From Miltoncostaeaceae bacterium (GTDB lineage Bacteria; Actinomycetota; Thermoleophilia; Miltoncostaeales; Miltoncostaeaceae), in the NCBI GenBank assembly GCA_963703045.1, contig OY969782.1, forward strand, positions 2,157,771 to 2,221,770: DNA of 64,000 nt, in the 5' to 3' direction. The notes below the pieces were generated by a model, which had not been told where the DNA came from, made no database searches, and saw nothing but the letters and a program-made list of their open reading frames with translations. The position numbers were made by a program, and so were the translations under genes. Positions 1 through 64,000 of this stretch are shown here, in pieces (within the stretch, counting starts at the first letter, position 1; every line of letters starts with the position of its first letter).

Positions 1-1299
1 TGGCGATGAACCCGCTCGACGAGGGCCACCACGAGCTGCTCGTCCGGTGCCTCGCTCTCGGCGGCGACCGCGCGGCCGCGATCGCGCATGCCGACCGGTG
101 CGAAGCGCTCTTCCGGGAGGAGCTCGGGGTGCCGCCCTCGCCCGCCGTGCGCCGCGCCGCCTTCGCGGGCGCCCCGGAGTCGGCGCGCGGATCCCGGGCC
201 AGCGCCGCGACGGCCCGGGGGCAGCTCGAGGCGGGCGAGGCCGCCGCCGCCGCGGGAGCCGCCGAGTCGGCGGTCGAATGGCTGCGGCGCGCGTGCACCG
301 AGGCCGCCCGGTCCGGCGACGGCGCCCTGCGCGCGAGGGCCCTCGTCGCGCTCGGCACCACGCTCGTGCACGCGGTGCGCGGCCGCGACGAGGAGGGCGC
401 GGCCGTGCTGCACCAGGCGATCGCCGTCGCGGGCCGCGCCGGCGACCGCGCGAGCGAGGTCGCCGCGCGGCGCGAGCTCGGCTACGTGAGCGTCCAGGCG
501 GGTCGCCGCGAGAGCGCCGGGCGGTGGCTGGCGTCGGCGGAGGCACTCGCCCAGGGCGACGCCGAGATCGCCGCCGTGCGCGCCGTGCAGGGCATGAACC
601 ACTCCGACATGGCCGAGTACGGCGCCGCCATCGCCCGGTTCTCCGAGGCCGTCGAACGCGCCGACGCCTGCGGCGACGGGCGGCTGGCGGCGTGGTCGTT
701 GTCGCTGCTCGGCCGTCTGCACCTGCTGCGCGGCGACGACGCTCCGGCGTCCGAGGCCATCGATCGCTGCCTCGCCCTGGTCGACGACGAGCACTGGCTC
801 GCGTTCTGCCCGCTGCCCGAGACCCTGCGTGCGGAGCTCGACGTGCGCGCCGGCGACGTGGGCGCTGCCTCCGACCGGCTCGAGCACGCCTTCGGCCTCG
901 CGTGCCAGTTCGAGGATCCCTGCTGGGAGGCCCTGTCGGCGCGCGGCATCGGCCTGCTCGAGGCGCGCCGCGGCGACCCCGACGGCGCCCGCCGGTGGCT
1001 GGAGGACGCGCTGGCGCGCTGCGCGCGCTACCCCGACCGCTACGAGTGGGCGTACGGCCACGTGCTCGACGCGCTCGCCGGCGAGGCCGTCCGGGCGGGC
1101 GACCCGGCCGCGCGCGGGTGGGCGCACCGGCTCGAGGGCGCTGGCCGCCGCAACCGGCATGCGCGAGCTGGTCGTGCGCGCGCAGCTGCACCTCGGCCGC
1201 CTGGGCGCGCCGGGCGCGCTCGCGTCAGCGCGCCTACTCGCCCGCGACATCGACAACCCGGTGCTCGACCGCCTGCTCGACGGGGCCGTCCGGGACTGA
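1..1299 (+). CDS. SARP/AfsR-type regulator, C-terminal part (BTAD plus TPR-like helical region). The 5' end lies outside the window and the frame changes near 1134-1140.
   Basis: ORF 6..1370 opens inside a BTAD-like segment (HELLVRCLALGGDRAAAIAHADRCEALFREELGVPPSPAV). After about 1140 that frame loses its G/C third positions. The frame of ORF 829..1299 has about 50 of 53 codons ending in G/C (hand count) and ends ...MRELVVRAQLHLGRL...LDGAVRD stop. Confidence 0.6.
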
Positions 1300-1380
1300 G
1301 GGCGCCACGCCTCACACGCCGCCTCACACGCATCTCGGCGAGCCTGTCCCCACAGGGACATCCCGAATGAGGAGGACGTC

Positions 1381-2208
1381 ATGAGCACGACGACAGCCGG
1401 AGCCGCCGCGCTGAAGCAGCGGCACCGCGCGATCTGGGCCTCCGGCGACTACGGGGCCGTCGCCGAGGCCCTGGTGATGGAGCTCGGCCCGCTCATCGTC
1501 GACCGGATCGGCGTCGGCCCGCACGACGAGGTGCTCGACGTGGCGACCGGAACCGGCAACGCGGCGCTACCGGCCGCCGCCACGGGGGCGCACGTGGTGG
1601 GGCTCGACCTGACGCCCGAGCTGCTGCGCGTCGCCCGCCGCCGCGCCGGCGAGGCCGGGCTCGACATCGAGTGGGTCGAGGGCGACGCCGAGGACCTGCC
1701 CTTCGAGGACGGGCGCTTCGACGTGGTCGTCTCGACGCTCGGAGTGCAGTTCGCGCCCCACCACGCGCAGGCGGCGCGCGAGCTCGCCCGGGTGTGCCGG
1801 CCGGGCGGCCGGATCGGCCTCTGCAACTGGACCCCGCAGGGCTTCATCGGCCGCTTCCTCGCGACGATCGGCCCCTACATGCCGCCGCCGCCGGAGGGTG
1901 TCTCGCCGCCGCCGCCGTGGGGCAGCGAGGACCACGTGCAGGAGCTGTTCGCGGGGACCGGCGTGCGCGTCGTCTTCGAGCGCCGGACGGTCGACTTCCG
2001 CCACGACACGCCCGCCTCGTTCGTCGACTTCATGGCGACCGAGTACGGCCCGCTGATCGCCGCCCGCGAGCTGCTGACGACGCAGGGACGCTGGGACGAG
2101 CTGCGCGCCGCCCTCATCGCGCTCTGCGAGGAGGGCGACGCCGGCCGCGACGGCACGTTCCTGGTGCCGAGCGAGTACCTCGTCGTAGTCGGCGAGAAGG
2201 CGGCCTGA
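1381..2208 (+). CDS. class I SAM-dependent methyltransferase
   Basis: 275 aa with SAM-binding motif VLDVATGTGNAA followed by VVGLDLTPELL and DAEDLPFEDGRFDVVVS. An AGGAGGA RBS sits before the ATG. Confidence 0.85.
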   Translation: MSTTTAGAAALKQRHRAIWASGDYGAVAEALVMELGPLIVDRIGVGPHDEVLDVATGTGNAALPAAATGAHVVGLDLTPELLRVARRRAGEAGLDIEWVEGDAEDLPFEDGRFDVVVSTLGVQFAPHHAQAARELARVCRPGGRIGLCNWTPQGFIGRFLATIGPYMPPPPEGVSPPPPWGSEDHVQELFAGTGVRVVFERRTVDFRHDTPASFVDFMATEYGPLIAARELLTTQGRWDELRAALIALCEEGDAGRDGTFLVPSEYLVVVGEKAA

Positions 2209-2215
2209 GAGCCCG

Positions 2216-2824
2216 TCAGGCGGCCGCCACGAGGGCGCAGAGCAGGCCCACCGCCTCATCGTCCGCGAGCTCCTGCTCGCGGACGAGGGACCGCCAGGTC
2301 GAGAACGCGACCGCATGGCCGACCGCGGCCCGCTCGCGCGCCGCCGCGGCGCCACGGCGGCGCGGGCGGCCCGCCAACAGGGTCTGCCGCGCCGCCCGCA
2401 GGTACTCGTGGAAGACGGCGAACCGCTCGGCGATCAGCGGCACCACGGGTTCGTCGCGGTAGAGGCTCTCGAGCATCCCCCCGGTGCGCGCGTAGTACGC
2501 GTGCAGCTCCACGAGCGCCTTGCGCAGGCGCTCGCCGGGGTCGGCCACCGCCGCCCATGCGCCGAGGTCGGGCGGCGGGTTGGCCGCCGACCAGTGGGTG
2601 CTGCAGGCGTCGAACAGCGCCGCCTCGTCGGGGAAGTGGCGGTACAGCGTCAACCGGCGCACGCCCGCGTGCTCGGCAACGGCGCTCATCGAGGTGTACG
2701 CCGGGCCGAGCGACTCGTGCAGGGCCACCGCGCTCTCGGTGATCCGCCGCCGGGTGTCCTGCTGCAGCTCGGCGCGCCGGGTCATCCGGTAGGGGCGGAC
2801 GGCTCTCTCATCGGTCTGGCTCAT
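2216..2824 (-). CDS. TetR family transcriptional regulator
   Basis: HTH segment TSMSAVAEHAGVRRLTLYRHFPDEAALF. Start placed at the internal MSQTDER (cat at 2822-2824). Confidence 0.85.
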   Translation of the reverse strand: MSQTDERAVRPYRMTRRAELQQDTRRRITESAVALHESLGPAYTSMSAVAEHAGVRRLTLYRHFPDEAALFDACSTHWSAANPPPDLGAWAAVADPGERLRKALVELHAYYARTGGMLESLYRDEPVVPLIAERFAVFHEYLRAARQTLLAGRPRRRGAAAARERAAVGHAVAFSTWRSLVREQELADDEAVGLLCALVAAA

Positions 2825-2909
2825 GTCGCACCCGGCATGTTGACGCACCGCGGACGATGCCATTATTCTATCGAACAGCAGTGTACGACGAAATAGGGAG
2901 GACGAAGCG

Positions 2910-3425
2910 ATGACCGTGACCTACGAGAGCCGGGTCCTCGGACCCGCCGAGGGCCGCGCGGGGTTCCTCGGCTCCATCGGCGTCCGATTCATGGTGGACG
3001 GCGACCTGACCGGCCAGGGGTTCTCGCTCGTCGAGCACCCGATGGGCCCCCATGCGCTCGCGGCCCCGTTGCACCGCCACAACCGCGAGGACGAGTACAG
3101 CTTCGTGATCGAGGGACGCATGGGCGCCCTGCTCGGCGACCAGGTGCTCGAGGCCGGGCCGGGCGACCTCGTGTTCAAGCCCCGCGGGGAGTGGCACACC
3201 TTCTGGAACGCCGGCGCGGAGCCCTGCCGCATCCTCGAGATCATCCAGCCGGCCGGCTTCGAGCGCTTCTTCGGCGAGATGCTCGACATCGGGGGCCTCG
3301 ACGCCGCTCCGGAGGCCATCGGCGCCCTCTGCGCCAAGTACGAGCTCGACATGCAGCCCGACTCGGTGCCGGGGCTGGTGGAGCGCTTCGGGGTGCGCCT
3401 CGGCGTGCCGCCCGTCGCGGCGTAG
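2910..3425 (+). CDS. cupin domain protein
   Basis: 171 aa with cupin-type motifs HRHNREDEYSFVIEG and GDLVFKPRGEWHTFWN. Divergent from the TetR gene. Confidence 0.8.
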   Translation: MTVTYESRVLGPAEGRAGFLGSIGVRFMVDGDLTGQGFSLVEHPMGPHALAAPLHRHNREDEYSFVIEGRMGALLGDQVLEAGPGDLVFKPRGEWHTFWNAGAEPCRILEIIQPAGFERFFGEMLDIGGLDAAPEAIGALCAKYELDMQPDSVPGLVERFGVRLGVPPVAA

Positions 3426-3642
3426 GGCTCACGACCCCCGGGCCGGCGCGGTCGCCCCGACGCCGCCGGCCCGCCGTCGTCGCCCGGGTGCGCCCGCGGC
3501 GCGTTCCCGGTCGGGGGAGCGCCAAACGGCATCCGCCGGGCGACGATCCGCGACGACCTCGCGTTCCCGGGGTTGCTTCCGTCTGGCCGTCCGGGGCACA
3601 GGACGAGCACGCGGCACCCGCCGCATCGTCATGTGAGGAGGA

Positions 3643-3897
3643 ATGGACATGAAGGGTCTCGACGGCGTGACCATGGCCGTGCTGATCGTCGGTGGCCTGA
3701 ACTGGCTGCTCGTGGGCCTGTTCGAGTGGGACCTGGTCGCCTGGATCTTCGGCGGCATGGAGTTCGGTGAGACCAACGTCGCGTCGAGGATCGTCTACAT
3801 CGCCGTGGGCGTCTGCGCGCTCTACTGGATCCCCCGACTGCCCGCGCTGCTCGGCCGGGCGGACCGCGACCGGCACACGACCGCCACGGCGCGTTAG
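3643..3897 (+). CDS. DUF378 family small membrane protein
   Basis: 84 aa. LIVGGLNWLLVGLFEWDLVAWIFGG...SRIVYIAVGVCALYWI matches the DUF378 pattern. A GAGGAGG RBS lies upstream. Confidence 0.8.
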   Translation: MDMKGLDGVTMAVLIVGGLNWLLVGLFEWDLVAWIFGGMEFGETNVASRIVYIAVGVCALYWIPRLPALLGRADRDRHTTATAR

Positions 3898-3967
3898 TCG
3901 GACCGGGGGGACGGGGTCCGCCGGTCCCGTCCCCCCGATCCGCCCGCGCGGCGACCGGCGCGCCCCA

Positions 3968-4405
3968 CTAGGCCGGGGGCGGCGTCATCAGCACGGCGGG
4001 GTCGATGTACTCGGTCTCCTCGGCGATCAGCCCGTCTCGCACCCGGTAGATCGAGACCGCCGGCACGTCGACCGCCTCGCCGCGGGCGGGCCACGCACCC
4101 CAGTCCTCGCGATGGGTGCCGGTGAGGTGCCACTCGAGCCACGCGGTGTCCGGCGGGCCCTCGCCGACCCGCAGCACCTCGACCCTCAGGTCGGGGACGG
4201 CGACCATGAACCCGCGGATGCGCTCGCCGATCGCCTCACGCCCCGTGAACCGCGGGAAGCGCGCGCCGCCGGCCGTGGCGCGCGCGAGGATGCGGCCCTC
4301 GCGCACGCCGTCCTCGGCGAAACAGGCGGCGCAGGCGCCGGCGTCCATCCTGTTCCAGGCGTCCATGTAGGCCAGCGCGGTCTCGCGCGGGGTCCGGTCC
4401 GGCAT
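3968..4405 (-). CDS. SnoaL-like / NTF2-fold protein (ester-cyclase-like)
   Basis: 145 aa. The N-terminus ALAYMDAWNRMDAGACAACFAEDGV and the C-terminus VSIYRVRDGLIAEETEYID are typical of SnoaL-like domains. Confidence 0.75.
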   Translation of the reverse strand: MPDRTPRETALAYMDAWNRMDAGACAACFAEDGVREGRILARATAGGARFPRFTGREAIGERIRGFMVAVPDLRVEVLRVGEGPPDTAWLEWHLTGTHREDWGAWPARGEAVDVPAVSIYRVRDGLIAEETEYIDPAVLMTPPPA

Positions 4406-4430
4406 CTCGGGTCTCCCGTGTCGGGGTGTC

Positions 4431-5501
4431 TCAGCCGTCCGCTGCCCGGCTCAGGGCGTCGTCGAAACCGGGGTTGCCGGGGTGGTAGGTCATCTCGCGG
4501 TTGCGCCGCACGACCGGCTCCGCGAGCGCCTCGCCGGCCGCGGTGCGCCCGATCGGCCGCAGGTGGCGCTTCCTCCAGACGGCGATCCGGTAGAAGACCC
4601 CACCGCCGAACGCGGCGTAGCTGTCACGGATCGGCCCGCGCCAGGCGTCGCCCGGGACCGGGTCGGGGCGGATCGCCAGGCCCGCGGCGCGAGCCTCGTC
4701 GCAGATCCACTCCCGCGCGAGGGACGAGAGGGGGTTGTCGGTCTCGGGACGCGGCGTGCCGCCGCCGCCGACGTTGCCGTGGCTGCCCGCGAACCACCGC
4801 TGCACGCAGCTCGTCGAGTGGCCCTCGACGGGCCGCGGCACCCCGTCCCAGAGCGTCGCGACGAAGTGCGGGCGCTGCTCGTCGATCGCGACCGCGTGGC
4901 GCGCGACGTCGACCAGCCCGCTCAGCTTGGTGTCGTGGAACTCGTAGCGGCCGCGGGTCAGCGGGCGCAGAAGCCCTCCGGGGATGCCGAGCGCGCCGAC
5001 CGTGTCGAAGACGCCGACGAAGCGGATGCGGGCCAGCGTCGACCGCTCGAGCATCAGCCGGTCCTCGTCGTCGCGCGGCGCCGACTCGCCCCGCTGCATC
5101 TCGTTGAGGCCGGGACGCGCCACACCCTCCCGGTAACGCGCGAAGACGCGCGAGGCGGGCAGGTGCCGGTCGGGGATGATGCCGCAGCGGGCGATCATGC
5201 CCGCCAGGCTCCGTGCCGTGAACGCGCCGCGGCTGTAACCGAACAGGTAGATGCGGTCCGTGGGTCCCGTGTAGACCCGGGCGATGTCGGCGTAGGCCTC
5301 CTCGATCTTGCCGTTGAGGCCATGGCCGAAGAGGCCCCCGCGCAGGCGTTGGCCCATGGCCGTCCCCACCCCGCCGCTGTAGAGCGTCTCCTGGCGGACG
5401 CCGTCGCCGTCCGCCGGCGCGACGCGGCTCGCGATCTGAGCCACGTTCGTGTGCGTGTGGGGCTCGTTCCAGGTGCCGTCGAGACAGACCGCGATGTTCA
5501 T
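4431..5501 (-). CDS. DUF2235 (Tle1-like alpha/beta hydrolase) domain protein
   Basis: 356 aa with NIAVCLDGTWNEP, the nucleophile-elbow-like LFGYSRGAFTARSLAGMI, and VGVFDTVGALG. Confidence 0.75.
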   Translation of the reverse strand: MNIAVCLDGTWNEPHTHTNVAQIASRVAPADGDGVRQETLYSGGVGTAMGQRLRGGLFGHGLNGKIEEAYADIARVYTGPTDRIYLFGYSRGAFTARSLAGMIARCGIIPDRHLPASRVFARYREGVARPGLNEMQRGESAPRDDEDRLMLERSTLARIRFVGVFDTVGALGIPGGLLRPLTRGRYEFHDTKLSGLVDVARHAVAIDEQRPHFVATLWDGVPRPVEGHSTSCVQRWFAGSHGNVGGGGTPRPETDNPLSSLAREWICDEARAAGLAIRPDPVPGDAWRGPIRDSYAAFGGGVFYRIAVWRKRHLRPIGRTAAGEALAEPVVRRNREMTYHPGNPGFDDALSRAADG

Positions 5502-5607
5502 CCGTCCACCCCCTGCCGAAGGCCGGCCGCGACCCTGACGCTATATCGCCCCATCGCGGGCGGTCACCCCCCGGACGCGGATGCGTCCGGCGGGGGGTGA
5601 CGGATCG

Positions 5608-5964
5608 TCAGAAGGTGATGATCTCGTAGCCCTTGTCCAGCAGGGTCTTGATGCTCGGGTGCCCCTTGTACTCGTCGAGCAGCTTCACGCCGCACGCGAC
5701 GACCTCGTCGCGCACCTCGAACGCGTTCGAGCAGTAGTCGCACGCGCCGGCGACGATCGCCTCCAGGTCGGTGTAGACCTCGTGGTAGGGGTGGTCCTCC
5801 TTCGACAGCTCGGGCACCCAGCGGGTACCCGCCCCGTCGAAGATGATGCAGACCTCGTCGCCCGCGTCGCGGAACTCGCCCGCCACGCGCATCGCGTTGA
5901 CGACGCGACCGAGGTCGCCCTTGGTCTCGGTGTCCGCCAGGACGACGATCGCCGCCTTGCTCAT
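5608..5964 (-). CDS. DsrE/DsrF-like family protein
   Basis: 118 aa from the internal MSKAAIVVLADTETKGDLGRV... (cat at 5962-5964). A small alpha/beta protein with a conserved Cys region, GACDYCSNAF. Confidence 0.6.
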   Translation of the reverse strand: MSKAAIVVLADTETKGDLGRVVNAMRVAGEFRDAGDEVCIIFDGAGTRWVPELSKEDHPYHEVYTDLEAIVAGACDYCSNAFEVRDEVVACGVKLLDEYKGHPSIKTLLDKGYEIITF

Positions 5965-6286
5965 ACGACCTCCCCGCTCGTGACCGCCCGGTGCGGTCTC
6001 GACGAGAGGTTCCCCGGTCCGGCACTCGCGACGCCCGTGGCGCCGCGACCGCCCCCGCCGTCGCGGCACGGAGTCCGACGGCGGTGCGGCGGGCATGGCC
6101 GTGGGACCAGGAGGACGAGGACGCGGCGTGACGGGGGGGATCGCACGCGACGCGACTCCACCCCGGCTCGAGGCGCGCACGACCCCGCGCTGTTCGACCG
6201 CATCCCGGCCGAGGCCGTCGCCCGCACGTCCGGCTGTCGGCCTCGGCGGGCACCGTTCGTCGTCCCCCCGCCGCCGCCGCCGGCGG

Positions 6287-7159
6287 TCACCGCACGTCGC
6301 GCGACTGCGGCAGCCTCGCCGAGCCCCGCCTCGCGGGCTTCGCCGAGGGGGGCGGCACCACCGGACCGATGTCGCCGTCGGGGGCGTCGTCGAGGTCGAC
6401 GACGACGGGCGCGTGGTCGCTCGGCCCCGTGCCCTTTCGCGCCTGGCGGTCGACCCAGGCCGCGCGTACGCGTCCGGCGACCGGCTCGGACGCCAGCGCG
6501 AGGTCGATGCGCATGCCGAGGTCCTTGTGGAACATGCCCGCGCGGTAGTCCCAGTAGGTGAAGATCCGCTCCGAGGGCCAACGCTCGCGCACCACGTCGC
6601 GCAGGCCGAGCGACACGAGCTCGCCGAGCGCGGCCCGCTCGGGCGGGGTCACGTGCGTGTGGCCGGCGTAGGCGTCGGGGTCGAAGACGTCGGCGTCGGT
6701 GGGGGCGATGTTCATGTCGCCGGCGACGATCACCCCATCCGGGCCGGCTGAGACGACGTCACGCAGCGCGGCCAGCCACGCGAGCTTGTAGCGGTAGTGG
6801 TCCGAGTCGGGCCGCCGGCCGTTCGGGACGTAGACCGAGTGCACGCGCACCCCGCCGCATGTCGCCGCCACGGCGCGCGCCTCGGGGACCTCCCAGTCGG
6901 GCGCGCCGTCGAGGCCGGCCACGACATCGTCGAGCCCCACCCGGGAGAGGATCGCCACCCCGTTCCACTGGCCCTGGCCGTGCGCGGCCACCGCGTAGCC
7001 GCGGCGGGCCAGCTCGTCGCCGAGCAGCTCGTCGAACGCGGCGTCGGCGATCTTCGTCTCCTGCAGGCACACGACGTCGGGGCTGCGCTCATCGAGCCAC
7101 GGCAGCAGGCGCGGCATCCGCTGCCGCACCGAGTTGACGTTCCAGGTCGCGATCCTCAT
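6287..7159 (-). CDS. xthA: exodeoxyribonuclease III
   Basis: MRIATWNVNSVRQRMPRLLPWL...VVCLQETK...GDMNIAPTDADV...SDHAPVVVDL. Only the C-terminal 290 aa of track ORF 6287..8266 is genuine. Confidence 0.9.
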   Translation of the reverse strand: MRIATWNVNSVRQRMPRLLPWLDERSPDVVCLQETKIADAAFDELLGDELARRGYAVAAHGQGQWNGVAILSRVGLDDVVAGLDGAPDWEVPEARAVAATCGGVRVHSVYVPNGRRPDSDHYRYKLAWLAALRDVVSAGPDGVIVAGDMNIAPTDADVFDPDAYAGHTHVTPPERAALGELVSLGLRDVVRERWPSERIFTYWDYRAGMFHKDLGMRIDLALASEPVAGRVRAAWVDRQARKGTGPSDHAPVVVDLDDAPDGDIGPVVPPPSAKPARRGSARLPQSRDVR

Positions 7160-7263
7160 GGGGTACGCCCCACCATACGAGCGGCGCGGCATCGAGGGCC
7201 GCCCCGGCGCTCGCGCATGTCCCACGAGCGGTGGCGGTGGTGGACGCGGACCGCGCCCGGCCC

Positions 7264-8424
7264 TCAGCGCCGGCCCGGTCCCACCGCGGCGTCCGCCCGC
7301 TCGTCGGGCGCGACGGGCAGCATCCCCCTCGGCACACGTGCGGCCAGGCGCCATCCGCCCGCGGGGTCGGGCCCGGCCTCGAGCGTGCCGCCCTCGTCCT
7401 CGACGCGGTCGCGCAGTCCGCCGATGCCGGTGCCGCCACCCGCGCCGCCGAGCGCCGACTCGCCGCGTGCCGGACCGCTCAGCACCTCCACCTCGACCGC
7501 ACCGGGGCGCCCCTCGACCCGCACGGCGACGTCGGCGCCGGGCGAGTGGCGCAGCGCGTTGGTGAGTCCCTCCCGTACGACCCGGTACGCGAGCTGCGCC
7601 GCCGCCGGCGAGAGACCGTCGCGATCGCCCGCGAGGGTGAGCGTCACGGCGAGCCCGCTCGCCGCCGCCCGCCCGACGAGCTCCTCGACGATCACGAGGT
7701 CGGACGCCTCCGCGTCGGTGCGGACATCGGTCAGCAGGTGCACCAGGCGGCCGATCTCGCTCTCGGCCTGGCGCGCGGCGTCGGCGATCACCTCGAACGT
7801 CTCGGCCGCCGCCGAGTCGTCGCGGCCCACGAGGCGCTGGCCCGCGCCGGCCTGGACGACCATCACGCTGATGGCGTGCGCCACGATGTCGTGGAGCTCG
7901 GAGGCGATGCGGGCCCGCTCGTATCGCACCGACAACGCCACGTACGCGTCGCGCTCGGCGTCGAGCTCCCGCACCCTGACGGCGAGCTCGGAGGCCACCA
8001 GCGCGCGGTCGCGCAGGGCGCGCCCGGCGCCCCACGCCGCGAGCGCCGTCATCGGGAACGGCACGAGGTTGTCCTCGCCGACGACGGGCGTGACCACGGC
8101 CAGCGCCACCACGACGACCAAGCCGACGACACCCGCACGCCCTTCGTCGAACCGGGCGCCGATGAACCCGACGACGCCGAGCAGCGGCAGGTGGATCAGC
8201 GCGTCGCCACCGGGCAGCAGCCAGCCCGGGATGGTGGCGAGGGTCAGGACGGCTCCGACCACCCACGCGACGCGCGGCGCGGCGCGCGCGATGGCGAGCA
8301 CCACCCCGATGGTCGCCGCGGCCGCCAGGCTCGCCGGGCCCGCGACCCCGGCGGCCAGGGCTCCGGCGGCGGCGAGGCCGCCGCCGGCGATCCCGGCCGC
8401 CAGGTCGCGCCGAGCCGGCGTCAT
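7264..8424 (-). CDS. NarL-class sensor histidine kinase (HisKA_3 type)
   Basis: N-terminal hydrophobic segments, H-box ERARIASELHDIVAHAISVMVVQAG, N-box REGLTNALRHS and G2-like GTGIGGLRDRV. The start MTPARR (8424) lies 1 nt after the stop of the upstream paralogue. Confidence 0.8.
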   Translation of the reverse strand: MTPARRDLAAGIAGGGLAAAGALAAGVAGPASLAAAATIGVVLAIARAAPRVAWVVGAVLTLATIPGWLLPGGDALIHLPLLGVVGFIGARFDEGRAGVVGLVVVVALAVVTPVVGEDNLVPFPMTALAAWGAGRALRDRALVASELAVRVRELDAERDAYVALSVRYERARIASELHDIVAHAISVMVVQAGAGQRLVGRDDSAAAETFEVIADAARQAESEIGRLVHLLTDVRTDAEASDLVIVEELVGRAAASGLAVTLTLAGDRDGLSPAAAQLAYRVVREGLTNALRHSPGADVAVRVEGRPGAVEVEVLSGPARGESALGGAGGGTGIGGLRDRVEDEGGTLEAGPDPAGGWRLAARVPRGMLPVAPDERADAAVGPGRR

Positions 8425-8425
8425 C

Positions 8426-9556
8426 TCAGGCCGCGACGAAGATCGGCAGGGAGACCAGGGCCTCGGTGCGGCCGGCGTCGCTGGTGGTCCGGACGTCGCC
8501 GTGGTGCAGGCGCGCCCGCTCGCGGGCACGCTCGATCGCGGCGGCGCCACGGCGCCGCATCGGCCCGGACACCCGCAGCTCGAGCGCCTGGTCGGCGAAG
8601 CGGACGTGCACCTCGACGCCGGGCGCGTCCCGGATCGCCTCGAGCAGGTGCTCGCAGACCCGGTACGCCGACAGCTCGACGCCGGCGGGCAGGACGCGCG
8701 GACGGCCCTCCACGGTCAGCCGCGCGCCCGGACCCTTGCTGCGGACCAGCAGGGCGTCGAGCTGGGTGAGCGTCGGCTGCGGGGCGGTCGCGGCATCGGC
8801 CTCGTCGTCGCGGAGCACCCCGACCACCGACCGCATCTCCTGCAGGGTGGCGCGGGCGTCGCGCTCGATGCGCCGGAAGGCGTCCCCGGCGACGTCCGGG
8901 TCGGCGTCGCCGCCCATCTCGGCCAGCCGGGCGAGCTCGCCGAGCCGCCGCTGGAGCAGCGCGTCGAGCTCGACGGAGAGGCGCTCCCGGTCGCCGGCGA
9001 CCTCGAGGCGCGCGTGCTCGTCGCGGGTGCGACGGAGCTCGACCGTCCGGGCCTGCAGCTCGCGCGCCATCCGGCCTCGCGAGCGGACGAGCAGCCCGAT
9101 CCCCCAGAGGACCGCGGTGAGCGGCGCGACGAAGGTGATCGCCCCCGCATCGGCTCCCGACGGCTCGTCGGTGATGCAGACGAGGATGCCGACGCCGAGC
9201 GCGACCGCGAGAGCGGTGATCGAGGCGCCTCGATCGAGCCGGACGCCCGCCGAGAAGACGAGCACGAACGCGACCGACAGCACGGGGCCGCAGCGGATGA
9301 CGCTGTCGCCGAACAGGGCGACGTGCACCAGCAGCCCCGCGAGCGTGGCGGCGAGGGCGGCGAGCGGCGCAGCCCGCCGCCAGAGGAGCGGGACGGTGAA
9401 GGCCAGTGCGAGCGGCGCCGCGAACGCGCTCACGTCCATCGCGTCGTCCGCCGCCTGCGTGAGCGTGAACGCGACGGCGACGAGGCTGACGAGCCCTGCG
9501 AGGACGATGTCGCGCCTGCCGATCGGTTCGCCTGCGGATGTCATGGATCGGAGCAT
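8426..9556 (-). CDS. histidine-kinase-like membrane protein lacking the phospho-accepting His (pseudokinase paralogue)
   Basis: Same architecture as the 7264..8424 kinase, but the H-box position reads RERLSVELDALLQRRL (no His). The N and G boxes are degenerate (CEHLLEAIRDA, VSGPMRRRG). Start MLRSM follows an AAAGGA RBS. Confidence 0.65.
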   Translation of the reverse strand: MLRSMTSAGEPIGRRDIVLAGLVSLVAVAFTLTQAADDAMDVSAFAAPLALAFTVPLLWRRAAPLAALAATLAGLLVHVALFGDSVIRCGPVLSVAFVLVFSAGVRLDRGASITALAVALGVGILVCITDEPSGADAGAITFVAPLTAVLWGIGLLVRSRGRMARELQARTVELRRTRDEHARLEVAGDRERLSVELDALLQRRLGELARLAEMGGDADPDVAGDAFRRIERDARATLQEMRSVVGVLRDDEADAATAPQPTLTQLDALLVRSKGPGARLTVEGRPRVLPAGVELSAYRVCEHLLEAIRDAPGVEVHVRFADQALELRVSGPMRRRGAAAIERARERARLHHGDVRTTSDAGRTEALVSLPIFVAA

Positions 9557-9786
9557 GGCGGTGGGGGTGTCCTTTCGTAAAGAGGATCCCGGCCGGGCGG
9601 GGATGGGCGCAGCGTCGGCCCCCGGGCCGCCGCCGTCGTCACCCGCACGGATGATCCGCCGCCCCGCCGCTCGTCGCGGCGGGTGATGCCGCAGGCACGG
9701 GGTGCGGAGATGCTGGCGTCGTCGGTCGATCTTGGATCCGGTTCCGCGACCCACTACGACGGATCGGGCGCCGGGAAGGAGACGCC

Positions 9787-10131
9787 ATGTCCCACACCTG
9801 CACCGCCAGGAGCGCCGACCTTCGACGCTGCGCCGTGCGGCTCGTCCTCGCGACCGCGATCCTCGTGGCCGCGGCGGCGTGGCTCGGCGCGCCCGGCCCC
9901 GTGGGGGCGGCGCCGCGTGGCGTGGTCGTGAGCCCGGACGGCCGCTCGTTGTACGTCGCCTCCACCACCGACGACTCGGTCACGCACTTCGCCCGCGACG
10001 CGGAGGGGCGCCTGTTCGATCGCGGCTGCGTCGGCGACGGCACCCCCGGCTGCATCCAGGTCACATCGCTCGACACCGTCGGCACGGCCGGCCTGCCGCT
10101 GCGGGCGAGCGTGACGGTGCGGGCGCGGTAG
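9787..10131 (+). CDS. small secreted protein with one lactonase/beta-propeller-like repeat
   Basis: 114 aa with an AAGGAG RBS 5 nt upstream and a signal-like RLVLATAILVAAAAWLGAPGPVGA. Contains VVSPDGRSLYVAS and has high G/C third positions. Confidence 0.6.
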   Translation: MSHTCTARSADLRRCAVRLVLATAILVAAAAWLGAPGPVGAAPRGVVVSPDGRSLYVASTTDDSVTHFARDAEGRLFDRGCVGDGTPGCIQVTSLDTVGTAGLPLRASVTVRAR

Positions 10132-10217
10132 CCCCGGCACCCACCCGGCCGGCCACCGACGCGGTGGCCGGCCGGGAGGATTGACCCCGCACCGCTCCCG
10201 GAAGAGAATCGCGCGCC

Positions 10218-11450
10218 GTGGACGGCCCCCTCGTCATCCTCCTCGTCGCCGCCCTGCCGCCCCCCCTCGTGCGGGCCGGGCGGACCGACGACGACGCGGC
10301 GGACACGGCGCGGCGCGCCGCGCTCGCACACCTGCGGCGTGCCCTCGACGCACACGGCGGCCGCGAGATCCGCACGACCGGCGCGAGCCTGATGGCGTCG
10401 TTCGCGAGCGCCGTCTCCGCCGTGCGCTGCGCCATCGAGATGCAGCGCACGGCGGGGGACGGGGGGCACGGCGACCTCCGCATCGGCCTCGCGGCGGGTG
10501 AGCCGATCGCCGACGGCGCGGACCTCCACGGCACCCCCGTGACCCTCGCGCTGAGGTTGTCGGAGACGGCGGCCCCGGGGGAGATCGTGGCGACCGACGT
10601 CGTCCGCCAGATCGCGGGGCCGCGGACCGCGGGTCGGATACGCGCCGCGGGAGGCCTGCGGCTGCCGGGCCTGGCCGAGCGCGTCGCCATCGCGCACGTC
10701 GTCTGGCGAGACGAGGACGCACCGGCCGGCCCGCCCGACGAGGGGCCCTCGACCGCCCCGGCGGCGGAGATCACGGTGGTGGTGGCCGACGACCAGCGGC
10801 TCCTGCGCGCGGGCTTCCGGGTGATCCTCGATTCGGAGCCGGACATCCGGGTGATCGGCGAGGCCGCCGACGGAGATGCGGCGGTCGAGATGGCGCGGGG
10901 CCGCCGACCCGACGTGGTCCTCATGGACATCCGCATGCCGGGGTGCGACGGTCTGCAGGCGGCGGAGCGCATCCTCGCCGAGCCCGGTCTGCGGACCGCC
11001 GTGCTCATGCTCACGACCTTCGATCGCGACGAGTACGTGTACGAGGCGCTGCGAATCGGCGCGAGCGGCTTCCTGCTCAAGGACACGCCCGCGGATCGGC
11101 TCCTGGACGCCGTGCGCGTCGCGGCGGCGGGCGAGGCGATGCTGGCGCCCGGGATCACGCGCCGGCTGATCGAGCGCTTCGCCCACGCGGCACGGCCGGC
11201 GTCCGGCGGCGTGCCGGCCGCGCTGTCGGCCCTCACCGCGCGTGAGATCGACGTGCTGCGCCTGGTCGCCCGCGGGCTGTCGAACGCCGAGATCGCCGCC
11301 CGACTCGTGCTGGGTGAGAACACCGTGAAGACCCACGTCGCCCACGTGCTCGGCAAGCTCGGCCTGCGCGACCGCGTGCAGGCCGTCGTACTCGCCTACG
11401 AGACCGGACTCGTCGACCGGCGGCTCTCGCCGGGCGACCCCTTCCGCTGA
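10218..11450 (+). CDS. response regulator with an N-terminal degenerate class III cyclase-homology domain (CHD-like + REC + LuxR HTH)
   Basis: REC: ITVVVADDQRLLRAGF...PDVVLMDIRMPGCDG. HTH: LTAREIDVLRLVARGLSNAEIAARLVLGENTVKTHV. The N-terminal 180 aa resemble a nucleotidyl cyclase fold (GASLMASFASAVSAVRCAIEMQR...LRIGLAAGEP...GTPVTLALRLSETAAPGEIV), but both metal-binding Asp positions appear substituted. Confidence 0.7.
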   Translation: MDGPLVILLVAALPPPLVRAGRTDDDAADTARRAALAHLRRALDAHGGREIRTTGASLMASFASAVSAVRCAIEMQRTAGDGGHGDLRIGLAAGEPIADGADLHGTPVTLALRLSETAAPGEIVATDVVRQIAGPRTAGRIRAAGGLRLPGLAERVAIAHVVWRDEDAPAGPPDEGPSTAPAAEITVVVADDQRLLRAGFRVILDSEPDIRVIGEAADGDAAVEMARGRRPDVVLMDIRMPGCDGLQAAERILAEPGLRTAVLMLTTFDRDEYVYEALRIGASGFLLKDTPADRLLDAVRVAAAGEAMLAPGITRRLIERFAHAARPASGGVPAALSALTAREIDVLRLVARGLSNAEIAARLVLGENTVKTHVAHVLGKLGLRDRVQAVVLAYETGLVDRRLSPGDPFR

Positions 11451-11491
11451 GTCTCCTCGCCGGCCGGGGTCCCGCCGCGGAGCGCCTCCGA

Positions 11492-12304
11492 TCAGCCGGG
11501 CTTGCGCGCGATCGCGAACAGCTTGGCGAACTCGTAGCGCCAGCCGCGCGTGCCTGACCGCTCGCGCAGCCGCGCCTCGATGTTGGCCACGTACTCGGCC
11601 ACCTCCGCCTCGGACTGGTCGCCGATCACGTGGCCCGCGACGACCCGCATGCGCTCCATGTACGCCTCGACCGAGGTGTGGCGCACCCGGGTCTCCATCC
11701 AGATGTCGAGCGGCTCCAGGCCGGCGCCGACGAGGTAGTCCTCCATCTCCTCCCCGTCGCGCTGGTTGCCGTCGAAGGCGCCCACCCACCGGTAGTTGAT
11801 CGGCTCGACGTTGGAGATCACGTCCCGGTAGGCCTGCTCGCCGCCGCGTCCCGACATGAGGATCGCGACGACCCCGCCCGGCCGGAGCGCCCGGGCCATC
11901 GCCCGTGCCGCCTCCCACTTGCGCGGGAACCAGTGGTAGGCCATCGAGCAGATCACGAGGTCGAACGAGCCCTCGGCGACCGGCATGGCTTCCACGTCGG
12001 CCTCGGCCAGCGTGATCTCCACGCCCTCGATGCCGCCGAGCTTGGCCCCGAACCTCTCGAGCATGCCGGCGGCGGGGTCGACGCCCGTGATCCGCGCGGG
12101 GCGGAAGCGGTCGATCACGGCCTGGGTCGCCCACCCGGTGCCGCAGCCGACATCCAGCACGTCGTCGTACCGGCCGGGCGGGATGCTGAGCACGAGGCGC
12201 TGCGCGCCCTCGATGTTGAACCGGACGGCGTCCTCGTAGTCCGATGCGGTCTCGGTGAACCCGCCGGAGACCGACTCGTGGCTGCTGTGGATGTGCGACG
12301 ACAT
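11492..12304 (-). CDS. class I SAM-dependent methyltransferase
   Basis: 270 aa from MSSHIHS (cat at 12302-12304). Motifs VLDVGCGTGWAT, ITGVDPAAGML and EGSFDLVICSMAYHWF. Confidence 0.85.
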   Translation of the reverse strand: MSSHIHSSHESVSGGFTETASDYEDAVRFNIEGAQRLVLSIPPGRYDDVLDVGCGTGWATQAVIDRFRPARITGVDPAAGMLERFGAKLGGIEGVEITLAEADVEAMPVAEGSFDLVICSMAYHWFPRKWEAARAMARALRPGGVVAILMSGRGGEQAYRDVISNVEPINYRWVGAFDGNQRDGEEMEDYLVGAGLEPLDIWMETRVRHTSVEAYMERMRVVAGHVIGDQSEAEVAEYVANIEARLRERSGTRGWRYEFAKLFAIARKPG

Positions 12305-12419
12305 GTTCGGGCGGTGCTCCTGGGTGAGGGGGCGGGCCGGTCGAGCCGTGGGCTTCGTGACCGGATCATGTCTACACGGCTCGCGCGGCTCCTCGCGGAA
12401 CCGCTTCGCCCGCCCGGCG

Positions 12420-12446
12420 CCCCACCCTGCTCGGCGCAGGGTGGGG
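12420..12446 (-). terminator. GC-rich hairpin downstream of the response regulator gene (candidate intrinsic terminator, no U-tract)
   Basis: ccccaccctg (12420-12429) pairs perfectly with cagggtgggg (12437-12446) around a 7-nt loop. It lies about 70 nt past the stop at 12518. Confidence 0.4.
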
Positions 12447-12517
12447 AGGGGGGTCCTCGTCCACCGCGTCGTCGATGGCACCTCCCGACGACCGGTCCGG
12501 ACGGACTCGCCGCCCGG

Positions 12518-13144
12518 TCAGCTCACGTCGATGAGGCCGCGGCTGATCGCGACGCTCACGGCCCCGGCCCGCGTGTCGACGCCGAGCTTGGCGAAGAGGT
12601 GCGCGACGTGACTCTTGACCGTGGCCTCGCTCAGGTTCAGCCGGTCGGCGATCCCCCGGTTCGTCAGCCCGTCGGCCAGGTGCCCGAGGATCTCGAGCTC
12701 GCGGGCGGTCGGGGCCGGGGTCGGGCTGCGGAGGCGACTCATCAGCCGGCCCGCGACCGGGGCCGCGAGCACGGTGTCCCCGCGGGCGGAGCCCACGATC
12801 GCCGCGGCGAGCTCGTCGATCCTGGTGCCCTTCAGGAGATAGCCGGTCGCACCCGCCTCCGCGGCCCGCACGATGTCCTGCTCGCTGTCGTAGCTCGTGA
12901 AGACCAGTACGCGGGGCGCGTCGGGAAGCGAGGCGATCCGGCGCGTCGCCTCGATGCCGTCGATGCCGGGCCCCATCCGGAGATCCATCAGCGCGACGTC
13001 GGGGCGCGTCCGCGCGGCCTGCGCGACGGCCTCCTCGCCGTCCGCCGCCTCGCCGACGATCTCGAGGCCGGGGACCTCGTCGAGCATCGCGCGCAGCCCT
13101 TCCCGCACGACGGGGTGGTCGTCGACGATCAGCACGCGCACCAC
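12518..13144 (-). CDS. NarL/LuxR-family response regulator with no adjacent kinase
   Basis: VRVLIVDDHPVVREGL...PDVALMDLRMGPGIDG...LTARELEILGHLADGLTNRGIADRLNLSEATVKSHV. GTG start chosen at 13144, and 13141 is equally possible. Confidence 0.85.
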   Translation of the reverse strand: MVRVLIVDDHPVVREGLRAMLDEVPGLEIVGEAADGEEAVAQAARTRPDVALMDLRMGPGIDGIEATRRIASLPDAPRVLVFTSYDSEQDIVRAAEAGATGYLLKGTRIDELAAAIVGSARGDTVLAAPVAGRLMSRLRSPTPAPTARELEILGHLADGLTNRGIADRLNLSEATVKSHVAHLFAKLGVDTRAGAVSVAISRGLIDVS

Positions 13145-13269
13145 GCCCCCACCGCCGGCCGGGTCGCCCCCCCGGCGCCGCGCGCGCGGCGTTCCCCGGA
13201 GCCAGCCGCGCGCCGACGCGCGGTCGCCGGGGGCATCTGCGGATGAGCCGATCGGGGGTCCTCCCACGA

Positions 13270-13280
13270 CGTGATTCACG
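13270..13280. promoter_or_regulatory. 11-bp palindrome CGTGATTCACG in the divergent intergenic region
   Basis: Perfect dyad around a central T, read directly from the sequence. It lies in a locally low-GC stretch between the response regulator gene and the micro-ORF. Confidence 0.4.
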
Positions 13281-13299
13281 TTCGGATCGGCTCGTATCT

Positions 13300-13315
13300 A
13301 CTCATATGTATGAGT
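13300..13315. promoter_or_regulatory. 16-bp perfect inverted repeat ACTCATA-TG-TATGAGT (candidate operator)
   Basis: 7-2-7 dyad read directly from the sequence. It is the most AT-rich spot I noticed in this window. Direct repeats of AATCACC and GAGTCGT follow within 90 nt. Confidence 0.5.
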
Positions 13316-13490
13316 CGTCAATCACCTGAACGGACGTCCAGGAAATCACCCGTCGGTCTGATGATCGGGCGCGGCTCCGTTGATTGAGTCGTGCGACCGC
13401 CGCCGCCCACCCGTCCCTCCGACGGGCCGGCGCGTGGCGTGACACCGGCGGCGATGGCTCGCCGGGTCAGACCAAACGGAGGGGCGCACC

Positions 13491-13622
13491 ATGCCGAAGT
13501 ACGGCGGCTACTATCCCGCGAAGCGCAAGGGCAAGCACGGCTCGAGTTCCGGGTCGAGCAAGAGCAGCTCGAGCAAGTCGCGCTCGAAGAGCTCCGGGTC
13601 CTCGAAGTCCAAGCACTGCTGA
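13491..13622 (+). CDS. 43-aa Ser/Lys-rich micro-protein (not in the ORF track): MPKYGGYYPAKRKGKHGSSSGSSKSSSSKSRSKSSGSSKSKHC
   Basis: GGAGG at 13478-13482 sits 8 nt before the ATG. 41 of 43 codons end in G/C, although the local DNA is less GC-rich. Composition is 16 Ser, 9 Lys, 2 Arg and a single C-terminal Cys. Confidence 0.7.
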   Translation: MPKYGGYYPAKRKGKHGSSSGSSKSSSSKSRSKSSGSSKSKHC

Positions 13623-13640
13623 GAGCGGAGTGAACTTCTC

Positions 13641-13670
13641 GGCCGCGCCCCGCCCGCCGGCGGCGCGGCC
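13641..13670 (+). promoter_or_regulatory. GC-rich intercistronic stem-loop between the micro-ORF and the ABC gene (possible attenuator or processing site)
   Basis: ggccgcgcc (13641-13649) pairs with ggcgcggcc (13662-13670). An inner gcc/ggc pairing closes a 4-nt loop. The ABC gene RBS GGCGGAG follows immediately. Confidence 0.5.
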
Positions 13671-13682
13671 GGCGGAGTGCTG

Positions 13683-15554
13683 ATGGCGGAGCCCGCACAC
13701 CGAGCCGGTCTGGCGGCGCGCGTCCGCCTCGCGCTCCTGCCCGCGGCGCTGAACAGCGGCCTCGTGGCCGAGGCGCCGCCCGTACCCATCCGGGACATCT
13801 TCCGCCGCTTCTGGCCCTATGCCCGGCCGTATCGGGCCTGGCTGTGGGGCACCCTGGTGTTCATCGCGATCGGCCCGGCGATCGACATCGCGACCATCTG
13901 GCTCTTCAAGGAGGTCGTTGACGAGGTCTTCGTGCCGATGGACCTCGGGCCCCTCCCCTGGATCGCGGCCGCCTACATGGGCGTCGTCCTGCTGGGAGGG
14001 ATCGTCAACTTCGCCGACGACTACCTCTCCGCGGTGGTCGGCCAGCGATTCCTGCTCGACCTGCGCACCTCGTTCTTCCGCCACCTGCAGGGGCTGTCGC
14101 TCGACTTCTTCGAGCGGCGCCGACTCGGCGACACGATGTCGCGGGTCACGGGCGACATCGCCTCGATCGAGACGCTCGTGCTCTCGGGGGTCGCCGACGC
14201 GCTCTCCTACGTCCTCCGCATCGGGCTCTTCGCCGGGGCCCTCTTCGTGCTGCAGTGGGACATGGCCCTCGTCGCCCTGGTCGTCGTGCCGCTCTTCTAC
14301 GGCACCGCGCGCCGCTTCTCGCAGCGCATCAAGCTGGCCTCGCGCGAGCGCCGGCGCCGCTCGGGGTCGATCAGCGCGGTGGCCGAGGAGTCGCTCTCCA
14401 ACGCCGCCCTCGTGCAGGCCTACAACCGCCAGTCGACCGAGGTGGAGCGGTTTCGGCAGGAGAGCGTGGGATCGATGGCGGCGACGCTGGCCGCCACGCG
14501 CATCCAGGCGGCGTTCTCGCCGCTCGTCGACCTGATCGAGCTCGCCGGCGCGCTCATCGTGATGGCGATCGGGACGTGGCAGCTCGCCGAGGGTCGCCTG
14601 AGCCTCGGCGGCCTTCTCGCCTTCCTCGCGCTCCTCAGCAAGCTCTACAGCCCGATCCGGGGGCTGACGCGACTGACGAACACGATCTACTCCGCCTCGG
14701 CGAGCGCCGAGCGCATCATCGAGTTCCTCGATCAGGAGCCGTCGGTCACGGATCCGCCGCATCCCCGTCCGGTGGGACGGGCGACCGGCAACGTGCAGTT
14801 CGCCGGCGTGTCGTTCGCGTACCCCGGCACCTCCCGGTCGGCGCTCGACGAGGTCTCGTTGCGCGCCGAGCCCGGAGAGATCCTGGCGCTGGTCGGCGCG
14901 AGCGGCGCCGGCAAGTCGACCGTCGCGAAGTTGCTGCTGCGCTTCTACGATCCCGACGACGGCCGAGTGCTGCTCGACGGCGTGGACGTGCGCGAGCTCT
15001 CGCTGGTCGAGCTGCGCGAGAACGTCGCGGTGCTGCTGCAGGAGACGCTCGTCTTCGACGGGACGGTGCGCGAGAACATCGCGTTCGGGCGCCTCGGCGC
15101 CACCGACGACGAGATCGAGGGGGCGGCCCGCGCCGCCGACGCGCACGACTTCATCGCGCGCCTGCCCGAGGGGTACGACACCTCCATCGGCCAGAAGGGG
15201 CGGCGGCTCTCGGGCGGACAGCGCCAGCGGATCGCCATCGCCCGCGCCATGATCCGCGACGCGCCGGTGCTGATCCTCGACGAGCCGACGACCGGGCTCG
15301 ACGCCGAGAGCGCGGAGCGCATCATGGCCCCCCTCCGCCGGCTCATGAGCGGCCGGACCACGATCGTGATCTCCCACAACCTGCTCACCGTGAGGGAGGC
15401 CGATCAGATCGCCGTGCTGCAGGCCGGTCGCATCGCCGAGAGGGGCACGCACGCCGAGCTCGTGGCCCGGGACGGGCTCTACGCGGAGCTGGACCGCCTC
15501 CACCGCGGGCGCGAGGCTGCCGCGACGAGCCTCGCCGGTGAGGTGCCGGCGTGA
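13683..15554 (+). CDS. ABC exporter, fused permease and ATPase (type I exporter, MsbA-like half transporter)
   Basis: Six-TM N-terminal domain, Walker A GASGAGKST, signature LSGGQRQR and Walker B VLILDEPT. No C39 peptidase domain. The ATG at 13683 is preferred over the GTG at 13677. Confidence 0.9.
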   Translation: MAEPAHRAGLAARVRLALLPAALNSGLVAEAPPVPIRDIFRRFWPYARPYRAWLWGTLVFIAIGPAIDIATIWLFKEVVDEVFVPMDLGPLPWIAAAYMGVVLLGGIVNFADDYLSAVVGQRFLLDLRTSFFRHLQGLSLDFFERRRLGDTMSRVTGDIASIETLVLSGVADALSYVLRIGLFAGALFVLQWDMALVALVVVPLFYGTARRFSQRIKLASRERRRRSGSISAVAEESLSNAALVQAYNRQSTEVERFRQESVGSMAATLAATRIQAAFSPLVDLIELAGALIVMAIGTWQLAEGRLSLGGLLAFLALLSKLYSPIRGLTRLTNTIYSASASAERIIEFLDQEPSVTDPPHPRPVGRATGNVQFAGVSFAYPGTSRSALDEVSLRAEPGEILALVGASGAGKSTVAKLLLRFYDPDDGRVLLDGVDVRELSLVELRENVAVLLQETLVFDGTVRENIAFGRLGATDDEIEGAARAADAHDFIARLPEGYDTSIGQKGRRLSGGQRQRIAIARAMIRDAPVLILDEPTTGLDAESAERIMAPLRRLMSGRTTIVISHNLLTVREADQIAVLQAGRIAERGTHAELVARDGLYAELDRLHRGREAAATSLAGEVPA

Positions 15555-16462
15555 GGGCGGCCGTGCAGCCCGACGTCACGACCGCGGCGGTAGAGCCGCC
15601 CGTTCGCGACCCCGGCGACGAGCTCGCGCCGGGCTACGAGGTCATCGACCTCCTCAGCCGGGGCGAATCGCTCGACGTCTACGACGTCTGGAGCGAGGAG
15701 CGGTGCTGTCGCTGCACGGCGAAGGAGCTGCGGCCGGATCGCCGCGAGCACGCGCGCGTGCGCCGCCGCCTCGTCAACGAGGGCCGGCTGCTGCAACGCC
15801 TCACGCATCCCCACCTGGTGCGGGGCTACGAGCTCATCGAGCAACCGCACCCGATCGTCATCCTCGAGACGCTGACCGGCGAGACCCTCTCCTACGCCAT
15901 CGAGAGCCGCGCCCGGCGGATGCCCGCGTCGGAGATCGTCTTCCTCGGCCTGCACCTGTGCTCGGCGATCGGCTACCTCCACCGGCAGGGGCACCTGCAC
16001 CTCGATCTCAAGCCGTCGAACGTCATCTGCGTAGGCGGGCTGGCGAAGGTGATCGATCTCAGTCTCGCCGCCCCTCCGGGATGGCGGCGGCGCGGCGCCG
16101 GGACGCGCGGCTACATGGCTCCCGAGCAGGCCCGTGGGGGCCGCCTCGACGAGAGCGCCGACGTCTGGGGCATCGGCGCCGTGCTCTACGACGCCGCGAC
16201 CGGACGGACGCCGTTCGAGGCGGAGACCGGCGAGGACTACGCACAGCTCGCGCGGCGCGCCGAGCCGGTCGGCCGTCACCGACGGCTGCCGCCGGCCCTC
16301 GCCACGGCGATCGACGCCTGCCTCGCGCCCGAGCGCCGGGCCCGGCCGGGCGTCGAGGAGCTCGCCACGACGCTCGACGCGCTCACCGAATACGGCCGCC
16401 GCGGCATCCCGGACGACGGCTCCTACCAGGTTGCGACGACCGGCGGCGCTCCGGGCAGCTGA
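15551..16462 (+). CDS. minimal Hanks-type Ser/Thr protein kinase (kinase domain only, non-RD)
   Basis: GTG overlaps the ABC stop (GTGA). Catalytic loop HLHLDLKPSNV, DLS in place of DFG (KVIDLSLA), GTRGYMAPE and DVWGIGAVLY. The Gly-rich loop is degenerate (LSRGESLDVY). No TM or sensor domain. Confidence 0.85.
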   Translation: MRAAVQPDVTTAAVEPPVRDPGDELAPGYEVIDLLSRGESLDVYDVWSEERCCRCTAKELRPDRREHARVRRRLVNEGRLLQRLTHPHLVRGYELIEQPHPIVILETLTGETLSYAIESRARRMPASEIVFLGLHLCSAIGYLHRQGHLHLDLKPSNVICVGGLAKVIDLSLAAPPGWRRRGAGTRGYMAPEQARGGRLDESADVWGIGAVLYDAATGRTPFEAETGEDYAQLARRAEPVGRHRRLPPALATAIDACLAPERRARPGVEELATTLDALTEYGRRGIPDDGSYQVATTGGAPGS

Positions 16463-17199
16463 GGGCGGTCAGCCGGCGGTCCGCTCCCACCGAACCGGCG
16501 CTCGAGCACGACGCACACCCCGCCGTGGTCGCTGAGCGGCCGACCGTCGGCGTCGTGGCGATCGAACCCCTCCAGCGCGCGCACCGCGAGGGAGGTCGAG
16601 TGGGCCACGTGGTCGATCACCTGGCGATCGATGCCGGCGACGTGCCCGGCCGGTCGCCACCACGAGATCCCCGAGGCAATCCCCGAGCGCGGCCGCCACC
16701 CGGATCGGAGCCCGGGTGCGTGGGATGCGCTGGTTGAAGTCGCCGACGAGGAGCGTCGGCACGCCGGCGTCCCGCCCGGCCAGCAGCGGGCCCAGATGCT
16801 CGAGGTAGGTCAGGTGATCCCCCCCGGCGCCCGGACCCGCCTGCCGGTGCTCACGTGGGCGTGGCTCCAGGGAATGCAGACGCCGATGAGGCGCAATGGT
16901 CCGTCCGGGGTCCGGCAGGTGGCCGCCACGAAGCGGCCCGGTGGCAGCTCCGACGAGCCGATCGGATCGAGGTCCTCGAGCGGCCACCGGGTCCACAGGA
17001 TCACCTTGCGCCGTCCGCCCCTGACGCCGTATCCGGAGTCGGCCTCGCATTCGGCGAGATGCCCGCCGGCGGGAAGGATGTCGGCGTCGGCCTCCGTGGC
17101 GCAGAGGATGTCGGGAGAGAACTCGGAGAGCCGCGCGGCGATCCGAGCCCGGCGCGGGCGAGGTGCCCACTCGAGGTTCCAGTTCACGACCCTGATCAC
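16423..17199 (-). pseudogene. endonuclease/exonuclease/phosphatase (EEP) family gene interrupted by two opposite-sign frame changes
   Basis: The N-terminal part (MIRVVNWNLEW...IGVCIPW) and the C-terminal part (IDHVAHSTS...PLSDHGGVCVVLER) share one frame. The middle part (DHLTYLEHL...LLVGDFNQRIP) is in another frame. The junctions are at a G7 run (16819-16825) and at ccggcc/ggg (about 16640-16650). Confidence 0.7.
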
Positions 17200-17289
17200 A
17201 CGCAGCCCCTCCGCGCGGACAGAGCGACCGACTCTACGCGCGGCCGTCGCGGCGGCTCGGGCGTGTCCGTGAACACGCCTGGTCGTCGG

Positions 17290-17952
17290 TCACCGTGCCG
17301 CCACGCCGACGACGTAGGCATCGTGGTCGCTCAACCGTCTTCCCTCCGCCTCCGCGACCACCCGCCGGCACGGTCCGCTCACCCACGTCGCCGGCACCGC
17401 GATGTGGTCGATGCTGAGCAGCCCCTCGATCCGATGGGGTGCGTCGGCCGTCGTGACGGTGAGACCCAGCGTTGTGACGAGCGCCCCGATCGCGCTCCGT
17501 CCCTCGATGCTCCCGGCGTACTCGCGACCCGTCATGGCGTGGTTCCAGTCCCCTCCCCAGACCACAGGGCATCCGGCGGCCGTCAGGGAAGGCTCGATGT
17601 GACCGAGGGAGGCGATCGTGATGGCCGCCGTGTTCGCACCCTCGTCGGGCCAGTACGCACGCGCCCCGCGCCAGGGAAGCACGCAGCTGCAGACCCGGAG
17701 GTCACCAAGCTGCGCGAGGGCCGCCGCCGGATGCGGCGACGGGAGCGGCGCGGGTGGAGTCGTACTCCAGATGGCCGCCCACGACGTCTCCTTGGTTCCG
17801 TTCATCGGCTCCGAACTGACCAGGGTCCCGCCCGGCAGCTCGAAGGCCGCCGGAACCTCGCTCAGCAGCCACACGTCGCATTCCGCGTCCTCCAGAAGGC
17901 CCCGATGATGAAGCGACCAGCGACCGGCCAGGTTCCAGGTTCCGATGCGCAT
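17290..17952 (-). CDS. endonuclease/exonuclease/phosphatase (EEP) family protein, intact paralogue
   Basis: 220 aa with MRIGTWNLAGRW, VVWGGDWNH, LSIDHIAVP and RLSDHDAYVV. Confidence 0.8.
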   Translation of the reverse strand: MRIGTWNLAGRWSLHHRGLLEDAECDVWLLSEVPAAFELPGGTLVSSEPMNGTKETSWAAIWSTTPPAPLPSPHPAAALAQLGDLRVCSCVLPWRGARAYWPDEGANTAAITIASLGHIEPSLTAAGCPVVWGGDWNHAMTGREYAGSIEGRSAIGALVTTLGLTVTTADAPHRIEGLLSIDHIAVPATWVSGPCRRVVAEAEGRRLSDHDAYVVGVAAR

Positions 17953-18076
17953 CGATGGATCCTGTCGTCTCGTCCGGCGGAGCGCGACTCGTCCGAATCG
18001 TGCCGTTGCGGCCGCAGGGGCGCGGCCCGGACCCTCATGCCACGGTCCCGCCGAGCGCCGGAACCGCCCGGCAGGA

Positions 18077-18128
18077 GCGCTTCCCGTCAGGGAAGCGCAG
18101 GCGAGCCACCCCCCCCTCCCGGGGGGGG
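18077..18128 (-). terminator. two adjacent perfect GC hairpins downstream of the MMPL gene
   Basis: gcgcttccc-gtca-gggaagcgc (18077-18098) is followed by C8-tccc-G8 (18109-18128). They lie about 100-150 nt past the stop at 18224. No U-tract. Confidence 0.45.
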
Positions 18129-18223
18129 CGACGCTCCCGCCCCGCCGCCGCCGGTGCTCGTCCGCAGTCGCCTCGGAGCCCGCCTCCAGGCCGGATCAGG
18201 CGGGGCGCGACGGGCGCTCGTGC

Positions 18224-20419
18224 TCAGCGCGGCTGCGGGACCGTGTCGGCGTGGGTCACCTCCGGAGCGCCGACCCTCGCGCCGGCGGCGCGACCCGCGC
18301 CGGGCAGGAGGCGGTCGAGCCATCCGGGAAGCCACCAGTTGGCGCGACCGAGGAGCGTCATCGACGCGGGCACCAGCACCATCCTGACCACCGTCGCGTC
18401 GAGGGCGATCGCCGTGGCCATGCCGAGCCCGAACATCTTGGTCGTCGGGTCGCCGCCGGCCACGAACCCCGCGAACACCGCAACCATGATCAACGCGGCC
18501 GCGGTGATGACGCGGGCGGTCAACGCCAGCCCCCGGACGATCGCCTCACGGTCGGCGGCGCCCTCCAGGTGGTGCTCGCGGATGCGCGAGAGCAGGAACA
18601 CCTCGTAGTCCATCGAGAGCCCGAACACCACGGCGAACATGAACATCGGGATGAACGAGACGATCGGCACCGGCGACTCCAGCCCGATCAGGGATCCGCC
18701 CCATCCCCACTGGAAGACCATCACGACGACGCCGAAGGCGGCGCCGATGCCCAGCAGGTTCAGGACCGCCGCCTTCGCCGCGATCACGACCGACCGGAAC
18801 ACCACCACGAGCAGCAGGAACGACAGTCCCACGACGGCGGCGACGAACGCGGTCAGGCGGTCCCCGACGCGTCCGCTGACGTCGAGGAAGATCGCCGTCT
18901 GGCCGCCGACGTGCGCGGTGGCGGGCGAGCCCCCGACCGCGACGGGCAGCACCTCGTCGCGAAGGCGCTCGACCGTCGCTCGGGTCGCGGCGTCCTGGGG
19001 GGGCGTCGTCGGGGTGGCGACGATCGTCGCGACGCCCGCGTCGGCGTCCAGCCGGGCGGCGCCGACGGCGGCGATGCCCGGGTCGCCGGCCAGCCCGGCA
19101 CGCAGCGGCCCGACGACCGCGGGGTCGGCCGAGATGTCCACGGCGACCAGGAGCGGGCCGTTCGCGCCCGGGCCGAAGCCCGAGGCGACGAGGTCGTACG
19201 CCCGCCGCTCGGTCCGCGACTCGGGGAGCGTTCCCTCGTCGGGGGTGCCGAGCGTCAGGGAGAGGGCCGGGATCGCCAGTGCCGCGAGCAGGGCGGTCGC
19301 GGCGACCAGGTACGCCACCGGGTGCCGCGTGACGTGCTCCGCCCAGCGCTGCGCCCGCTCCCCGGTGGCCCGGGCGGTGCGCCGCCGCCGCCGGTTGGGG
19401 ATCCGCAGCCGGTCGATCCAGGGACCCGCGAGGGCCAGCAGCGCGGGCAGCAGCGTGACGGCGGCGGCGACCATGACGAGCACGACGACCGAGATCGCCA
19501 CGCCCGCCGCCGTCACGAACGGGATGCCGGCGACGGCGAGGCCGAGGATCGCCACGAGCACCGTCCCGCCCGCGAACACCACCGAGCGCCCGGCGGTGGC
19601 GACCGCCAGCCCCACCGACTCGACCGGCGAGACGCCCTCGGCGAGGTGCTCGCGGTGGCGGGTCACCAGCAGGAGCGCATAGTCGATGCCGACGCCCAGC
19701 CCCACCATCGCGGCCATCATGGGAGCCCAGCTCGGCACCGCGATGACGTGGGCGACCAGTGGCATGGCGCCCACCCCGAGGGCGAGCCCGAACAACGCCA
19801 GCAGGATGGGCAGCCCCATCGCCACGACCGATCCGAACGCCACCAGCAGGATCACCGCCGCGGCGACGACGCCGGCCAGCTCGCCGAGGCCGCTGTCCGG
19901 CTCCTCGAACGCGAAGAACAGGTCCCCGCCCGCCTCGATGCGCAGGTCGCGCCCCGGCGCGCCCGCCCGAGCGGCGTCCACCGCGTCGGTCAGCCGCTCG
20001 AGGTCGGCGGCGTCCAGCTCCGCGGTCGCCGGGTACTGCAGGCGGACGATCGCGATCCTCCCGTCGTCCGACACCGCCGCGGCGGGATCGGTGGCCGCGA
20101 CGACGTGGGGGAGCGCCGCGAGGTCGTCGCGCAGCTCCCGCGCGGCCACCAGCTCGGGTCCGCCGACCCCGAACGTGCCGTCGTCGTGGGGCGTGACCAC
20201 CACCTGCGCGGTCAGGCCGGCCGTCGCGGAGCCCGAGGCCTCCAGCAGCTCGGTCGCCCGCTGGGAGTCGGTGTCGGGGACGGCGAAGCCGTCGTCGAGC
20301 TCGTGGCCGACGACGGTGGCCGCGGAGACCACGACCGCGGCGAGCACGAGCCACGCGGCGATGGCGACGAGGGGCCGTCGCGCGGCGAAGCGGCCGAGCG
20401 TGGCGAGTATGCGGGACAT
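18224..20419 (-). CDS. MMPL family (RND superfamily) transporter
   Basis: 731 aa. Starts MSRILATLGRFAARRPLVAIAAWLVLAAVVV and has two 6-TM bundles, each preceded by an extracytoplasmic domain. Contains VGIDYALLLVTRHREH and GLSMDYEVFLLSRIREH. Confidence 0.9.
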   Translation of the reverse strand: MSRILATLGRFAARRPLVAIAAWLVLAAVVVSAATVVGHELDDGFAVPDTDSQRATELLEASGSATAGLTAQVVVTPHDDGTFGVGGPELVAARELRDDLAALPHVVAATDPAAAVSDDGRIAIVRLQYPATAELDAADLERLTDAVDAARAGAPGRDLRIEAGGDLFFAFEEPDSGLGELAGVVAAAVILLVAFGSVVAMGLPILLALFGLALGVGAMPLVAHVIAVPSWAPMMAAMVGLGVGIDYALLLVTRHREHLAEGVSPVESVGLAVATAGRSVVFAGGTVLVAILGLAVAGIPFVTAAGVAISVVVLVMVAAAVTLLPALLALAGPWIDRLRIPNRRRRRTARATGERAQRWAEHVTRHPVAYLVAATALLAALAIPALSLTLGTPDEGTLPESRTERRAYDLVASGFGPGANGPLLVAVDISADPAVVGPLRAGLAGDPGIAAVGAARLDADAGVATIVATPTTPPQDAATRATVERLRDEVLPVAVGGSPATAHVGGQTAIFLDVSGRVGDRLTAFVAAVVGLSFLLLVVVFRSVVIAAKAAVLNLLGIGAAFGVVVMVFQWGWGGSLIGLESPVPIVSFIPMFMFAVVFGLSMDYEVFLLSRIREHHLEGAADREAIVRGLALTARVITAAALIMVAVFAGFVAGGDPTTKMFGLGMATAIALDATVVRMVLVPASMTLLGRANWWLPGWLDRLLPGAGRAAGARVGAPEVTHADTVPQPR

Positions 20420-20582
20420 GCGGTCTCTCCTGTGGGGCGGGGAATCGTCTGGGCGCGATGCTCCCCGCCGGGGCCGCGCCGCACATCGGACGTCCGGCTC
20501 GACCGCGCCCGGCCGGACGGGCGATCCCCATGCGGCACTTTCGGCCGATCCCCGCGCCGCGCCGCGGTCCTACGATGGGGCT

Positions 20583-21728
20583 GTGCGCGCCTTCCTGCGA
20601 TCGTTCTGGGGCGAGCCCCCGGTCCCCGACCCACCCCGGCGGGTGTGGCGCGACTGGGTCCTCGTGGCGCTCCTGGCAGCCCTGTGCATCGTGGAGGTGA
20701 TCCTCCGCGACGACCTGCCCTACCGCTGGCTGTCGTTCGCCGTCGCGTTCGCCGGCGTGCCGCTGTTGCTGTGGCGGCGCACGCATCCGCTCCCCGTCGT
20801 GGGGGCGGTCTTCGGCGCCGCGACCGTCATGGACATCCCCTGGGTGCTGCAGGGCGGCGATCCCCCCGGGCTGTTCACGATGGCCTACGTGCTGATCCCG
20901 GCGTACGCCCTGTTCCGGTGGGGGTCGGGTCGCCATGCGCTGATCGGCCTCGGGATCATGCTCGTGCCCGCGACCGTGGCGCTGGTGCTCGACTTCACCA
21001 GCGTGAGCGAGGCGGTCATGGGCTTCGCACTCTTCTTCCTGGCACTGGCCGTGGGTGTCGCCGTGCGCTCGCGAACGCGGGAGCGCGTCAGCCGCGTCGA
21101 CGCGGCGCGGGCGAGGGAGCGCGAGGCGCTGGCCCGCGACCTGCACGACACCGTCGCGCACCACGTCTCGGCCATCGCGGTCCGGGCACAGGCCGGCATC
21201 GCCACCGCGCCCGCCGACCCGGATGCGGCCGTCGCGGCGCTGCGCGTCATCGCGGACGAGGCATCGCGGACGCTGGCGGAGATGCGGACCATCGTGCGCA
21301 GCCTGCGGACCGACGGGCGGGACGGCACCGCCCCGCTGCCCCGCCTCGGCGACGTGCGCGGGCTCGCGGAGCCCACCACGCGCGCCGGCCTCCCGGTCCA
21401 CATCGAGATCCAGGGCGACGAGGCCCGGGTGCCGGAGTCCGTCGCCGCGGCCGCCTACCGACTGGTGCAGGAGTCGGTCACGAACGCCCGTCGACACGCC
21501 CGCCGGGCGAGCCGGATCGAGGTGACGGTGCGCGCCGACGACGACGCCGTGACGGTCGAGGTGACCGACGACGGCGAGCGCGCGACCGCTCCCCGAGACG
21601 TGGGCTTCGGCATCGCCGGCATGGTCGAGCGCGCCGAGGGCCTCGGCGGCACCTGCCTCGCCGGCCCCCGGGCGGGCGGCGGCTGGGCCGTGACGGCGGT
21701 GCTTCCGCTGCGGGGCGCGTCGTCGTGA
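20583..21728 (+). CDS. NarL-class sensor histidine kinase
   Basis: GTG start at 20583 in the frame of ORF 19686..21728. Four or five TM segments, H-box REREALARDLHDTVAHHVSAIAVRAQAG, N-box QESVTNARRHA and DDG...GFGIAGMVERAEGLGG. Confidence 0.85.
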   Translation: MRAFLRSFWGEPPVPDPPRRVWRDWVLVALLAALCIVEVILRDDLPYRWLSFAVAFAGVPLLLWRRTHPLPVVGAVFGAATVMDIPWVLQGGDPPGLFTMAYVLIPAYALFRWGSGRHALIGLGIMLVPATVALVLDFTSVSEAVMGFALFFLALAVGVAVRSRTRERVSRVDAARAREREALARDLHDTVAHHVSAIAVRAQAGIATAPADPDAAVAALRVIADEASRTLAEMRTIVRSLRTDGRDGTAPLPRLGDVRGLAEPTTRAGLPVHIEIQGDEARVPESVAAAAYRLVQESVTNARRHARRASRIEVTVRADDDAVTVEVTDDGERATAPRDVGFGIAGMVERAEGLGGTCLAGPRAGGGWAVTAVLPLRGASS

Positions 21729-22399
21729 GCATCCGCGTCCTGCTCGCCGACGACCAGGAGATCGTGCGCACCGGCCTCGGGATGATCCTGGACGCCGATC
21801 CGGGGATAACGGTCGTCGGGCAGGCGGCCGACGGTGAGCAGGCGGTCGCCCTCGCCCGCGCGCTGCGGCCCGACGTCTGCCTGTTCGACATCCGCATGCC
21901 CCGTCTCGACGGCGTCGAGGCGACGCGGCGCCTCGCGGGCCCCGGCGTCGCCGATCCGATGGCCGTGGTGGTCATCACCACCTTCGACCTGGACGAGCAC
22001 GTCCACGCCGCCCTCAAGGCCGGCGCACGCGGGTTCCTGCTGAAGGACGCCGGGCCCGAGTTGCTCGGCCAGGCCGTGCGGGCCGCCGCGGCGGGCGATG
22101 CCCTCATCGCTCCCAGCGTCACCGCCCGCCTGCTCGCGACGTTCGCCGCCGCCGGATCCGCCGCCCCGCCCGCCGCCCCACGCGAGCCGCTCACCGAACG
22201 TGAGGAGCAGGTGCTCGCGAGCCTCGCGCGCGGGCGCACCAACATCGAGATCGCCGCCGAGCTCCACATCAGCCTCAGCACGGTGAAGACCCACATCGCG
22301 AACCTGATGGGCAAGCTACGCGCGCGGAACCGCGTCGAGATCGCCATCTGGGCCCACGAGAGCGGGCGAGCCGGGTCCGGAGGCGCCCCGCGCGGCTGA
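21725..22399 (+). CDS. NarL/LuxR-family response regulator
   Basis: GTGA overlap with the kinase stop. IRVLLADDQEIVRTGL...PDVCLFDIRMPRLDG...LTEREEQVLASLARGRTNIEIAAELHISLSTVKTHI. Confidence 0.9.
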   Translation: MSIRVLLADDQEIVRTGLGMILDADPGITVVGQAADGEQAVALARALRPDVCLFDIRMPRLDGVEATRRLAGPGVADPMAVVVITTFDLDEHVHAALKAGARGFLLKDAGPELLGQAVRAAAAGDALIAPSVTARLLATFAAAGSAAPPAAPREPLTEREEQVLASLARGRTNIEIAAELHISLSTVKTHIANLMGKLRARNRVEIAIWAHESGRAGSGGAPRG

Positions 22400-22433
22400 G
22401 CGACTCGCCTGACGGCCGAGAGGGCCGACGTCG

Positions 22434-22476
22434 GTGGGCCGTGTAGGGATCGAACCTACGACCCTGGGATCAGAAG
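22434..22476 (-). repeat. truncated tRNA-Lys-like 3' half (T-arm, acceptor 3' strand and part of the anticodon loop); direct repeat of 24303-24345
   Basis: 39 of 43 nt are identical to the 3' half of the intact tRNA-Lys 1,869 bp away, in the same orientation. No matching 5' acceptor strand, D-arm or anticodon stem could be folded. Confidence 0.75.
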
Positions 22477-22516
22477 TAGGTCTCGGTGCGGTCTCCGCCG
22501 GTCGCCGCGTGATCGG

Positions 22517-24070
22517 TCAGGGCACGAGGCGGATCGGCCGGATCACGGGGCTCGTGGCCCGCTGACCCGGTCGGCCGCGCGCTCCCAGCGCGTAGCCGAC
22601 GGCGAAGCGGAGGGGCGTGCGCACGTCGAATGTCCGCGCCCGCCGTGGGACCCGGATGCAGGTGCGGGTGCGACCGGCGGCGCGGAACACGACGAGTCGC
22701 TGGCCGAACAGCCGCACGCTGCGCCGCCCGCTGAAGATCGTCACCAGGACCCGCGCGGGCCGGGCACTGCTCACGACGACGGCGACGCACTTCGAGCGCT
22801 GCAGGGAACGCAGGGAGAGCTGCCCGGGGCCCGTGACGATCACCGGTCCGGCGCGCACCTCGCGGGGGCTCGGGATCGTCGTCTCGAGGTCCGGCACGAG
22901 CGGAAACGGCCGCCCGACGGCACGCGTCGTGAGCTCGACCTGCCGGCCGGGCACGAGCCGCAGCCCGGCGAGCGCCGGGTCGGACGGCGTGACGGTGACG
23001 CCGCCCCGGACGTTGCCGACCCGGGTGCGGTCACGCGCCGGGCTGTGGGCGACGCGTGCGACCCCGCCGTCAACGTCCACCCTCGCGAGCGGGGTGAGCA
23101 GGGACGCCCCCGCGGGTGCGCCGGCCTGCTGGGCGCGTTGCGGGCCGAACGCCGTCATCTCGACCTCGCCCTCGCGGAGCCGGGGGATGCGCTCCACCTC
23201 GAAGTACCCGGGCGTCGCGACGGGCGCCCCGTCCCCGCGGCTCAGGATCGTCCCCGAGATGATGAAGGTCGCGCCGCCGGAGACCGCCTGGAGCTTCACG
23301 CCGGCGGGGCCGGCGCGGCCGGGGACCGGCAACACGCGGATCGCGTCCCCCGCGCCGAGCACCCACCCGACGCGGGCCGCGAGCGAGCCGCCGTCGGTGC
23401 CCGAGTGGAACGTGGTCCCGCCGCGCGCCGCGAAATCGATGCCGACGATCCGGAAGAGCGGCGGCCCCGTGATCGCCGGCTGGCCCGGGGGCGTGCCGGG
23501 CGGGACCGCGGGGGCGGGCGGGGGCGTCGCCGGGGCGGGGGCCTCGCCGTAGAGCTCGATCGTGATGCCGCCGGTCCCGGTCGCGCTGGTGAACGTCCGC
23601 ACCTGCGCCCCGAGCGGGCCGCTGGCCGGGGCGACGAAGCTGACCTCGTACTCGTGGTCGGCCGCGTAGGCGAGGACGCGCTCGGCCAGGCCGATCGGCG
23701 AACGGCGGTTGGCGGGGTCGCCGCCGAAGTCGAGGAAGAAGGGCACGACGGACCGCGGCCCCGGCGGCTCCTCGATGCAGTCGTCCCCGGGGATGGCGGG
23801 GCCCCCGGCGTGGAAGAAGCAGTAGACCGCGTCGACGTCCTCCCGGCGCCCGGAGGTGTAGCCGAGGGTGACGGTCTCCCCGAGCACGACCCGGTAGGTC
23901 CGGCCCTGCTCCAGCGACACGGCGGTCTGCACCCGGGCGCCGCTGCCCGGCGCGGTCATGGTGGCCAGGAGCTGCTCGGCGCCCTGGGCGGGCTGCGGCG
24001 CCGCGGCCGCGGCGACCAGCGCCGTGGCCAGTGCGGCGAGCAGTGCGAGCGTGCGCAGCCTCATGACCAC
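22517..24070 (-). CDS. secreted protein of unknown function (517 aa)
   Basis: Signal peptide MRLRTLALLAALATALVAAAAAPQPAQGA, a Pro-rich linker (APAPATPPPAPAVPPGTPPGQPAI) and beta-rich halves. I recognise no family motif. Confidence 0.7.
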   Translation of the reverse strand: MVMRLRTLALLAALATALVAAAAAPQPAQGAEQLLATMTAPGSGARVQTAVSLEQGRTYRVVLGETVTLGYTSGRREDVDAVYCFFHAGGPAIPGDDCIEEPPGPRSVVPFFLDFGGDPANRRSPIGLAERVLAYAADHEYEVSFVAPASGPLGAQVRTFTSATGTGGITIELYGEAPAPATPPPAPAVPPGTPPGQPAITGPPLFRIVGIDFAARGGTTFHSGTDGGSLAARVGWVLGAGDAIRVLPVPGRAGPAGVKLQAVSGGATFIISGTILSRGDGAPVATPGYFEVERIPRLREGEVEMTAFGPQRAQQAGAPAGASLLTPLARVDVDGGVARVAHSPARDRTRVGNVRGGVTVTPSDPALAGLRLVPGRQVELTTRAVGRPFPLVPDLETTIPSPREVRAGPVIVTGPGQLSLRSLQRSKCVAVVVSSARPARVLVTIFSGRRSVRLFGQRLVVFRAAGRTRTCIRVPRRARTFDVRTPLRFAVGYALGARGRPGQRATSPVIRPIRLVP

Positions 24071-24301
24071 GCCGTCCTCCGCCTCCCGTGGGGTGTCGAA
24101 CCGCCAGAACCTACCTCGCCCCCGAGAGCGTGGTCAACGGCGGGGGCGTCCCTGTCGCCGGGGCGGTCCTCGTCCTCGGCGGTTCGCCTCGATATGCCGG
24201 AATGTGCCCGTACCTGGCGATGGAACTCGTGAGCCCGAGAGGCACGGCACACGGTGGGCGTCCGTCTGCCCGTACGCCTCGGTTCCCGTGCGCATGCGCT
24301 C

Positions 24302-24375
<74 letters not shown>

Positions 24376-24543
24376 CCGGCGACCGATCATCGCACGGCCG
24401 CGGGGGTGGCGAGCGGGCGACCCTCGCCGTCCCGATCCCCGTTCCGGTGGACGGTGGCGCCGTCCGGGCCATACCGTGAGGGCTCACTTGGACGCCGCGC
24501 CCCGACCGCGCGATGGGGGCGGCTCATCGCGGAGGAGGACGAG

Positions 24544-24831
24544 ATGGCCTACGGGGTCGTGCATCGTTTCGCCGGCGGTACGAAGGCCCAGTACGACGCG
24601 GCCGTCGCGGCCGTGCATCCGCCCGGGGGGCTTCCCGATGGGCAGGTCCTGCACGTCGCGGGATCATCGGACGACGGCTGGGTGATCTTCGCCGTCCACG
24701 AGTCGCGCGAGAGCTGGGAGCGCTTCCGCGACGACACCCTCATGCCCGCGATGCAGAAGGGGATCGACGGCGGCCTGGACGGCCCGCCGCAGGAGACGGC
24801 GTTCGAGGTCGTCGTCCACCAGACGGGGTAG
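24544..24831 (+). CDS. small conserved-looking hypothetical protein (95 aa)
   Basis: A GGAGGAGGA RBS precedes the ATG. Sequence starts MAYGVVHRFAGGTKAQYDAAVAAVHP... and has high G/C third positions. Possibly a dimeric alpha/beta-barrel fold (not verifiable here). Confidence 0.6.
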   Translation: MAYGVVHRFAGGTKAQYDAAVAAVHPPGGLPDGQVLHVAGSSDDGWVIFAVHESRESWERFRDDTLMPAMQKGIDGGLDGPPQETAFEVVVHQTG

Positions 24832-24913
24832 GGCAGGGGCAGGGCACCGGGTCGCCGAGATCGGGGAACGCGGGCGCGCCGTCGGCCGGGCCGCACGGAA
24901 CAGGAGGACGACG

Positions 24914-25327
24914 ATGGACAGCGACGGGGCGCGGGCGTTCGCGCGGGAGCATCACCGCGGGATCATGGCGACGCGCCATCCGGACGGTGGCATCCGCCAG
25001 TCGCCCATCGTCGCGGCGACCGACGACGACGGACGGCTCACCGTGAGCTCGCGCGAGACGGCCTACAAGGTCCGGTACCTCCGCGACGATCCGTGGGCGC
25101 AGCTCTGCCTGTTCACCGACCGCTTCTTCGGGCCCTGGATCTGGGTCGAGGGGACGGCGGAGATCGTGTCGCTGCCCGATGCGATGGAGCCGCTGATCGA
25201 CTACCGCAGGCGCTTCTCGGACGCCGGTGACATCGACTGGGACGACTACCGGGCGCGCATGGAGCGCGAGAGGCGCGTCCTCATCCGCATCGCCGTCGAG
25301 CGCACCGGGCCCGATCGCCAGGGGTGA
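24914..25327 (+). CDS. PPOX-class (pyridoxamine 5'-phosphate oxidase fold) probable F420-dependent enzyme
   Basis: 137 aa with ARAFAREHHRGIMATRHPDGGIRQSPI and YKVRYLRDDPWAQLCL, the typical split-barrel family pattern. Confidence 0.7.
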   Translation: MDSDGARAFAREHHRGIMATRHPDGGIRQSPIVAATDDDGRLTVSSRETAYKVRYLRDDPWAQLCLFTDRFFGPWIWVEGTAEIVSLPDAMEPLIDYRRRFSDAGDIDWDDYRARMERERRVLIRIAVERTGPDRQG

Positions 25328-25334
25328 CGGCCGC

Positions 25335-25847
25335 CTAGGTGACCGGCGACCCGTCCCGGCGTGACGGCGGCGATACGGCGCCCTCGTCGTCGGCACGCCG
25401 CGCCACGGCGGAACGGCGCGAGAACCTCAGCGCCACCTCGGTGCCCGCTCCGTGCGCACTCCATCGTGCGTCGTCGGCGAGCGTCGCCATGATGATGCGG
25501 CCGCGACCGCGGATCGAGTGCGGGTGCGGGGTCTCGGGCGGCCCCGTCGGGGTGCCGGCACCGCCGCGACCGCGGTCGCGCACCCGTACCTCGGCGCAAT
25601 CGCCGGACGCGGCGAGCTCGACGCAGATCGGCGCGTCGGGCTCCGACCCGTGCTCGAGGGCGTTCTGCACCGCCTCGTCGACGGCCAGCACCACGTCAAC
25701 GCGATCCCCCCGGGACCAGCCGGCCCTCTCGAGCCCCGTGGCGACCCAGTCGACCAGTGTCCGCGTGGCGGGGGGCGCCGCCGCGACGCCGGCCTGCACC
25801 GTCACGAGGGGGTCCGTGCAGGACTCCTCGGGTCCATCCCTACTCAT
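25335..25847 (-). CDS. HATPase_c-type anti-sigma regulatory factor (RsbW/SpoIIAB-like Ser kinase)
   Basis: 170 aa with VVLAVDEAVQNALEHG (N-box-like) and VRDRGRG...GRGRIIMATLADD. Confidence 0.65.
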   Translation of the reverse strand: MSRDGPEESCTDPLVTVQAGVAAAPPATRTLVDWVATGLERAGWSRGDRVDVVLAVDEAVQNALEHGSEPDAPICVELAASGDCAEVRVRDRGRGGAGTPTGPPETPHPHSIRGRGRIIMATLADDARWSAHGAGTEVALRFSRRSAVARRADDEGAVSPPSRRDGSPVT

Positions 25848-25977
25848 GAAACGACCACCTCCCGCGCACAGGAGTACCCGCTGGGTCCAGGGCTAACCGC
25901 CACCCGCCCGCGGGGGGCCCCCCGGAGGCGGGCAGGGAGGCGGCGCGCCGGCGCGTCGCCCCCCTGCGGCAGCCCGC

Positions 25978-26781
25978 CTAGAAGGTCAGGGAGGCCCTGC
26001 GCACGATCGGCGATGCGGTGGCCGCGATGCCGGGCACCGTCGCGGTCGGGCGGAGGGTCGCGGTCACCTTGATCCGGCCGGTGAGGCGCCCGGTGTAGGG
26101 GAACGAGATGACGCCGCTCGTGCCAGGCAGCAGGCTGCGGGTGCGGGTGGTGAGCCGCGCGATCACGCGCCCGTTGCGGCGCAGCACCACGCGGGCCTGC
26201 CCGCGGGCGAGCCGCTCGTTGACGTTGCCCTTGTTCGTGACTCCGAGGCGCACGACCTTCGCCGAGCCGGCGCGGTGGACCGAGAGCCGGTGCACCTGCA
26301 GGTGGCGGCGCAGCTCGCCCGGCACCCGCACGAGGGTGCCGACGCCCACGCGGGCGCGCACCTGCACGGCGCCCGCGGTCTGCCCGCTGGCGCGCCCCGT
26401 CAGGAGGACGAGGGCGTGGTGGTCGCCCGGGGCGGCGATGTGCGGGGCCTTCGAGGTCACGGTCACCACGGCGCTCTGCCGCGGACCGAGGTTCAGCACC
26501 GAAGGCGACACGGTCAGCCAGCGCTTCGCGGAGCGGCTCGGCTCGAGACGCGGGTCGACCTGGACCGAGCCGTCCTCGGCGATGGAGTAGTTGCCCACCC
26601 CGACGTCGATGGTGCTGGCGACGTCGCCGGCGTTGGTCACCACGAGCGTCTCGCGGTCGGCGCGGTCGAGCAGCAGCGTGCCGGGGTTGACGGCGACGTT
26701 GATCTGCGGCGCGGCCGTCGCGCCGGCGGGCAGGGCGGCGAACAGCGCGAGGGCGAGTGCGGGGGCGACGTGGCGCTTCAT
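25978..26781 (-). CDS. secreted two-domain beta-sandwich protein, DUF916/PapD-chaperone-like (putative)
   Basis: A GGAGG RBS and signal peptide MKRHVAPALALALFAALPAGATAAP. Sequence INVAVNPGTLLLDRADRETLVVTNAGD...RWLTVSPSVLNLGPRQSAVVTVT. Last gene of the three-gene operon. Confidence 0.55.
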   Translation of the reverse strand: MKRHVAPALALALFAALPAGATAAPQINVAVNPGTLLLDRADRETLVVTNAGDVASTIDVGVGNYSIAEDGSVQVDPRLEPSRSAKRWLTVSPSVLNLGPRQSAVVTVTSKAPHIAAPGDHHALVLLTGRASGQTAGAVQVRARVGVGTLVRVPGELRRHLQVHRLSVHRAGSAKVVRLGVTNKGNVNERLARGQARVVLRRNGRVIARLTTRTRSLLPGTSGVISFPYTGRLTGRIKVTATLRPTATVPGIAATASPIVRRASLTF

Positions 26782-26828
26782 CTCCGGGGAACCTCCGTGT
26801 CGGTACCGGGTTGTGGGGTGAGCGGCCA

Positions 26829-28415
26829 TCAGGGCAGGCCCACGACGGTGTAGGTGAGGGTCGAGACGTGCTGGCCGTCGGCGACGAAGGGGACCGGGCC
26901 GAGCGTGAAGGCCAGGTTCCAGACGTCGCCGGTCGAGCGGGTGACCGTGGTGGAGCGGCGGCCGATGGAGCGCGAGCCGGTCGTCGGGACCGCGCTCGTG
27001 CCCGCCGGCAGGTCGGCGATCGCGCCCGGCGGCGCGGTGGAGCCGGCGACGCCGAGGGGGATGTCCCCGCGCGTGAACGGCGTGCGCGAGACGCTGAGCT
27101 GGTAGCCGCCCCGGGCGTTGCTCACGACGGTGACCGCCGCGGCGAGGGGGCCGACGCTCGCGCCGGGGACGACCGCGCCGAAGGCCAGCGTGGCCGGGGC
27201 GGTCACCGAGACGGTGGCGGCAGTCGAGTTGAGCAGCACGCTGACGGTGTTCGCGCTGCGGTTGGCGACCACGAGGTCCTGGCGGGCGTCGGCGTTCAGG
27301 TCGCCGATGGCGACGGCCACCGGCTCGTTGCCGACCGTGATGTCGGAGCGCGCGACGAACGTGCCGTTGCCGTTGCCCGCGAGCACCGAGACGCGGTCGA
27401 GGTTCGCCCCGGTCGCCACGATGTCGGGGTCGGCGTCGCCGTTCAGGTTGCCGATCGCGATGCCCATGGGCTCGCTGTTCGTGCCCATGGCCGGCGGGGA
27501 CGGCTGCGCCACCAGCGCTCCCGCGCCCGTGCCGAGCAGGATCGTGAGGGTGTCGGAGTTGGTGTTCGCCACCACGACGTCCTGGTCGCCGTCGCCGTCG
27601 AGGTCCGCGGCGGCGAGGCCGTGGGGCCGGTCGCCCACGTTGACGGTGACCTCGGCTCCGAACGTGCCGTTGCCGTTGCCGAGGCGCACGGAGATGTCGT
27701 CGTCGTTCTCGTTCGTGGTGACGAGGTCGAGGTTGGCGTCCGCGTTGAGACGCACGAGCAGGACCCCGACCGGCCGGTCGCCCATGTCCGGGCTGCCGAT
27801 GGAGGTGAAGCCGGCGGCGCCGTCCCCCTTCATGATCGAGACGTCGTCGTCGTCGTAGTTGGCGACGGCGATGTCCAGCCGGCCGTCGTTGTCGACGTCG
27901 CCGACGGCGAGCGCCACCGGGCGTTCGCCCGTGGTCGCCGAGGTGCCCGTCGCGAACGTGCCGTCGCCGTTGCCGCGCAGGATCGTGAGGCGATCGCTCC
28001 CGGAGTTCGCGACGACGAGGTCGAGTGTGGTGCCCGCGTCGAACCGGCCCGACGCGATGGCGAGCGGCCGGTTCTGAACCGTCCGCGTCTGGGTCGCGGT
28101 GAGACCGCCGACGCCGTTGCCGGAGAGGATGGTGGCGATGCTGTTACCCGAGCCGGTGGCCTCGTCCGCCACGGCGGCGTCGAGGTTCGCGTCGGTCCCG
28201 AAGGAGCCGAGCACGACATCCGCCGGCCGGTTGCCCGCCGCGAAGGGCGAGCCCCCCGCCGTGCCGAAGGTCGGGGCGATGGGCGCCGCGTTGGCCGGGG
28301 CGACGATCCCGAGGCCGAGCGCCACCAGCCCACCGGTGACCGCTGCGAGGCGGCCACCGGCGAGGCGGCGGCACGACCCCGCTCCGCGACGCGAGGTGGA
28401 GGGGGGCGTGGACAT
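26829..28415 (-). CDS. secreted seven-blade FG-GAP/VCBS beta-propeller with a C-terminal WxL-like domain
   Basis: Seven Ca-loop-like repeats (for example GDVDNDGRLDIAVAN, ADLDGDGDQDVVVAN, GDLNADARQDLVVAN). The C-terminal 135 aa or so are paralogous to the 28416..28925 product. The start abuts the upstream stop. Confidence 0.8.
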   Translation of the reverse strand: MSTPPSTSRRGAGSCRRLAGGRLAAVTGGLVALGLGIVAPANAAPIAPTFGTAGGSPFAAGNRPADVVLGSFGTDANLDAAVADEATGSGNSIATILSGNGVGGLTATQTRTVQNRPLAIASGRFDAGTTLDLVVANSGSDRLTILRGNGDGTFATGTSATTGERPVALAVGDVDNDGRLDIAVANYDDDDVSIMKGDGAAGFTSIGSPDMGDRPVGVLLVRLNADANLDLVTTNENDDDISVRLGNGNGTFGAEVTVNVGDRPHGLAAADLDGDGDQDVVVANTNSDTLTILLGTGAGALVAQPSPPAMGTNSEPMGIAIGNLNGDADPDIVATGANLDRVSVLAGNGNGTFVARSDITVGNEPVAVAIGDLNADARQDLVVANRSANTVSVLLNSTAATVSVTAPATLAFGAVVPGASVGPLAAAVTVVSNARGGYQLSVSRTPFTRGDIPLGVAGSTAPPGAIADLPAGTSAVPTTGSRSIGRRSTTVTRSTGDVWNLAFTLGPVPFVADGQHVSTLTYTVVGLP

Positions 28416-28925
28416 CTACGGGGTCGCCGTCGCGGTGAACGTGACGGTGGCCGTGTGCGCGCCGTCCTTGACGAACGGGACGGGGCCGAGGCCGAGGTTG
28501 ACCAGCCAGTGGTCGCCCGCCTGGGCCGTGATCGAACCCGGTGCCATGACGCCGATGGTGCGGCTGCCGGTCGTGGGGATCGCCCCGGTGGGAGAGACCG
28601 TCGTATTGGCCGGGTTGGTCGCCCCCGTGAACGCCAGCGGGATGTCCCCGTTGGAGAACACCGTGCGGGACGTCGTCAGCGTGTAGCCGTTGCTGACGTT
28701 GCTGACCACCGTGACGTCGGCGGTCGAGGTCGCCGAATCGCCCGGGCTGAGCGTGCCGAAGTCCAGCGACGCGGGCGCCGACACAGCCAGGACGGTGTTC
28801 ACGTTGGCCGTGACGGTGGTGGACGCATCCGCCGCCAGAGCGGCGGAGCCGCCGACCGCGAGGGCGCAGAGAACCCCCGTGGCCACGACGAGCGGGCGGT
28901 GGACCGCCCGCGGGAACATGCGCAT
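28416..28925 (-). CDS. small secreted WxL-like domain protein
   Basis: A GAGGAG RBS and signal peptide MRMFPRAVHRPLVVATGVLCALAVGGSAALA. Shared blocks with the propeller C-terminus include VTVVSN..GY.L..SRT.F..GDIPL, PTTGSR.IG and GD.W...LGPVPFV.DG.H..T.T.T...P. Confidence 0.7.
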   Translation of the reverse strand: MRMFPRAVHRPLVVATGVLCALAVGGSAALAADASTTVTANVNTVLAVSAPASLDFGTLSPGDSATSTADVTVVSNVSNGYTLTTSRTVFSNGDIPLAFTGATNPANTTVSPTGAIPTTGSRTIGVMAPGSITAQAGDHWLVNLGLGPVPFVKDGAHTATVTFTATATP

Positions 28926-29089
28926 GTGGTCGTCTCCTCGATATCCCGGGCGCTCGCCGGGGATGGCGTGCGCCTCACGGGTGTGGGTGTCGGTCGAGGG
29001 TGGGGCCGGGGACGCGCGGGTGAACCCGCCGTTCGGATGGCGGGCCACCTGCCCACGTGGATGAGATCCGCCCACCCGGTCGGCGACGA

Positions 29090-29710
29090 CTAGCGAGCGG
29101 TGGTTCCGCCGAGCGCGGCCATGACCGCGCCGACGATCCGCTCCTCCCAGCCGTCGGGGAATCCGTCGCCCGCCAGGTAGCGCGCCTGGTAGGCCCCGGT
29201 CAGCAGGTCGATGACCGCCTCGCGGTCGGCGTCGCGGTCGATCACTCCGTCGGCCGCGGCACGGTCGAGCATCTCGCGATAGATCGCGCGCCGCGGCTGG
29301 AGCGTGCGCTCGCGGAAGAGGCGCAGCAGCTCGGGGGTGTGGTGCTCCTCGGTGAGGCAGGTGCCGACGAGGGGCATCACCGTCACCCGCTCGGCGTTAC
29401 GGCGCGCCTGGCGCAGCTGGGCGAGCAGGTCGGCGCGCAGGTCGCCGGTCGGCGCGGGCCTACCGGTCTCCCGCAGGTGGGCGAGGGCGGCCGTCGCGAC
29501 ATCGGCCTTGCCCGCATAGCGCAGGTACAGGGTCGCCTTGCTCACCCCGGCCCGCGCGGCCACGCCGTCCATGCTCATGCGGGCGTAGCCCTCGGTCGAG
29601 AGCAGGTGGAGCGCGGCGTCGATGATCGCCGCGTCCACCGCGGGTGACCGGGGCCGCCCGGCGGGCCGGGGCGCCCCCCCTCCGCGCGTCTGCTGAGGCT
29701 CCGCGGCCAC
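29090..29710 (-). CDS. TetR family transcriptional regulator
   Basis: C-terminal 206 aa of track ORF 29090..33586, with YARMSMDGVAARAGVSKATLYLRYAGKADV. The GTG start at 29710 is uncertain. Confidence 0.8.
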   Translation of the reverse strand: MAAEPQQTRGGGAPRPAGRPRSPAVDAAIIDAALHLLSTEGYARMSMDGVAARAGVSKATLYLRYAGKADVATAALAHLRETGRPAPTGDLRADLLAQLRQARRNAERVTVMPLVGTCLTEEHHTPELLRLFRERTLQPRRAIYREMLDRAAADGVIDRDADREAVIDLLTGAYQARYLAGDGFPDGWEERIVGAVMAALGGTTAR

Positions 29711-29770
29711 CGGTTGACCGTACCACTGAGCGCGGTGATACTGAACGACGCCGTTTGTTATGTTGGCGAC

Positions 29771-30991
29771 GTGACGATCGGATCCTGGAAGGCCCTCATC
29801 GGGATGCTCGTACTCACCATGGGCACGAGCACCCTCACCCCGCTGCTGCCGCTCTACAAGTCGCACTTCGGCATCTCGACGGCCACCGCCACGCTGCTCT
29901 TCGTGACGTACACGATCACCGTGGTCCCGACGATGCTGATCGCGGGCAACCTGAGCGACCGGCTGGGGCGCAAGCGGCTTCTGCTGCCGGCCCTCGGCGC
30001 CATGACCCTGGCGTCGCTCGTGTTCGCGCTGGCCGAGAACGTCCCGCTGCTGTTCGCCGGGCGCGTGCTGCAGGGGCTCGCGATCGGCGGCTTCCTCGGG
30101 GTGGGCGCGTCGTTCGTCGTCGACCACGCCCGTGTCGGGAGCAAGGCGCTCGCCGCCGCCCTCGCCGGGGTGTTCTTCCGGGTGGGCTTCGGCCTCGGCC
30201 CGGGCCTGGCGGGCATCGCCGCCCAGTACGGTCCCAACCCCCGGCACACGCCCTTCTGGGGCCACATCGGCTTCATGGTGATCGGCATCCTCGCCATCGC
30301 CACGGCGTCCGAGACCCTCATGCGGAAGAAGGACCCCGGGCCCTTCCGCATCCGCATCGGGGTGCCGGTGGGCCAGGCGCGCGGCTTCCTCACCTACATC
30401 GCCCCCGCCACGTTCATGATGAGCTTCGTCGAGGGGACCGTGCTGTCGGTCGTGCCGATCTTCGTGGTCGAGACGCTCGGAGTGGGCAACCTCGCCGTGG
30501 TCGGCGCCATCGGCTTCGTCGTGCTCGCGGCCGGCGGCGTCGCGCCGTTCATCGCGCGCGGGCTGGAGCCGCGGAGGTCGGTCGCGGTCGGGGTGGTGCT
30601 GTCGTCGCTGCTGTCCCTGCTGATCGTGGCGTCGTCGGGCCTCGACGCGGTCTGGCTGGTCATCGTCGCCGCGGCCGCGATCGGCCTGGCCAACGGCTTC
30701 ATCCTCTTCGGGGGCACGGTCATCTGCGGCACGATCGTGCCGATCCACGAGCGCGGGAAGCTCATGTCGCTGCTCTTCATGTGCGCGTACGCCGGCACGA
30801 TCCCGACCGTCTTGCTCGGGTACCTCGCCGACGGCATCGGCCTGACGGCGACGCTCGGCGTCTTCTCGGGCATGGCGCTCGTCATCGCGGCGTTCGTGCT
30901 CCTGGTCGGGAGCCGCCTCTTCGCGGAGGTGGTTCCGTACCGCGAGGACCCGGTGGCCCAGGCCGAGACGCTCGTGTCGCCGACGACCTGA
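29771..30991 (+). CDS. MFS transporter (12 TM)
   Basis: Divergent from the TetR gene. Contains GNLSDRLGRKRLLLPA (the MFS loop 2-3 motif). The GTG at 29771 is preferred over the track start at 29714. Confidence 0.8.
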   Translation: MTIGSWKALIGMLVLTMGTSTLTPLLPLYKSHFGISTATATLLFVTYTITVVPTMLIAGNLSDRLGRKRLLLPALGAMTLASLVFALAENVPLLFAGRVLQGLAIGGFLGVGASFVVDHARVGSKALAAALAGVFFRVGFGLGPGLAGIAAQYGPNPRHTPFWGHIGFMVIGILAIATASETLMRKKDPGPFRIRIGVPVGQARGFLTYIAPATFMMSFVEGTVLSVVPIFVVETLGVGNLAVVGAIGFVVLAAGGVAPFIARGLEPRRSVAVGVVLSSLLSLLIVASSGLDAVWLVIVAAAAIGLANGFILFGGTVICGTIVPIHERGKLMSLLFMCAYAGTIPTVLLGYLADGIGLTATLGVFSGMALVIAAFVLLVGSRLFAEVVPYREDPVAQAETLVSPTT

Positions 30992-31042
30992 TCGGCCCGG
31001 GGGCCGGGGTCGGCGCGTGTGCGACGGCGCTAGGCTCCGTCT

Positions 31043-33702
<2,660 letters not shown>

Positions 33703-33706
<4 letters not shown>

Positions 33707-35091
33707 GAGAGGTGACCGTCCCCGACATCGGGGACTTCGACGACGTCCCCGTGATCGAGGTGCTGGTGTCGGCGGGCGACGAGGTGGCCGCCGAGGACCC
33801 GCTGATCGTGCTCGAGTCGGACAAGGCCAGCATGGAGGTCCCCTCGCCGTCGGCCGGGGTGGTCGCCGAGGTGGCGGTGAAGGTCGGTGACGAGGTCTCG
33901 ATGGGCGACCTGATCCTCACGCTCGACGAGGGGGGCGACGGCGGCGGTGACGACGAGGATGCCGCCGCCGAGCCCGAGGTCGTCGAGGAGGGTGACGAGG
34001 ACCCGGCGGAGGACGAGGACCCGACGGACGAGGGCACGCCGGACGACGAGGGCACGCCGGACGACGAGGAGCCGGAGGACGACGAGGAGCCGGCGGACGA
34101 CGAGGAGCCGGAGGACGACGAGGACGCGGAGGGGGGCGACGCCCGCCCGCCCGCCGGGACCTTCGACGGCGACGACGTCTACGCCGGCCCCGGCGCGCGC
34201 CGCCTGGCGCGGCGGCTCGGCGTCGATCTGACCGCCGTCGAGGGGTCCGGTCCCAAGGGCCGGGTCACGAAGGACGACGTCACCGCCGCCGCCGAGTCGG
34301 GGGAGGCCGAGCAGCCGCGGCGCGGGAAGCGCGCCGCCCCGGCGACGGCCGGCGCGCCGGCCGGGCTGCCGCCGTGGCCCGAGGTCGACTTCGCCGCGTT
34401 CGGGCCGGTCGAGCGGGTCGAGCGGTCGCGCATCGCGCGCATCGCGGGTCCCAGCCTCGCGCGCAACTGGGTCACGATCCCGCACGTCACCCAGTTCGAC
34501 GAGGCCGACGTCACCGCGCTGGAGGACTTCCGCAAGGAGGTCAACGCCGCGCACGCGGACGAGGGCGTCAAGGTGACGATGGTGTCGCTGCTGCTCAAGG
34601 CGTGCGCGGCCGCCCTGCGGACACACCCCCACTTCAACGCCTCGCTCGACGGCGACGACCTGGTGCTCAAGCGCTACTTCCACCTCGGGTTCGCGGCCGA
34701 CACGCCCAACGGGCTGCTCGTCCCCGTCATCCGCGACGTCGACCGCAAGGGCCTGCTCGAGATCGCCCGCGAGCTGACGGAGCTCTCGGGGAAGGCCCGG
34801 GAGGGCACGCTCTCGCGTGAGCAGATGCAGGGCGGCACGTTCACGATCTCCAGCCTGGGCGGCATCGGCGGGACCGCGTTCACGCCGATCATCAACGCGC
34901 CCGAGGTGGCGATCCTCGGCGTCTCGCGGGCGGAGATGAAGCCGGTCTGGCAGGACGGCGAGTTCGTTCCCCGGCTGATGCTGCCGCTGTCGCTGTCGTA
35001 CGACCACCGCGTGGTGGACGGCGCGGCCGCCGCCCGCTTCACCACGCACCTCACCGACCTCCTGAGCGACCCGCGCAAGATGCTGTTGTGA
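33703..35091 (+). CDS. aceF: dihydrolipoamide acetyltransferase (E2) with one lipoyl domain and an unusually acidic linker
   Basis: ATGA overlap with aceE. Lipoyl-Lys motif LESDKASMEVPS, a PSBD (GPGARRLARRLGVDLTAVEGSGPKGRVTKDDV) and catalytic SLSYDHRVVDGA. Confidence 0.9.
34027..34130 (+). repeat. in-frame tandem 15-18-nt repeats encoding (D/E)-rich units (DEGTPD x2, DDEEPED/DDEEPAD/DDEEPED)
   Basis: gacgagggcacgccg occurs twice in succession, followed by three gacgacgaggagccgg(a/c)g-type units. Read directly from the sequence. Confidence 0.8.
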
Positions 35092-36509
35092 GCGAGGAGC
35101 GGGTCGACGTCCTCGTGCTCGGGGGCGGCCCGGGCGGCTACACCGCGGCCTTCCGCGCCGCCGACCTCGGGTTGTCGGTGACACTCGTGGAGAGGTACGA
35201 GCGCCTCGGCGGGGTGTGCCTCAACGTCGGCTGCATCCCCTCGAAGGCGCTTCTGCACGCGGCCAAGGTGCTGAGCGACGCCGAGGAGGCCGCGGCCATC
35301 GGCATCGCCTTCGGCGAGCCCCGGGTGGACCTGGAGGCGCTCCGGGAATCGACGGCGACGGTCGTGCGCAAGCTCACCGACGGTCTGGCGGGCCTCGCCA
35401 AGAAGCGGGGCGTCCGGGTGGTGCGAGGGACGGGCCGCTTCACGTCGCCCCACGAGCTCGCGGTCGAGGGACCGGACGGGGGCCAGACCCTCGCGTTCTC
35501 GAGCTGCATCATCGCCGCCGGCTCGCAGCCGGCGCGCATCCCGGGCCTGCCGGACGACCCGCGGGTGATGGACTCGACCGGCGCCCTGGCGCTCGACGAG
35601 GTGCCCGGCCGGCTGCTCGTGATCGGCGGCGGCATCATCGGGCTCGAGATGGCGACGGTCTACGACGCGCTGGGCGCCCGCGTCACGGTCGTCGAGATGC
35701 TCGACCAGCTCATCCCCGGCTGCGACCCCGACCTCGTCGCGCCGCTCGCCAAGCGCATCGGCAGGCGCTACGACGCGATCCACCTCGGCACGCGCGTCGC
35801 CGGCGTCGAGGCGGGCGACGACGGACTGCGCGTGACCTTCGAGGGCGACGACGCCCCGGACGCCGTGACGGTCGATCGCGTCCTCGTGGCCGTCGGGCGC
35901 CGGGCGAACGGCGACGCGATCGGCGCCGACGCGGCCGGCGTGGAGGTCGACGACCGTGGCGTGATCGCCGTCGATGCGCGCATGCGGACCAACGTCGGCC
36001 ACATCCACGCGATCGGCGACATCGTCGGCGAGCCGATGCTCGCGCACAAGGCGACCCACCAGGGCGTGGTCGCGGCCGAGGCGATCGCCGGCCAGGAGGG
36101 GGCCGCCTTCGACGTGCGCTCGATCCCGGCGGTGGCCTACACCGACCCCGAGATCGCCTGGACCGGCCTCACCGAGACCGAGGCGACGCGGGAGGGCGTC
36201 GATCACGAGGTCGCGGTCTTCCCCTGGGCGGCGTCGGGCCGTGCCCTGGCGATGGGACGGGGGGAGGGACGCACGAAGCTGATCGTCGAGCCCGGCACCC
36301 GCCGCCTGCTCGGCGCGGGAATCGTCGGCGTCACCGCCGGCGAGCTCATCGCCGAGGCTGTCCACGCGCTCGAGATGGGGGCCGACGCCGAGGACATCGC
36401 GCTGACGATCCATCCCCACCCGACGCTCTCGGAGACGATCGGCTTCTCGGCCGAGGCCGCGGAGGGCACGATCACCGACCTCTACCTCGGCAAGCGCTCC
36501 AGCCGCTGA
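35088..36509 (+). CDS. lpdA: dihydrolipoyl dehydrogenase (E3)
   Basis: GTGA overlap with the E2 gene. FAD motif VLVLGGGPGGYTAA, redox disulfide GGVCLNVGCIPSK and C-terminal HPHPTLSE. Confidence 0.95.
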   Translation: MSEERVDVLVLGGGPGGYTAAFRAADLGLSVTLVERYERLGGVCLNVGCIPSKALLHAAKVLSDAEEAAAIGIAFGEPRVDLEALRESTATVVRKLTDGLAGLAKKRGVRVVRGTGRFTSPHELAVEGPDGGQTLAFSSCIIAAGSQPARIPGLPDDPRVMDSTGALALDEVPGRLLVIGGGIIGLEMATVYDALGARVTVVEMLDQLIPGCDPDLVAPLAKRIGRRYDAIHLGTRVAGVEAGDDGLRVTFEGDDAPDAVTVDRVLVAVGRRANGDAIGADAAGVEVDDRGVIAVDARMRTNVGHIHAIGDIVGEPMLAHKATHQGVVAAEAIAGQEGAAFDVRSIPAVAYTDPEIAWTGLTETEATREGVDHEVAVFPWAASGRALAMGRGEGRTKLIVEPGTRRLLGAGIVGVTAGELIAEAVHALEMGADAEDIALTIHPHPTLSETIGFSAEAAEGTITDLYLGKRSSR

Positions 36510-36561
36510 CGCCCCGCCCCTCCCTACGGAGCCCCGCACCGGCGCGGAGCGCCGTCTGCCG

Positions 36562-37215
36562 TCAGGGGCGGTCCTCGCGACGGGCCCGCGCGGATGCCTC
36601 CCCGAGAGCCGCCTCGATCTCGGAGCGCGTCGGGGCGGGCCCGGGCAGCGGCGAGGCGGCCGCCGGCCGCATCCCGTCGAGGATGACGGCGAGGTAGCGC
36701 CGCCACAGGTCGGGGACCCGCAGCTGGCAGGGCTGCGCGTGCCCGGCGGCGGTGATGAGGAAGATCACGTCCTCGGGCTCGAGGTCGTCGCGCACGCAGC
36801 CGGCCCCCTGCGCGCGCCGCAGCATCCGCTCGAGGGGGTCCCGGAAGCGCCCGCGCACCTCGCGGAGCTCGGGGGCGCCCAGTACGGGTCCGCCCGCCTC
36901 GAACATGCCGCGATCGCGCGCCTGGCGCTCGGCGACGCTCGCCATGGCCGAGGCGAGGGCCTCCCACGGATCGTCGACGGTGCGTGCGATCTCCTCGAGC
37001 GCATCGGCGGCCTCGGCGATGCGCTGCTCGAACATCGCCAGCACCAGGTCGTCCTTCGTGGGGAAACGACGGAAGACCGTGGCCTGACCCACGTCCGCCC
37101 GCCGCGCGATCTCCTCGACGCTGACGTCGGCGCCGTGCTCGGCGAACAGCTCGGAGGCGGCGGCGACGATCCGCGCGCGGTTGCGGCGGGCGTCCGCGCG
37201 GAGCTCGGTGGTCAC
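36562..37215 (-). CDS. TetR family transcriptional regulator
   Basis: ARRNRARIVAAASELFAEHGADVSVEEIARRADVGQATVFRRFPTKDDL. The GTG start at 37215 lies 14 nt after the MFS stop. Confidence 0.85.
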   Translation of the reverse strand: MTTELRADARRNRARIVAAASELFAEHGADVSVEEIARRADVGQATVFRRFPTKDDLVLAMFEQRIAEAADALEEIARTVDDPWEALASAMASVAERQARDRGMFEAGGPVLGAPELREVRGRFRDPLERMLRRAQGAGCVRDDLEPEDVIFLITAAGHAQPCQLRVPDLWRRYLAVILDGMRPAAASPLPGPAPTRSEIEAALGEASARARREDRP

Positions 37216-37228
37216 GATCCCCCCCCGC

Positions 37229-38701
37229 CTACAGGCCGACGGGCGCCGTCGCCTCGGCCGGCACGATCTCGGCGACGTCGCGGCGGCGGACATAGGTGGC
37301 CAGGATCACGACGCCCAGCAGCATCAGGGCGGCGCCACCGGCGAAGGCGGCCTGGAACCCCTCGACCAGCGCCGACGCCCGCTGTGCGGCGTCGGGCGTG
37401 GCGGGGGCGGACTCGAGCGCGCCCTCGGTCTGGGAGGCGGCGATCGTCGACAGGATCGCGAGGCCCAGCGCCCCGCCGATCTGCTGCGAGGAGTTGAACA
37501 ACCCCGAGGCCAGGCCCGCGTCCTCGTCGGCGACGTTGGCCGTCGCGATCAAGGTGAGGGGCACGAAGGTGAGCCCGAGGCCGGCCGACATCACGAGCAG
37601 GCCGGGCAGCAGGTCGCCGACGTAGGTCCCGTCGACGCCGATCCGCGAGAGCAGCAGCAGGCCGATGGCGGCGACGGCCATCCCGGCGAGCGCGACCGTG
37701 CGCACCCCGACGCGGGCGACCGAGCGCTCGGCGATCACCGAGAACAGGATGATCCCGGCCGTCAGCGGCAGGAAGGACAGGCCCGCCTGCACGGCCGTGA
37801 AGCCGAGCGTCTGCTGGACGTAGATCGACGCGAAGTAGAAGACGGCGAACATGCCGCCCATGACGGCGAGCATCGACAGGTTCGCGCCGGCCAGCGAGCG
37901 CGTGCGGAAGATGCCGAGGCGCACCAGCGGCGCCGCCACCCGTCGCTGGATGGCCACGAAGACCGCGAGCAGCGCCGCGGATGCGGCCATCAGCCCGATC
38001 GTCCGGGGGGAGCCCCATCCGTCGTCGGTGGCCCGCACGATGGCGTAGACGAGCAGGGTCAGCCCGGCCGTCACGCTGACCGCGCCGGCGATGTCGATGC
38101 CCGAGGTGGGCACCCGCGACTCGGCGACGTACCGCAGGCCGAGCACGATGGCCGCGACGCCGATCGGCAGGTTGACCAGGAAGATCCACTGCCAGGCGAG
38201 GTACTCGGTGAGCAGGCCGCCCGCCAGCAGGCCGACCGCGGCCCCGCCGACGGCGATCGCCGCCCAGACGCTGAGCGCCTTCGCGCGCTCCGCGCCGTCG
38301 CGGAAGGTGGTGGTCACGATCGACAGGGCGGCCGGGGAGACCATCGCGGCGCCGAGGCCCTGGAGGGCGCGGGCGGCGATCAGGAACTCGGACGTGCTCG
38401 CCAGCGCGTTGAGCAGCGACGCGCCCGTGAACACGACCACGCCCGCGATGAACAGCCGCCGGCGCCCGACGAAGTCGGCCGCCCTCCCGCCGAGCAGCAG
38501 GAAGCCGCCGAAGGCGAGGGTGTAGGCGTTGACGACCCACTGCAGCGACGACGCCGAGAACCCGAGGTCGGCCTGGATCGCGGGCAGAGCGACGTTCACC
38601 ACGGTGCCGTCGAGGACGACCATGAACTGGGCGATGCAGACGATCACCAGCACGAGCCAGCGGCGGTCGGCGCTCGTGGCGGGGGGCGCGGCGGTGCTCA
38701 T
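37229..38701 (-). CDS. DHA2-family (EmrB/QacA-type, 14 TM) MFS efflux transporter
   Basis: MSTAAPP...RRWLVLVIVCIAQFMVVLDGTVVNVALPAIQADLGFS...LQWVVNAYTLAFGGFLLLGGRAAD. Confidence 0.9.
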   Translation of the reverse strand: MSTAAPPATSADRRWLVLVIVCIAQFMVVLDGTVVNVALPAIQADLGFSASSLQWVVNAYTLAFGGFLLLGGRAADFVGRRRLFIAGVVVFTGASLLNALASTSEFLIAARALQGLGAAMVSPAALSIVTTTFRDGAERAKALSVWAAIAVGGAAVGLLAGGLLTEYLAWQWIFLVNLPIGVAAIVLGLRYVAESRVPTSGIDIAGAVSVTAGLTLLVYAIVRATDDGWGSPRTIGLMAASAALLAVFVAIQRRVAAPLVRLGIFRTRSLAGANLSMLAVMGGMFAVFYFASIYVQQTLGFTAVQAGLSFLPLTAGIILFSVIAERSVARVGVRTVALAGMAVAAIGLLLLSRIGVDGTYVGDLLPGLLVMSAGLGLTFVPLTLIATANVADEDAGLASGLFNSSQQIGGALGLAILSTIAASQTEGALESAPATPDAAQRASALVEGFQAAFAGGAALMLLGVVILATYVRRRDVAEIVPAEATAPVGL

Positions 38702-38838
38702 GGGGCGGCTCCTGCGGGCGTGGTGGAAGCGGAGCGACGGCTCCGGTTCGCGACGATATGCGAACCGGAGTCCGCGGTCCACTTCGTGACGATGATCGCG
38801 AGCGGGCCGGCGCCCGCCTTGCCGATAGGGTCCCGGCC

Positions 38839-39954
38839 GTGCCCGGCGCCTACGCGCGGCTCGTCCGCCCCGTGCTCTTCCGCCTCGACCCCGAGCGGGC
38901 CCACGAGCTCGCGATCTCGGCGCTCGGCCTCGCGTCGCCGGCGCTCGGGCGCCTGCGGAGGCCCCCCGAGGGTGGCGGGCGCCTGACCCAGCAGCTCATG
39001 GGCCTGCGCTTCCCCAATCCCATCGGTCTGGCCGCGGGCTTCGACAAGCGCGCCCGGGCCGTTCCCGCCTGGCCGGCGCTCGGGTTCGGCTTCGCCGAGG
39101 TGGGCACGATCACGGCGCTGCCGCAGCCCGGCAACCCCGCGCCCCGCATCCACCGCCTGCCCGCCGACCGCGCCCTGATCAACCGGCTCGGCTTCAACAA
39201 CGGCGGGGCCGAGGACGCCCGGCGCACCCTCGAGGGGTGGCGGCGGCGCGGGCTGCTCGGCCGCGCTCCGCTCGGGGTCAACCTCGGCAAGTCGAAGGTG
39301 ACGCCGGCCGACGAGGCGCCCGCCGACTACGCCCGCTCGCTGCGCCTGCTGTGGGCGTTCGCGGACTACGTCGTGGTGAACGTCTCGTCGCCCAACACCC
39401 CCGGCCTGCGCGACCTGCAGGCGTCCGGACCGCTCGGGGCCATCCTCGACGCGCTGGACGAGGTCGCCCGGCAGATGACGGCCGGTGGCGGCGGCGCCCC
39501 GCCGCCGGTGCTCGTCAAGCTGGCCCCCGATCTGGAGCCGGGCCAGATCGACGCGGCGGTCGACCTCGCCCTCGCGCGCGGCCTGGCCGGCGTGATCGTC
39601 ACCAACACGACCCTCTCCCGGGAGGGGCTCCGCTCCCCGCCCCATCTCGCCGCGCGCGAGGGCGGCCTGTCCGGGGCCCCGCTGCGCGAGCGCTCGACCG
39701 AGGTGGTGCGGCGGGTGGCCGCGCGCGCCGGCGGCCGCCTCGTGGTGGTCGGTGTCGGGGGCGTCTTCACCGCCGACGACGCCTGGGAGAAGCTCGCGGC
39801 CGGCGCCTCGCTGGTGCAGGTCTACACCGGGTTCGTCTACGGCGGGCCTGGGACGGCGCGCGCCATCGTCGCCGGGCTGCTCGCGCGCATGGACCGCGAG
39901 GGCGTGGGCCACGTGGCGGAGATCGTCGGCGGCGGGATCGCCACCGCAGGGTAG
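38839..39954 (+). CDS. pyrD: dihydroorotate dehydrogenase (quinone), class 2
   Basis: GLRFPNPIGLAAGFDK, NRLGFNNGG, VGVNLGKSK, VVNVSSPNTPGLRDLQ and VTNTT...GGLSG. The GTG start at 38839 is approximate. Confidence 0.9.
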   Translation: MPGAYARLVRPVLFRLDPERAHELAISALGLASPALGRLRRPPEGGGRLTQQLMGLRFPNPIGLAAGFDKRARAVPAWPALGFGFAEVGTITALPQPGNPAPRIHRLPADRALINRLGFNNGGAEDARRTLEGWRRRGLLGRAPLGVNLGKSKVTPADEAPADYARSLRLLWAFADYVVVNVSSPNTPGLRDLQASGPLGAILDALDEVARQMTAGGGGAPPPVLVKLAPDLEPGQIDAAVDLALARGLAGVIVTNTTLSREGLRSPPHLAAREGGLSGAPLRERSTEVVRRVAARAGGRLVVVGVGGVFTADDAWEKLAAGASLVQVYTGFVYGGPGTARAIVAGLLARMDREGVGHVAEIVGGGIATAG

Positions 39955-40031
39955 GGTGGGGCCCTCCCGGGCCGTCAACCCGCGCCGCAAGGGCCTCTCT
40001 GCTCGAACTCAGCGATCTCGCCGTCGTTCTC

Positions 40032-41198
40032 GTGACGCTCGCCGCGGCGAGCGTGCTCGCGGGACGCCTGGCGCTCTCGGCGATCCCGATCTTCATCGTC
40101 GCCGGCATCGTCCTCGGGCCGTCGCCGGGGTTCCCCCAGCTCGTCGAGCCGTCCGAGGGCACCGAGCTGCTCGCGCGCCTCGGCATCGTGCTGCTGCTGT
40201 TCTTCCTCGGGCTCGAGTTCTCGCTCGGCCGCCTGACGGCCGCCCGCCGCATGGTGATGATCGGCGGGGTGGTCGACCTGGTGGTCAACGGGGGGCTGGG
40301 GCTGCTGGTGGGTCTCCTGCTGCTGGGACCGGGGCCCGAGGCCGTGCTGCTGGCGGGCCTGATCTACATCTCGAGCAGCGGCATCGTCACGCGCGCCCTC
40401 TTCGACCTGCGCCGCCTCGGCGACGACGAGACCGACCTCGTGCTCGGCGTGCTGGTCTTCGAGGACCTGGCGGTCGCCCTCTTCCTGGGCATCGCGGCCG
40501 CGCTGGCGACGGGCGAGTCGGTCGGGGGCCTCGAGATCGCCGTCACGGCCACGCTGGCGCTCGGATTCGTGGTCGCCTTCCTGCTGCTCGGCCGCTGGGC
40601 GCACCACTTCTTCGACCGCATCGGCCCCCGCCTCGATCGCGAGCAGTTGCTGCTGGGCGCGCTCGCGATCGCGATCGGCGGCGGCGCGCTGGGCGAGGCG
40701 GCGGGGCTGTCCGAGGCCGTCGGCGCCCTGCTGGCCGGCATCCTGCTCTCGGGGTCGGAGGTGCGCGACCAGATCGAGCAGCAGCTGCTGGGCCTGCGCG
40801 ACTTCGCGGCCGCCATCTTCTTCTTCGCCTTCGGCCTGGAGGTCGACCTGGCCGAGGCGGGCCCGGCCGCCCCGTGGCTGCTGCTCGCCGTGCCCGTCGC
40901 CGTGGCCGGGAAGGTCGTCGCGGGATACGTTGCCGGGCGTGCCACCGGCTTCACGAAGCGCCAGAGCGTCAACGTCGGGTCGGCCATCGTCGCCCGCGGC
41001 GAGTTCACGATCATCCTGGCGGGCCTCGCCGCGACCGGGGTGGCCCTCGACGCCGAGTTCCGCGAGGTCGTCAGCCCGTTCGCCGGGCTGTTCGTCCTGG
41101 TCACTGCGGTCATCGGGGTGGTATTCATGAGAGAGTCGCGGCGTATCGGACGGCTCGTCTTCCCAACGCGCCCCGCCCGCAGAGAGTCGAGGAGATAG
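40032..41198 (+). CDS. CPA2-family monovalent cation:proton antiporter (Kef/KhtU-like membrane subunit)
   Basis: IFIVAGIVLGPS, LLLFFLGLEFSL and GEFTIILAG. The start is uncertain: CTG at 39999 or GTG at 40032. Confidence 0.8.
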   Translation: MTLAAASVLAGRLALSAIPIFIVAGIVLGPSPGFPQLVEPSEGTELLARLGIVLLLFFLGLEFSLGRLTAARRMVMIGGVVDLVVNGGLGLLVGLLLLGPGPEAVLLAGLIYISSSGIVTRALFDLRRLGDDETDLVLGVLVFEDLAVALFLGIAAALATGESVGGLEIAVTATLALGFVVAFLLLGRWAHHFFDRIGPRLDREQLLLGALAIAIGGGALGEAAGLSEAVGALLAGILLSGSEVRDQIEQQLLGLRDFAAAIFFFAFGLEVDLAEAGPAAPWLLLAVPVAVAGKVVAGYVAGRATGFTKRQSVNVGSAIVARGEFTIILAGLAATGVALDAEFREVVSPFAGLFVLVTAVIGVVFMRESRRIGRLVFPTRPARRESRR

Positions 41199-41202
41199 CC
41201 CG

Positions 41203-41694
41203 ATGCTCGAGGTCCGTGAGACCCGGCTGCCCGGAGTCGGCACCAAGTTCGCCCTGCGCACGGGCCGCGGGGAGAAGGTCTCCGCCGTCGTCCACCTGGA
41301 CGGCATGCGCGAGATCTACCACTACCACGACGAGGACGACGAGCCCCACGTCCTCACGCTCAACGACGAGGAGGCTCGGCAGCTCGGCGCCATCATCGGC
41401 GGCGTGGTGTACCGGCCCCAGCTCGTCAAGGACCTGGAGGTCGCCCTCAAGGACCTCGTCATGGAGTGGATCGAGCTGCCGCGCTCCAGCCCCCTCGTCG
41501 GACTGACGGTCGCCACCTGCCGCATCCGCTCGACGACCGGATCGACGATCGTGGCGATCCTGCGGGAGGCGGGCTCGCTCGCGACGCCCCACCCGGACGA
41601 GGTGCTGCGGGCCGACGACACCCTGGTCGTCATCGGGCGCCCCGAGAGCTTCGACGAGATCCGGCGCCTCGTAGCGGAGGGGCCGCCCGACTGA
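41203..41694 (+). CDS. cation:proton antiporter regulatory subunit with a TrkA-C (RCK_C) domain (KhtT-like)
   Basis: 163 aa, 4 nt after the antiporter stop. Starts MLEVRETRLPGVGTKFALRT and has the RCK_C pattern LVGLTVATCRIRSTTGSTIVAILR...DDTLVVIG. Confidence 0.75.
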   Translation: MLEVRETRLPGVGTKFALRTGRGEKVSAVVHLDGMREIYHYHDEDDEPHVLTLNDEEARQLGAIIGGVVYRPQLVKDLEVALKDLVMEWIELPRSSPLVGLTVATCRIRSTTGSTIVAILREAGSLATPHPDEVLRADDTLVVIGRPESFDEIRRLVAEGPPD

Positions 41695-41728
41695 GCCCCT
41701 GCGGGCTCTTCGACGGCGCGGCCGCCCG

Positions 41729-43399
41729 ATGAGGCGACCGACCGGGCCCGGATCGCTCCGTGGTGTGCTCGCGGGCCTCGTGGGCGGTCTCGCCGTGGTC
41801 CTGGCGGTGCTGATCGCGGTCGCCCTGCTGGGCATGATCACGACGGCCCGCGACTACCGCGACGGCGCCCAGCGGGCCCTGTCGCGCCAGAACGCCGCCA
41901 ACCAGCTGCTGATCGACCTGCTGAGCGCCCAGAGCGCGAACCGCGCCTACATCCTGCTGGCGCGCGGAGACGACCTGGCGGCGTACCGCACCGCGCGCGC
42001 CCGCTACCCGCTCGAGATGAACGAGCTCATGGCGGCGCTCGACGGCGAGCCCGATCTCGAGCTGTCGGCGGATGCGGTCAACCGCACCGCGCAGCTCTGG
42101 TTCGGGGAGGCGGTCGAGTTGATCCGGCTGCGCCGTCGCGGCCAGGTCGAGCAGGCGCAGGCCCGCATCAACGCCGGCCTGAGCGAGAACCGCTTCAACG
42201 CGTTCCGGGCCGAGCACGCGCGGCTGGTCGAGGAGATCGACGACGTCCGTCTCTCCGCCCTCGCCTCGAGCGACCGACGCCGCCGCTGGACCTTCGCGTC
42301 GATCGTGGCGGCGGCCCTGCTGACCCTGTTGATGGTCGCGGTGGCGAGCCGTCAGCTCTGGCGGCGGGTCGGCGGGCCGGTCGCGCTGCTGTCGGCCGGT
42401 GTCGGGCGCGTCACGCGCGGTCGCCTGAGCGACCCCGTCCCGCCGAGCCGGGACGCCGTGGGCGAGCTCGCCGACCTGATCGCGGGCTTCAACCTCATGC
42501 AGGGAGAGGTGCGGCAGGAGCGCGACGCCGTGGCCGCCGCGGCCCGTCGCGAGGCCGCCCAGAAGACCGAGCGGGAGCTGTGGGAGACCGTCCAGACGGG
42601 GCTGCTGCCCGAGCGCCTGCCCGCGGTGAGGGGCCTGCGGCTGGCCGCGCGCTACCGGCCCGCCGAGCGTGCGCTGCTCGTGGGCGGCGACTTCTACGAC
42701 GCGATGGTGCTGCCCGACGGCCGCCTCGCCGTGATGGTCGGCGACATGGCCGGCCACGGAGCGCCTGCCGCCGCCCGCGCGGCCGGGCTGCGCTTCGGGT
42801 GGCGGACGCTGGTCGCGGTCAACCCCAACCCGGCCGCCGTCCTCAGCGCCCTCAACGACCAGATGGGCGGCTCCGACCAGCGGGCCGAGGGGTTGTTCGC
42901 GTCGATCATCTACATGCTGATCGACCCGGCCGGCTCGGTCAGCTTCGCCCCGGCCGGGCACCCCCCGCCGTTCCTCCTCACGGCCGGCGGCTGCCGGCCG
43001 GTCGAGCCGCTGCGCAGCGGGCCGCTGCTGGGTGTCTTCGACGAGGCCGAGTGGCCGGTCACGCACACCTCGCTGCCGCCCGGCGGCACCCTGCTGCTCT
43101 ACACCGACGGCCTGATCGAGGCGCGGCGCGGCGCCGACACGTTCGGCGTCGAGCGGGCCTGCGCGGTGCTCGCCGACGAGCGGCGCTCGGCGCTCGAGCT
43201 GCGCGTCGAGCGGGTGATCCTCGCGGCCCGCCGCCACGAGGACCAGAGCCTGCGCGACGACGTCGTGATCGTCGCCGTCGAGCGACCGGTGGCCATCCCG
43301 TGGGCCGCGCCCGACCGGCCCGCCGCCGCGCCCCGGCCCTCGTGGCGCCAGGCCGACGCCGGCGCGCCGCCCCGGCCGGCGCCCGCCCGCCGGGGCTGA
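41729..43399 (+). CDS. membrane-anchored CHASE3-HAMP-PP2C (SpoIIE-type) protein phosphatase
   Basis: N-terminal TM, a CHASE3-like segment (SAQSANRAYILLARGDDLAAY), a second TM plus HAMP (VGELADLIAGFNLM), and PP2C motifs GGDFYDA, VGDMAGHG and LLLYTDGLIE. Confidence 0.8.
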   Translation: MRRPTGPGSLRGVLAGLVGGLAVVLAVLIAVALLGMITTARDYRDGAQRALSRQNAANQLLIDLLSAQSANRAYILLARGDDLAAYRTARARYPLEMNELMAALDGEPDLELSADAVNRTAQLWFGEAVELIRLRRRGQVEQAQARINAGLSENRFNAFRAEHARLVEEIDDVRLSALASSDRRRRWTFASIVAAALLTLLMVAVASRQLWRRVGGPVALLSAGVGRVTRGRLSDPVPPSRDAVGELADLIAGFNLMQGEVRQERDAVAAAARREAAQKTERELWETVQTGLLPERLPAVRGLRLAARYRPAERALLVGGDFYDAMVLPDGRLAVMVGDMAGHGAPAAARAAGLRFGWRTLVAVNPNPAAVLSALNDQMGGSDQRAEGLFASIIYMLIDPAGSVSFAPAGHPPPFLLTAGGCRPVEPLRSGPLLGVFDEAEWPVTHTSLPPGGTLLLYTDGLIEARRGADTFGVERACAVLADERRSALELRVERVILAARRHEDQSLRDDVVIVAVERPVAIPWAAPDRPAAAPRPSWRQADAGAPPRPAPARRG

Positions 43400-43417
43400 C
43401 GCCGGCCACCGCCGTCG

Positions 43418-44473
43418 CTACCGCGCGGCGGCCGGTGCGCCGTTGACGGGTGCCGCGCCGATGAAGCTGATCTCGTGCCCGCGCGCATTGGCGCGCCGGG
43501 CCGCCTCGGCGCTCAGCGCCCCCCGTCGCACGAGCATCGCGTACTCGGCACGCAGGCGGGTGCCGATCATCTCGGGCCCGTCGGTGGCGATGACGATCGG
43601 GACGCCGGCGGCCTCGAGCGCGAAGACGATCTCGGCCATCTGCTCCTCGTCGCGCACGGCCCCGGTGCGCACGTTGGACGTGGGGCAGATCTCGAGCACG
43701 ACGCCGGCCTCGCGCACGGCCTCCAGCAGGCGCGGGTCCATCGCCGCGATGATGCCGTGGCCGATGCGGTCAACGCCGAGGGCGAGCACCTGGCGCATCT
43801 CGTCGACGAACGGCCCCGGGTCGGGCGCGTTGACGCCCTCCTCGCCCGCGTGCAGCGTCACGCCGAGCCCGGCGTCGCGGGCCCGGTCAACGAGCGCCGC
43901 GAGGTCGCGGTACGGGTAGGGGGCGGGGGCGCCCCCGGGTCGGGGCCCGCCGATGTCGATGCCGACCACGCCCCGGCCCCGGAAGCGGATGGCGCGCTCG
44001 ACGATCGCCGCGTTGAGCTCGGCCGGGAAGCCGCGGTCCATCATGAGGATCAGGCCGGCCCGCACCGGGTACTCGAGCGAGGCCCGGTCGATGCCGTGCA
44101 CGGCGGCCATGACGATCGCGTCGAGGTCGCGCTCGCCGCCCCGGTTGCGCTTGGCCGGGTTGAAGCGCACCTCGTGCGTGGTGATCCGCTGCGATCGGTA
44201 GGCGCCGGCGATCATGCCGTGAACCGCGCGGAAGACGCCCTCCGGGCTGCTCTGGATCAGCTCGGTCAGGTGGTAGATGCGATCGAGCCCGTCGAGCCCG
44301 TCGGTGCCGCGGCCGACGTTGGTGGCGGCCGCGAAGTGCCAGTAGTCCCGGTAGGGGAGCTTGATGCCCTGCTCGTGGGCCAGCTCCCACATCGTCGCCG
44401 CGTCGACGCCCCCGCCGAGGTGCGCGTGCAGCTCGGAGAGGGCGTCGTCCGGGGAGAAGACCGGCGAGATCAC
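43418..44473 (-). CDS. adenosine deaminase family protein
   Basis: Metal-binding LSELHAHLGG, VTLHAGEEG and IVIATDGPE. Confidence 0.8.
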   Translation of the reverse strand: MISPVFSPDDALSELHAHLGGGVDAATMWELAHEQGIKLPYRDYWHFAAATNVGRGTDGLDGLDRIYHLTELIQSSPEGVFRAVHGMIAGAYRSQRITTHEVRFNPAKRNRGGERDLDAIVMAAVHGIDRASLEYPVRAGLILMMDRGFPAELNAAIVERAIRFRGRGVVGIDIGGPRPGGAPAPYPYRDLAALVDRARDAGLGVTLHAGEEGVNAPDPGPFVDEMRQVLALGVDRIGHGIIAAMDPRLLEAVREAGVVLEICPTSNVRTGAVRDEEQMAEIVFALEAAGVPIVIATDGPEMIGTRLRAEYAMLVRRGALSAEAARRANARGHEISFIGAAPVNGAPAAAR

Positions 44474-44501
44474 CGCGCCGTCGACGGGCGCGCCGCCGGG
44501 G

Positions 44502-44840
44502 TCAGCCGGCGGCCGGGAGGACCTTCTGCAGCTCGCCCTCCTGGAACATCTCGGTGACGATGTCGCAGCCGCCCACGAGCGTGCCGTCGACGAAGAGCTG
44601 GGGGATGGTCGGCCAGTCGGACCAGCCGGACAGCACCTGGCGGATGCGGGGGTCGGTCAGGATGTCGCGCGACCCGTACTCCACGCCCAGGTGGTTGAGG
44701 ATCTGGACCACCTGGTTCGAGAAGCCGCAGCGCGGCGCGTCGGGCGTGCCCTTGAGGTAGAGGAAGACGCGGTTCTCCGCGACCTCGCTCGTGATCTGCT
44801 CGAGGATCTCCTGCTCGGAGAGGGTGATCGTGTCGCTCAT
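44502..44840 (-). CDS. Grx4-type monothiol glutaredoxin
   Basis: VFLYLKGTPDAPRCGFSNQVVQIL (CGFS active site) and WPTIPQLFVDGTLVGGCDI. Confidence 0.9.
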   Translation of the reverse strand: MSDTITLSEQEILEQITSEVAENRVFLYLKGTPDAPRCGFSNQVVQILNHLGVEYGSRDILTDPRIRQVLSGWSDWPTIPQLFVDGTLVGGCDIVTEMFQEGELQKVLPAAG

Positions 44841-45073
44841 GTCGCCTCCGGTGCACGCGTCTTCAGGGCGAGCGCGTGGATGCTCCCGTCGTCGAAGCGG
44901 CTCTGGACCGCCGCGTAGACGAGCTTGTGCTGCTCCAGGCGCGAGAGGCCGGCGAACTGGGGCGCGACCACCGATGCGGCGAGGTGGTCACCGCCGCCCT
45001 GGTCGACGATCTGGGCGGTGGCCCCCGGGAGGGCCCCCTCGATCATGGACGTGAGCTCTGCCAGGTCGGCCAT
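44837..45073 (-). CDS. BolA family protein
   Basis: 78 aa, ATGA-coupled to the glutaredoxin gene. GGGDHLAASVVAPQFAGLSRLEQHKLVY...IHALALKT. Confidence 0.85.
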   Translation of the reverse strand: MADLAELTSMIEGALPGATAQIVDQGGGDHLAASVVAPQFAGLSRLEQHKLVYAAVQSRFDDGSIHALALKTRAPEAT

Positions 45074-45118
45074 CGGGGCCCAGGATAGCGCCTGTCCCCC
45101 TCACCGGCCCCCCGGGAC

Positions 45119-45147
45119 GGCGCCGCTCCCCCGGGGGGAGCGGCGCC
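45119..45147 (-). terminator. perfect GC palindrome hairpin just downstream of the ScyD/ScyE-like gene
   Basis: ggcgccgctcc...ggagcggcgcc gives an 11-bp or longer stem, starting 8 nt past the stop at 45155. No U-tract. Confidence 0.45.
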
Positions 45148-45154
45148 GCCGGCG

Positions 45155-46237
45155 CTACGGGGTGATCTTCACGAGCTGCCCGTTCTTCCCCTTGAACGGA
45201 CCCGCGGGGGCCGGGCTCCCGGGCAGCACGCTCCAGTTGGAGACGTAGACGGCGCCCGTGTCGTCGACCGCCGTCCCGGCGGGGAAGAACAGCGTGCCCA
45301 CGCCGAGCGACGTGCGCGCGCCGTCCGGGGCGACCCGGATCACCGACCCGCCCGGCTTCTGGGCCTCCAGCCCGGCCGTCGTGAGCTGGGTCACGTAGAG
45401 CGAGCCGTCGGGACCGAAGTCGAGGCCGGTGATGTTGGTGAAGCCGGTCATGTGCACCCGTGGCTTCTCGCCCGGGACGAACCGGAACACGCGGGCTGCG
45501 CCGACGCCGCCGCCCTCGTCGAGCCCGCCGACGTAGAAGGCGCCGTCGGGGCCGCGGGCGATGGAGGTCGGCACGTACTGGCGCCCGCGCTGCTCGGGGA
45601 AGACCGTCGCGGTGCCCGAGCGCCGGCCCTTCACGTTGACGAGGGTGTTCGCGCCCGCGTCGACCACGATCTCGCGGCCGCGCCCGAGGGCCAGCACGCC
45701 GTAGGGGTTCGAGTTGCGGTCGGCGCCGTCGGCGTTCGTGCGGCACTCGATGCGAGCGATGTTCGCCACGCGCGACAGGCGCCCGCCCGGCCCGTACTTG
45801 AGGAGGCGGCCGAGCTGGCCGGCGATGGCTCGCGGGATGCCGCGGGGGACACTGCAGTCCGGGGCGGCGGTCATGGCGATGTAGATGGTCCCGTTGAGGG
45901 TGACGGACACGCCGTCGGCGCCCGTCGTGAACGAGCCGTCGCGGCCGCCCACCGACGCGAGGCCACGCACCACGCGCCGGGCGACCCCGTCCCGGACGCG
46001 CGTGATGGAGCCCGAGAGCGCCGCGCAGGCCTGGTCGTCCGGCGGGCCGATGCACGTCGGCCCGGCCTTGCCGGCCTCGGCCACGTAGACCGCGCCGTCC
46101 GGCGCGATCGTGACCCCGCGAGGGTTGTTGAGGTTGTCCGCGACGACCGTCATCGTCGCGCCGTTCGCCGGCGCCACCACCGCGCCGGCCGCCGCAGCAG
46201 CCGCGATCATCGCCCACCGCGCGCCCCGTGCTGGCAT
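45155..46237 (-). CDS. secreted beta-propeller protein, ScyD/ScyE-like
   Basis: Signal-like N-terminus, then VVADNLNNPRGVTIAPDGAVYVAEAG, GPDGAFYVG, GPDGSLYVT and TGAVYVSN repeats. Confidence 0.55.
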   Translation of the reverse strand: MPARGARWAMIAAAAAAGAVVAPANGATMTVVADNLNNPRGVTIAPDGAVYVAEAGKAGPTCIGPPDDQACAALSGSITRVRDGVARRVVRGLASVGGRDGSFTTGADGVSVTLNGTIYIAMTAAPDCSVPRGIPRAIAGQLGRLLKYGPGGRLSRVANIARIECRTNADGADRNSNPYGVLALGRGREIVVDAGANTLVNVKGRRSGTATVFPEQRGRQYVPTSIARGPDGAFYVGGLDEGGGVGAARVFRFVPGEKPRVHMTGFTNITGLDFGPDGSLYVTQLTTAGLEAQKPGGSVIRVAPDGARTSLGVGTLFFPAGTAVDDTGAVYVSNWSVLPGSPAPAGPFKGKNGQLVKITP

Positions 46238-46426
46238 GTGCCTACCCCCTCGCGTCTCGCGCCACCCCGGTGGTGACGGCTCGCCGCATCAGACACCAGC
46301 CGGTCGCCGTCGCGCAACGGTCGTCCGGCGGCGGGCTCCCGTCGTGCGGCGCGCATCCGGACCGTGCAACATGCGGGGCGCCCGGCGCGCCGGTCCGCGG
46401 CGCGCTCACAGACCCCGGGGGAGACG

Positions 46427-46780
46427 GTGAAGAAGATCGAGGCGTTCATCCGGCACGAGGCTCTCGAGGCCATCCACGATCGGCTGGTCGAGCGCGGCCT
46501 GCCCTCGATGAGTGTCGCCGAGGTGAAGGGGTCCGGACGCCAGGCCGGGTTCACCGAGACCTACCGCGGCAGCCGCAAGGCCGTCTTCCTGCGGCCCAAG
46601 CTCAAGCTCGAGATCGCCGTCAACGACGCCGATCTCGAGAGGGCGATCGACACGATCCTGGAGCACGCCCACACCGGCATGCCGGGCGACGGCAAGATCT
46701 TCGTCTACGACATCGCCGAGGCGATCCGGGTGCGCACCGGCGAGCGGGGGCCGATCGTGCTGGAGGCGCACACGCCCTGA
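46427..46780 (+). CDS. P-II family nitrogen-regulatory-type signal protein (stand-alone)
   Basis: VKKIEAFIRHEALEAIHDRLVERGLPSMSVAEVKGSGRQAGFTETYRGS...KLEIAV...GDGKIFVYDI. The GTG start follows GGGGGAGA. Confidence 0.8.
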   Translation: MKKIEAFIRHEALEAIHDRLVERGLPSMSVAEVKGSGRQAGFTETYRGSRKAVFLRPKLKLEIAVNDADLERAIDTILEHAHTGMPGDGKIFVYDIAEAIRVRTGERGPIVLEAHTP

Positions 46781-46803
46781 GGGGCGGGCACGCCCCCCCG
46801 CGA

Positions 46804-47201
46804 CTACCGCCGCGGGGGTGCCGGCACCACGAGGGTGCCGCGCATGCCGCCGTCCTCGTGCCCGAACACGCTGCAGTAGAAGACGTAGCGGCCGGGCCGC
46901 AGGACGGCCGTCACCCGCGACACCTTGCCCTTGCCCACGACCTTGCCGAGCCGCGGCTTCGCGAGGCCCCGCCCCCGCAGCGCGACGTTGTGGGCGAGGT
47001 CGCCGCGGTTGGTGAGCACCAGGTTCACGCGACCGGACGGCGCGCGCAGCGACTTCTTGTCGAAGCGCAGCTCGTACCCCTTGACCGAGAGCGCGCGGTT
47101 GGCCGGAGCCTTCGCCGCCAGCGCCAGCCCGGTCATGCCGGCCGCCCCCACCCCCGCCGTGCCGATCATGGCGAGCGCGAGCGCACGCCTCCCCGTCACC
47201 C

Positions 47202-47205
<4 letters not shown>
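46804..47205 (-). CDS. small secreted cupredoxin (blue-copper-like) protein
   Basis: 133 aa with a signal peptide. Candidate Cu ligands are in DLAHNVAL and [15 protein letters not shown] (His, Cys, His, Met). ATGA-coupled to the upstream gene. Confidence 0.7.
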
Positions 47206-49301
<2,096 letters not shown>

Positions 49302-49380
49302 GCGGGCTGCCTCGTCCTGACGCGCACGAGCCGAGTCTAGCCCGGGTCGGCCGCGACCCGTCCGCTACCGTTGTCATCGC

Positions 49381-50466
49381 ATGACCGATCCCTTCATCGC
49401 CGCAGCGGGACCGGCCCCGGCCCGGGGGGTGGAGGGTCGCTGGCGCCAGGTCGCGCTGCTCTCGGCGGGCGCCGCGCTGGGCGACGCTCCGCGCGCCGCC
49501 ACCGGGCTCGCCGCGACGCTGCTCGCGCTCGACCATCCGGACGCCGCGCTGGTGGCACTCGACCGCGCCGATCCGGGCGACCCATGGACGCGGTGGTGGC
49601 GCGTGCTGGCGTCCGGGCAGTCGGCGGGCGCCGCCGGCCTGCGCGTCGCGCTCGACTCGGCGCGCGCCCTGCCGACCGAGGGCCCCGACGCGCGCGAGGT
49701 CGCGCGCCGGCTCGAGGACCTCGACGACGAGCTCGTGGCGCTGGCGGGTGGCGGCGACGATCGCGCCCGCCTGGCGGTGCTCGGCCACCGGGCCCGGCCC
49801 GAGCGGCGCATGCTGCTCGGCGGGCGCTCGTCGGCCGCCTTCCTGGTCGATCCGGGGTGGGACAGCCTGCGCCTGGTGCGCCTCGCGCCCTCCGCCGGGC
49901 CGTCGCTCGGCAACCGCGCCCACCTGGCGCCACCCGAGATCATGGCCGCCGTGCGCCGCGGCGACGCCGGACCGGGATGGGACGTCCCGGCCGACGCGCC
50001 CGTCACGCTCGACCCCGAGGCGATGCTCGCCGCGCTGCGCGAGGACCCGGCGGCGCGCGACCGTCGTCTCGTGGCGCTGGCGCAGGAGGTGGCAGAGGAG
50101 CGCGAGCGCCTCGTCGCCGAGCGCGCCGCCCTCGCGGCGGAGCGGGAGATGATGGCGGCCGAGCGCTCCCGCCGTCCCCGCCCGCGTCCGCCCGCCGCCG
50201 GCCCGGCCGCCCCGGCCGACCCCGTGGCGATCCCGCGCACCGGCGCCGAGGCGGTCGCCCTGCTCGGCCTGGCCCCGGGCGCGAGCACCGCGGCGGTCGA
50301 GCGCGCCTACCGCGAGCAGATCACCCGCTGCCACCCCGATCGGGTCGCGGAGCTCCACCCCACCATCCGCGGGCAGGCGGAGGGCCTGACCGTGGCCCTC
50401 AACGCGGCGCGCGACCTGCTGCTCGGTCGCGCGACCCCGCGGCGCGCTCAGCGCGCCAGGGGGTAG
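49381..50466 (+). CDS. J-domain protein (C-terminal DnaJ domain, helical N-terminal region)
   Basis: C-terminus AVALLGLAPGASTAAVERAYREQITRCHPDRVAE carries the HPD motif. Confidence 0.7.
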   Translation: MTDPFIAAAGPAPARGVEGRWRQVALLSAGAALGDAPRAATGLAATLLALDHPDAALVALDRADPGDPWTRWWRVLASGQSAGAAGLRVALDSARALPTEGPDAREVARRLEDLDDELVALAGGGDDRARLAVLGHRARPERRMLLGGRSSAAFLVDPGWDSLRLVRLAPSAGPSLGNRAHLAPPEIMAAVRRGDAGPGWDVPADAPVTLDPEAMLAALREDPAARDRRLVALAQEVAEERERLVAERAALAAEREMMAAERSRRPRPRPPAAGPAAPADPVAIPRTGAEAVALLGLAPGASTAAVERAYREQITRCHPDRVAELHPTIRGQAEGLTVALNAARDLLLGRATPRRAQRARG

Positions 50467-51573
50467 CGCCGCCCGCGCCACCTCGGGCCGTGGCCGCGGG
50501 CGCGGCTGAGCGCACCGCGCAGCGCCGCGGCGCTCAGCACGAGCAGTCCCAGAGGCAGCGTCGGCGCGTACCGGCGCGGCGTCGGAACGGCCCAGCCCGC
50601 CAGCCGCTGCAGCGCGACGAGCGCGAGGCACCCCGTCACGCCGGTCGCCGCGAGCGACCGGTCGCCCCGTCGCAGGCCGCGCGCGGCCGCCACGCCGGGC
50701 AGCACCGCCAGCGCCGCGACGACCCCCGCGGCGACCGCGCCCTTGCCGGCCCCGCCCGCGGCGGCGAACGAGGCGTTCTTGCTCCACCCCTCCCAGACCT
50801 CCCGGCCGCCGTGGTACATGCGCAGCCGGGCGAGACGCCCGCCGGGCACCGGCACCAGCAGTGATCCGGCGCGCTTCACCCGCGCGGCGAGCCACACGTC
50901 GTCGACCATCCGCCCCCGGATGGACTCGTGCCCGCCCACGGCCTCGTACAGCTCGCGCAGGATCAGCATGTAGCCGCCGGCCGCGATGGCGACCGGGCTG
51001 CGGGCGCGCCGCGCCAGGGGCCCGGGAGCGACGAAGGTCGCGATCGCCGTCAGGGCGGCGGGCATGACCGCGCGCTCGACCGGGCCCTCGGTGTCGATCG
51101 AGGGGAAGAGGGTGAGGCCCCCCCGTCCCATCCGGAGCGCCGCCGCCAGGGTGCGTCCGAGCGAGTCCGGCGCGTGCAGCACGTCGGCGTCGGTGAACAG
51201 CAGCCACTCGCCGCGCGCCGCCGCGACGCCCTGGGCGCACGCCCACGACTTGCCCACCCATCCCTCGGGAAGGGGCCGCCCGGCGACCACCTCGACGCGC
51301 GGATCGTCGCCGGCCGCCGCGCGCGCCGCCGCCAGCGTGCCGTCGGTCGACTCGGTCGTTGACCACGATGATCTGGACGTCGGGGTACTCGAGCGCGCGA
51401 AGGCTCGCGACCGCCGCCCCGATGCCCCGCTCCTCGTCGCGGGCCGGCACGACGACGCTCACGCAGGGGCCGTCGGCGAGGGGCGTCTCGCGGTCGGCGC
51501 GGGGCGCGTGCCGGCGCTCGTGGACGGCGAGCCAGGTCGCACCCACCCACACCGCGCCGGCGACGGCCGCCAT
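50448..51573 (-). pseudogene. family 2 glycosyltransferase with C-terminal TM segments; frame change at about 51351-51354
   Basis: The N-terminal part (MAAVAGAVWVGATWLAV...VSVVVPARDEERGIGAAVASLRALEYPDVQIIVVND) is in the frame of ORF 49198..51693. The continuation ([37 protein letters not shown]...FTDADV) is in the frame of ORF 50448..51290. Confidence 0.7.
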
Positions 51574-51716
51574 GGTCCGCAGCGTCTGGGCGTCGCCGCT
51601 CACGGGCGGGCCTCCGGCGCGCGGCGGGCCCGGTGCCGGCGGGCTCCCGTCGGGGGCCGGCACCCGCCGCGCCCGGCGGGCGCGCGCGGGCACCCGCCGT
51701 GCGTCAAGCTCGCCGC

Positions 51717-52322
51717 ATGACCTGCACCGCGATCGTCCTCGCCGCCGGCGCCGGCGCGCGCATGGGCGGGGCGCCGAAGCAGCTGCTGCCGCTCGGCGAC
51801 CGACCGGTGCTGCAGCACGTGCTGGACGCGGTCGCCGAGGCCGGGCTCGTTGACGTCGTGCTCGTGCTCGGCCACCGGGCGGAGGATATCGCCGGCGCCA
51901 TCGTCGCCCCGCCCGGCACGAGGATGGTCGTGAACCCCTGTCACGCCGACGGGCAGTCGACCTCGCTGCGGGCGGGGCTCGACGCCCTGTCCCCGATCGC
52001 CCGGTCGGCGCTCGTCCTGCTCGGCGACCAGCCCGGCATCCGCCCCGACGCCATGCGGGCCGTCATCGCGCGCCACGCCGCCGGCGGCGCGGCGGTGGTG
52101 CGCGCCGCCTACGGCGGGCGGGCGTCGCACCCGGTGCTGCTCGACCGCGTGATGTGGCCCGCCGTCGAGAACCTGCGCGGCGACGCCGGCGCGCGCGCGC
52201 TCATCGCGGCGCACCCCGGGCGCGTCGAGCTGGTCGAGGTGGGCGGCGACCCGCCGGACGACATCGACACGCCCGAGGACCTGGCGAGGGTGGCCGCCGG
52301 GTGGGGGCGGCCCCCCGCCTAG
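51717..52322 (+). CDS. MobA/MocA-like nucleotidyltransferase (molybdenum cofactor nucleotidylyltransferase type)
   Basis: AIVLAAGAGARMGGAPKQLLPLGDRPVL and LLGDQP...DIDTPEDL. Confidence 0.75.
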   Translation: MTCTAIVLAAGAGARMGGAPKQLLPLGDRPVLQHVLDAVAEAGLVDVVLVLGHRAEDIAGAIVAPPGTRMVVNPCHADGQSTSLRAGLDALSPIARSALVLLGDQPGIRPDAMRAVIARHAAGGAAVVRAAYGGRASHPVLLDRVMWPAVENLRGDAGARALIAAHPGRVELVEVGGDPPDDIDTPEDLARVAAGWGRPPA

Positions 52323-52357
52323 GGTCTCGGTCCGGACCGCCCCCGGTCGGACGCGGC

Positions 52358-52729
52358 CTATGCCTCCACCAGCTGCCGCATCCGCTCGAGGCTCACCTCG
52401 ACCATGTCGGCGGAGGGCCAGTCGATGACGACGTGCACACGGGTGCGGCCCGGCTCGGCCTCGCTCAGCTCGACGCGCCCGCCCGCCTCGTCGTCGGCCT
52501 CGTCGCTCGCCCACGCGAGCGAGCGCTCGGGCTCCCACTCGGTGATCCGGCTCGTCCACGTCAGGGGCGCGCCGTCGAGCGACCCCCGCCACTCGAGCCG
52601 CTCGTCGTCGAGCCGGCGCACCGACTCGATGCCCTCCATGAACTCGGGCAGCCGCTCCATCTCGGCCCACCGGCTCCAGACCACGTTGACCGGGGCCGCG
52701 ACCTCGATCACCTCGTCGACGCTCTGCAT
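52358..52729 (-). CDS. SRPBCC-superfamily (cyclase/dehydrase, CoxG-like) protein
   Basis: 123 aa from MQSVDEVIEVAAPVNVVWSRWAEMERLPEFMEGIESV, after a GGAGG RBS. Confidence 0.65.
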   Translation of the reverse strand: MQSVDEVIEVAAPVNVVWSRWAEMERLPEFMEGIESVRRLDDERLEWRGSLDGAPLTWTSRITEWEPERSLAWASDEADDEAGGRVELSEAEPGRTRVHVVIDWPSADMVEVSLERMRQLVEA

Positions 52730-52874
52730 CCCGCCTCCTCGTGTGGTGTCGCGTGGGGCGTACCCCCTCGCCGGAGGCCCCACGCGGGGATCGGACGGGG
52801 GGCCGGGTCATGTGTGACCATGTGCCGGGCCGGCGGTGGTGGGCCGCCGCCCCCGAACGACGCCGAGGCCGCCC

Positions 52875-53915
52875 GTGCGCGATGTGCTCCCGACGCTCGA
52901 AGGATGGATGCGGGCCGGTCGTCGGGCCGCGCTCGCGACCGTCGTCGCCGTCGAGCGCTCCGCCCCCCGCCTCCCCGGCACCGCGATGGCCGTGTCGGAC
53001 GCCGGCGAGATCGCCGGATCGGTCACCGGCGGGTGCGTCGAGCCCGCGGTGATCCTCCAGGCCGAGGAGGTGCTGGCGGGTGGCGCGCCCCGCCTCGTCG
53101 CCTTCGGGTTCGCCGACGAGGCCGCCTTCGAGGTCGGACTGCCCTGCGGGGGCACGGTGCACCTCTTCATCGAGGAGATGCGGCCCGACCTGATCGCCGA
53201 GGTCGCGGAGGCCGTCCGCGCGGAGCGGCCGGTCGCCTACGTCACGACCATCGCGGGCGGCCGGGGCGCGGGGGGCGCGCGCGTGATCGGCCCCGACGGC
53301 GATCCGCGCGATCCGCTCGAGACGTCGGCGCGGGCGCTGCTGGCGCGCGGCGAGAGCGCCGCCGTCACGGTCGACGGCGCGCGCGCCCTCGTGGTGTCGC
53401 TCGTGCCCCGCCCCGCGATGTACGTGATGGGCGCGATCGACTTCGCCTCGTCGCTCGCGACGGTCGGGCGCTTCCTCGGCTACCGCGTGACGGTCTGCGA
53501 CCCGCGCGCCGTCTTCCTCACGCCCGCCCGCTTCCCCGACGCCGACGAGCTGGCGATCCGCTGGCCGCACGATTTCCTGGCCGAGGCGCCGGTGGACGCG
53601 CGCGCGGCGGTCTGCGTGCTCACCCACGACGAGAAGTTCGACGTGCCGGCGCTGCGGGCGGCGCTCGACACCCCGGCCCGCTACATCGGCGCCATGGGCA
53701 GCCGTCGCACGACGGCGCGGCGATGGGCGCGCCTGCGGGCCGAGGGCGTGGGCGAGGAGGAGCTCGCGAGGATCCACGCGCCGATCGGGCTGCCGATCGG
53801 CTCGCGCACCCCCGAGGAGGTCGCCGTCGCGATCGGCGCGCAGATCGTGGCGGTGGCGCGCGGCGCCGCGCCCCGGCCGACCGCGCCGTGGGCTCGTCCC
53901 GAGCGGAGCGCGTAG
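52875..53915 (+). CDS. XdhC/CoxI-family molybdoenzyme maturation factor
   Basis: ALATVVAVERSAPRLPGTAMAV...GSVTGGCVE and the Rossmann half MYVMGAIDFASSLA...IGAMGSRRT...IHAPIGLPIGSRTPEEVAVAI. Confidence 0.8.
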   Translation: MRDVLPTLEGWMRAGRRAALATVVAVERSAPRLPGTAMAVSDAGEIAGSVTGGCVEPAVILQAEEVLAGGAPRLVAFGFADEAAFEVGLPCGGTVHLFIEEMRPDLIAEVAEAVRAERPVAYVTTIAGGRGAGGARVIGPDGDPRDPLETSARALLARGESAAVTVDGARALVVSLVPRPAMYVMGAIDFASSLATVGRFLGYRVTVCDPRAVFLTPARFPDADELAIRWPHDFLAEAPVDARAAVCVLTHDEKFDVPALRAALDTPARYIGAMGSRRTTARRWARLRAEGVGEEELARIHAPIGLPIGSRTPEEVAVAIGAQIVAVARGAAPRPTAPWARPERSA

Positions 53916-53921
53916 CATCGG

Positions 53922-54923
53922 ATGATGGAGACCAGCGCGCTGCGCGACGGCTTCGGCCGCCTCCACCGGTCGCTCCGCGTGTCGGTGACCGACCGCTGCA
54001 ACCTGCGCTGCCGGTACTGCATGCCGGCCGAGGGCATGCGCTGGCTCCCGCGCGAGGAGCTGCTGAGCGACGACGAGGTCGTGCGCCTGGTGCGGGTGCT
54101 GGTGGGGGAGGGCGTCACCGAGGTGCGCATCACCGGCGGCGAGCCCCTGGTGCGACCGGGGCTGGCGTCCCTGGTCGCGCGCATCCGCGCCGTCGCCGGC
54201 GTCCGCGAGATCGCCATGACCACGAACGGCGTCCTGCTCGCCGACGCCGTCGACGACCTGGTCGCGGCCGGCCTCGACCGCGTCAACGTGAGCATCGACT
54301 CGCTCGACCCCGAGCGCTTCGCGCGCATCACCCGTCGCCGCGACCTCGACCGGGTGCTCCAGGGCCTCGCGGCGTGCGAGCGGCACGCCACCCTGCGGCC
54401 GATCAAGATCAACGCGGTGGCGCTGCGCGGCGTCAGCGAGCCCGACGTGCTGCCGCTGGCGGAGCTGGCGCGCCGGCGGCCCTACGTGGTGCGGTTCATC
54501 GAGGTCATGCCCCTCGACGCGCCGCGCGAGTGGACCCGCGAGGCCGTGCTGCCGGGCGACGAGCTGCGGGCCATGATCGGCGCGCGCTGGCCGTTGCTGC
54601 CGATGGCGCCCGAGCGGGCCTCGGCGACCGGCACCGGCTGGCGCTTCGCCGACGGGGCGGGCAGCCTCCAGTTCGTCTCGTCGGTCACCGAGCCGTTCTG
54701 CGCGAGCTGCGACCGCCTGCGGCTGACGGCCGACGGCCAGCTCCGCACCTGCCTCTTCGCCGAGTGGGAGACCGACCTGCGCGGCCCCCTGCGCGCCGGG
54801 GCCGGCGACGCCGAGATCGCCGCGATCGCCCGCGGCGCGGTGGCCCGCAAGGAGGCGGGGCACGGGATGGCCGACCGCACCTGGACCTACACCGGCCGGC
54901 CGATGAGCATGATCGGCGGCTGA
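53922..54923 (+). CDS. moaA: GTP 3',8-cyclase (radical SAM Moco biosynthesis protein A)
   Basis: LRVSVTDRCNLRCRYCMP (CxxxCxxC), ITGGEPLVRP and the C-terminal cluster CASCDRLRLTADGQLRTCLF. Confidence 0.95.
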   Translation: MMETSALRDGFGRLHRSLRVSVTDRCNLRCRYCMPAEGMRWLPREELLSDDEVVRLVRVLVGEGVTEVRITGGEPLVRPGLASLVARIRAVAGVREIAMTTNGVLLADAVDDLVAAGLDRVNVSIDSLDPERFARITRRRDLDRVLQGLAACERHATLRPIKINAVALRGVSEPDVLPLAELARRRPYVVRFIEVMPLDAPREWTREAVLPGDELRAMIGARWPLLPMAPERASATGTGWRFADGAGSLQFVSSVTEPFCASCDRLRLTADGQLRTCLFAEWETDLRGPLRAGAGDAEIAAIARGAVARKEAGHGMADRTWTYTGRPMSMIGG

Positions 54924-54987
54924 GGGGCCCGCCGCCGGCCCCGCCCCGCCCCGCGCGACCCCCGCGCCACCCCGGAGGTGCACACGC

Positions 54988-56031
54988 ATGAAGGCCGCCG
55001 TCTACCACGGGCCGCGCGACATCCGCGTCGAGGACGTCCCCGACGCCACCCTGAGCGAGCCCACCGACGCCCTCGTGCGCGTGACCCACGCCTGCATCTG
55101 CGGCAGCGACCTGTGGCCCTACCGGGGCGACCTCGAGATCTACGGCCGACCGGGCCGCACGGGCCACGAGTTCATGGGCGTCGTCGAGGCCGTCGGGGCC
55201 GAGGTGCGCACCCTCCGCCCCGGGCAACGGGTGATCGCGCCGTTCGCGTTCTCCGACGGCACCTGTGACCGCTGCCACGCCGGCCTCCAGACGTCGTGCC
55301 GCAACGGCGGGTACTGGGGCGGCCGCAACGACGGCGGGCAGGGCGAGGCGGTGCGGGCTCCCCTCGCCGACGGCACCCTCGTCGCGCTGCCGGACGAGGT
55401 CGACCTGTCCGATGCGCGGCTGGCCGCGGCGCTCGCGACCCTGACCGACGTGATGGGCACCGGCCACCACGGCGCGCTCGCGGCAGGCGTCGGACCCGGG
55501 GCGACCGTGGTCGTGGTCGGGGACGGCGCCGTCGGGCTGTGCGCGGTGCTGGCCTGCCGGCGCCTCGGCGCCGACCGCATCATCGCGCTCGGCCACCACG
55601 ACGACCGACTGGGGATCGCGCGCGCCTTCGGCGCGACGGACGTGGTCACCGAGCGCGACGACGAGGCCGTCGCGCGCGTCCGCGAGATGACCGGCGGCGG
55701 GGCGGAGCACGTGGTCGAGTGCGTCGGCAACGCCGGCTCGTTCGCCACGGCGATCGGAGCCGCCGTTCCGGGAGGCACGGTGGGCCACGTCGGCGTGCCG
55801 GCCGAGCCGGTGGCCCTCCTCGACGTGCACCAGCGCAACGTGCGGCTGATCGGCGGGGTGGCCCCCGTGAGGGCCTACATCCCGGAGCTGCTCGCCGACG
55901 TGCTGGCCGGACGGCTCGACCCCTCCCCGGTGCTCGACGTGCGCGTCGGGCTCGACGACGTGCCCGAGGGCTACGCGGCGATGGACGAGCGGCGCGCCGT
56001 CAAGGTGCTCGTCGAGACGGGTTCGGTCTAG
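54988..56031 (+). CDS. zinc-dependent alcohol dehydrogenase family oxidoreductase
   Basis: MKAAVYHGPRDIRVEDVP...CICGSDLWPYRG...GHEFMGVVEAVG...VVVVGDGAVGL. Confidence 0.9.
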   Translation: MKAAVYHGPRDIRVEDVPDATLSEPTDALVRVTHACICGSDLWPYRGDLEIYGRPGRTGHEFMGVVEAVGAEVRTLRPGQRVIAPFAFSDGTCDRCHAGLQTSCRNGGYWGGRNDGGQGEAVRAPLADGTLVALPDEVDLSDARLAAALATLTDVMGTGHHGALAAGVGPGATVVVVGDGAVGLCAVLACRRLGADRIIALGHHDDRLGIARAFGATDVVTERDDEAVARVREMTGGGAEHVVECVGNAGSFATAIGAAVPGGTVGHVGVPAEPVALLDVHQRNVRLIGGVAPVRAYIPELLADVLAGRLDPSPVLDVRVGLDDVPEGYAAMDERRAVKVLVETGSV

Positions 56032-56273
56032 GCCGCCGGGATCCCGGCGACGGCGGCGAGGGCCGTCTGCAGGTCGCAGCCGGTCCGGTCGCGGTGCAGA
56101 CGGGCCGCGTCGGTCGTCCGGCCCGCGGCGACGAGGGCGAGCACGTCGGGCGAGAGGCGCCGCGAGCTCGCGCCGGGCAGCGGGTCGCCCTCGACCCCGA
56201 GGTGCGTGTAGAGCCGCCCCAGGCGCGCCTCGACCTCGGCCAGCGGGGCGCCCGTGTCGGGCGTGTCGGCCAT
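56028..56273 (-). CDS. small hypothetical protein (81 aa)
   Basis: An ORF with G/C-rich third positions, convergent with the ADH gene and overlapping it by 4 nt. No motif recognised with confidence. Confidence 0.45.
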   Translation of the reverse strand: MADTPDTGAPLAEVEARLGRLYTHLGVEGDPLPGASSRRLSPDVLALVAAGRTTDAARLHRDRTGCDLQTALAAVAGIPAA

Positions 56274-56328
56274 CGGCCGCGACTCTAGGCCCGCGCGCGG
56301 GCGCCGTCCAGCGCGGTGCGTGCGGCGG

Positions 56329-58710
56329 CTAGGCCTCGAGGGCCACGTCGAGCACCTGCTCGATGCGGTCGGCGAGGGTGATGCGCATCTCGTCGGCCAG
56401 CCCCTCGGGCAGGTCGGCGAGGGAGTCCTCGTTGAGGCGCGGCAGGATCACGCCGCCGATGCCCGCGCGGCGGGCGGCGAGCACCTTCTCCTTGACCCCG
56501 CCGATCGGAAGCACCTGCCCGGTCAGGGTGATCTCGCCGGTCATGGCGACATCACCGCTGACGGGACGCCCCGAGAGGGCCGACACGAGCGCCGTCGCCA
56601 TCGTGACGCCGGCCGATGGGCCGTCCTTCGGCACGGCGCCGGCCGGCACGTGCAGGTGGATGTCGTGGCGCGCGAACCAGTCGTCGGTGAGCCCGAGTCC
56701 GAGCGCTCCGGCGCGGGCGCGCACGTACGACAGGGCGGCCTGGGCCGACTCCTTCATCACGTCGCCGAGCTGCCCGGTCACGGTCAGGCGTCCCGACCCG
56801 GGCATCGTGATCGCCTCGACGAAGAGGATCTCGCCGCCCGCCCCGGTCACGGCCAGGCCGGTCGCGACGCCGGGCTCGCGGGTGCGCCGCCGCACCTCGT
56901 TGTGGATCCGCTCCGGGCCGAGGATCTCGCGCACCACGGCCTGCCCGGCCGACAGGCGCGACCCGTCGCCCTCGGCGACGCGGCGCGCGACCCGCCGCGC
57001 GATCGCGGCGAGGCGCCGCTCGAGCTGGCGCACGCCCGCCTCGCGGGTGTACTCGCCGATCACGGTCCGCAGGCCCGGGTCGGTCACCCGCAGCAGCCCC
57101 TTCGGCAGCCCGGCCGCCGCGATCTGGCGCGGCAGGAGGTAGCGCCGGGCGATGTGGAGCTTCTCCTCCTCGGTGTAGCCCGAGAGGCGGATCACCTCCA
57201 TGCGGTCGAGCAGAGGACCGGGGATCGTCTCGAGCACGTTCGCGGTGCAGAGGAAGAGCACCCGCGAGAGGTCGAGCGGCAGGTCGAGGTAGTGGTCGCG
57301 GAAGGTCCCGTTCTGGGCCGGGTCGAGCACCTCGAGCATCGCCGACGCCGGGTCGCCGCGCACGTCGGAGCCCATCTTGTCGATCTCGTCGACCATCAGC
57401 ACCGGGTTCATCGCCCCCGCGTCGCGGATGGCCCGGACGATCGTGCCGGGCATCGCGCCGACGTAGGTGCGCCGGTGGCCGCGGATCTCGCTCTCGTCGC
57501 GCACGCCGCCCACCGAGATGCGGGCGAAGCGCCGCCCGAGGGCGCGGGCGATCGACTGGCCGAGCGAGGTCTTGCCGACCCCGGGCGGGCCGACGAAGCA
57601 GAGGATCGGGCCGGGGGCGTCCGGCTTGAGGCGCGCCACGGCGAGCTGCTCGACGATGCGGTCCTTCACCGTCGCGATGTCGTAGTGGTCCTCGTCGAGC
57701 ACCTCGCGGGCGCGCACCAGATCGAGGTCGTCCTCGGTGGAGGTGCCCCACGGCACGGCGAGGATCCAGTCGATGTAGGTGCGGATCACCCCGTGCTCGG
57801 CACCCTCGGCGGGCAGGCGCTCGAGCCGGCCCAGCTCGCGCTCGGCGGCGACGCGCACCTGCTCGGGCGGCGCGGCCTCGGCCAGGCGCTCGCGCAGCTC
57901 CGCGATCTCGCGGCCCGGGTCGTCGCCCTCGCCGAGCTCCTCGCGGATCGCCGCGAGCTGGCGGCGCAGGAAGAACTCGCGCTGGCCCTTCTCGAGGTCG
58001 GTCTCGACGTCGCTCTGGATCTTGGCGCCCATCTCGAGCAGCTCGAGCTCGCGCGCGCAGAGCTCGGTGAGGCGGCGCAGGCGGGCGGCGAGGTCGACCT
58101 CCTCGAGCAGCGCCTGGCGCTCCTCGAGGGTCAGCCGGATCGACGACGAGATCAGGTACGAGAGGGCCGTCGGGTCCTCGAGGTTCGCGACCGCGATGCC
58201 GAGCTCGTCGGGCAGGTGGGGGACGAGCGCGATCATCCGGGTGAAGACGCCCTGCAGGTTGCGGGCGAGGGCCTCGACCTCGGTCGTGCGCTCGGCCTGG
58301 TCGGGGACCTCCTCGACGTGGGCCTCGAGGAAGGGCTCGGTGCGGACGTAGCCGCCGATCCGCACCCGCCGCAGGCCCTGGGCGAGGATGCGGACGGTGC
58401 CGTCGGGCACGCGCACCATGCGCTGCACGACCGCGGCGACGCCGATCGAGTGCAGCTGGTCGGGGGGCGGCTCCGTGACGGCCGGGTCGCGGCTGGCGAC
58501 CAGCACGACCATGCGCTCGGACCGGTTCAGCACCTCGTCGACGAGGCGGATCGAGCGCGGCTCGCCGATGGCGAGAGGGGCCACCGCCTCGGGGAAGATC
58601 ACGGTCTCCTTCAGCGGCAGCACCGGCAGCACCGACGGGATGGAGGTCTCGTCCGAGTCCGGGGCCTCCCCGGCGATCACGACCTCGATCGGGACGTCCT
58701 CGTCGGCCAT
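56329..58710 (-). CDS. lon: ATP-dependent Lon protease
   Basis: LON N-domain ([27 protein letters not shown]), Walker [10 protein letters not shown], Walker B LMVDEIDK and the protease Ser in [15 protein letters not shown]. Confidence 0.95.
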
Positions 58711-59123
58711 CAGCGGGCGTCGCGGATGTCGATGCGCACCCGGCGCAGCGGCGGGGCGGGCGCGAGGGGCAGCACGATGCGCAGCAGGCCGTTCTCGTAG
58801 GAGGCCGCGGCCGCCGACGCGTCGACCGTCACCCCGAGGCGCAGACGGCGCTCGAAGGGCCCCCAGGCGATCTCGGCGTGCTGGTAGGCGCGCCGGCCCT
58901 CGCCGGTGCGGCGGCGCTCGCCGCGGATCACGAGCACGTCGTCGGCCAGCCCGATGTCGACGGCGGCGGGGTTGACGCCGGCCAGGTCGAGCTCGACCGT
59001 CAGCGACGGCGGCGGGCCGTCGGTCAGGTAGACGTCGACCGGCGCGCGCGCCTCGTTCGAGGCGCCGTGCCGGCCACCCGGGAAGAGGTCGGCGAGGAAT
59101 CGATCGACGTCGTCGCGGTACAC
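58710..59123 (-). CDS. Hsp20/alpha-crystallin family small heat-shock protein
   Basis: 137 aa with VDVYLTDGPPPSLTVELDLAGVNPAAVDIGLADDVLVIRGER...ASYENGLLRIVLP. The stop overlaps the lon start (TGATG). Confidence 0.85.
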   Translation of the reverse strand: MYRDDVDRFLADLFPGGRHGASNEARAPVDVYLTDGPPPSLTVELDLAGVNPAAVDIGLADDVLVIRGERRRTGEGRRAYQHAEIAWGPFERRLRLGVTVDASAAAASYENGLLRIVLPLAPAPPLRRVRIDIRDAR

Positions 59124-59202
59124 GCGGCTGATGGTACCCCGGCGTCCCCGCCGGCAACGCGTGACGGCTCCCGCCCCGCGTCGGCGCCCCGCCCCGTCTC
59201 CC

Positions 59203-60685
59203 CTAGAGCTCGCCCGCGTCGAGCAGCGCCAGCACCTCGCGGGCCCGCGCGCGCACCTCCGGGAGGTCGGCGAGGCGCTCCAGCCCGCGCACCTGCCGCG
59301 AGATGCGCGGGTTCCGCGCGAAGCGCTCCTCGTGCCGGGCGAGGAAGTCCCAGTAGAGGGTCGTGAAGGGGCACGCGTCCTCGCCCGTCCGCCGCTTCGG
59401 GTCGAAGCGACAGCCCCCGCAGTGGTCGCTCATGCGGTCGATGTAGGCGCCGCCCGCCGCGTAGGGCTTGGTCATCATGCGCCCGCCGTCGGCGTGGAGC
59501 GCCATGCCCACCACGTTCGGCAGCATCACCCACTCGGCGCCGTCGATGAACGCGCCCCACATCCAGTCCACCATCTCGGACGGCCGCACCGCGCTCAGCA
59601 TCGCGAGGTTGCCGAGCACCATCAGCCGCTGGATGTGGTGCGCGTAGGCGTGCTCCTCCACCCCGCGCAGCGCGGCGGCGACGCAGCGCATCGCGGTGCC
59701 CGACCCGGTGAAGGCGGGCGGCAGCGGCCGGTGCGCGCCGAGGGCGTTCGCCCGCCGCAGCCGGGGCGCCTCGCGCCAGTAGACGCCCCAGACGTACTCG
59801 CGCCAGCCGATCACCTGGCGGATGAACCCCTCGGCGGACGCGAGCGGGACGTCGCCGGCGCGGTAGGCCGCCTCGGCCGCGTCGGCCACCTCGCGGGGGT
59901 GCAGCATGCCGAGGTTCATGTAGGGCGAGAGCAGCGAGTGCGCGAGGTGCCACTCGCCCTCGAGCATGGCGTCCTGGTGGGCGCCGAAGCGGGGCAGGCC
60001 CTCGGCGACGAAGGCCCGCAGCCGTGCGAGCGCGCCGCGCCGGGTGAGTCGCCCAGGTGCCGTCGGGCGGGGCGCCGAAGCCGTCGTCGGCGGACGGGCC
60101 GTCCCCGCGCGAGCGCACGGGCCGCGGCCACGACCGCCCGTCGCGCGGCGGCGGCTCGCGGTTCTCGGCATCGAGGTTCCAGCGTCCGCCCTCGGGCTCG
60201 TCGCCGTCCATCAGGTACCCGTGGCGGCGGCGCTGCTCGCGGTAGAAGTCCTCCATCCGCAGACGACCGGATCGCCCGTCCGCCCAGGCGGCGAAGTCCT
60301 CGTAGTGGCAGAGGAACTGGTTCGAGCGCACCAGCTCCACGCCGAGGCGCTCGAGCATCGCGCGCCCGTCCCACGACATCGGCTCCATCGCGCTGACGGT
60401 CGTGCCGGGGTGCGCCCGCCGGTGGGCGGCGAGGCCGTCGGCGAAGGTCGCCGCCCGCCGCTCGTCGACCGCGAAGCCCTCCGCGCGCAGCTCCGCCGCG
60501 AAGGCGGCCATCGCGCCGGCGACCAGGTGCAGCCGCTGGCGGTGGAAGCGCTTCGAGGCCCGCTTGGCCTGCGCGGTCACCATGAGCACCCGGGTGGTCG
60601 ACGGGTCGGCGTCGGCCAGGCTCGCGATGCCCCGGTTGAGCTGGTCGCCGAGCACCCAGACCGTGCGGCCCGGTCCCGCCGCCAT
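59203..60685 (-). pseudogene. cryptochrome/photolyase-family protein of the FeS-BCP (CryB/PhrB-like) type; frame change at about 60045-60055
   Basis: The N-terminal part (MAAGPGRTVWVLGDQLN...FLCHYEDF...RMEDFYREQRRR) is in the frame of ORF 59024..60733. The C-terminal part (FGAHQDAML...IGWREYVWGVYW...HHIQRLMVLGN...DHCGGCRFDP...ACPFTTLYWDF) is in the frame of ORF 59203..60171. Confidence 0.75.
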
Positions 60686-60933
60686 CAGTCGTCCCAGTCG
60701 GCCTCGCCGGCCAGCTCGGCGTACGCGCGCCACTCGCGGATGACGCGCTTGGCGTCGCGCGCCCGGACCTCGGGGCGGGCGCTCGCGAGCAGCTGCAGCG
60801 CGATGCCCTCCTGGCCCCGCCCCGGCGGGGTGCCGAGCTCGTTGAGGACGGCCCAGACGGTGTCCTCGTCGAGGCCCGGCCGCTCCGACAGGATGTAGTC
60901 GGCCGCCTCACCCAGGTCGAGCTCGTCGTCCAT
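60685..60933 (-). CDS. small acidic hypothetical protein (82 aa) coupled to the photolyase-family gene
   Basis: MDDELDLGEAADYILSERPGLDEDTVWAVLNELG...AELAGEADWDD. The stop overlaps the downstream start (TGATG). Confidence 0.55.
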   Translation of the reverse strand: MDDELDLGEAADYILSERPGLDEDTVWAVLNELGTPPGRGQEGIALQLLASARPEVRARDAKRVIREWRAYAELAGEADWDD

Positions 60934-61001
60934 CCGCCCAGGGTAGCGACCCCCCCGGCCAGGCACCCCCCGACGCGCCCGGCGCATCGCCGGCCGGGGG
61001 C

Positions 61002-62639
61002 CTACCGCCCGGGCGGCGGGGGCCCGCTGACCGCGCGGTCGTAGGTGTCGGCGGTCAGGCCGGCGTCGCGCAGCTCGACCTTGCGCACCCGTTCGGTCGG
61101 GGTCTTCGGCAGGTGGTCCAGCACCCGCACGAAGCGCGGGACGGCGAAGTAGGGCATCCGCTCGTCGAGCCACGACAGCAGGGCGGCCAGATCGGGCCGG
61201 CACCCCTCGCGGGGCACGAGGCAGACGAGGATCTCGTCCTCGGCCGACGCCCCCTCGGACGCGTGCACGCCGACCGCCGCCGCCTCGAGCACGTCGGGAT
61301 GCGACGCCACGATGCGCTCGACCTCCATCGACGACACGTTCTCGCCGCGGCGCCGGATGTAGTCCTTCACGCGGTCGAGGAAGTAGAGGTAGCCCTCCTC
61401 GTCGAGCCGGCCGAGGTCGCCGGTGTGCAGCTTGAGGTTGCGGAAGTCCTCGGCCGTCTTCTCGGGCATGCCGGCGTAGGAGCGCATGACGATGTTCGGC
61501 AGCTTCATGTCGACGACGATCTCGCCCGGCTGCCCCACGGCGACCGGCAGGTCCGACCCCGGATCGACCACGCTCACCTCGAAGCCGGGCGTCGCGACCC
61601 CGCAGCTCCCCGGCCGGCCCGGCCTCCCCGGCGGGTGGTAGGTGACCATCCCGGTCTCGGTGAGGCCGTAGCCCTCGATGAAGCGGACGCCGAAGCGCTC
61701 CTCGAAGCGCTCGTAGAGGTCCTTCGGCGCCGGCATGGCCATGACGCGGGTGACCCGGTGGGCCCGGTCGAGGTCGCTCGGGGGCGTGTTCCATATGAAG
61801 TAGTTGATGGCGCTGACCGTGTTGAGGATCGTGGCCTGCGCGTCGATCACCTGGCTCCAGAACCGCCCCGAGGAGTAGCGCTCGACGAACGCGATGCGGG
61901 CCCCGGCGATCATCGCCGGGTACGCCGCGAGCACCTGGGCGTTCGAGTGGAAGAGCGGCAGGCACGAGAAGAGGGTGTCCTCGCTCGTCACACCGCAGAC
62001 CTCGATGTAGGTGCGACCCGAGAAGTAGTCGGAGGCGTGCTGCTTGATCGCGCCCTTCGAGCGGCCGGTCGTGCCCGAGGTGAACATCACGCGCGCGTCG
62101 TCGGTCCAGGCCACCTCGACGCCCGGGTCGTCGGCGGGGGCGTCCATGAGCGCCTCGAAGGTCTCCCAGCGCACCCGCGGGTCGGGGCCGTCGCGCTCGC
62201 CGCGCTCGAGCACCACCACGTGCTCGAGGTCGGGCAGGTCGTCCGCGACCTGGTCCAGCCGGCCGAGGAACGACGCGTCCACCACGAGGAAGCGCGACCG
62301 CGGCAGGTTGATCACCCACGAGAGGAAGTCGCCCCGGTACGCCAGGTTGATCGGGCACTGCACCGCGCCGGCGCGCTGGATGCCGAACCAGGTCGCGATG
62401 TTCTCCTCGCAGTTCGGCAGGAGCGTCGAGACGGCCTCGCCGGGGCGCAGGCCGCGCGCGATCAGGGCGTTGGCGATGCGGTCCGCGCGCGCGTCCATCT
62501 CCCCGTAGCCGATCCACGGCCCGTCGCCGACGCGCAGGTAGTCGCGGTCGGGATCCCTCTGGGCGCGGCGCCGCAGGATGGCGGGGAGGACCCAGTCGGC
62601 GGGGTCCTCGCGGAGGTACCAGTCGGACCATTCGCTCAT
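61002..62639 (-). CDS. AMP-dependent synthetase/ligase (acyl-CoA synthetase family)
   Basis: AMP-binding motif VMFTSGTTGRSKGAIKQH, plus GYGLTETG, HTGDLG and RRGENVSS. Start taken at MSEWSDW (62639). Confidence 0.9.
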   Translation of the reverse strand: MSEWSDWYLREDPADWVLPAILRRRAQRDPDRDYLRVGDGPWIGYGEMDARADRIANALIARGLRPGEAVSTLLPNCEENIATWFGIQRAGAVQCPINLAYRGDFLSWVINLPRSRFLVVDASFLGRLDQVADDLPDLEHVVVLERGERDGPDPRVRWETFEALMDAPADDPGVEVAWTDDARVMFTSGTTGRSKGAIKQHASDYFSGRTYIEVCGVTSEDTLFSCLPLFHSNAQVLAAYPAMIAGARIAFVERYSSGRFWSQVIDAQATILNTVSAINYFIWNTPPSDLDRAHRVTRVMAMPAPKDLYERFEERFGVRFIEGYGLTETGMVTYHPPGRPGRPGSCGVATPGFEVSVVDPGSDLPVAVGQPGEIVVDMKLPNIVMRSYAGMPEKTAEDFRNLKLHTGDLGRLDEEGYLYFLDRVKDYIRRRGENVSSMEVERIVASHPDVLEAAAVGVHASEGASAEDEILVCLVPREGCRPDLAALLSWLDERMPYFAVPRFVRVLDHLPKTPTERVRKVELRDAGLTADTYDRAVSGPPPPGR

Positions 62640-62724
62640 CGGGTGCGGAGTAGACCACACCGGCGCGCCCGGGGTGGTGCCCGGGGGTCAAGACCGGGCG
62701 GCCGTCGGCCGATCCCCTCCCCAC

Positions 62725-62985
62725 ATGGCGATCCACCGCGACGACCCCCGGCTCTCGGCCCGTGCCCGTTCCAACCTCGTGTACGGACTCGACGCGCTCG
62801 GCCCCCACACCGAGGCGCCGCTGCGCGTCCGTGGCCACGCCATCGGACGCGGCAACGACGTCTTCGACGTCGAGGAGGAGTTCGAGCTCGGTCCGCGCGG
62901 CCGGCGCTTCCTCATCTCGGTCGACGTCCTCGCCCGCGAAACGCTGCTGCTCGCCATGGGCGGCGAACCAGGAGCACTGACATGA
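62725..62985 (+). CDS. hypothetical protein (86 aa)
   Basis: MAIHRDDPRLSARARSNLVYGLDALGPH... has high G/C third positions. The opposite-strand ORF 62688..63314 is low-complexity Arg/Gly/Ala. Confidence 0.5.
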   Translation: MAIHRDDPRLSARARSNLVYGLDALGPHTEAPLRVRGHAIGRGNDVFDVEEEFELGPRGRRFLISVDVLARETLLLAMGGEPGALT

Positions 62986-63260
62986 GCCCGACGCTCGAAC
63001 CCATCACCGTCTCCCAGGTGCAGGTGCTCTGCCAGCGCGTGCGCTCGGCCGGATCGCCGAACGCGAAGGCCCGCCCCCCACTGGCGGCCGAGTACCGGCG
63101 CCTGTCGGGCCTGCTCGGGGTCGAGCCCGAGATCGTCGAGACCGGTCTCGACCTGCAGCGCGCCTCCGCCGGCCTGCTGCGGGCCGCCGCGCACGCCGAG
63201 GCCGTGGCCGCCCAGTCGCCCGCCGCGCGCCTGCGCCGCGCGGGCACCCGCACCCCCTAG
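62982..63260 (+). CDS. hypothetical protein (92 aa), ATGA-coupled to the preceding ORF
   Basis: MSPTLEPITVSQVQVLCQRVRSAGSPNAKARPPLAAEYRRL... has high G/C third positions and a 4-nt overlap with the upstream stop. Confidence 0.5.
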   Translation: MSPTLEPITVSQVQVLCQRVRSAGSPNAKARPPLAAEYRRLSGLLGVEPEIVETGLDLQRASAGLLRAAAHAEAVAAQSPAARLRRAGTRTP

Positions 63261-63310
63261 CGCCTCCGGCTGCGGGCGCGACGGAGCCGTCGCGCCCGCC
63301 CGGGACGCCC

Positions 63311-64000
63311 TCACGCCGGCGGGATGTGGTGCCCGCCCCGGAACATGTCGCCGGGGTCGTAGAGCGCCTTCGTCATCCGCAGCCGCCGCCAGGTCCCCGC
63401 GTCGAAGAAGGCGCGGGCGTCGGCCGGCCGCTCGACGAAGTTCGGGTAGTCCCCGACCCGGTACGGCCGCATGGCGTCCTGCACGCGGTCCAGCGACGCC
63501 GCGACGGCCGCCTCGGTGACCTCGTCCTCGACCACCCCGAGCGAGAACAGGCTGAAGGTTCCGGGTAGCGTCGCGCGCGCCCCCGCGCCGGGCGCCCGCC
63601 GCCCCAGCGCGCCGCCCATGTGGCGCATCTGCACCATCGCCAGCGACGTGCCGGCGAGCGACCCGGGCCCCGCCGCGTCGAGCAGCGCGTCCATCCCGGC
63701 GGCCGGCAGGTCGCCCAGCAGGTGGTGGGCGCTGCGGTAGGGCAGGGGCTCGGCCGGGTCCTCCATGGCGAGTCCCGCGAGGACGGACGGCGGCCCCGTC
63801 GCGAGGGTGTCGATCATCGGCCCCAGGCGGCGCAGCGGCGACAGCAGGGCGCGGCCCTCGGCCTCGCCGCCGAGATGGGCCGCCATCACGACCGCGATCG
63901 AGGCGCCGCGGAACGGGTCGGGCATCTCCGGCACGTCGGGGAAGTGGAACATCGTGGCCCAGCTCATGAGCTCGTCGGGGAACCCCGGCAGCAGCTCGTT
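63311..64000 (-). CDS. FAD-linked oxidase, C-terminal (BBE-like) part; the 5' end lies outside the window
   Basis: The C-terminus ...RPYRVGDYPNFVERPADARAFFDAGTWRRLRMTKALYDPGDMFRGGHHI is typical of berberine-bridge-type FAD oxidases. The reading frame stays open to the window edge. Confidence 0.65.
   Translation of the reverse strand, partial: NELLPGFPDELMSWATMFHFPDVPEMPDPFRGASIAVVMAAHLGGEAEGRALLSPLRRLGPMIDTLATGPPSVLAGLAMEDPAEPLPYRSAHHLLGDLPAAGMDALLDAAGPGSLAGTSLAMVQMRHMGGALGRRAPGAGARATLPGTFSLFSLGVVEDEVTEAAVAASLDRVQDAMRPYRVGDYPNFVERPADARAFFDAGTWRRLRMTKALYDPGDMFRGGHHIPPA

Follow-up and report, generated by a model that had tools for sequence, protein, structure and literature searches.

The closest known analogues of the locus described here are the LPPs of Bacillota and phospeptin, both of which involve kinases of a different type. 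The LPPs are made from small precursors, conserved in the N-terminal region and highly variable at the C-terminus, and each cluster has one to three genes for them (PMC13381572). In these clusters an HprK-like kinase assembles a chain of phosphates on a single Ser (PMC13381572, Nat Commun 2026), and a discrete RRE, a SpI-type leader peptidase, an NTP-transferase as well as an MsbA-like ABC exporter for export of the peptide are also present (PMC13381572). Phospeptin, of 'Ca. Eudoremicrobium malaspinii', is a linear, ribosomally made peptide which in its last modification step is phosphorylated on multiple Ser/Thr by a single co-encoded enzyme, a LanM-type dehydratase domain with a lipid-kinase fold in which the elimination site is mutated (PMC9259500). 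Phosphorylated ribosomal peptides are rare, and the phosphorylated lasso peptides paeninodin and pseudomycoidin, which are tailored by kinases and exported by ABC transporters, are listed in the same source (PMC12639078). Full-text searches of the literature found no description of a cassette of micro-peptide, ABC exporter and Hanks-type kinase.

Such a cassette was found in the stretch of DNA analysed here (the window, 64,000 nt), where a micro-ORF with the translation MPKYGGYYPAKRKGKHGSSSGSSKSSSSKSRSKSSGSSKSKHC stands at the head of an ABC exporter gene and a Ser/Thr kinase gene (Table 1). Judged from the sequences of this locus and its relatives, the cassette is probably a minimal system for peptide phosphorylation and export. 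On the same comparative grounds, the peptide belongs to a family, not described before, of very small disordered peptides, rich in Ser/Thr and Arg/Lys, which in soil bacteria are encoded almost always upstream of an exporter-kinase pair.

Table 1. Features of the micro-ORF locus, with positions counted from the first nucleotide of the window.
Feature	Position	Strand	Basis or remark
NarL/LuxR-type response regulator (Response_reg + GerE), divergent, candidate cassette regulator	12518..13279	-	Pfam
Perfect 7-2-7 palindrome ACTCATA-TG-TATGAGT, candidate response-regulator operator	13300..13315	.	In AT-richer divergent promoter region
Shine-Dalgarno GGAGG	13478..13482	+	Exactly 8 nt 5' of the micro-ORF ATG
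Micro-ORF, 43 aa, intrinsically disordered, cationic, Ser/Lys-rich peptide	13491..13622	+	Sequence, family conservation, frame-preserving indels; ATG at 13491, TGA ending at 13622
YGGYYPA, codons 4-10, window copy of [FY]x4P[AG], putative docking/recognition element	13500..13520	+	Motif count
GC-rich stem-loop, 10 perfect bp	13640..13671	+	Between peptide stop and exporter start
Fused ABCB/MsbA-like half-transporter, type IV exporter	13683..15554	+	Pfam; alternative GTG start at 13677
Stand-alone Hanks-type Ser/Thr kinase, 303 aa, Pkinase only	15551..16462	+	Pfam

The features of the micro-ORF to which the preliminary description had drawn attention were reproduced on recounting. The spacing of the GGAGG from the start codon is as described, 41 of the 43 codons end in G or C, and the product contains 16 Ser and 11 Lys or Arg (nine Lys and two Arg) with a lone Cys at its C-terminus. 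The G+C content at codon positions 1, 2 and 3 is 0.30, 0.65 and 0.95, respectively. The last value had been regarded as a strong coding signature; the figure is correct, but it is weaker evidence than was claimed, as it is common among spurious small ORFs. Within the window, which has a G+C content of 74.7%, 27 of the 78 ORFs of 35-60 aa have a GC3 of at least 0.95, and most of these lie antisense to real genes. The GC3 counts in favor of the micro-ORF only because the ORF is intergenic and its flank is without codon periodicity (0.68, 0.66, and 0.64).

The abundance of such ORFs would suit the view that the micro-ORF is a chance ORF or is untranslated, as would the absence of any match to the window peptide in a collection of 5.8 billion proteins which does contain the kinase and the exporter of the window. 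This view is nevertheless extremely improbable, as the position, frame, Shine-Dalgarno sequence and N-terminal motif are conserved in 21 of 22 loci and across phyla, and homologues have been called independently as genes on many contigs. The statement that the peptide fits no known family held good, no family in Pfam, NCBIfam or PADLOC matching it; nine of its homologues were likewise without a match in Pfam and NCBIfam, and an Rfam scan of positions 13200-13800 returned nothing. Tandem Repeats Finder detected no DNA-level tandem repeat in the micro-ORF, so its low complexity sits at the codon level and not in a simple DNA array.

The comparison set consisted of 22 distinct loci with an orthologous kinase, drawn from Streptomyces, Saccharopolyspora, Rubrobacteraceae, Chloroflexota and soil metagenome contigs. 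The nearest exporter homologues bearing a source name are from Thermoleophilia and Solirubrobacterales MAGs. An ORF of 36-67 aa was found at the equivalent position in 21 of the 22 loci, 20 of these ORFs being 5' of an ABC-to-kinase pair, and the distance from the peptide ORF (36-60 aa in this subset) to the exporter was 60-171 nt in 20 of 22 loci. The exporter stop overlaps the kinase start in 20 of 22 loci as well, and the flanking genes are otherwise unrelated from one cassette to another. About 17 of 19 related loci have, as read from the upstream sequences, a Shine-Dalgarno sequence of the GGAGG or GGAG type ahead of the peptide gene. Among the closest relatives, the peptides of loci L181 and L173 are recognizably homologous to that of the window, the latter reading MGAFNGVVPA...KKSSKKSDKSKSKKSKGH. 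All 17 indels between pairs of peptide genes are multiples of three, and in locus L002, which has two tandem, diverged copies (L002a and L002b), 20 of the 34 mismatches between the paralogues fall at codon position 3.

The preliminary description had counted it as refuting if ORF or frame failed to be conserved where relatives possess the ABC-kinase pair; both are retained in 21 of the 22 loci, 20 of which have the pair. The shared position, reading frame and N-terminal motif thus support its claim of a real coding gene, and the 20 loci with a peptide ORF 5' of an ABC-kinase pair support the proposed tie to the two downstream genes. The micro-ORF is on this showing a genuine gene, the decisive evidence being comparative. 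The tightest link of the peptide family is, as far as gene neighborhoods tell, to the kinase: in L003 (Saccharopolyspora) the peptide gene stands directly 5' of the kinase with no exporter between them, and sister kinases are accompanied by similar peptides. No separate peptide ORF was found in L096. A peptide-exporter fusion was considered for a 1009-aa ORF at that locus, but its ~400-aa in-frame extension contains transmembrane segments and may be some other protein, fused or extended.

The conserved part of the peptides is N-terminal. The motif [FY]x4P[AG] was found in this region in 14 of 20 peptides compared with 8 of 633 control ORFs (1.3%), and in 8 of 12 held-out peptides which were found after the motif had been written down. 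The tails are hypervariable and of low complexity, with a cationic patch and a Ser/Thr-rich block. Net charge is positive in 19 of 21 peptides, and every member of the family contains Ser/Thr (4-19 residues), with few in some tails (4 of 56 residues in L001 and six in each of the L002 copies). The enriched residue also varies between orthologues, with S/K, SG, T/S/D, R, Q/S/D, and RDHG all being represented. No GG or GA cleavage motif is conserved in the family. When the peptide was modelled by AF2 as a fusion to the kinase with the natural tail as linker, the motif reached a pLDDT of 40-50 and no docking was predicted, in what is a weak test, the peptide part being without alignment depth.

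The exporter has the domains of an ABCB/MsbA-like type IV transporter, with Pfam matches to the six-TM ABC_membrane (E 2e-46) and to ABC_tran (E 5e-35), and its matches in the PDB are P-gp, MsbA, and Sav1866. Its NCBIfam scores all fall under the curated cut-offs, and it is not an MsbA equivalog (496 bits against a cut-off of 602). Pfam detected no C39 peptidase domain in it. A PCAT bacteriocin exporter was rejected, given this lack of C39 and scores of 282 for TIGR01193 (cut-off 523.85) and 304 for NHLM_micro_ABC1 (cut-off 853). The kinase begins at a GTG that shares 4 nt with the end of the exporter gene, an overlap suggestive of translational coupling. The kinase (Pkinase, E 3e-34) has orthologues in more than 120 clusters at ~60% identity. 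Residues K58, E77, H150-x-D152-LKP-x-N157, D169, T185, and the APE (P191-E192) are invariant among 26 orthologues, in agreement with a Hanks-type enzyme, although the kinase is atypical in having a degenerate Gly-rich loop (SRGESLDV) and DLS in place of DFG. The AF2 model of the kinase core has a pLDDT of ~96 and, by fold, best matches PknB, CaMKII, and Aurora. With invariant catalytic residues and a confidently predicted fold in the kinase, both exporter and kinase look functional.

In comparison with the LPP clusters, the cassette shares a small precursor in which a variable tail follows a conserved N-terminal part, a dedicated kinase (which phosphorylates the LPP and is proposed to act similarly here), an MsbA-like exporter and the precursor copy number. 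It differs from them in its Hanks-type kinase and in the absence of the RRE, the peptidase and the transferase; the motif here is [FY]x4P[AG] whereas that of the LPPs is YxxPxVLxHQxIxFETxxS, the tails are of low complexity, and the hosts belong to Actinomycetota and Chloroflexota. A cluster of the LPP or paeninodin type was rejected, as Pfam and NCBIfam detected only Pkinase and ABC domains and the motif is not YxxPxVL. The HprK-type kinases, lasso cyclase, B protein and RRE which characterize phosphorylated lasso peptides are all absent. The phospeptin enzyme, for its part, does not belong to the Hanks kinases, nor does its peptide have a tail of low complexity.

Class III/IV lanthipeptide systems (RamC/SapB, LabKC, LanL) resemble the cassette in having a Hanks-like kinase domain, a small precursor and ABC exporters, and their kinase domain phosphorylates Ser/Thr of the precursor. 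A divergent LuxR-type response regulator is present in the ram cluster. Unlike the cassette, they have synthetases with lyase and cyclase domains, and Ser/Ser/Cys motifs occur in their precursors. A lanthipeptide system was rejected for the window, as the 303-aa kinase has the Pkinase domain only, with neither lyase nor cyclase, and the Cys is unconserved. In NCBIfam the kinase scored 92.6 bits for lanthi_synth_IV (LanL) and 30.1 for lanthi_synth_III (LanKC), compared with cut-offs of 650 and 575, respectively, and there was no LanC-like ORF in the 9-22 kb region of the window. Thioether (lanthionine) chemistry is unlikely, because Cys is absent from most family peptides and the terminal Cys of the window peptide is not conserved.

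Two-component genes are found beside the cassette in L085, L179, and L002 in addition to the window, where the divergent regulator gave only sub-threshold NarL/MadR-like matches in NCBIfam. On contig P0080, a similar divergent LuxR-type regulator and a HisKA_3 kinase flank a 43-aa gene. Within the palindrome between regulator and micro-ORF, TACTCAT resembles the NarL heptamer, TACYYMT. Scans of positions 13200-13800 for sigma-70 promoters and T-tract terminators found nothing, the consensus models being poorly suited to an organism of high G+C.

The stem-loop which follows the peptide stop extends, in a larger fold (13634-13678), to the exporter GGAG at 13674-13677. The window hairpin alone is not significant (z about -1), but an equivalent GC-rich hairpin follows the (last) peptide gene in most relatives, with a mean z of -3.0 over 19 loci, and in several of these it is followed by T-rich tracts. 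This arrangement of a small ORF and a terminator-like hairpin just 5' of structural genes is the classical attenuator layout, and the preliminary description had proposed a Ser/Lys-codon-rich regulatory leader among its hypotheses. The micro-ORF would then be a cis-acting leader peptide (uORF) whose translation, by stalling where Ser, Lys, Arg, or Thr codons form runs, controls read-through of the hairpin and so expression of the exporter and kinase. The his, thr, and trp attenuators similarly consist of a short ORF with runs of a single codon type followed by a hairpin before the operon; homopolymeric codon runs occur in the family (L087 has one of 12 Ser, L085 one of 13 Arg), most loci have the terminator-like hairpin, and in the window its 3' arm reaches the ribosome-binding site of the exporter.

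A leader-peptide attenuator is disfavored, however, because no antiterminator pairing exists: the pairing of upstream sequence with the 5' arm of the hairpin does not surpass that of shuffled sequence (mean z of +0.6 over 16 loci). The enriched residue, and with it the codon type, differs among orthologues of the same operon, while what is conserved is a motif of amino acids at the N-terminal end, remote from the stop codon. Also at odds with attenuation are the tandem copies of L002, the absence of a hairpin after the peptide gene of L003, the lack of an Rfam match, and the nature of the genes that would be regulated, an exporter and a kinase in place of amino-acid metabolism or another biosynthetic operon. 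A leader-peptide function is accordingly improbable.

PADLOC matched the kinase to PD-T4-6 (E 3e-39) and mad6 and the nucleotide-binding domain of the exporter to mad3, as might be expected if the two formed an anti-phage or conflict system with the peptide as an accessory part or as a toxin neutralized by phosphorylation. These matches are confined to the generic kinase and P-loop cores, and in NCBIfam the scores are far under the cut-offs (82 bits against 460 for MADS6 and 60 against 990 for BREX PglW). The cassettes lie amid housekeeping genes (e.g., valS, clpX, clpP, and tig in L081) and not in defense islands, with no adjacent defense genes and neither a methyltransferase nor any other partner conserved beside the cassette. 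With all matches sub-threshold and housekeeping genes in the flanks, the defense-system reading was rejected, and we consider it highly improbable.

Our preferred explanation, put forward tentatively from these comparisons, is that the peptide is both the dedicated multi-site substrate of the kinase and the cargo of the exporter, and that the micro-ORF is the structural gene in a conserved cassette of three genes. An exported, multiply phosphorylated peptide and a kinase substrate had both been among the hypotheses of the preliminary description; of those hypotheses they are the best supported by the gene comparisons and remain viable. The tandem copies in L002, the terminator-like hairpin and a hypervariable C-terminus behind a conserved N-terminus are the grounds for regarding the micro-ORF as a cargo or precursor gene. 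The adjacent two-component regulator would turn the cassette on, and the strong Shine-Dalgarno sequence would allow efficient translation of the peptide. The stem-loop after its stop codon may keep the peptide message more abundant than that of the exporter and kinase, for which the structural genes of bacteriocins and lanthipeptides provide a precedent. The Hanks kinase would then recognize the N-terminal motif and phosphorylate many Ser/Thr of the tail, and the translationally coupled ABCB-type exporter would secrete the phosphopeptide.

Some observations count against this explanation. The exporter, which shares 64-72% identity with more than 120 clusters, is far better conserved than the peptide tails, and this would suit a conserved substrate that is not the tail, unless the motif alone is recognized. 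The Ser/Thr-poor tails, the locus without a separate peptide ORF, the window hairpin with its lack of significance when taken alone, the degenerate Gly-rich loop and the DLS also count against it, as does, weakly, the lack of predicted docking in the AF2 fusion. No protease, RRE, or other RiPP hallmark was detected in the cassette proteins by Pfam and NCBIfam.

The main rival explanation is that the peptide is a cytoplasmic, trans-acting phospho-regulator. Its N-terminal motif would dock, the kinase would phosphorylate it at multiple sites, and it would gate or cluster the exporter as a detached 'R domain' while some other, conserved substrate is moved. The R domain of CFTR, which is disordered and phosphorylated by PKA, is a precedent, as is Rv1747 of M. 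tuberculosis, an ABC exporter under the control of PknF, the kinase encoded next to it. Both combine a disordered Ser/Thr-rich segment and a Ser/Thr kinase with an ABC exporter, and the Rv1747 gene adjoins that of its kinase. In these proteins, however, the segment is inside the transporter, whereas here a gene of its own (43 aa) encodes it, complete with Shine-Dalgarno sequence and hairpin, and this gene is sometimes duplicated. The unequal conservation of exporter and tails would be in keeping with a non-peptide substrate and a tail which needs only disorder, charge, and phosphorylation sites, and the translational coupling of exporter and kinase suggests that they form a complex. Less easily reconciled with a regulator are the two tandem peptide genes of L002, the hairpin that uncouples expression of the peptide from that of the exporter and kinase, and the pairing of peptide and kinase in L003 without an adjacent exporter. 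Moreover, neither exporter-peptide nor exporter-kinase fusions occur among the top 120 exporter homologues. On balance we regard the regulator as rather unlikely.

If the peptide is indeed substrate and cargo, its products might be secreted block-polyampholytes, in which a cationic patch is joined to a densely phosphorylated Ser/Thr block. That they constitute a new class of ribosomal peptide product is a speculative proposal, which must be considered doubtful. Were it correct, a two-enzyme machine, namely a stand-alone Hanks kinase and an ABCB exporter, would suffice to produce such peptides, and a 7-residue N-terminal tag would be sufficient, leaving the tail free to evolve by repeat expansion. 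The producers would be soil Actinomycetota (Streptomyces, Saccharopolyspora, and Rubrobacteraceae, with the nearest named exporter homologues in Thermoleophilia) and Chloroflexota.

One possible role for these peptides would be that of a phospho-masked cationic antimicrobial, a prodrug strategy with a precedent in streptomycin-6-phosphate. Another would be to bind minerals, metals, or matrix in the manner of silaffins or SR domains, as an aid to life in dry soils. Diatom silaffins and eukaryotic SR/RS domains are low-complexity sequences rich in Ser/Lys or Arg/Ser which require dense Ser phosphorylation to function; they occur in eukaryotes and have no sequence relationship to the family, and the likeness is one of analogy only.

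The family consists of hidden genes, largely missed by gene callers and domain databases, and yet in soil bacteria its links extend to kinases and exporters of more than 120 clusters each. If phosphorylation and export of the peptide are borne out, the Hanks-kinase route, the 7-residue tag, and the sequence-tolerant tail would be new enzymology, and the cassette could serve as a simple tool to make and secrete phosphopeptides. If the peptide acts instead as a regulator, a detachable 'R-domain' peptide controlling an ABC exporter would also be new. In either case, the cassette would offer a clean three-gene system for bacterial Ser/Thr kinases and their dedicated disordered substrates.

The micro-ORF was found to run from ATG to TGA behind a GGAGG at 8 nt, with 41 of its 43 codons ending in G or C, exactly as the preliminary description had reported from the sequence. 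Its G+C content at codon positions 1/2/3 is 0.30/0.65/0.95 in a window with an overall G+C of 74.7%. The high value at position 3 (GC3) had been taken as a strong coding signature; the value is correct, but a GC3 of at least 0.95 is also common among spurious ORFs, occurring in 27 of the 78 window ORFs of 35–60 aa, most of which overlap real genes on the opposite strand. In this genome, therefore, GC3 performs poorly as the sole filter for micro-ORFs; here it carries information only by virtue of the intergenic position of the ORF and the absence of codon periodicity from its 5' flank (0.68/0.66/0.64).

Neighboring genes were called from GC3 and their domains assigned with Pfam, which bore out the expected exporter and kinase directly downstream. 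Between the regulator gene and the peptide gene, the divergent promoter region contains a perfect 7-2-7 palindrome, which is a candidate operator since TACTCAT agrees with the NarL heptamer consensus. A cluster of signaling genes (8426–12481) is located upstream of the cassette, and just downstream of the kinase, a 129-aa ORF whose only match is to the first half of an Exo_endo_phos domain overlaps another of 233 aa for which Pfam gave nothing; this may represent a frameshifted or decayed gene.

Features of the window and of loci (L numbers) carrying an orthologous kinase
Source	Feature	Position	Strand	Remark
Window	HisKA_3/DUF7134 histidine kinase	8426-9754	-	
Window	Second LuxR-type response regulator	10218-11450	+	N-terminal extension ~185 aa
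Window	SAM methyltransferase	11492-12481	-	
Window	NarL/LuxR-type response regulator	12518-13279	-	Divergently transcribed; Pfam
Window	Palindrome ACTCATA-TG-TATGAGT	13300-13315		Candidate operator
Window	Shine-Dalgarno GGAGG	13478-13482	+	8 nt 5' of ATG
Window	Peptide gene (micro-ORF)	13491-13622	+	MPKYGGYYPAKRKGKHGSSSGSSKSSSSKSRSKSSGSSKSKHC
Window	Stem-loop	13640-13671	+	Not significant taken alone (z ~ -1)
Window	Fused ABC_membrane + ABC_tran exporter	13677/13683-15554	+	Pfam
Window	Pkinase-only protein, 303 aa	15551-16462	+	GTG start overlaps exporter stop; Pfam
Window	Possibly decayed gene	16469-17199	-	
Window	129-aa ORF	16810-17199	-	Partial Exo_endo_phos
L181	Peptide			46 letters, not shown
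L173	Peptide			MGAFNGVVPATGSDPHGTKKSSKKSDKSKSKKSKGH
L175	Peptide			MGAFKGACAASNGNDGGSHKSGSHKSNKSHKSGSHKSHKSGK
L099	Peptide			MFQEVMPAIGKFHCRSRKSHKSCKSHKSCKSHRSRKHKHCGW
L085	Peptide			MAKFNQVSPAASFSASDTSRSGGRRRRRRRRRRRRRNRSNT
L002	Two tandem peptide genes	3602-3754 + 3807-3953		MFGIFTALRPALAAQADAQSRSGGGRKRRRRNRKRNRRRNRNRSRSRSRG + MQGIFAALRPALVAKVDAQSNSRSGGGKRRRRRNRKRNRNRSRSRSRG
L177	Peptide			MSHGRRRRRRRRVGQFTATTPAQNTSGEDTGDSQDQSSQSQASQPEQEND
L081	Peptide			MARRHHRRHRKHGLHFHGIKSAHHRRKKSGGGTSTSTSSDTSTSTSTDTGEGTKT
L087	Peptide			MARRSMKARSFRRVKTATRSHTDGHGSSSSSSSSSSSS
L001	Peptide			MAIFSNLIPAHRRDRNNDTSRRDDFSGRDHGRDHGRDRDHGRDHGDRHGQGHGRGY
L003	Peptide gene	5693-5911		DSSDHRRRR repeats
L096	Exporter ORF, 1009 aa	174-3203		In-frame extension ~400 aa

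A direct search of a 5.8-billion-protein collection with the window peptide gave no matches, and the kinase was therefore used as the search handle. Its relatives form more than 120 clusters of stand-alone proteins (252–330 aa, mostly 260–300) at ~60% identity, mostly from soil metagenomes, while those of the exporter form more than 120 clusters at 64–72% identity, the named ones being Thermoleophilia and Solirubrobacterales MAGs. All orthologous loci with sufficient upstream DNA were then compared (22 distinct), three being from reference genomes (Streptomyces pratens, a Chloroflexota MAG and a Saccharopolyspora strain), six from a metagenome scan and the remainder from exact-protein look-ups. 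In 20 of the 22 the exporter stop codon and the kinase start overlap, in most cases by 4 nt, and the same 20 have an ORF of 36–60 aa located 60–171 nt 5' of the exporter, so that the ORF is conserved in relatives sharing the ABC-kinase pair. Flanking genes vary (valS, clpX and tig at L081; metH at L087; two-component genes at L085, L179 and L002), and what is conserved as a unit is therefore the three-gene cassette; sister kinases have similar peptides (L081/L102, L177/L178, L085/L179, L173/L175), so the unit is co-inherited. In Saccharopolyspora (L003) a 67–72-aa peptide is encoded immediately 5' of the kinase with no adjacent exporter. At this locus (4355–6834 and 8517–9374) a secreted S8 subtilase is encoded upstream; a PP2C phosphatase follows three genes downstream. 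The sole exception is L096, where no separate peptide ORF was found; its exporter extension has coding GC3 and two hydrophobic segments and includes ...RFRRRGLVPAREHELEVESDEE..., and the long ORF might reflect gene fusion, loss of a stop codon or an error of assembly. Membership of such a cassette in a defence system is a weak reading to which we give very little probability.

The peptides of L181, sharing MxKYxGxYPxKRK, and L173, with its S/K tail and KGH end, are clear homologues of the window peptide. A motif near the N-terminus, [FY]x4P[AG], was fixed after the first eight peptides and is present in 14 of 20, compared with 8 of 633 control ORFs (30–70 aa, same loci); it recurs in 8 of the 12 discovered afterwards, and L099, a later find, has it as well (FQEVMPA). 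The window copy is YGGYYPA (codons 4–10). The tails are hydrophilic and of low complexity, with no sequence conserved between members, and their recurring design is a cationic R/K/H patch with a Ser/Thr-rich or acidic block. Every member has 4–19 Ser/Thr, net charge is positive in 19/21, and Cys is not conserved. Repeats rich in His, or in His and Cys, make up several tails (KSHKSC, SHKSG, RDHG, DHRRR; L099 ~1470–1600, L175 1006–1134, L001 3849–4019, L003 5693–5911), a hint that one subgroup of the family binds metal.

Translation is indicated by a strong Shine-Dalgarno site (GGAGG or of GGAG type) at suitable spacing in ~17/19 loci (upstream sequences read by eye), by gaps in multiples of three in 17/17 cases when peptide genes were aligned as DNA in seven pairs, and by the independent calling of homologues as genes on many contigs. 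The tandem copies of L002, a Chloroflexota MAG, have diverged to 76% DNA identity, with 20 of 34 mismatches at codon position 3, and the indels between them are in frame (6 and 12 nt). Conservation among the loci is decisive: the micro-ORF is a real gene, and an ORF arising by chance is a weak reading of almost negligible probability.

A GC-rich stem-loop starts 10–45 nt 3' of the peptide stop across loci, with perfect runs of 9–17 bp in 15/19 and a mean MFE z of -3.0; T-rich tracts follow several, and in L002 the hairpin occurs only after the second copy. Such an arrangement might suggest attenuation by a leader peptide. This is disfavoured and improbable, as no antiterminator pairing was found (mean z +0.6), the residue that is enriched varies from one orthologue to another, what is conserved is an amino-acid motif at the N-terminus, and tandem peptide copies exist.

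In the kinase, no variation is seen across 26 orthologues at K58, E77, HxD152LKPxN157, D169, T185 or APE; the Gly-rich loop is degenerate and DLS replaces DFG. Structure prediction (AF2) gave a canonical, confident core with PknB, CaMKII, Aurora and AMPK as nearest folds, and the protein scores below every NCBIfam cut-off (PknB-type 97 vs 450; LanL 93 vs 650). Cysteines C53 and C55 (RxCRC just before the catalytic Lys), C137 and C257 are invariant or near-invariant and may form a redox or metal site, unusual for Hanks kinases. In a predicted peptide-kinase fusion the motif was undocked (pLDDT 40–50), a weak test given the lack of alignment depth for the peptide part. The exporter is a type IV ABCB/MsbA-like half-transporter without a C39 peptidase domain, below all curated NCBIfam equivalog cut-offs.

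The peptide would serve both as a dedicated substrate, modified by the kinase at multiple sites, and as the cargo of the exporter, in a minimal RiPP-like cassette. We favor this tentatively, at slightly under an even chance, because the peptide-kinase link is tight and holds even in L003, where no exporter is adjacent, the N-terminal tag is short and conserved and the tail behind it hypervariable, L002 has tandem precursor copies, the hairpin would uncouple peptide from enzyme expression, exporter and kinase are translationally coupled, and analogous clusters for linear polyphosphorylated peptides (LPPs) use MsbA-like exporters. The main rival, which we consider unlikely although of appreciable weight, is a peptide that stays intracellular as a detached, phosphorylatable 'R domain' regulating the exporter, and exporter conservation far above that of the tails fits such a regulator. 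Mechanisms outside those listed take the leftover probability.

Few ribosomal natural products are phosphorylated (PMC12639078), and no description of this three-gene cassette was found in the literature. The LPPs of Bacillota are closest in logic: their N-terminus is likewise conserved and their C-termini vary, and their clusters too have a kinase and an MsbA-like exporter, but the kinase is of HprK type and an RRE, an SpI peptidase and an NTP-transferase are present (PMC13381572). Phospeptin is phosphorylated by a LanM-dehydratase-like enzyme (PMC9259500). Class III/IV lanthipeptides have the Hanks-like kinase domain in common with the cassette but require lyase and cyclase domains, both absent here. 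The peptides form a conserved and apparently undescribed family whose function is inferred, and the cassette is rated as a variant of the systems for kinase-tailored exported peptides, with a substantial chance that it is further removed and would represent either a class of secreted phospho-polyampholytes or a regulator acting in trans on an ABC exporter.
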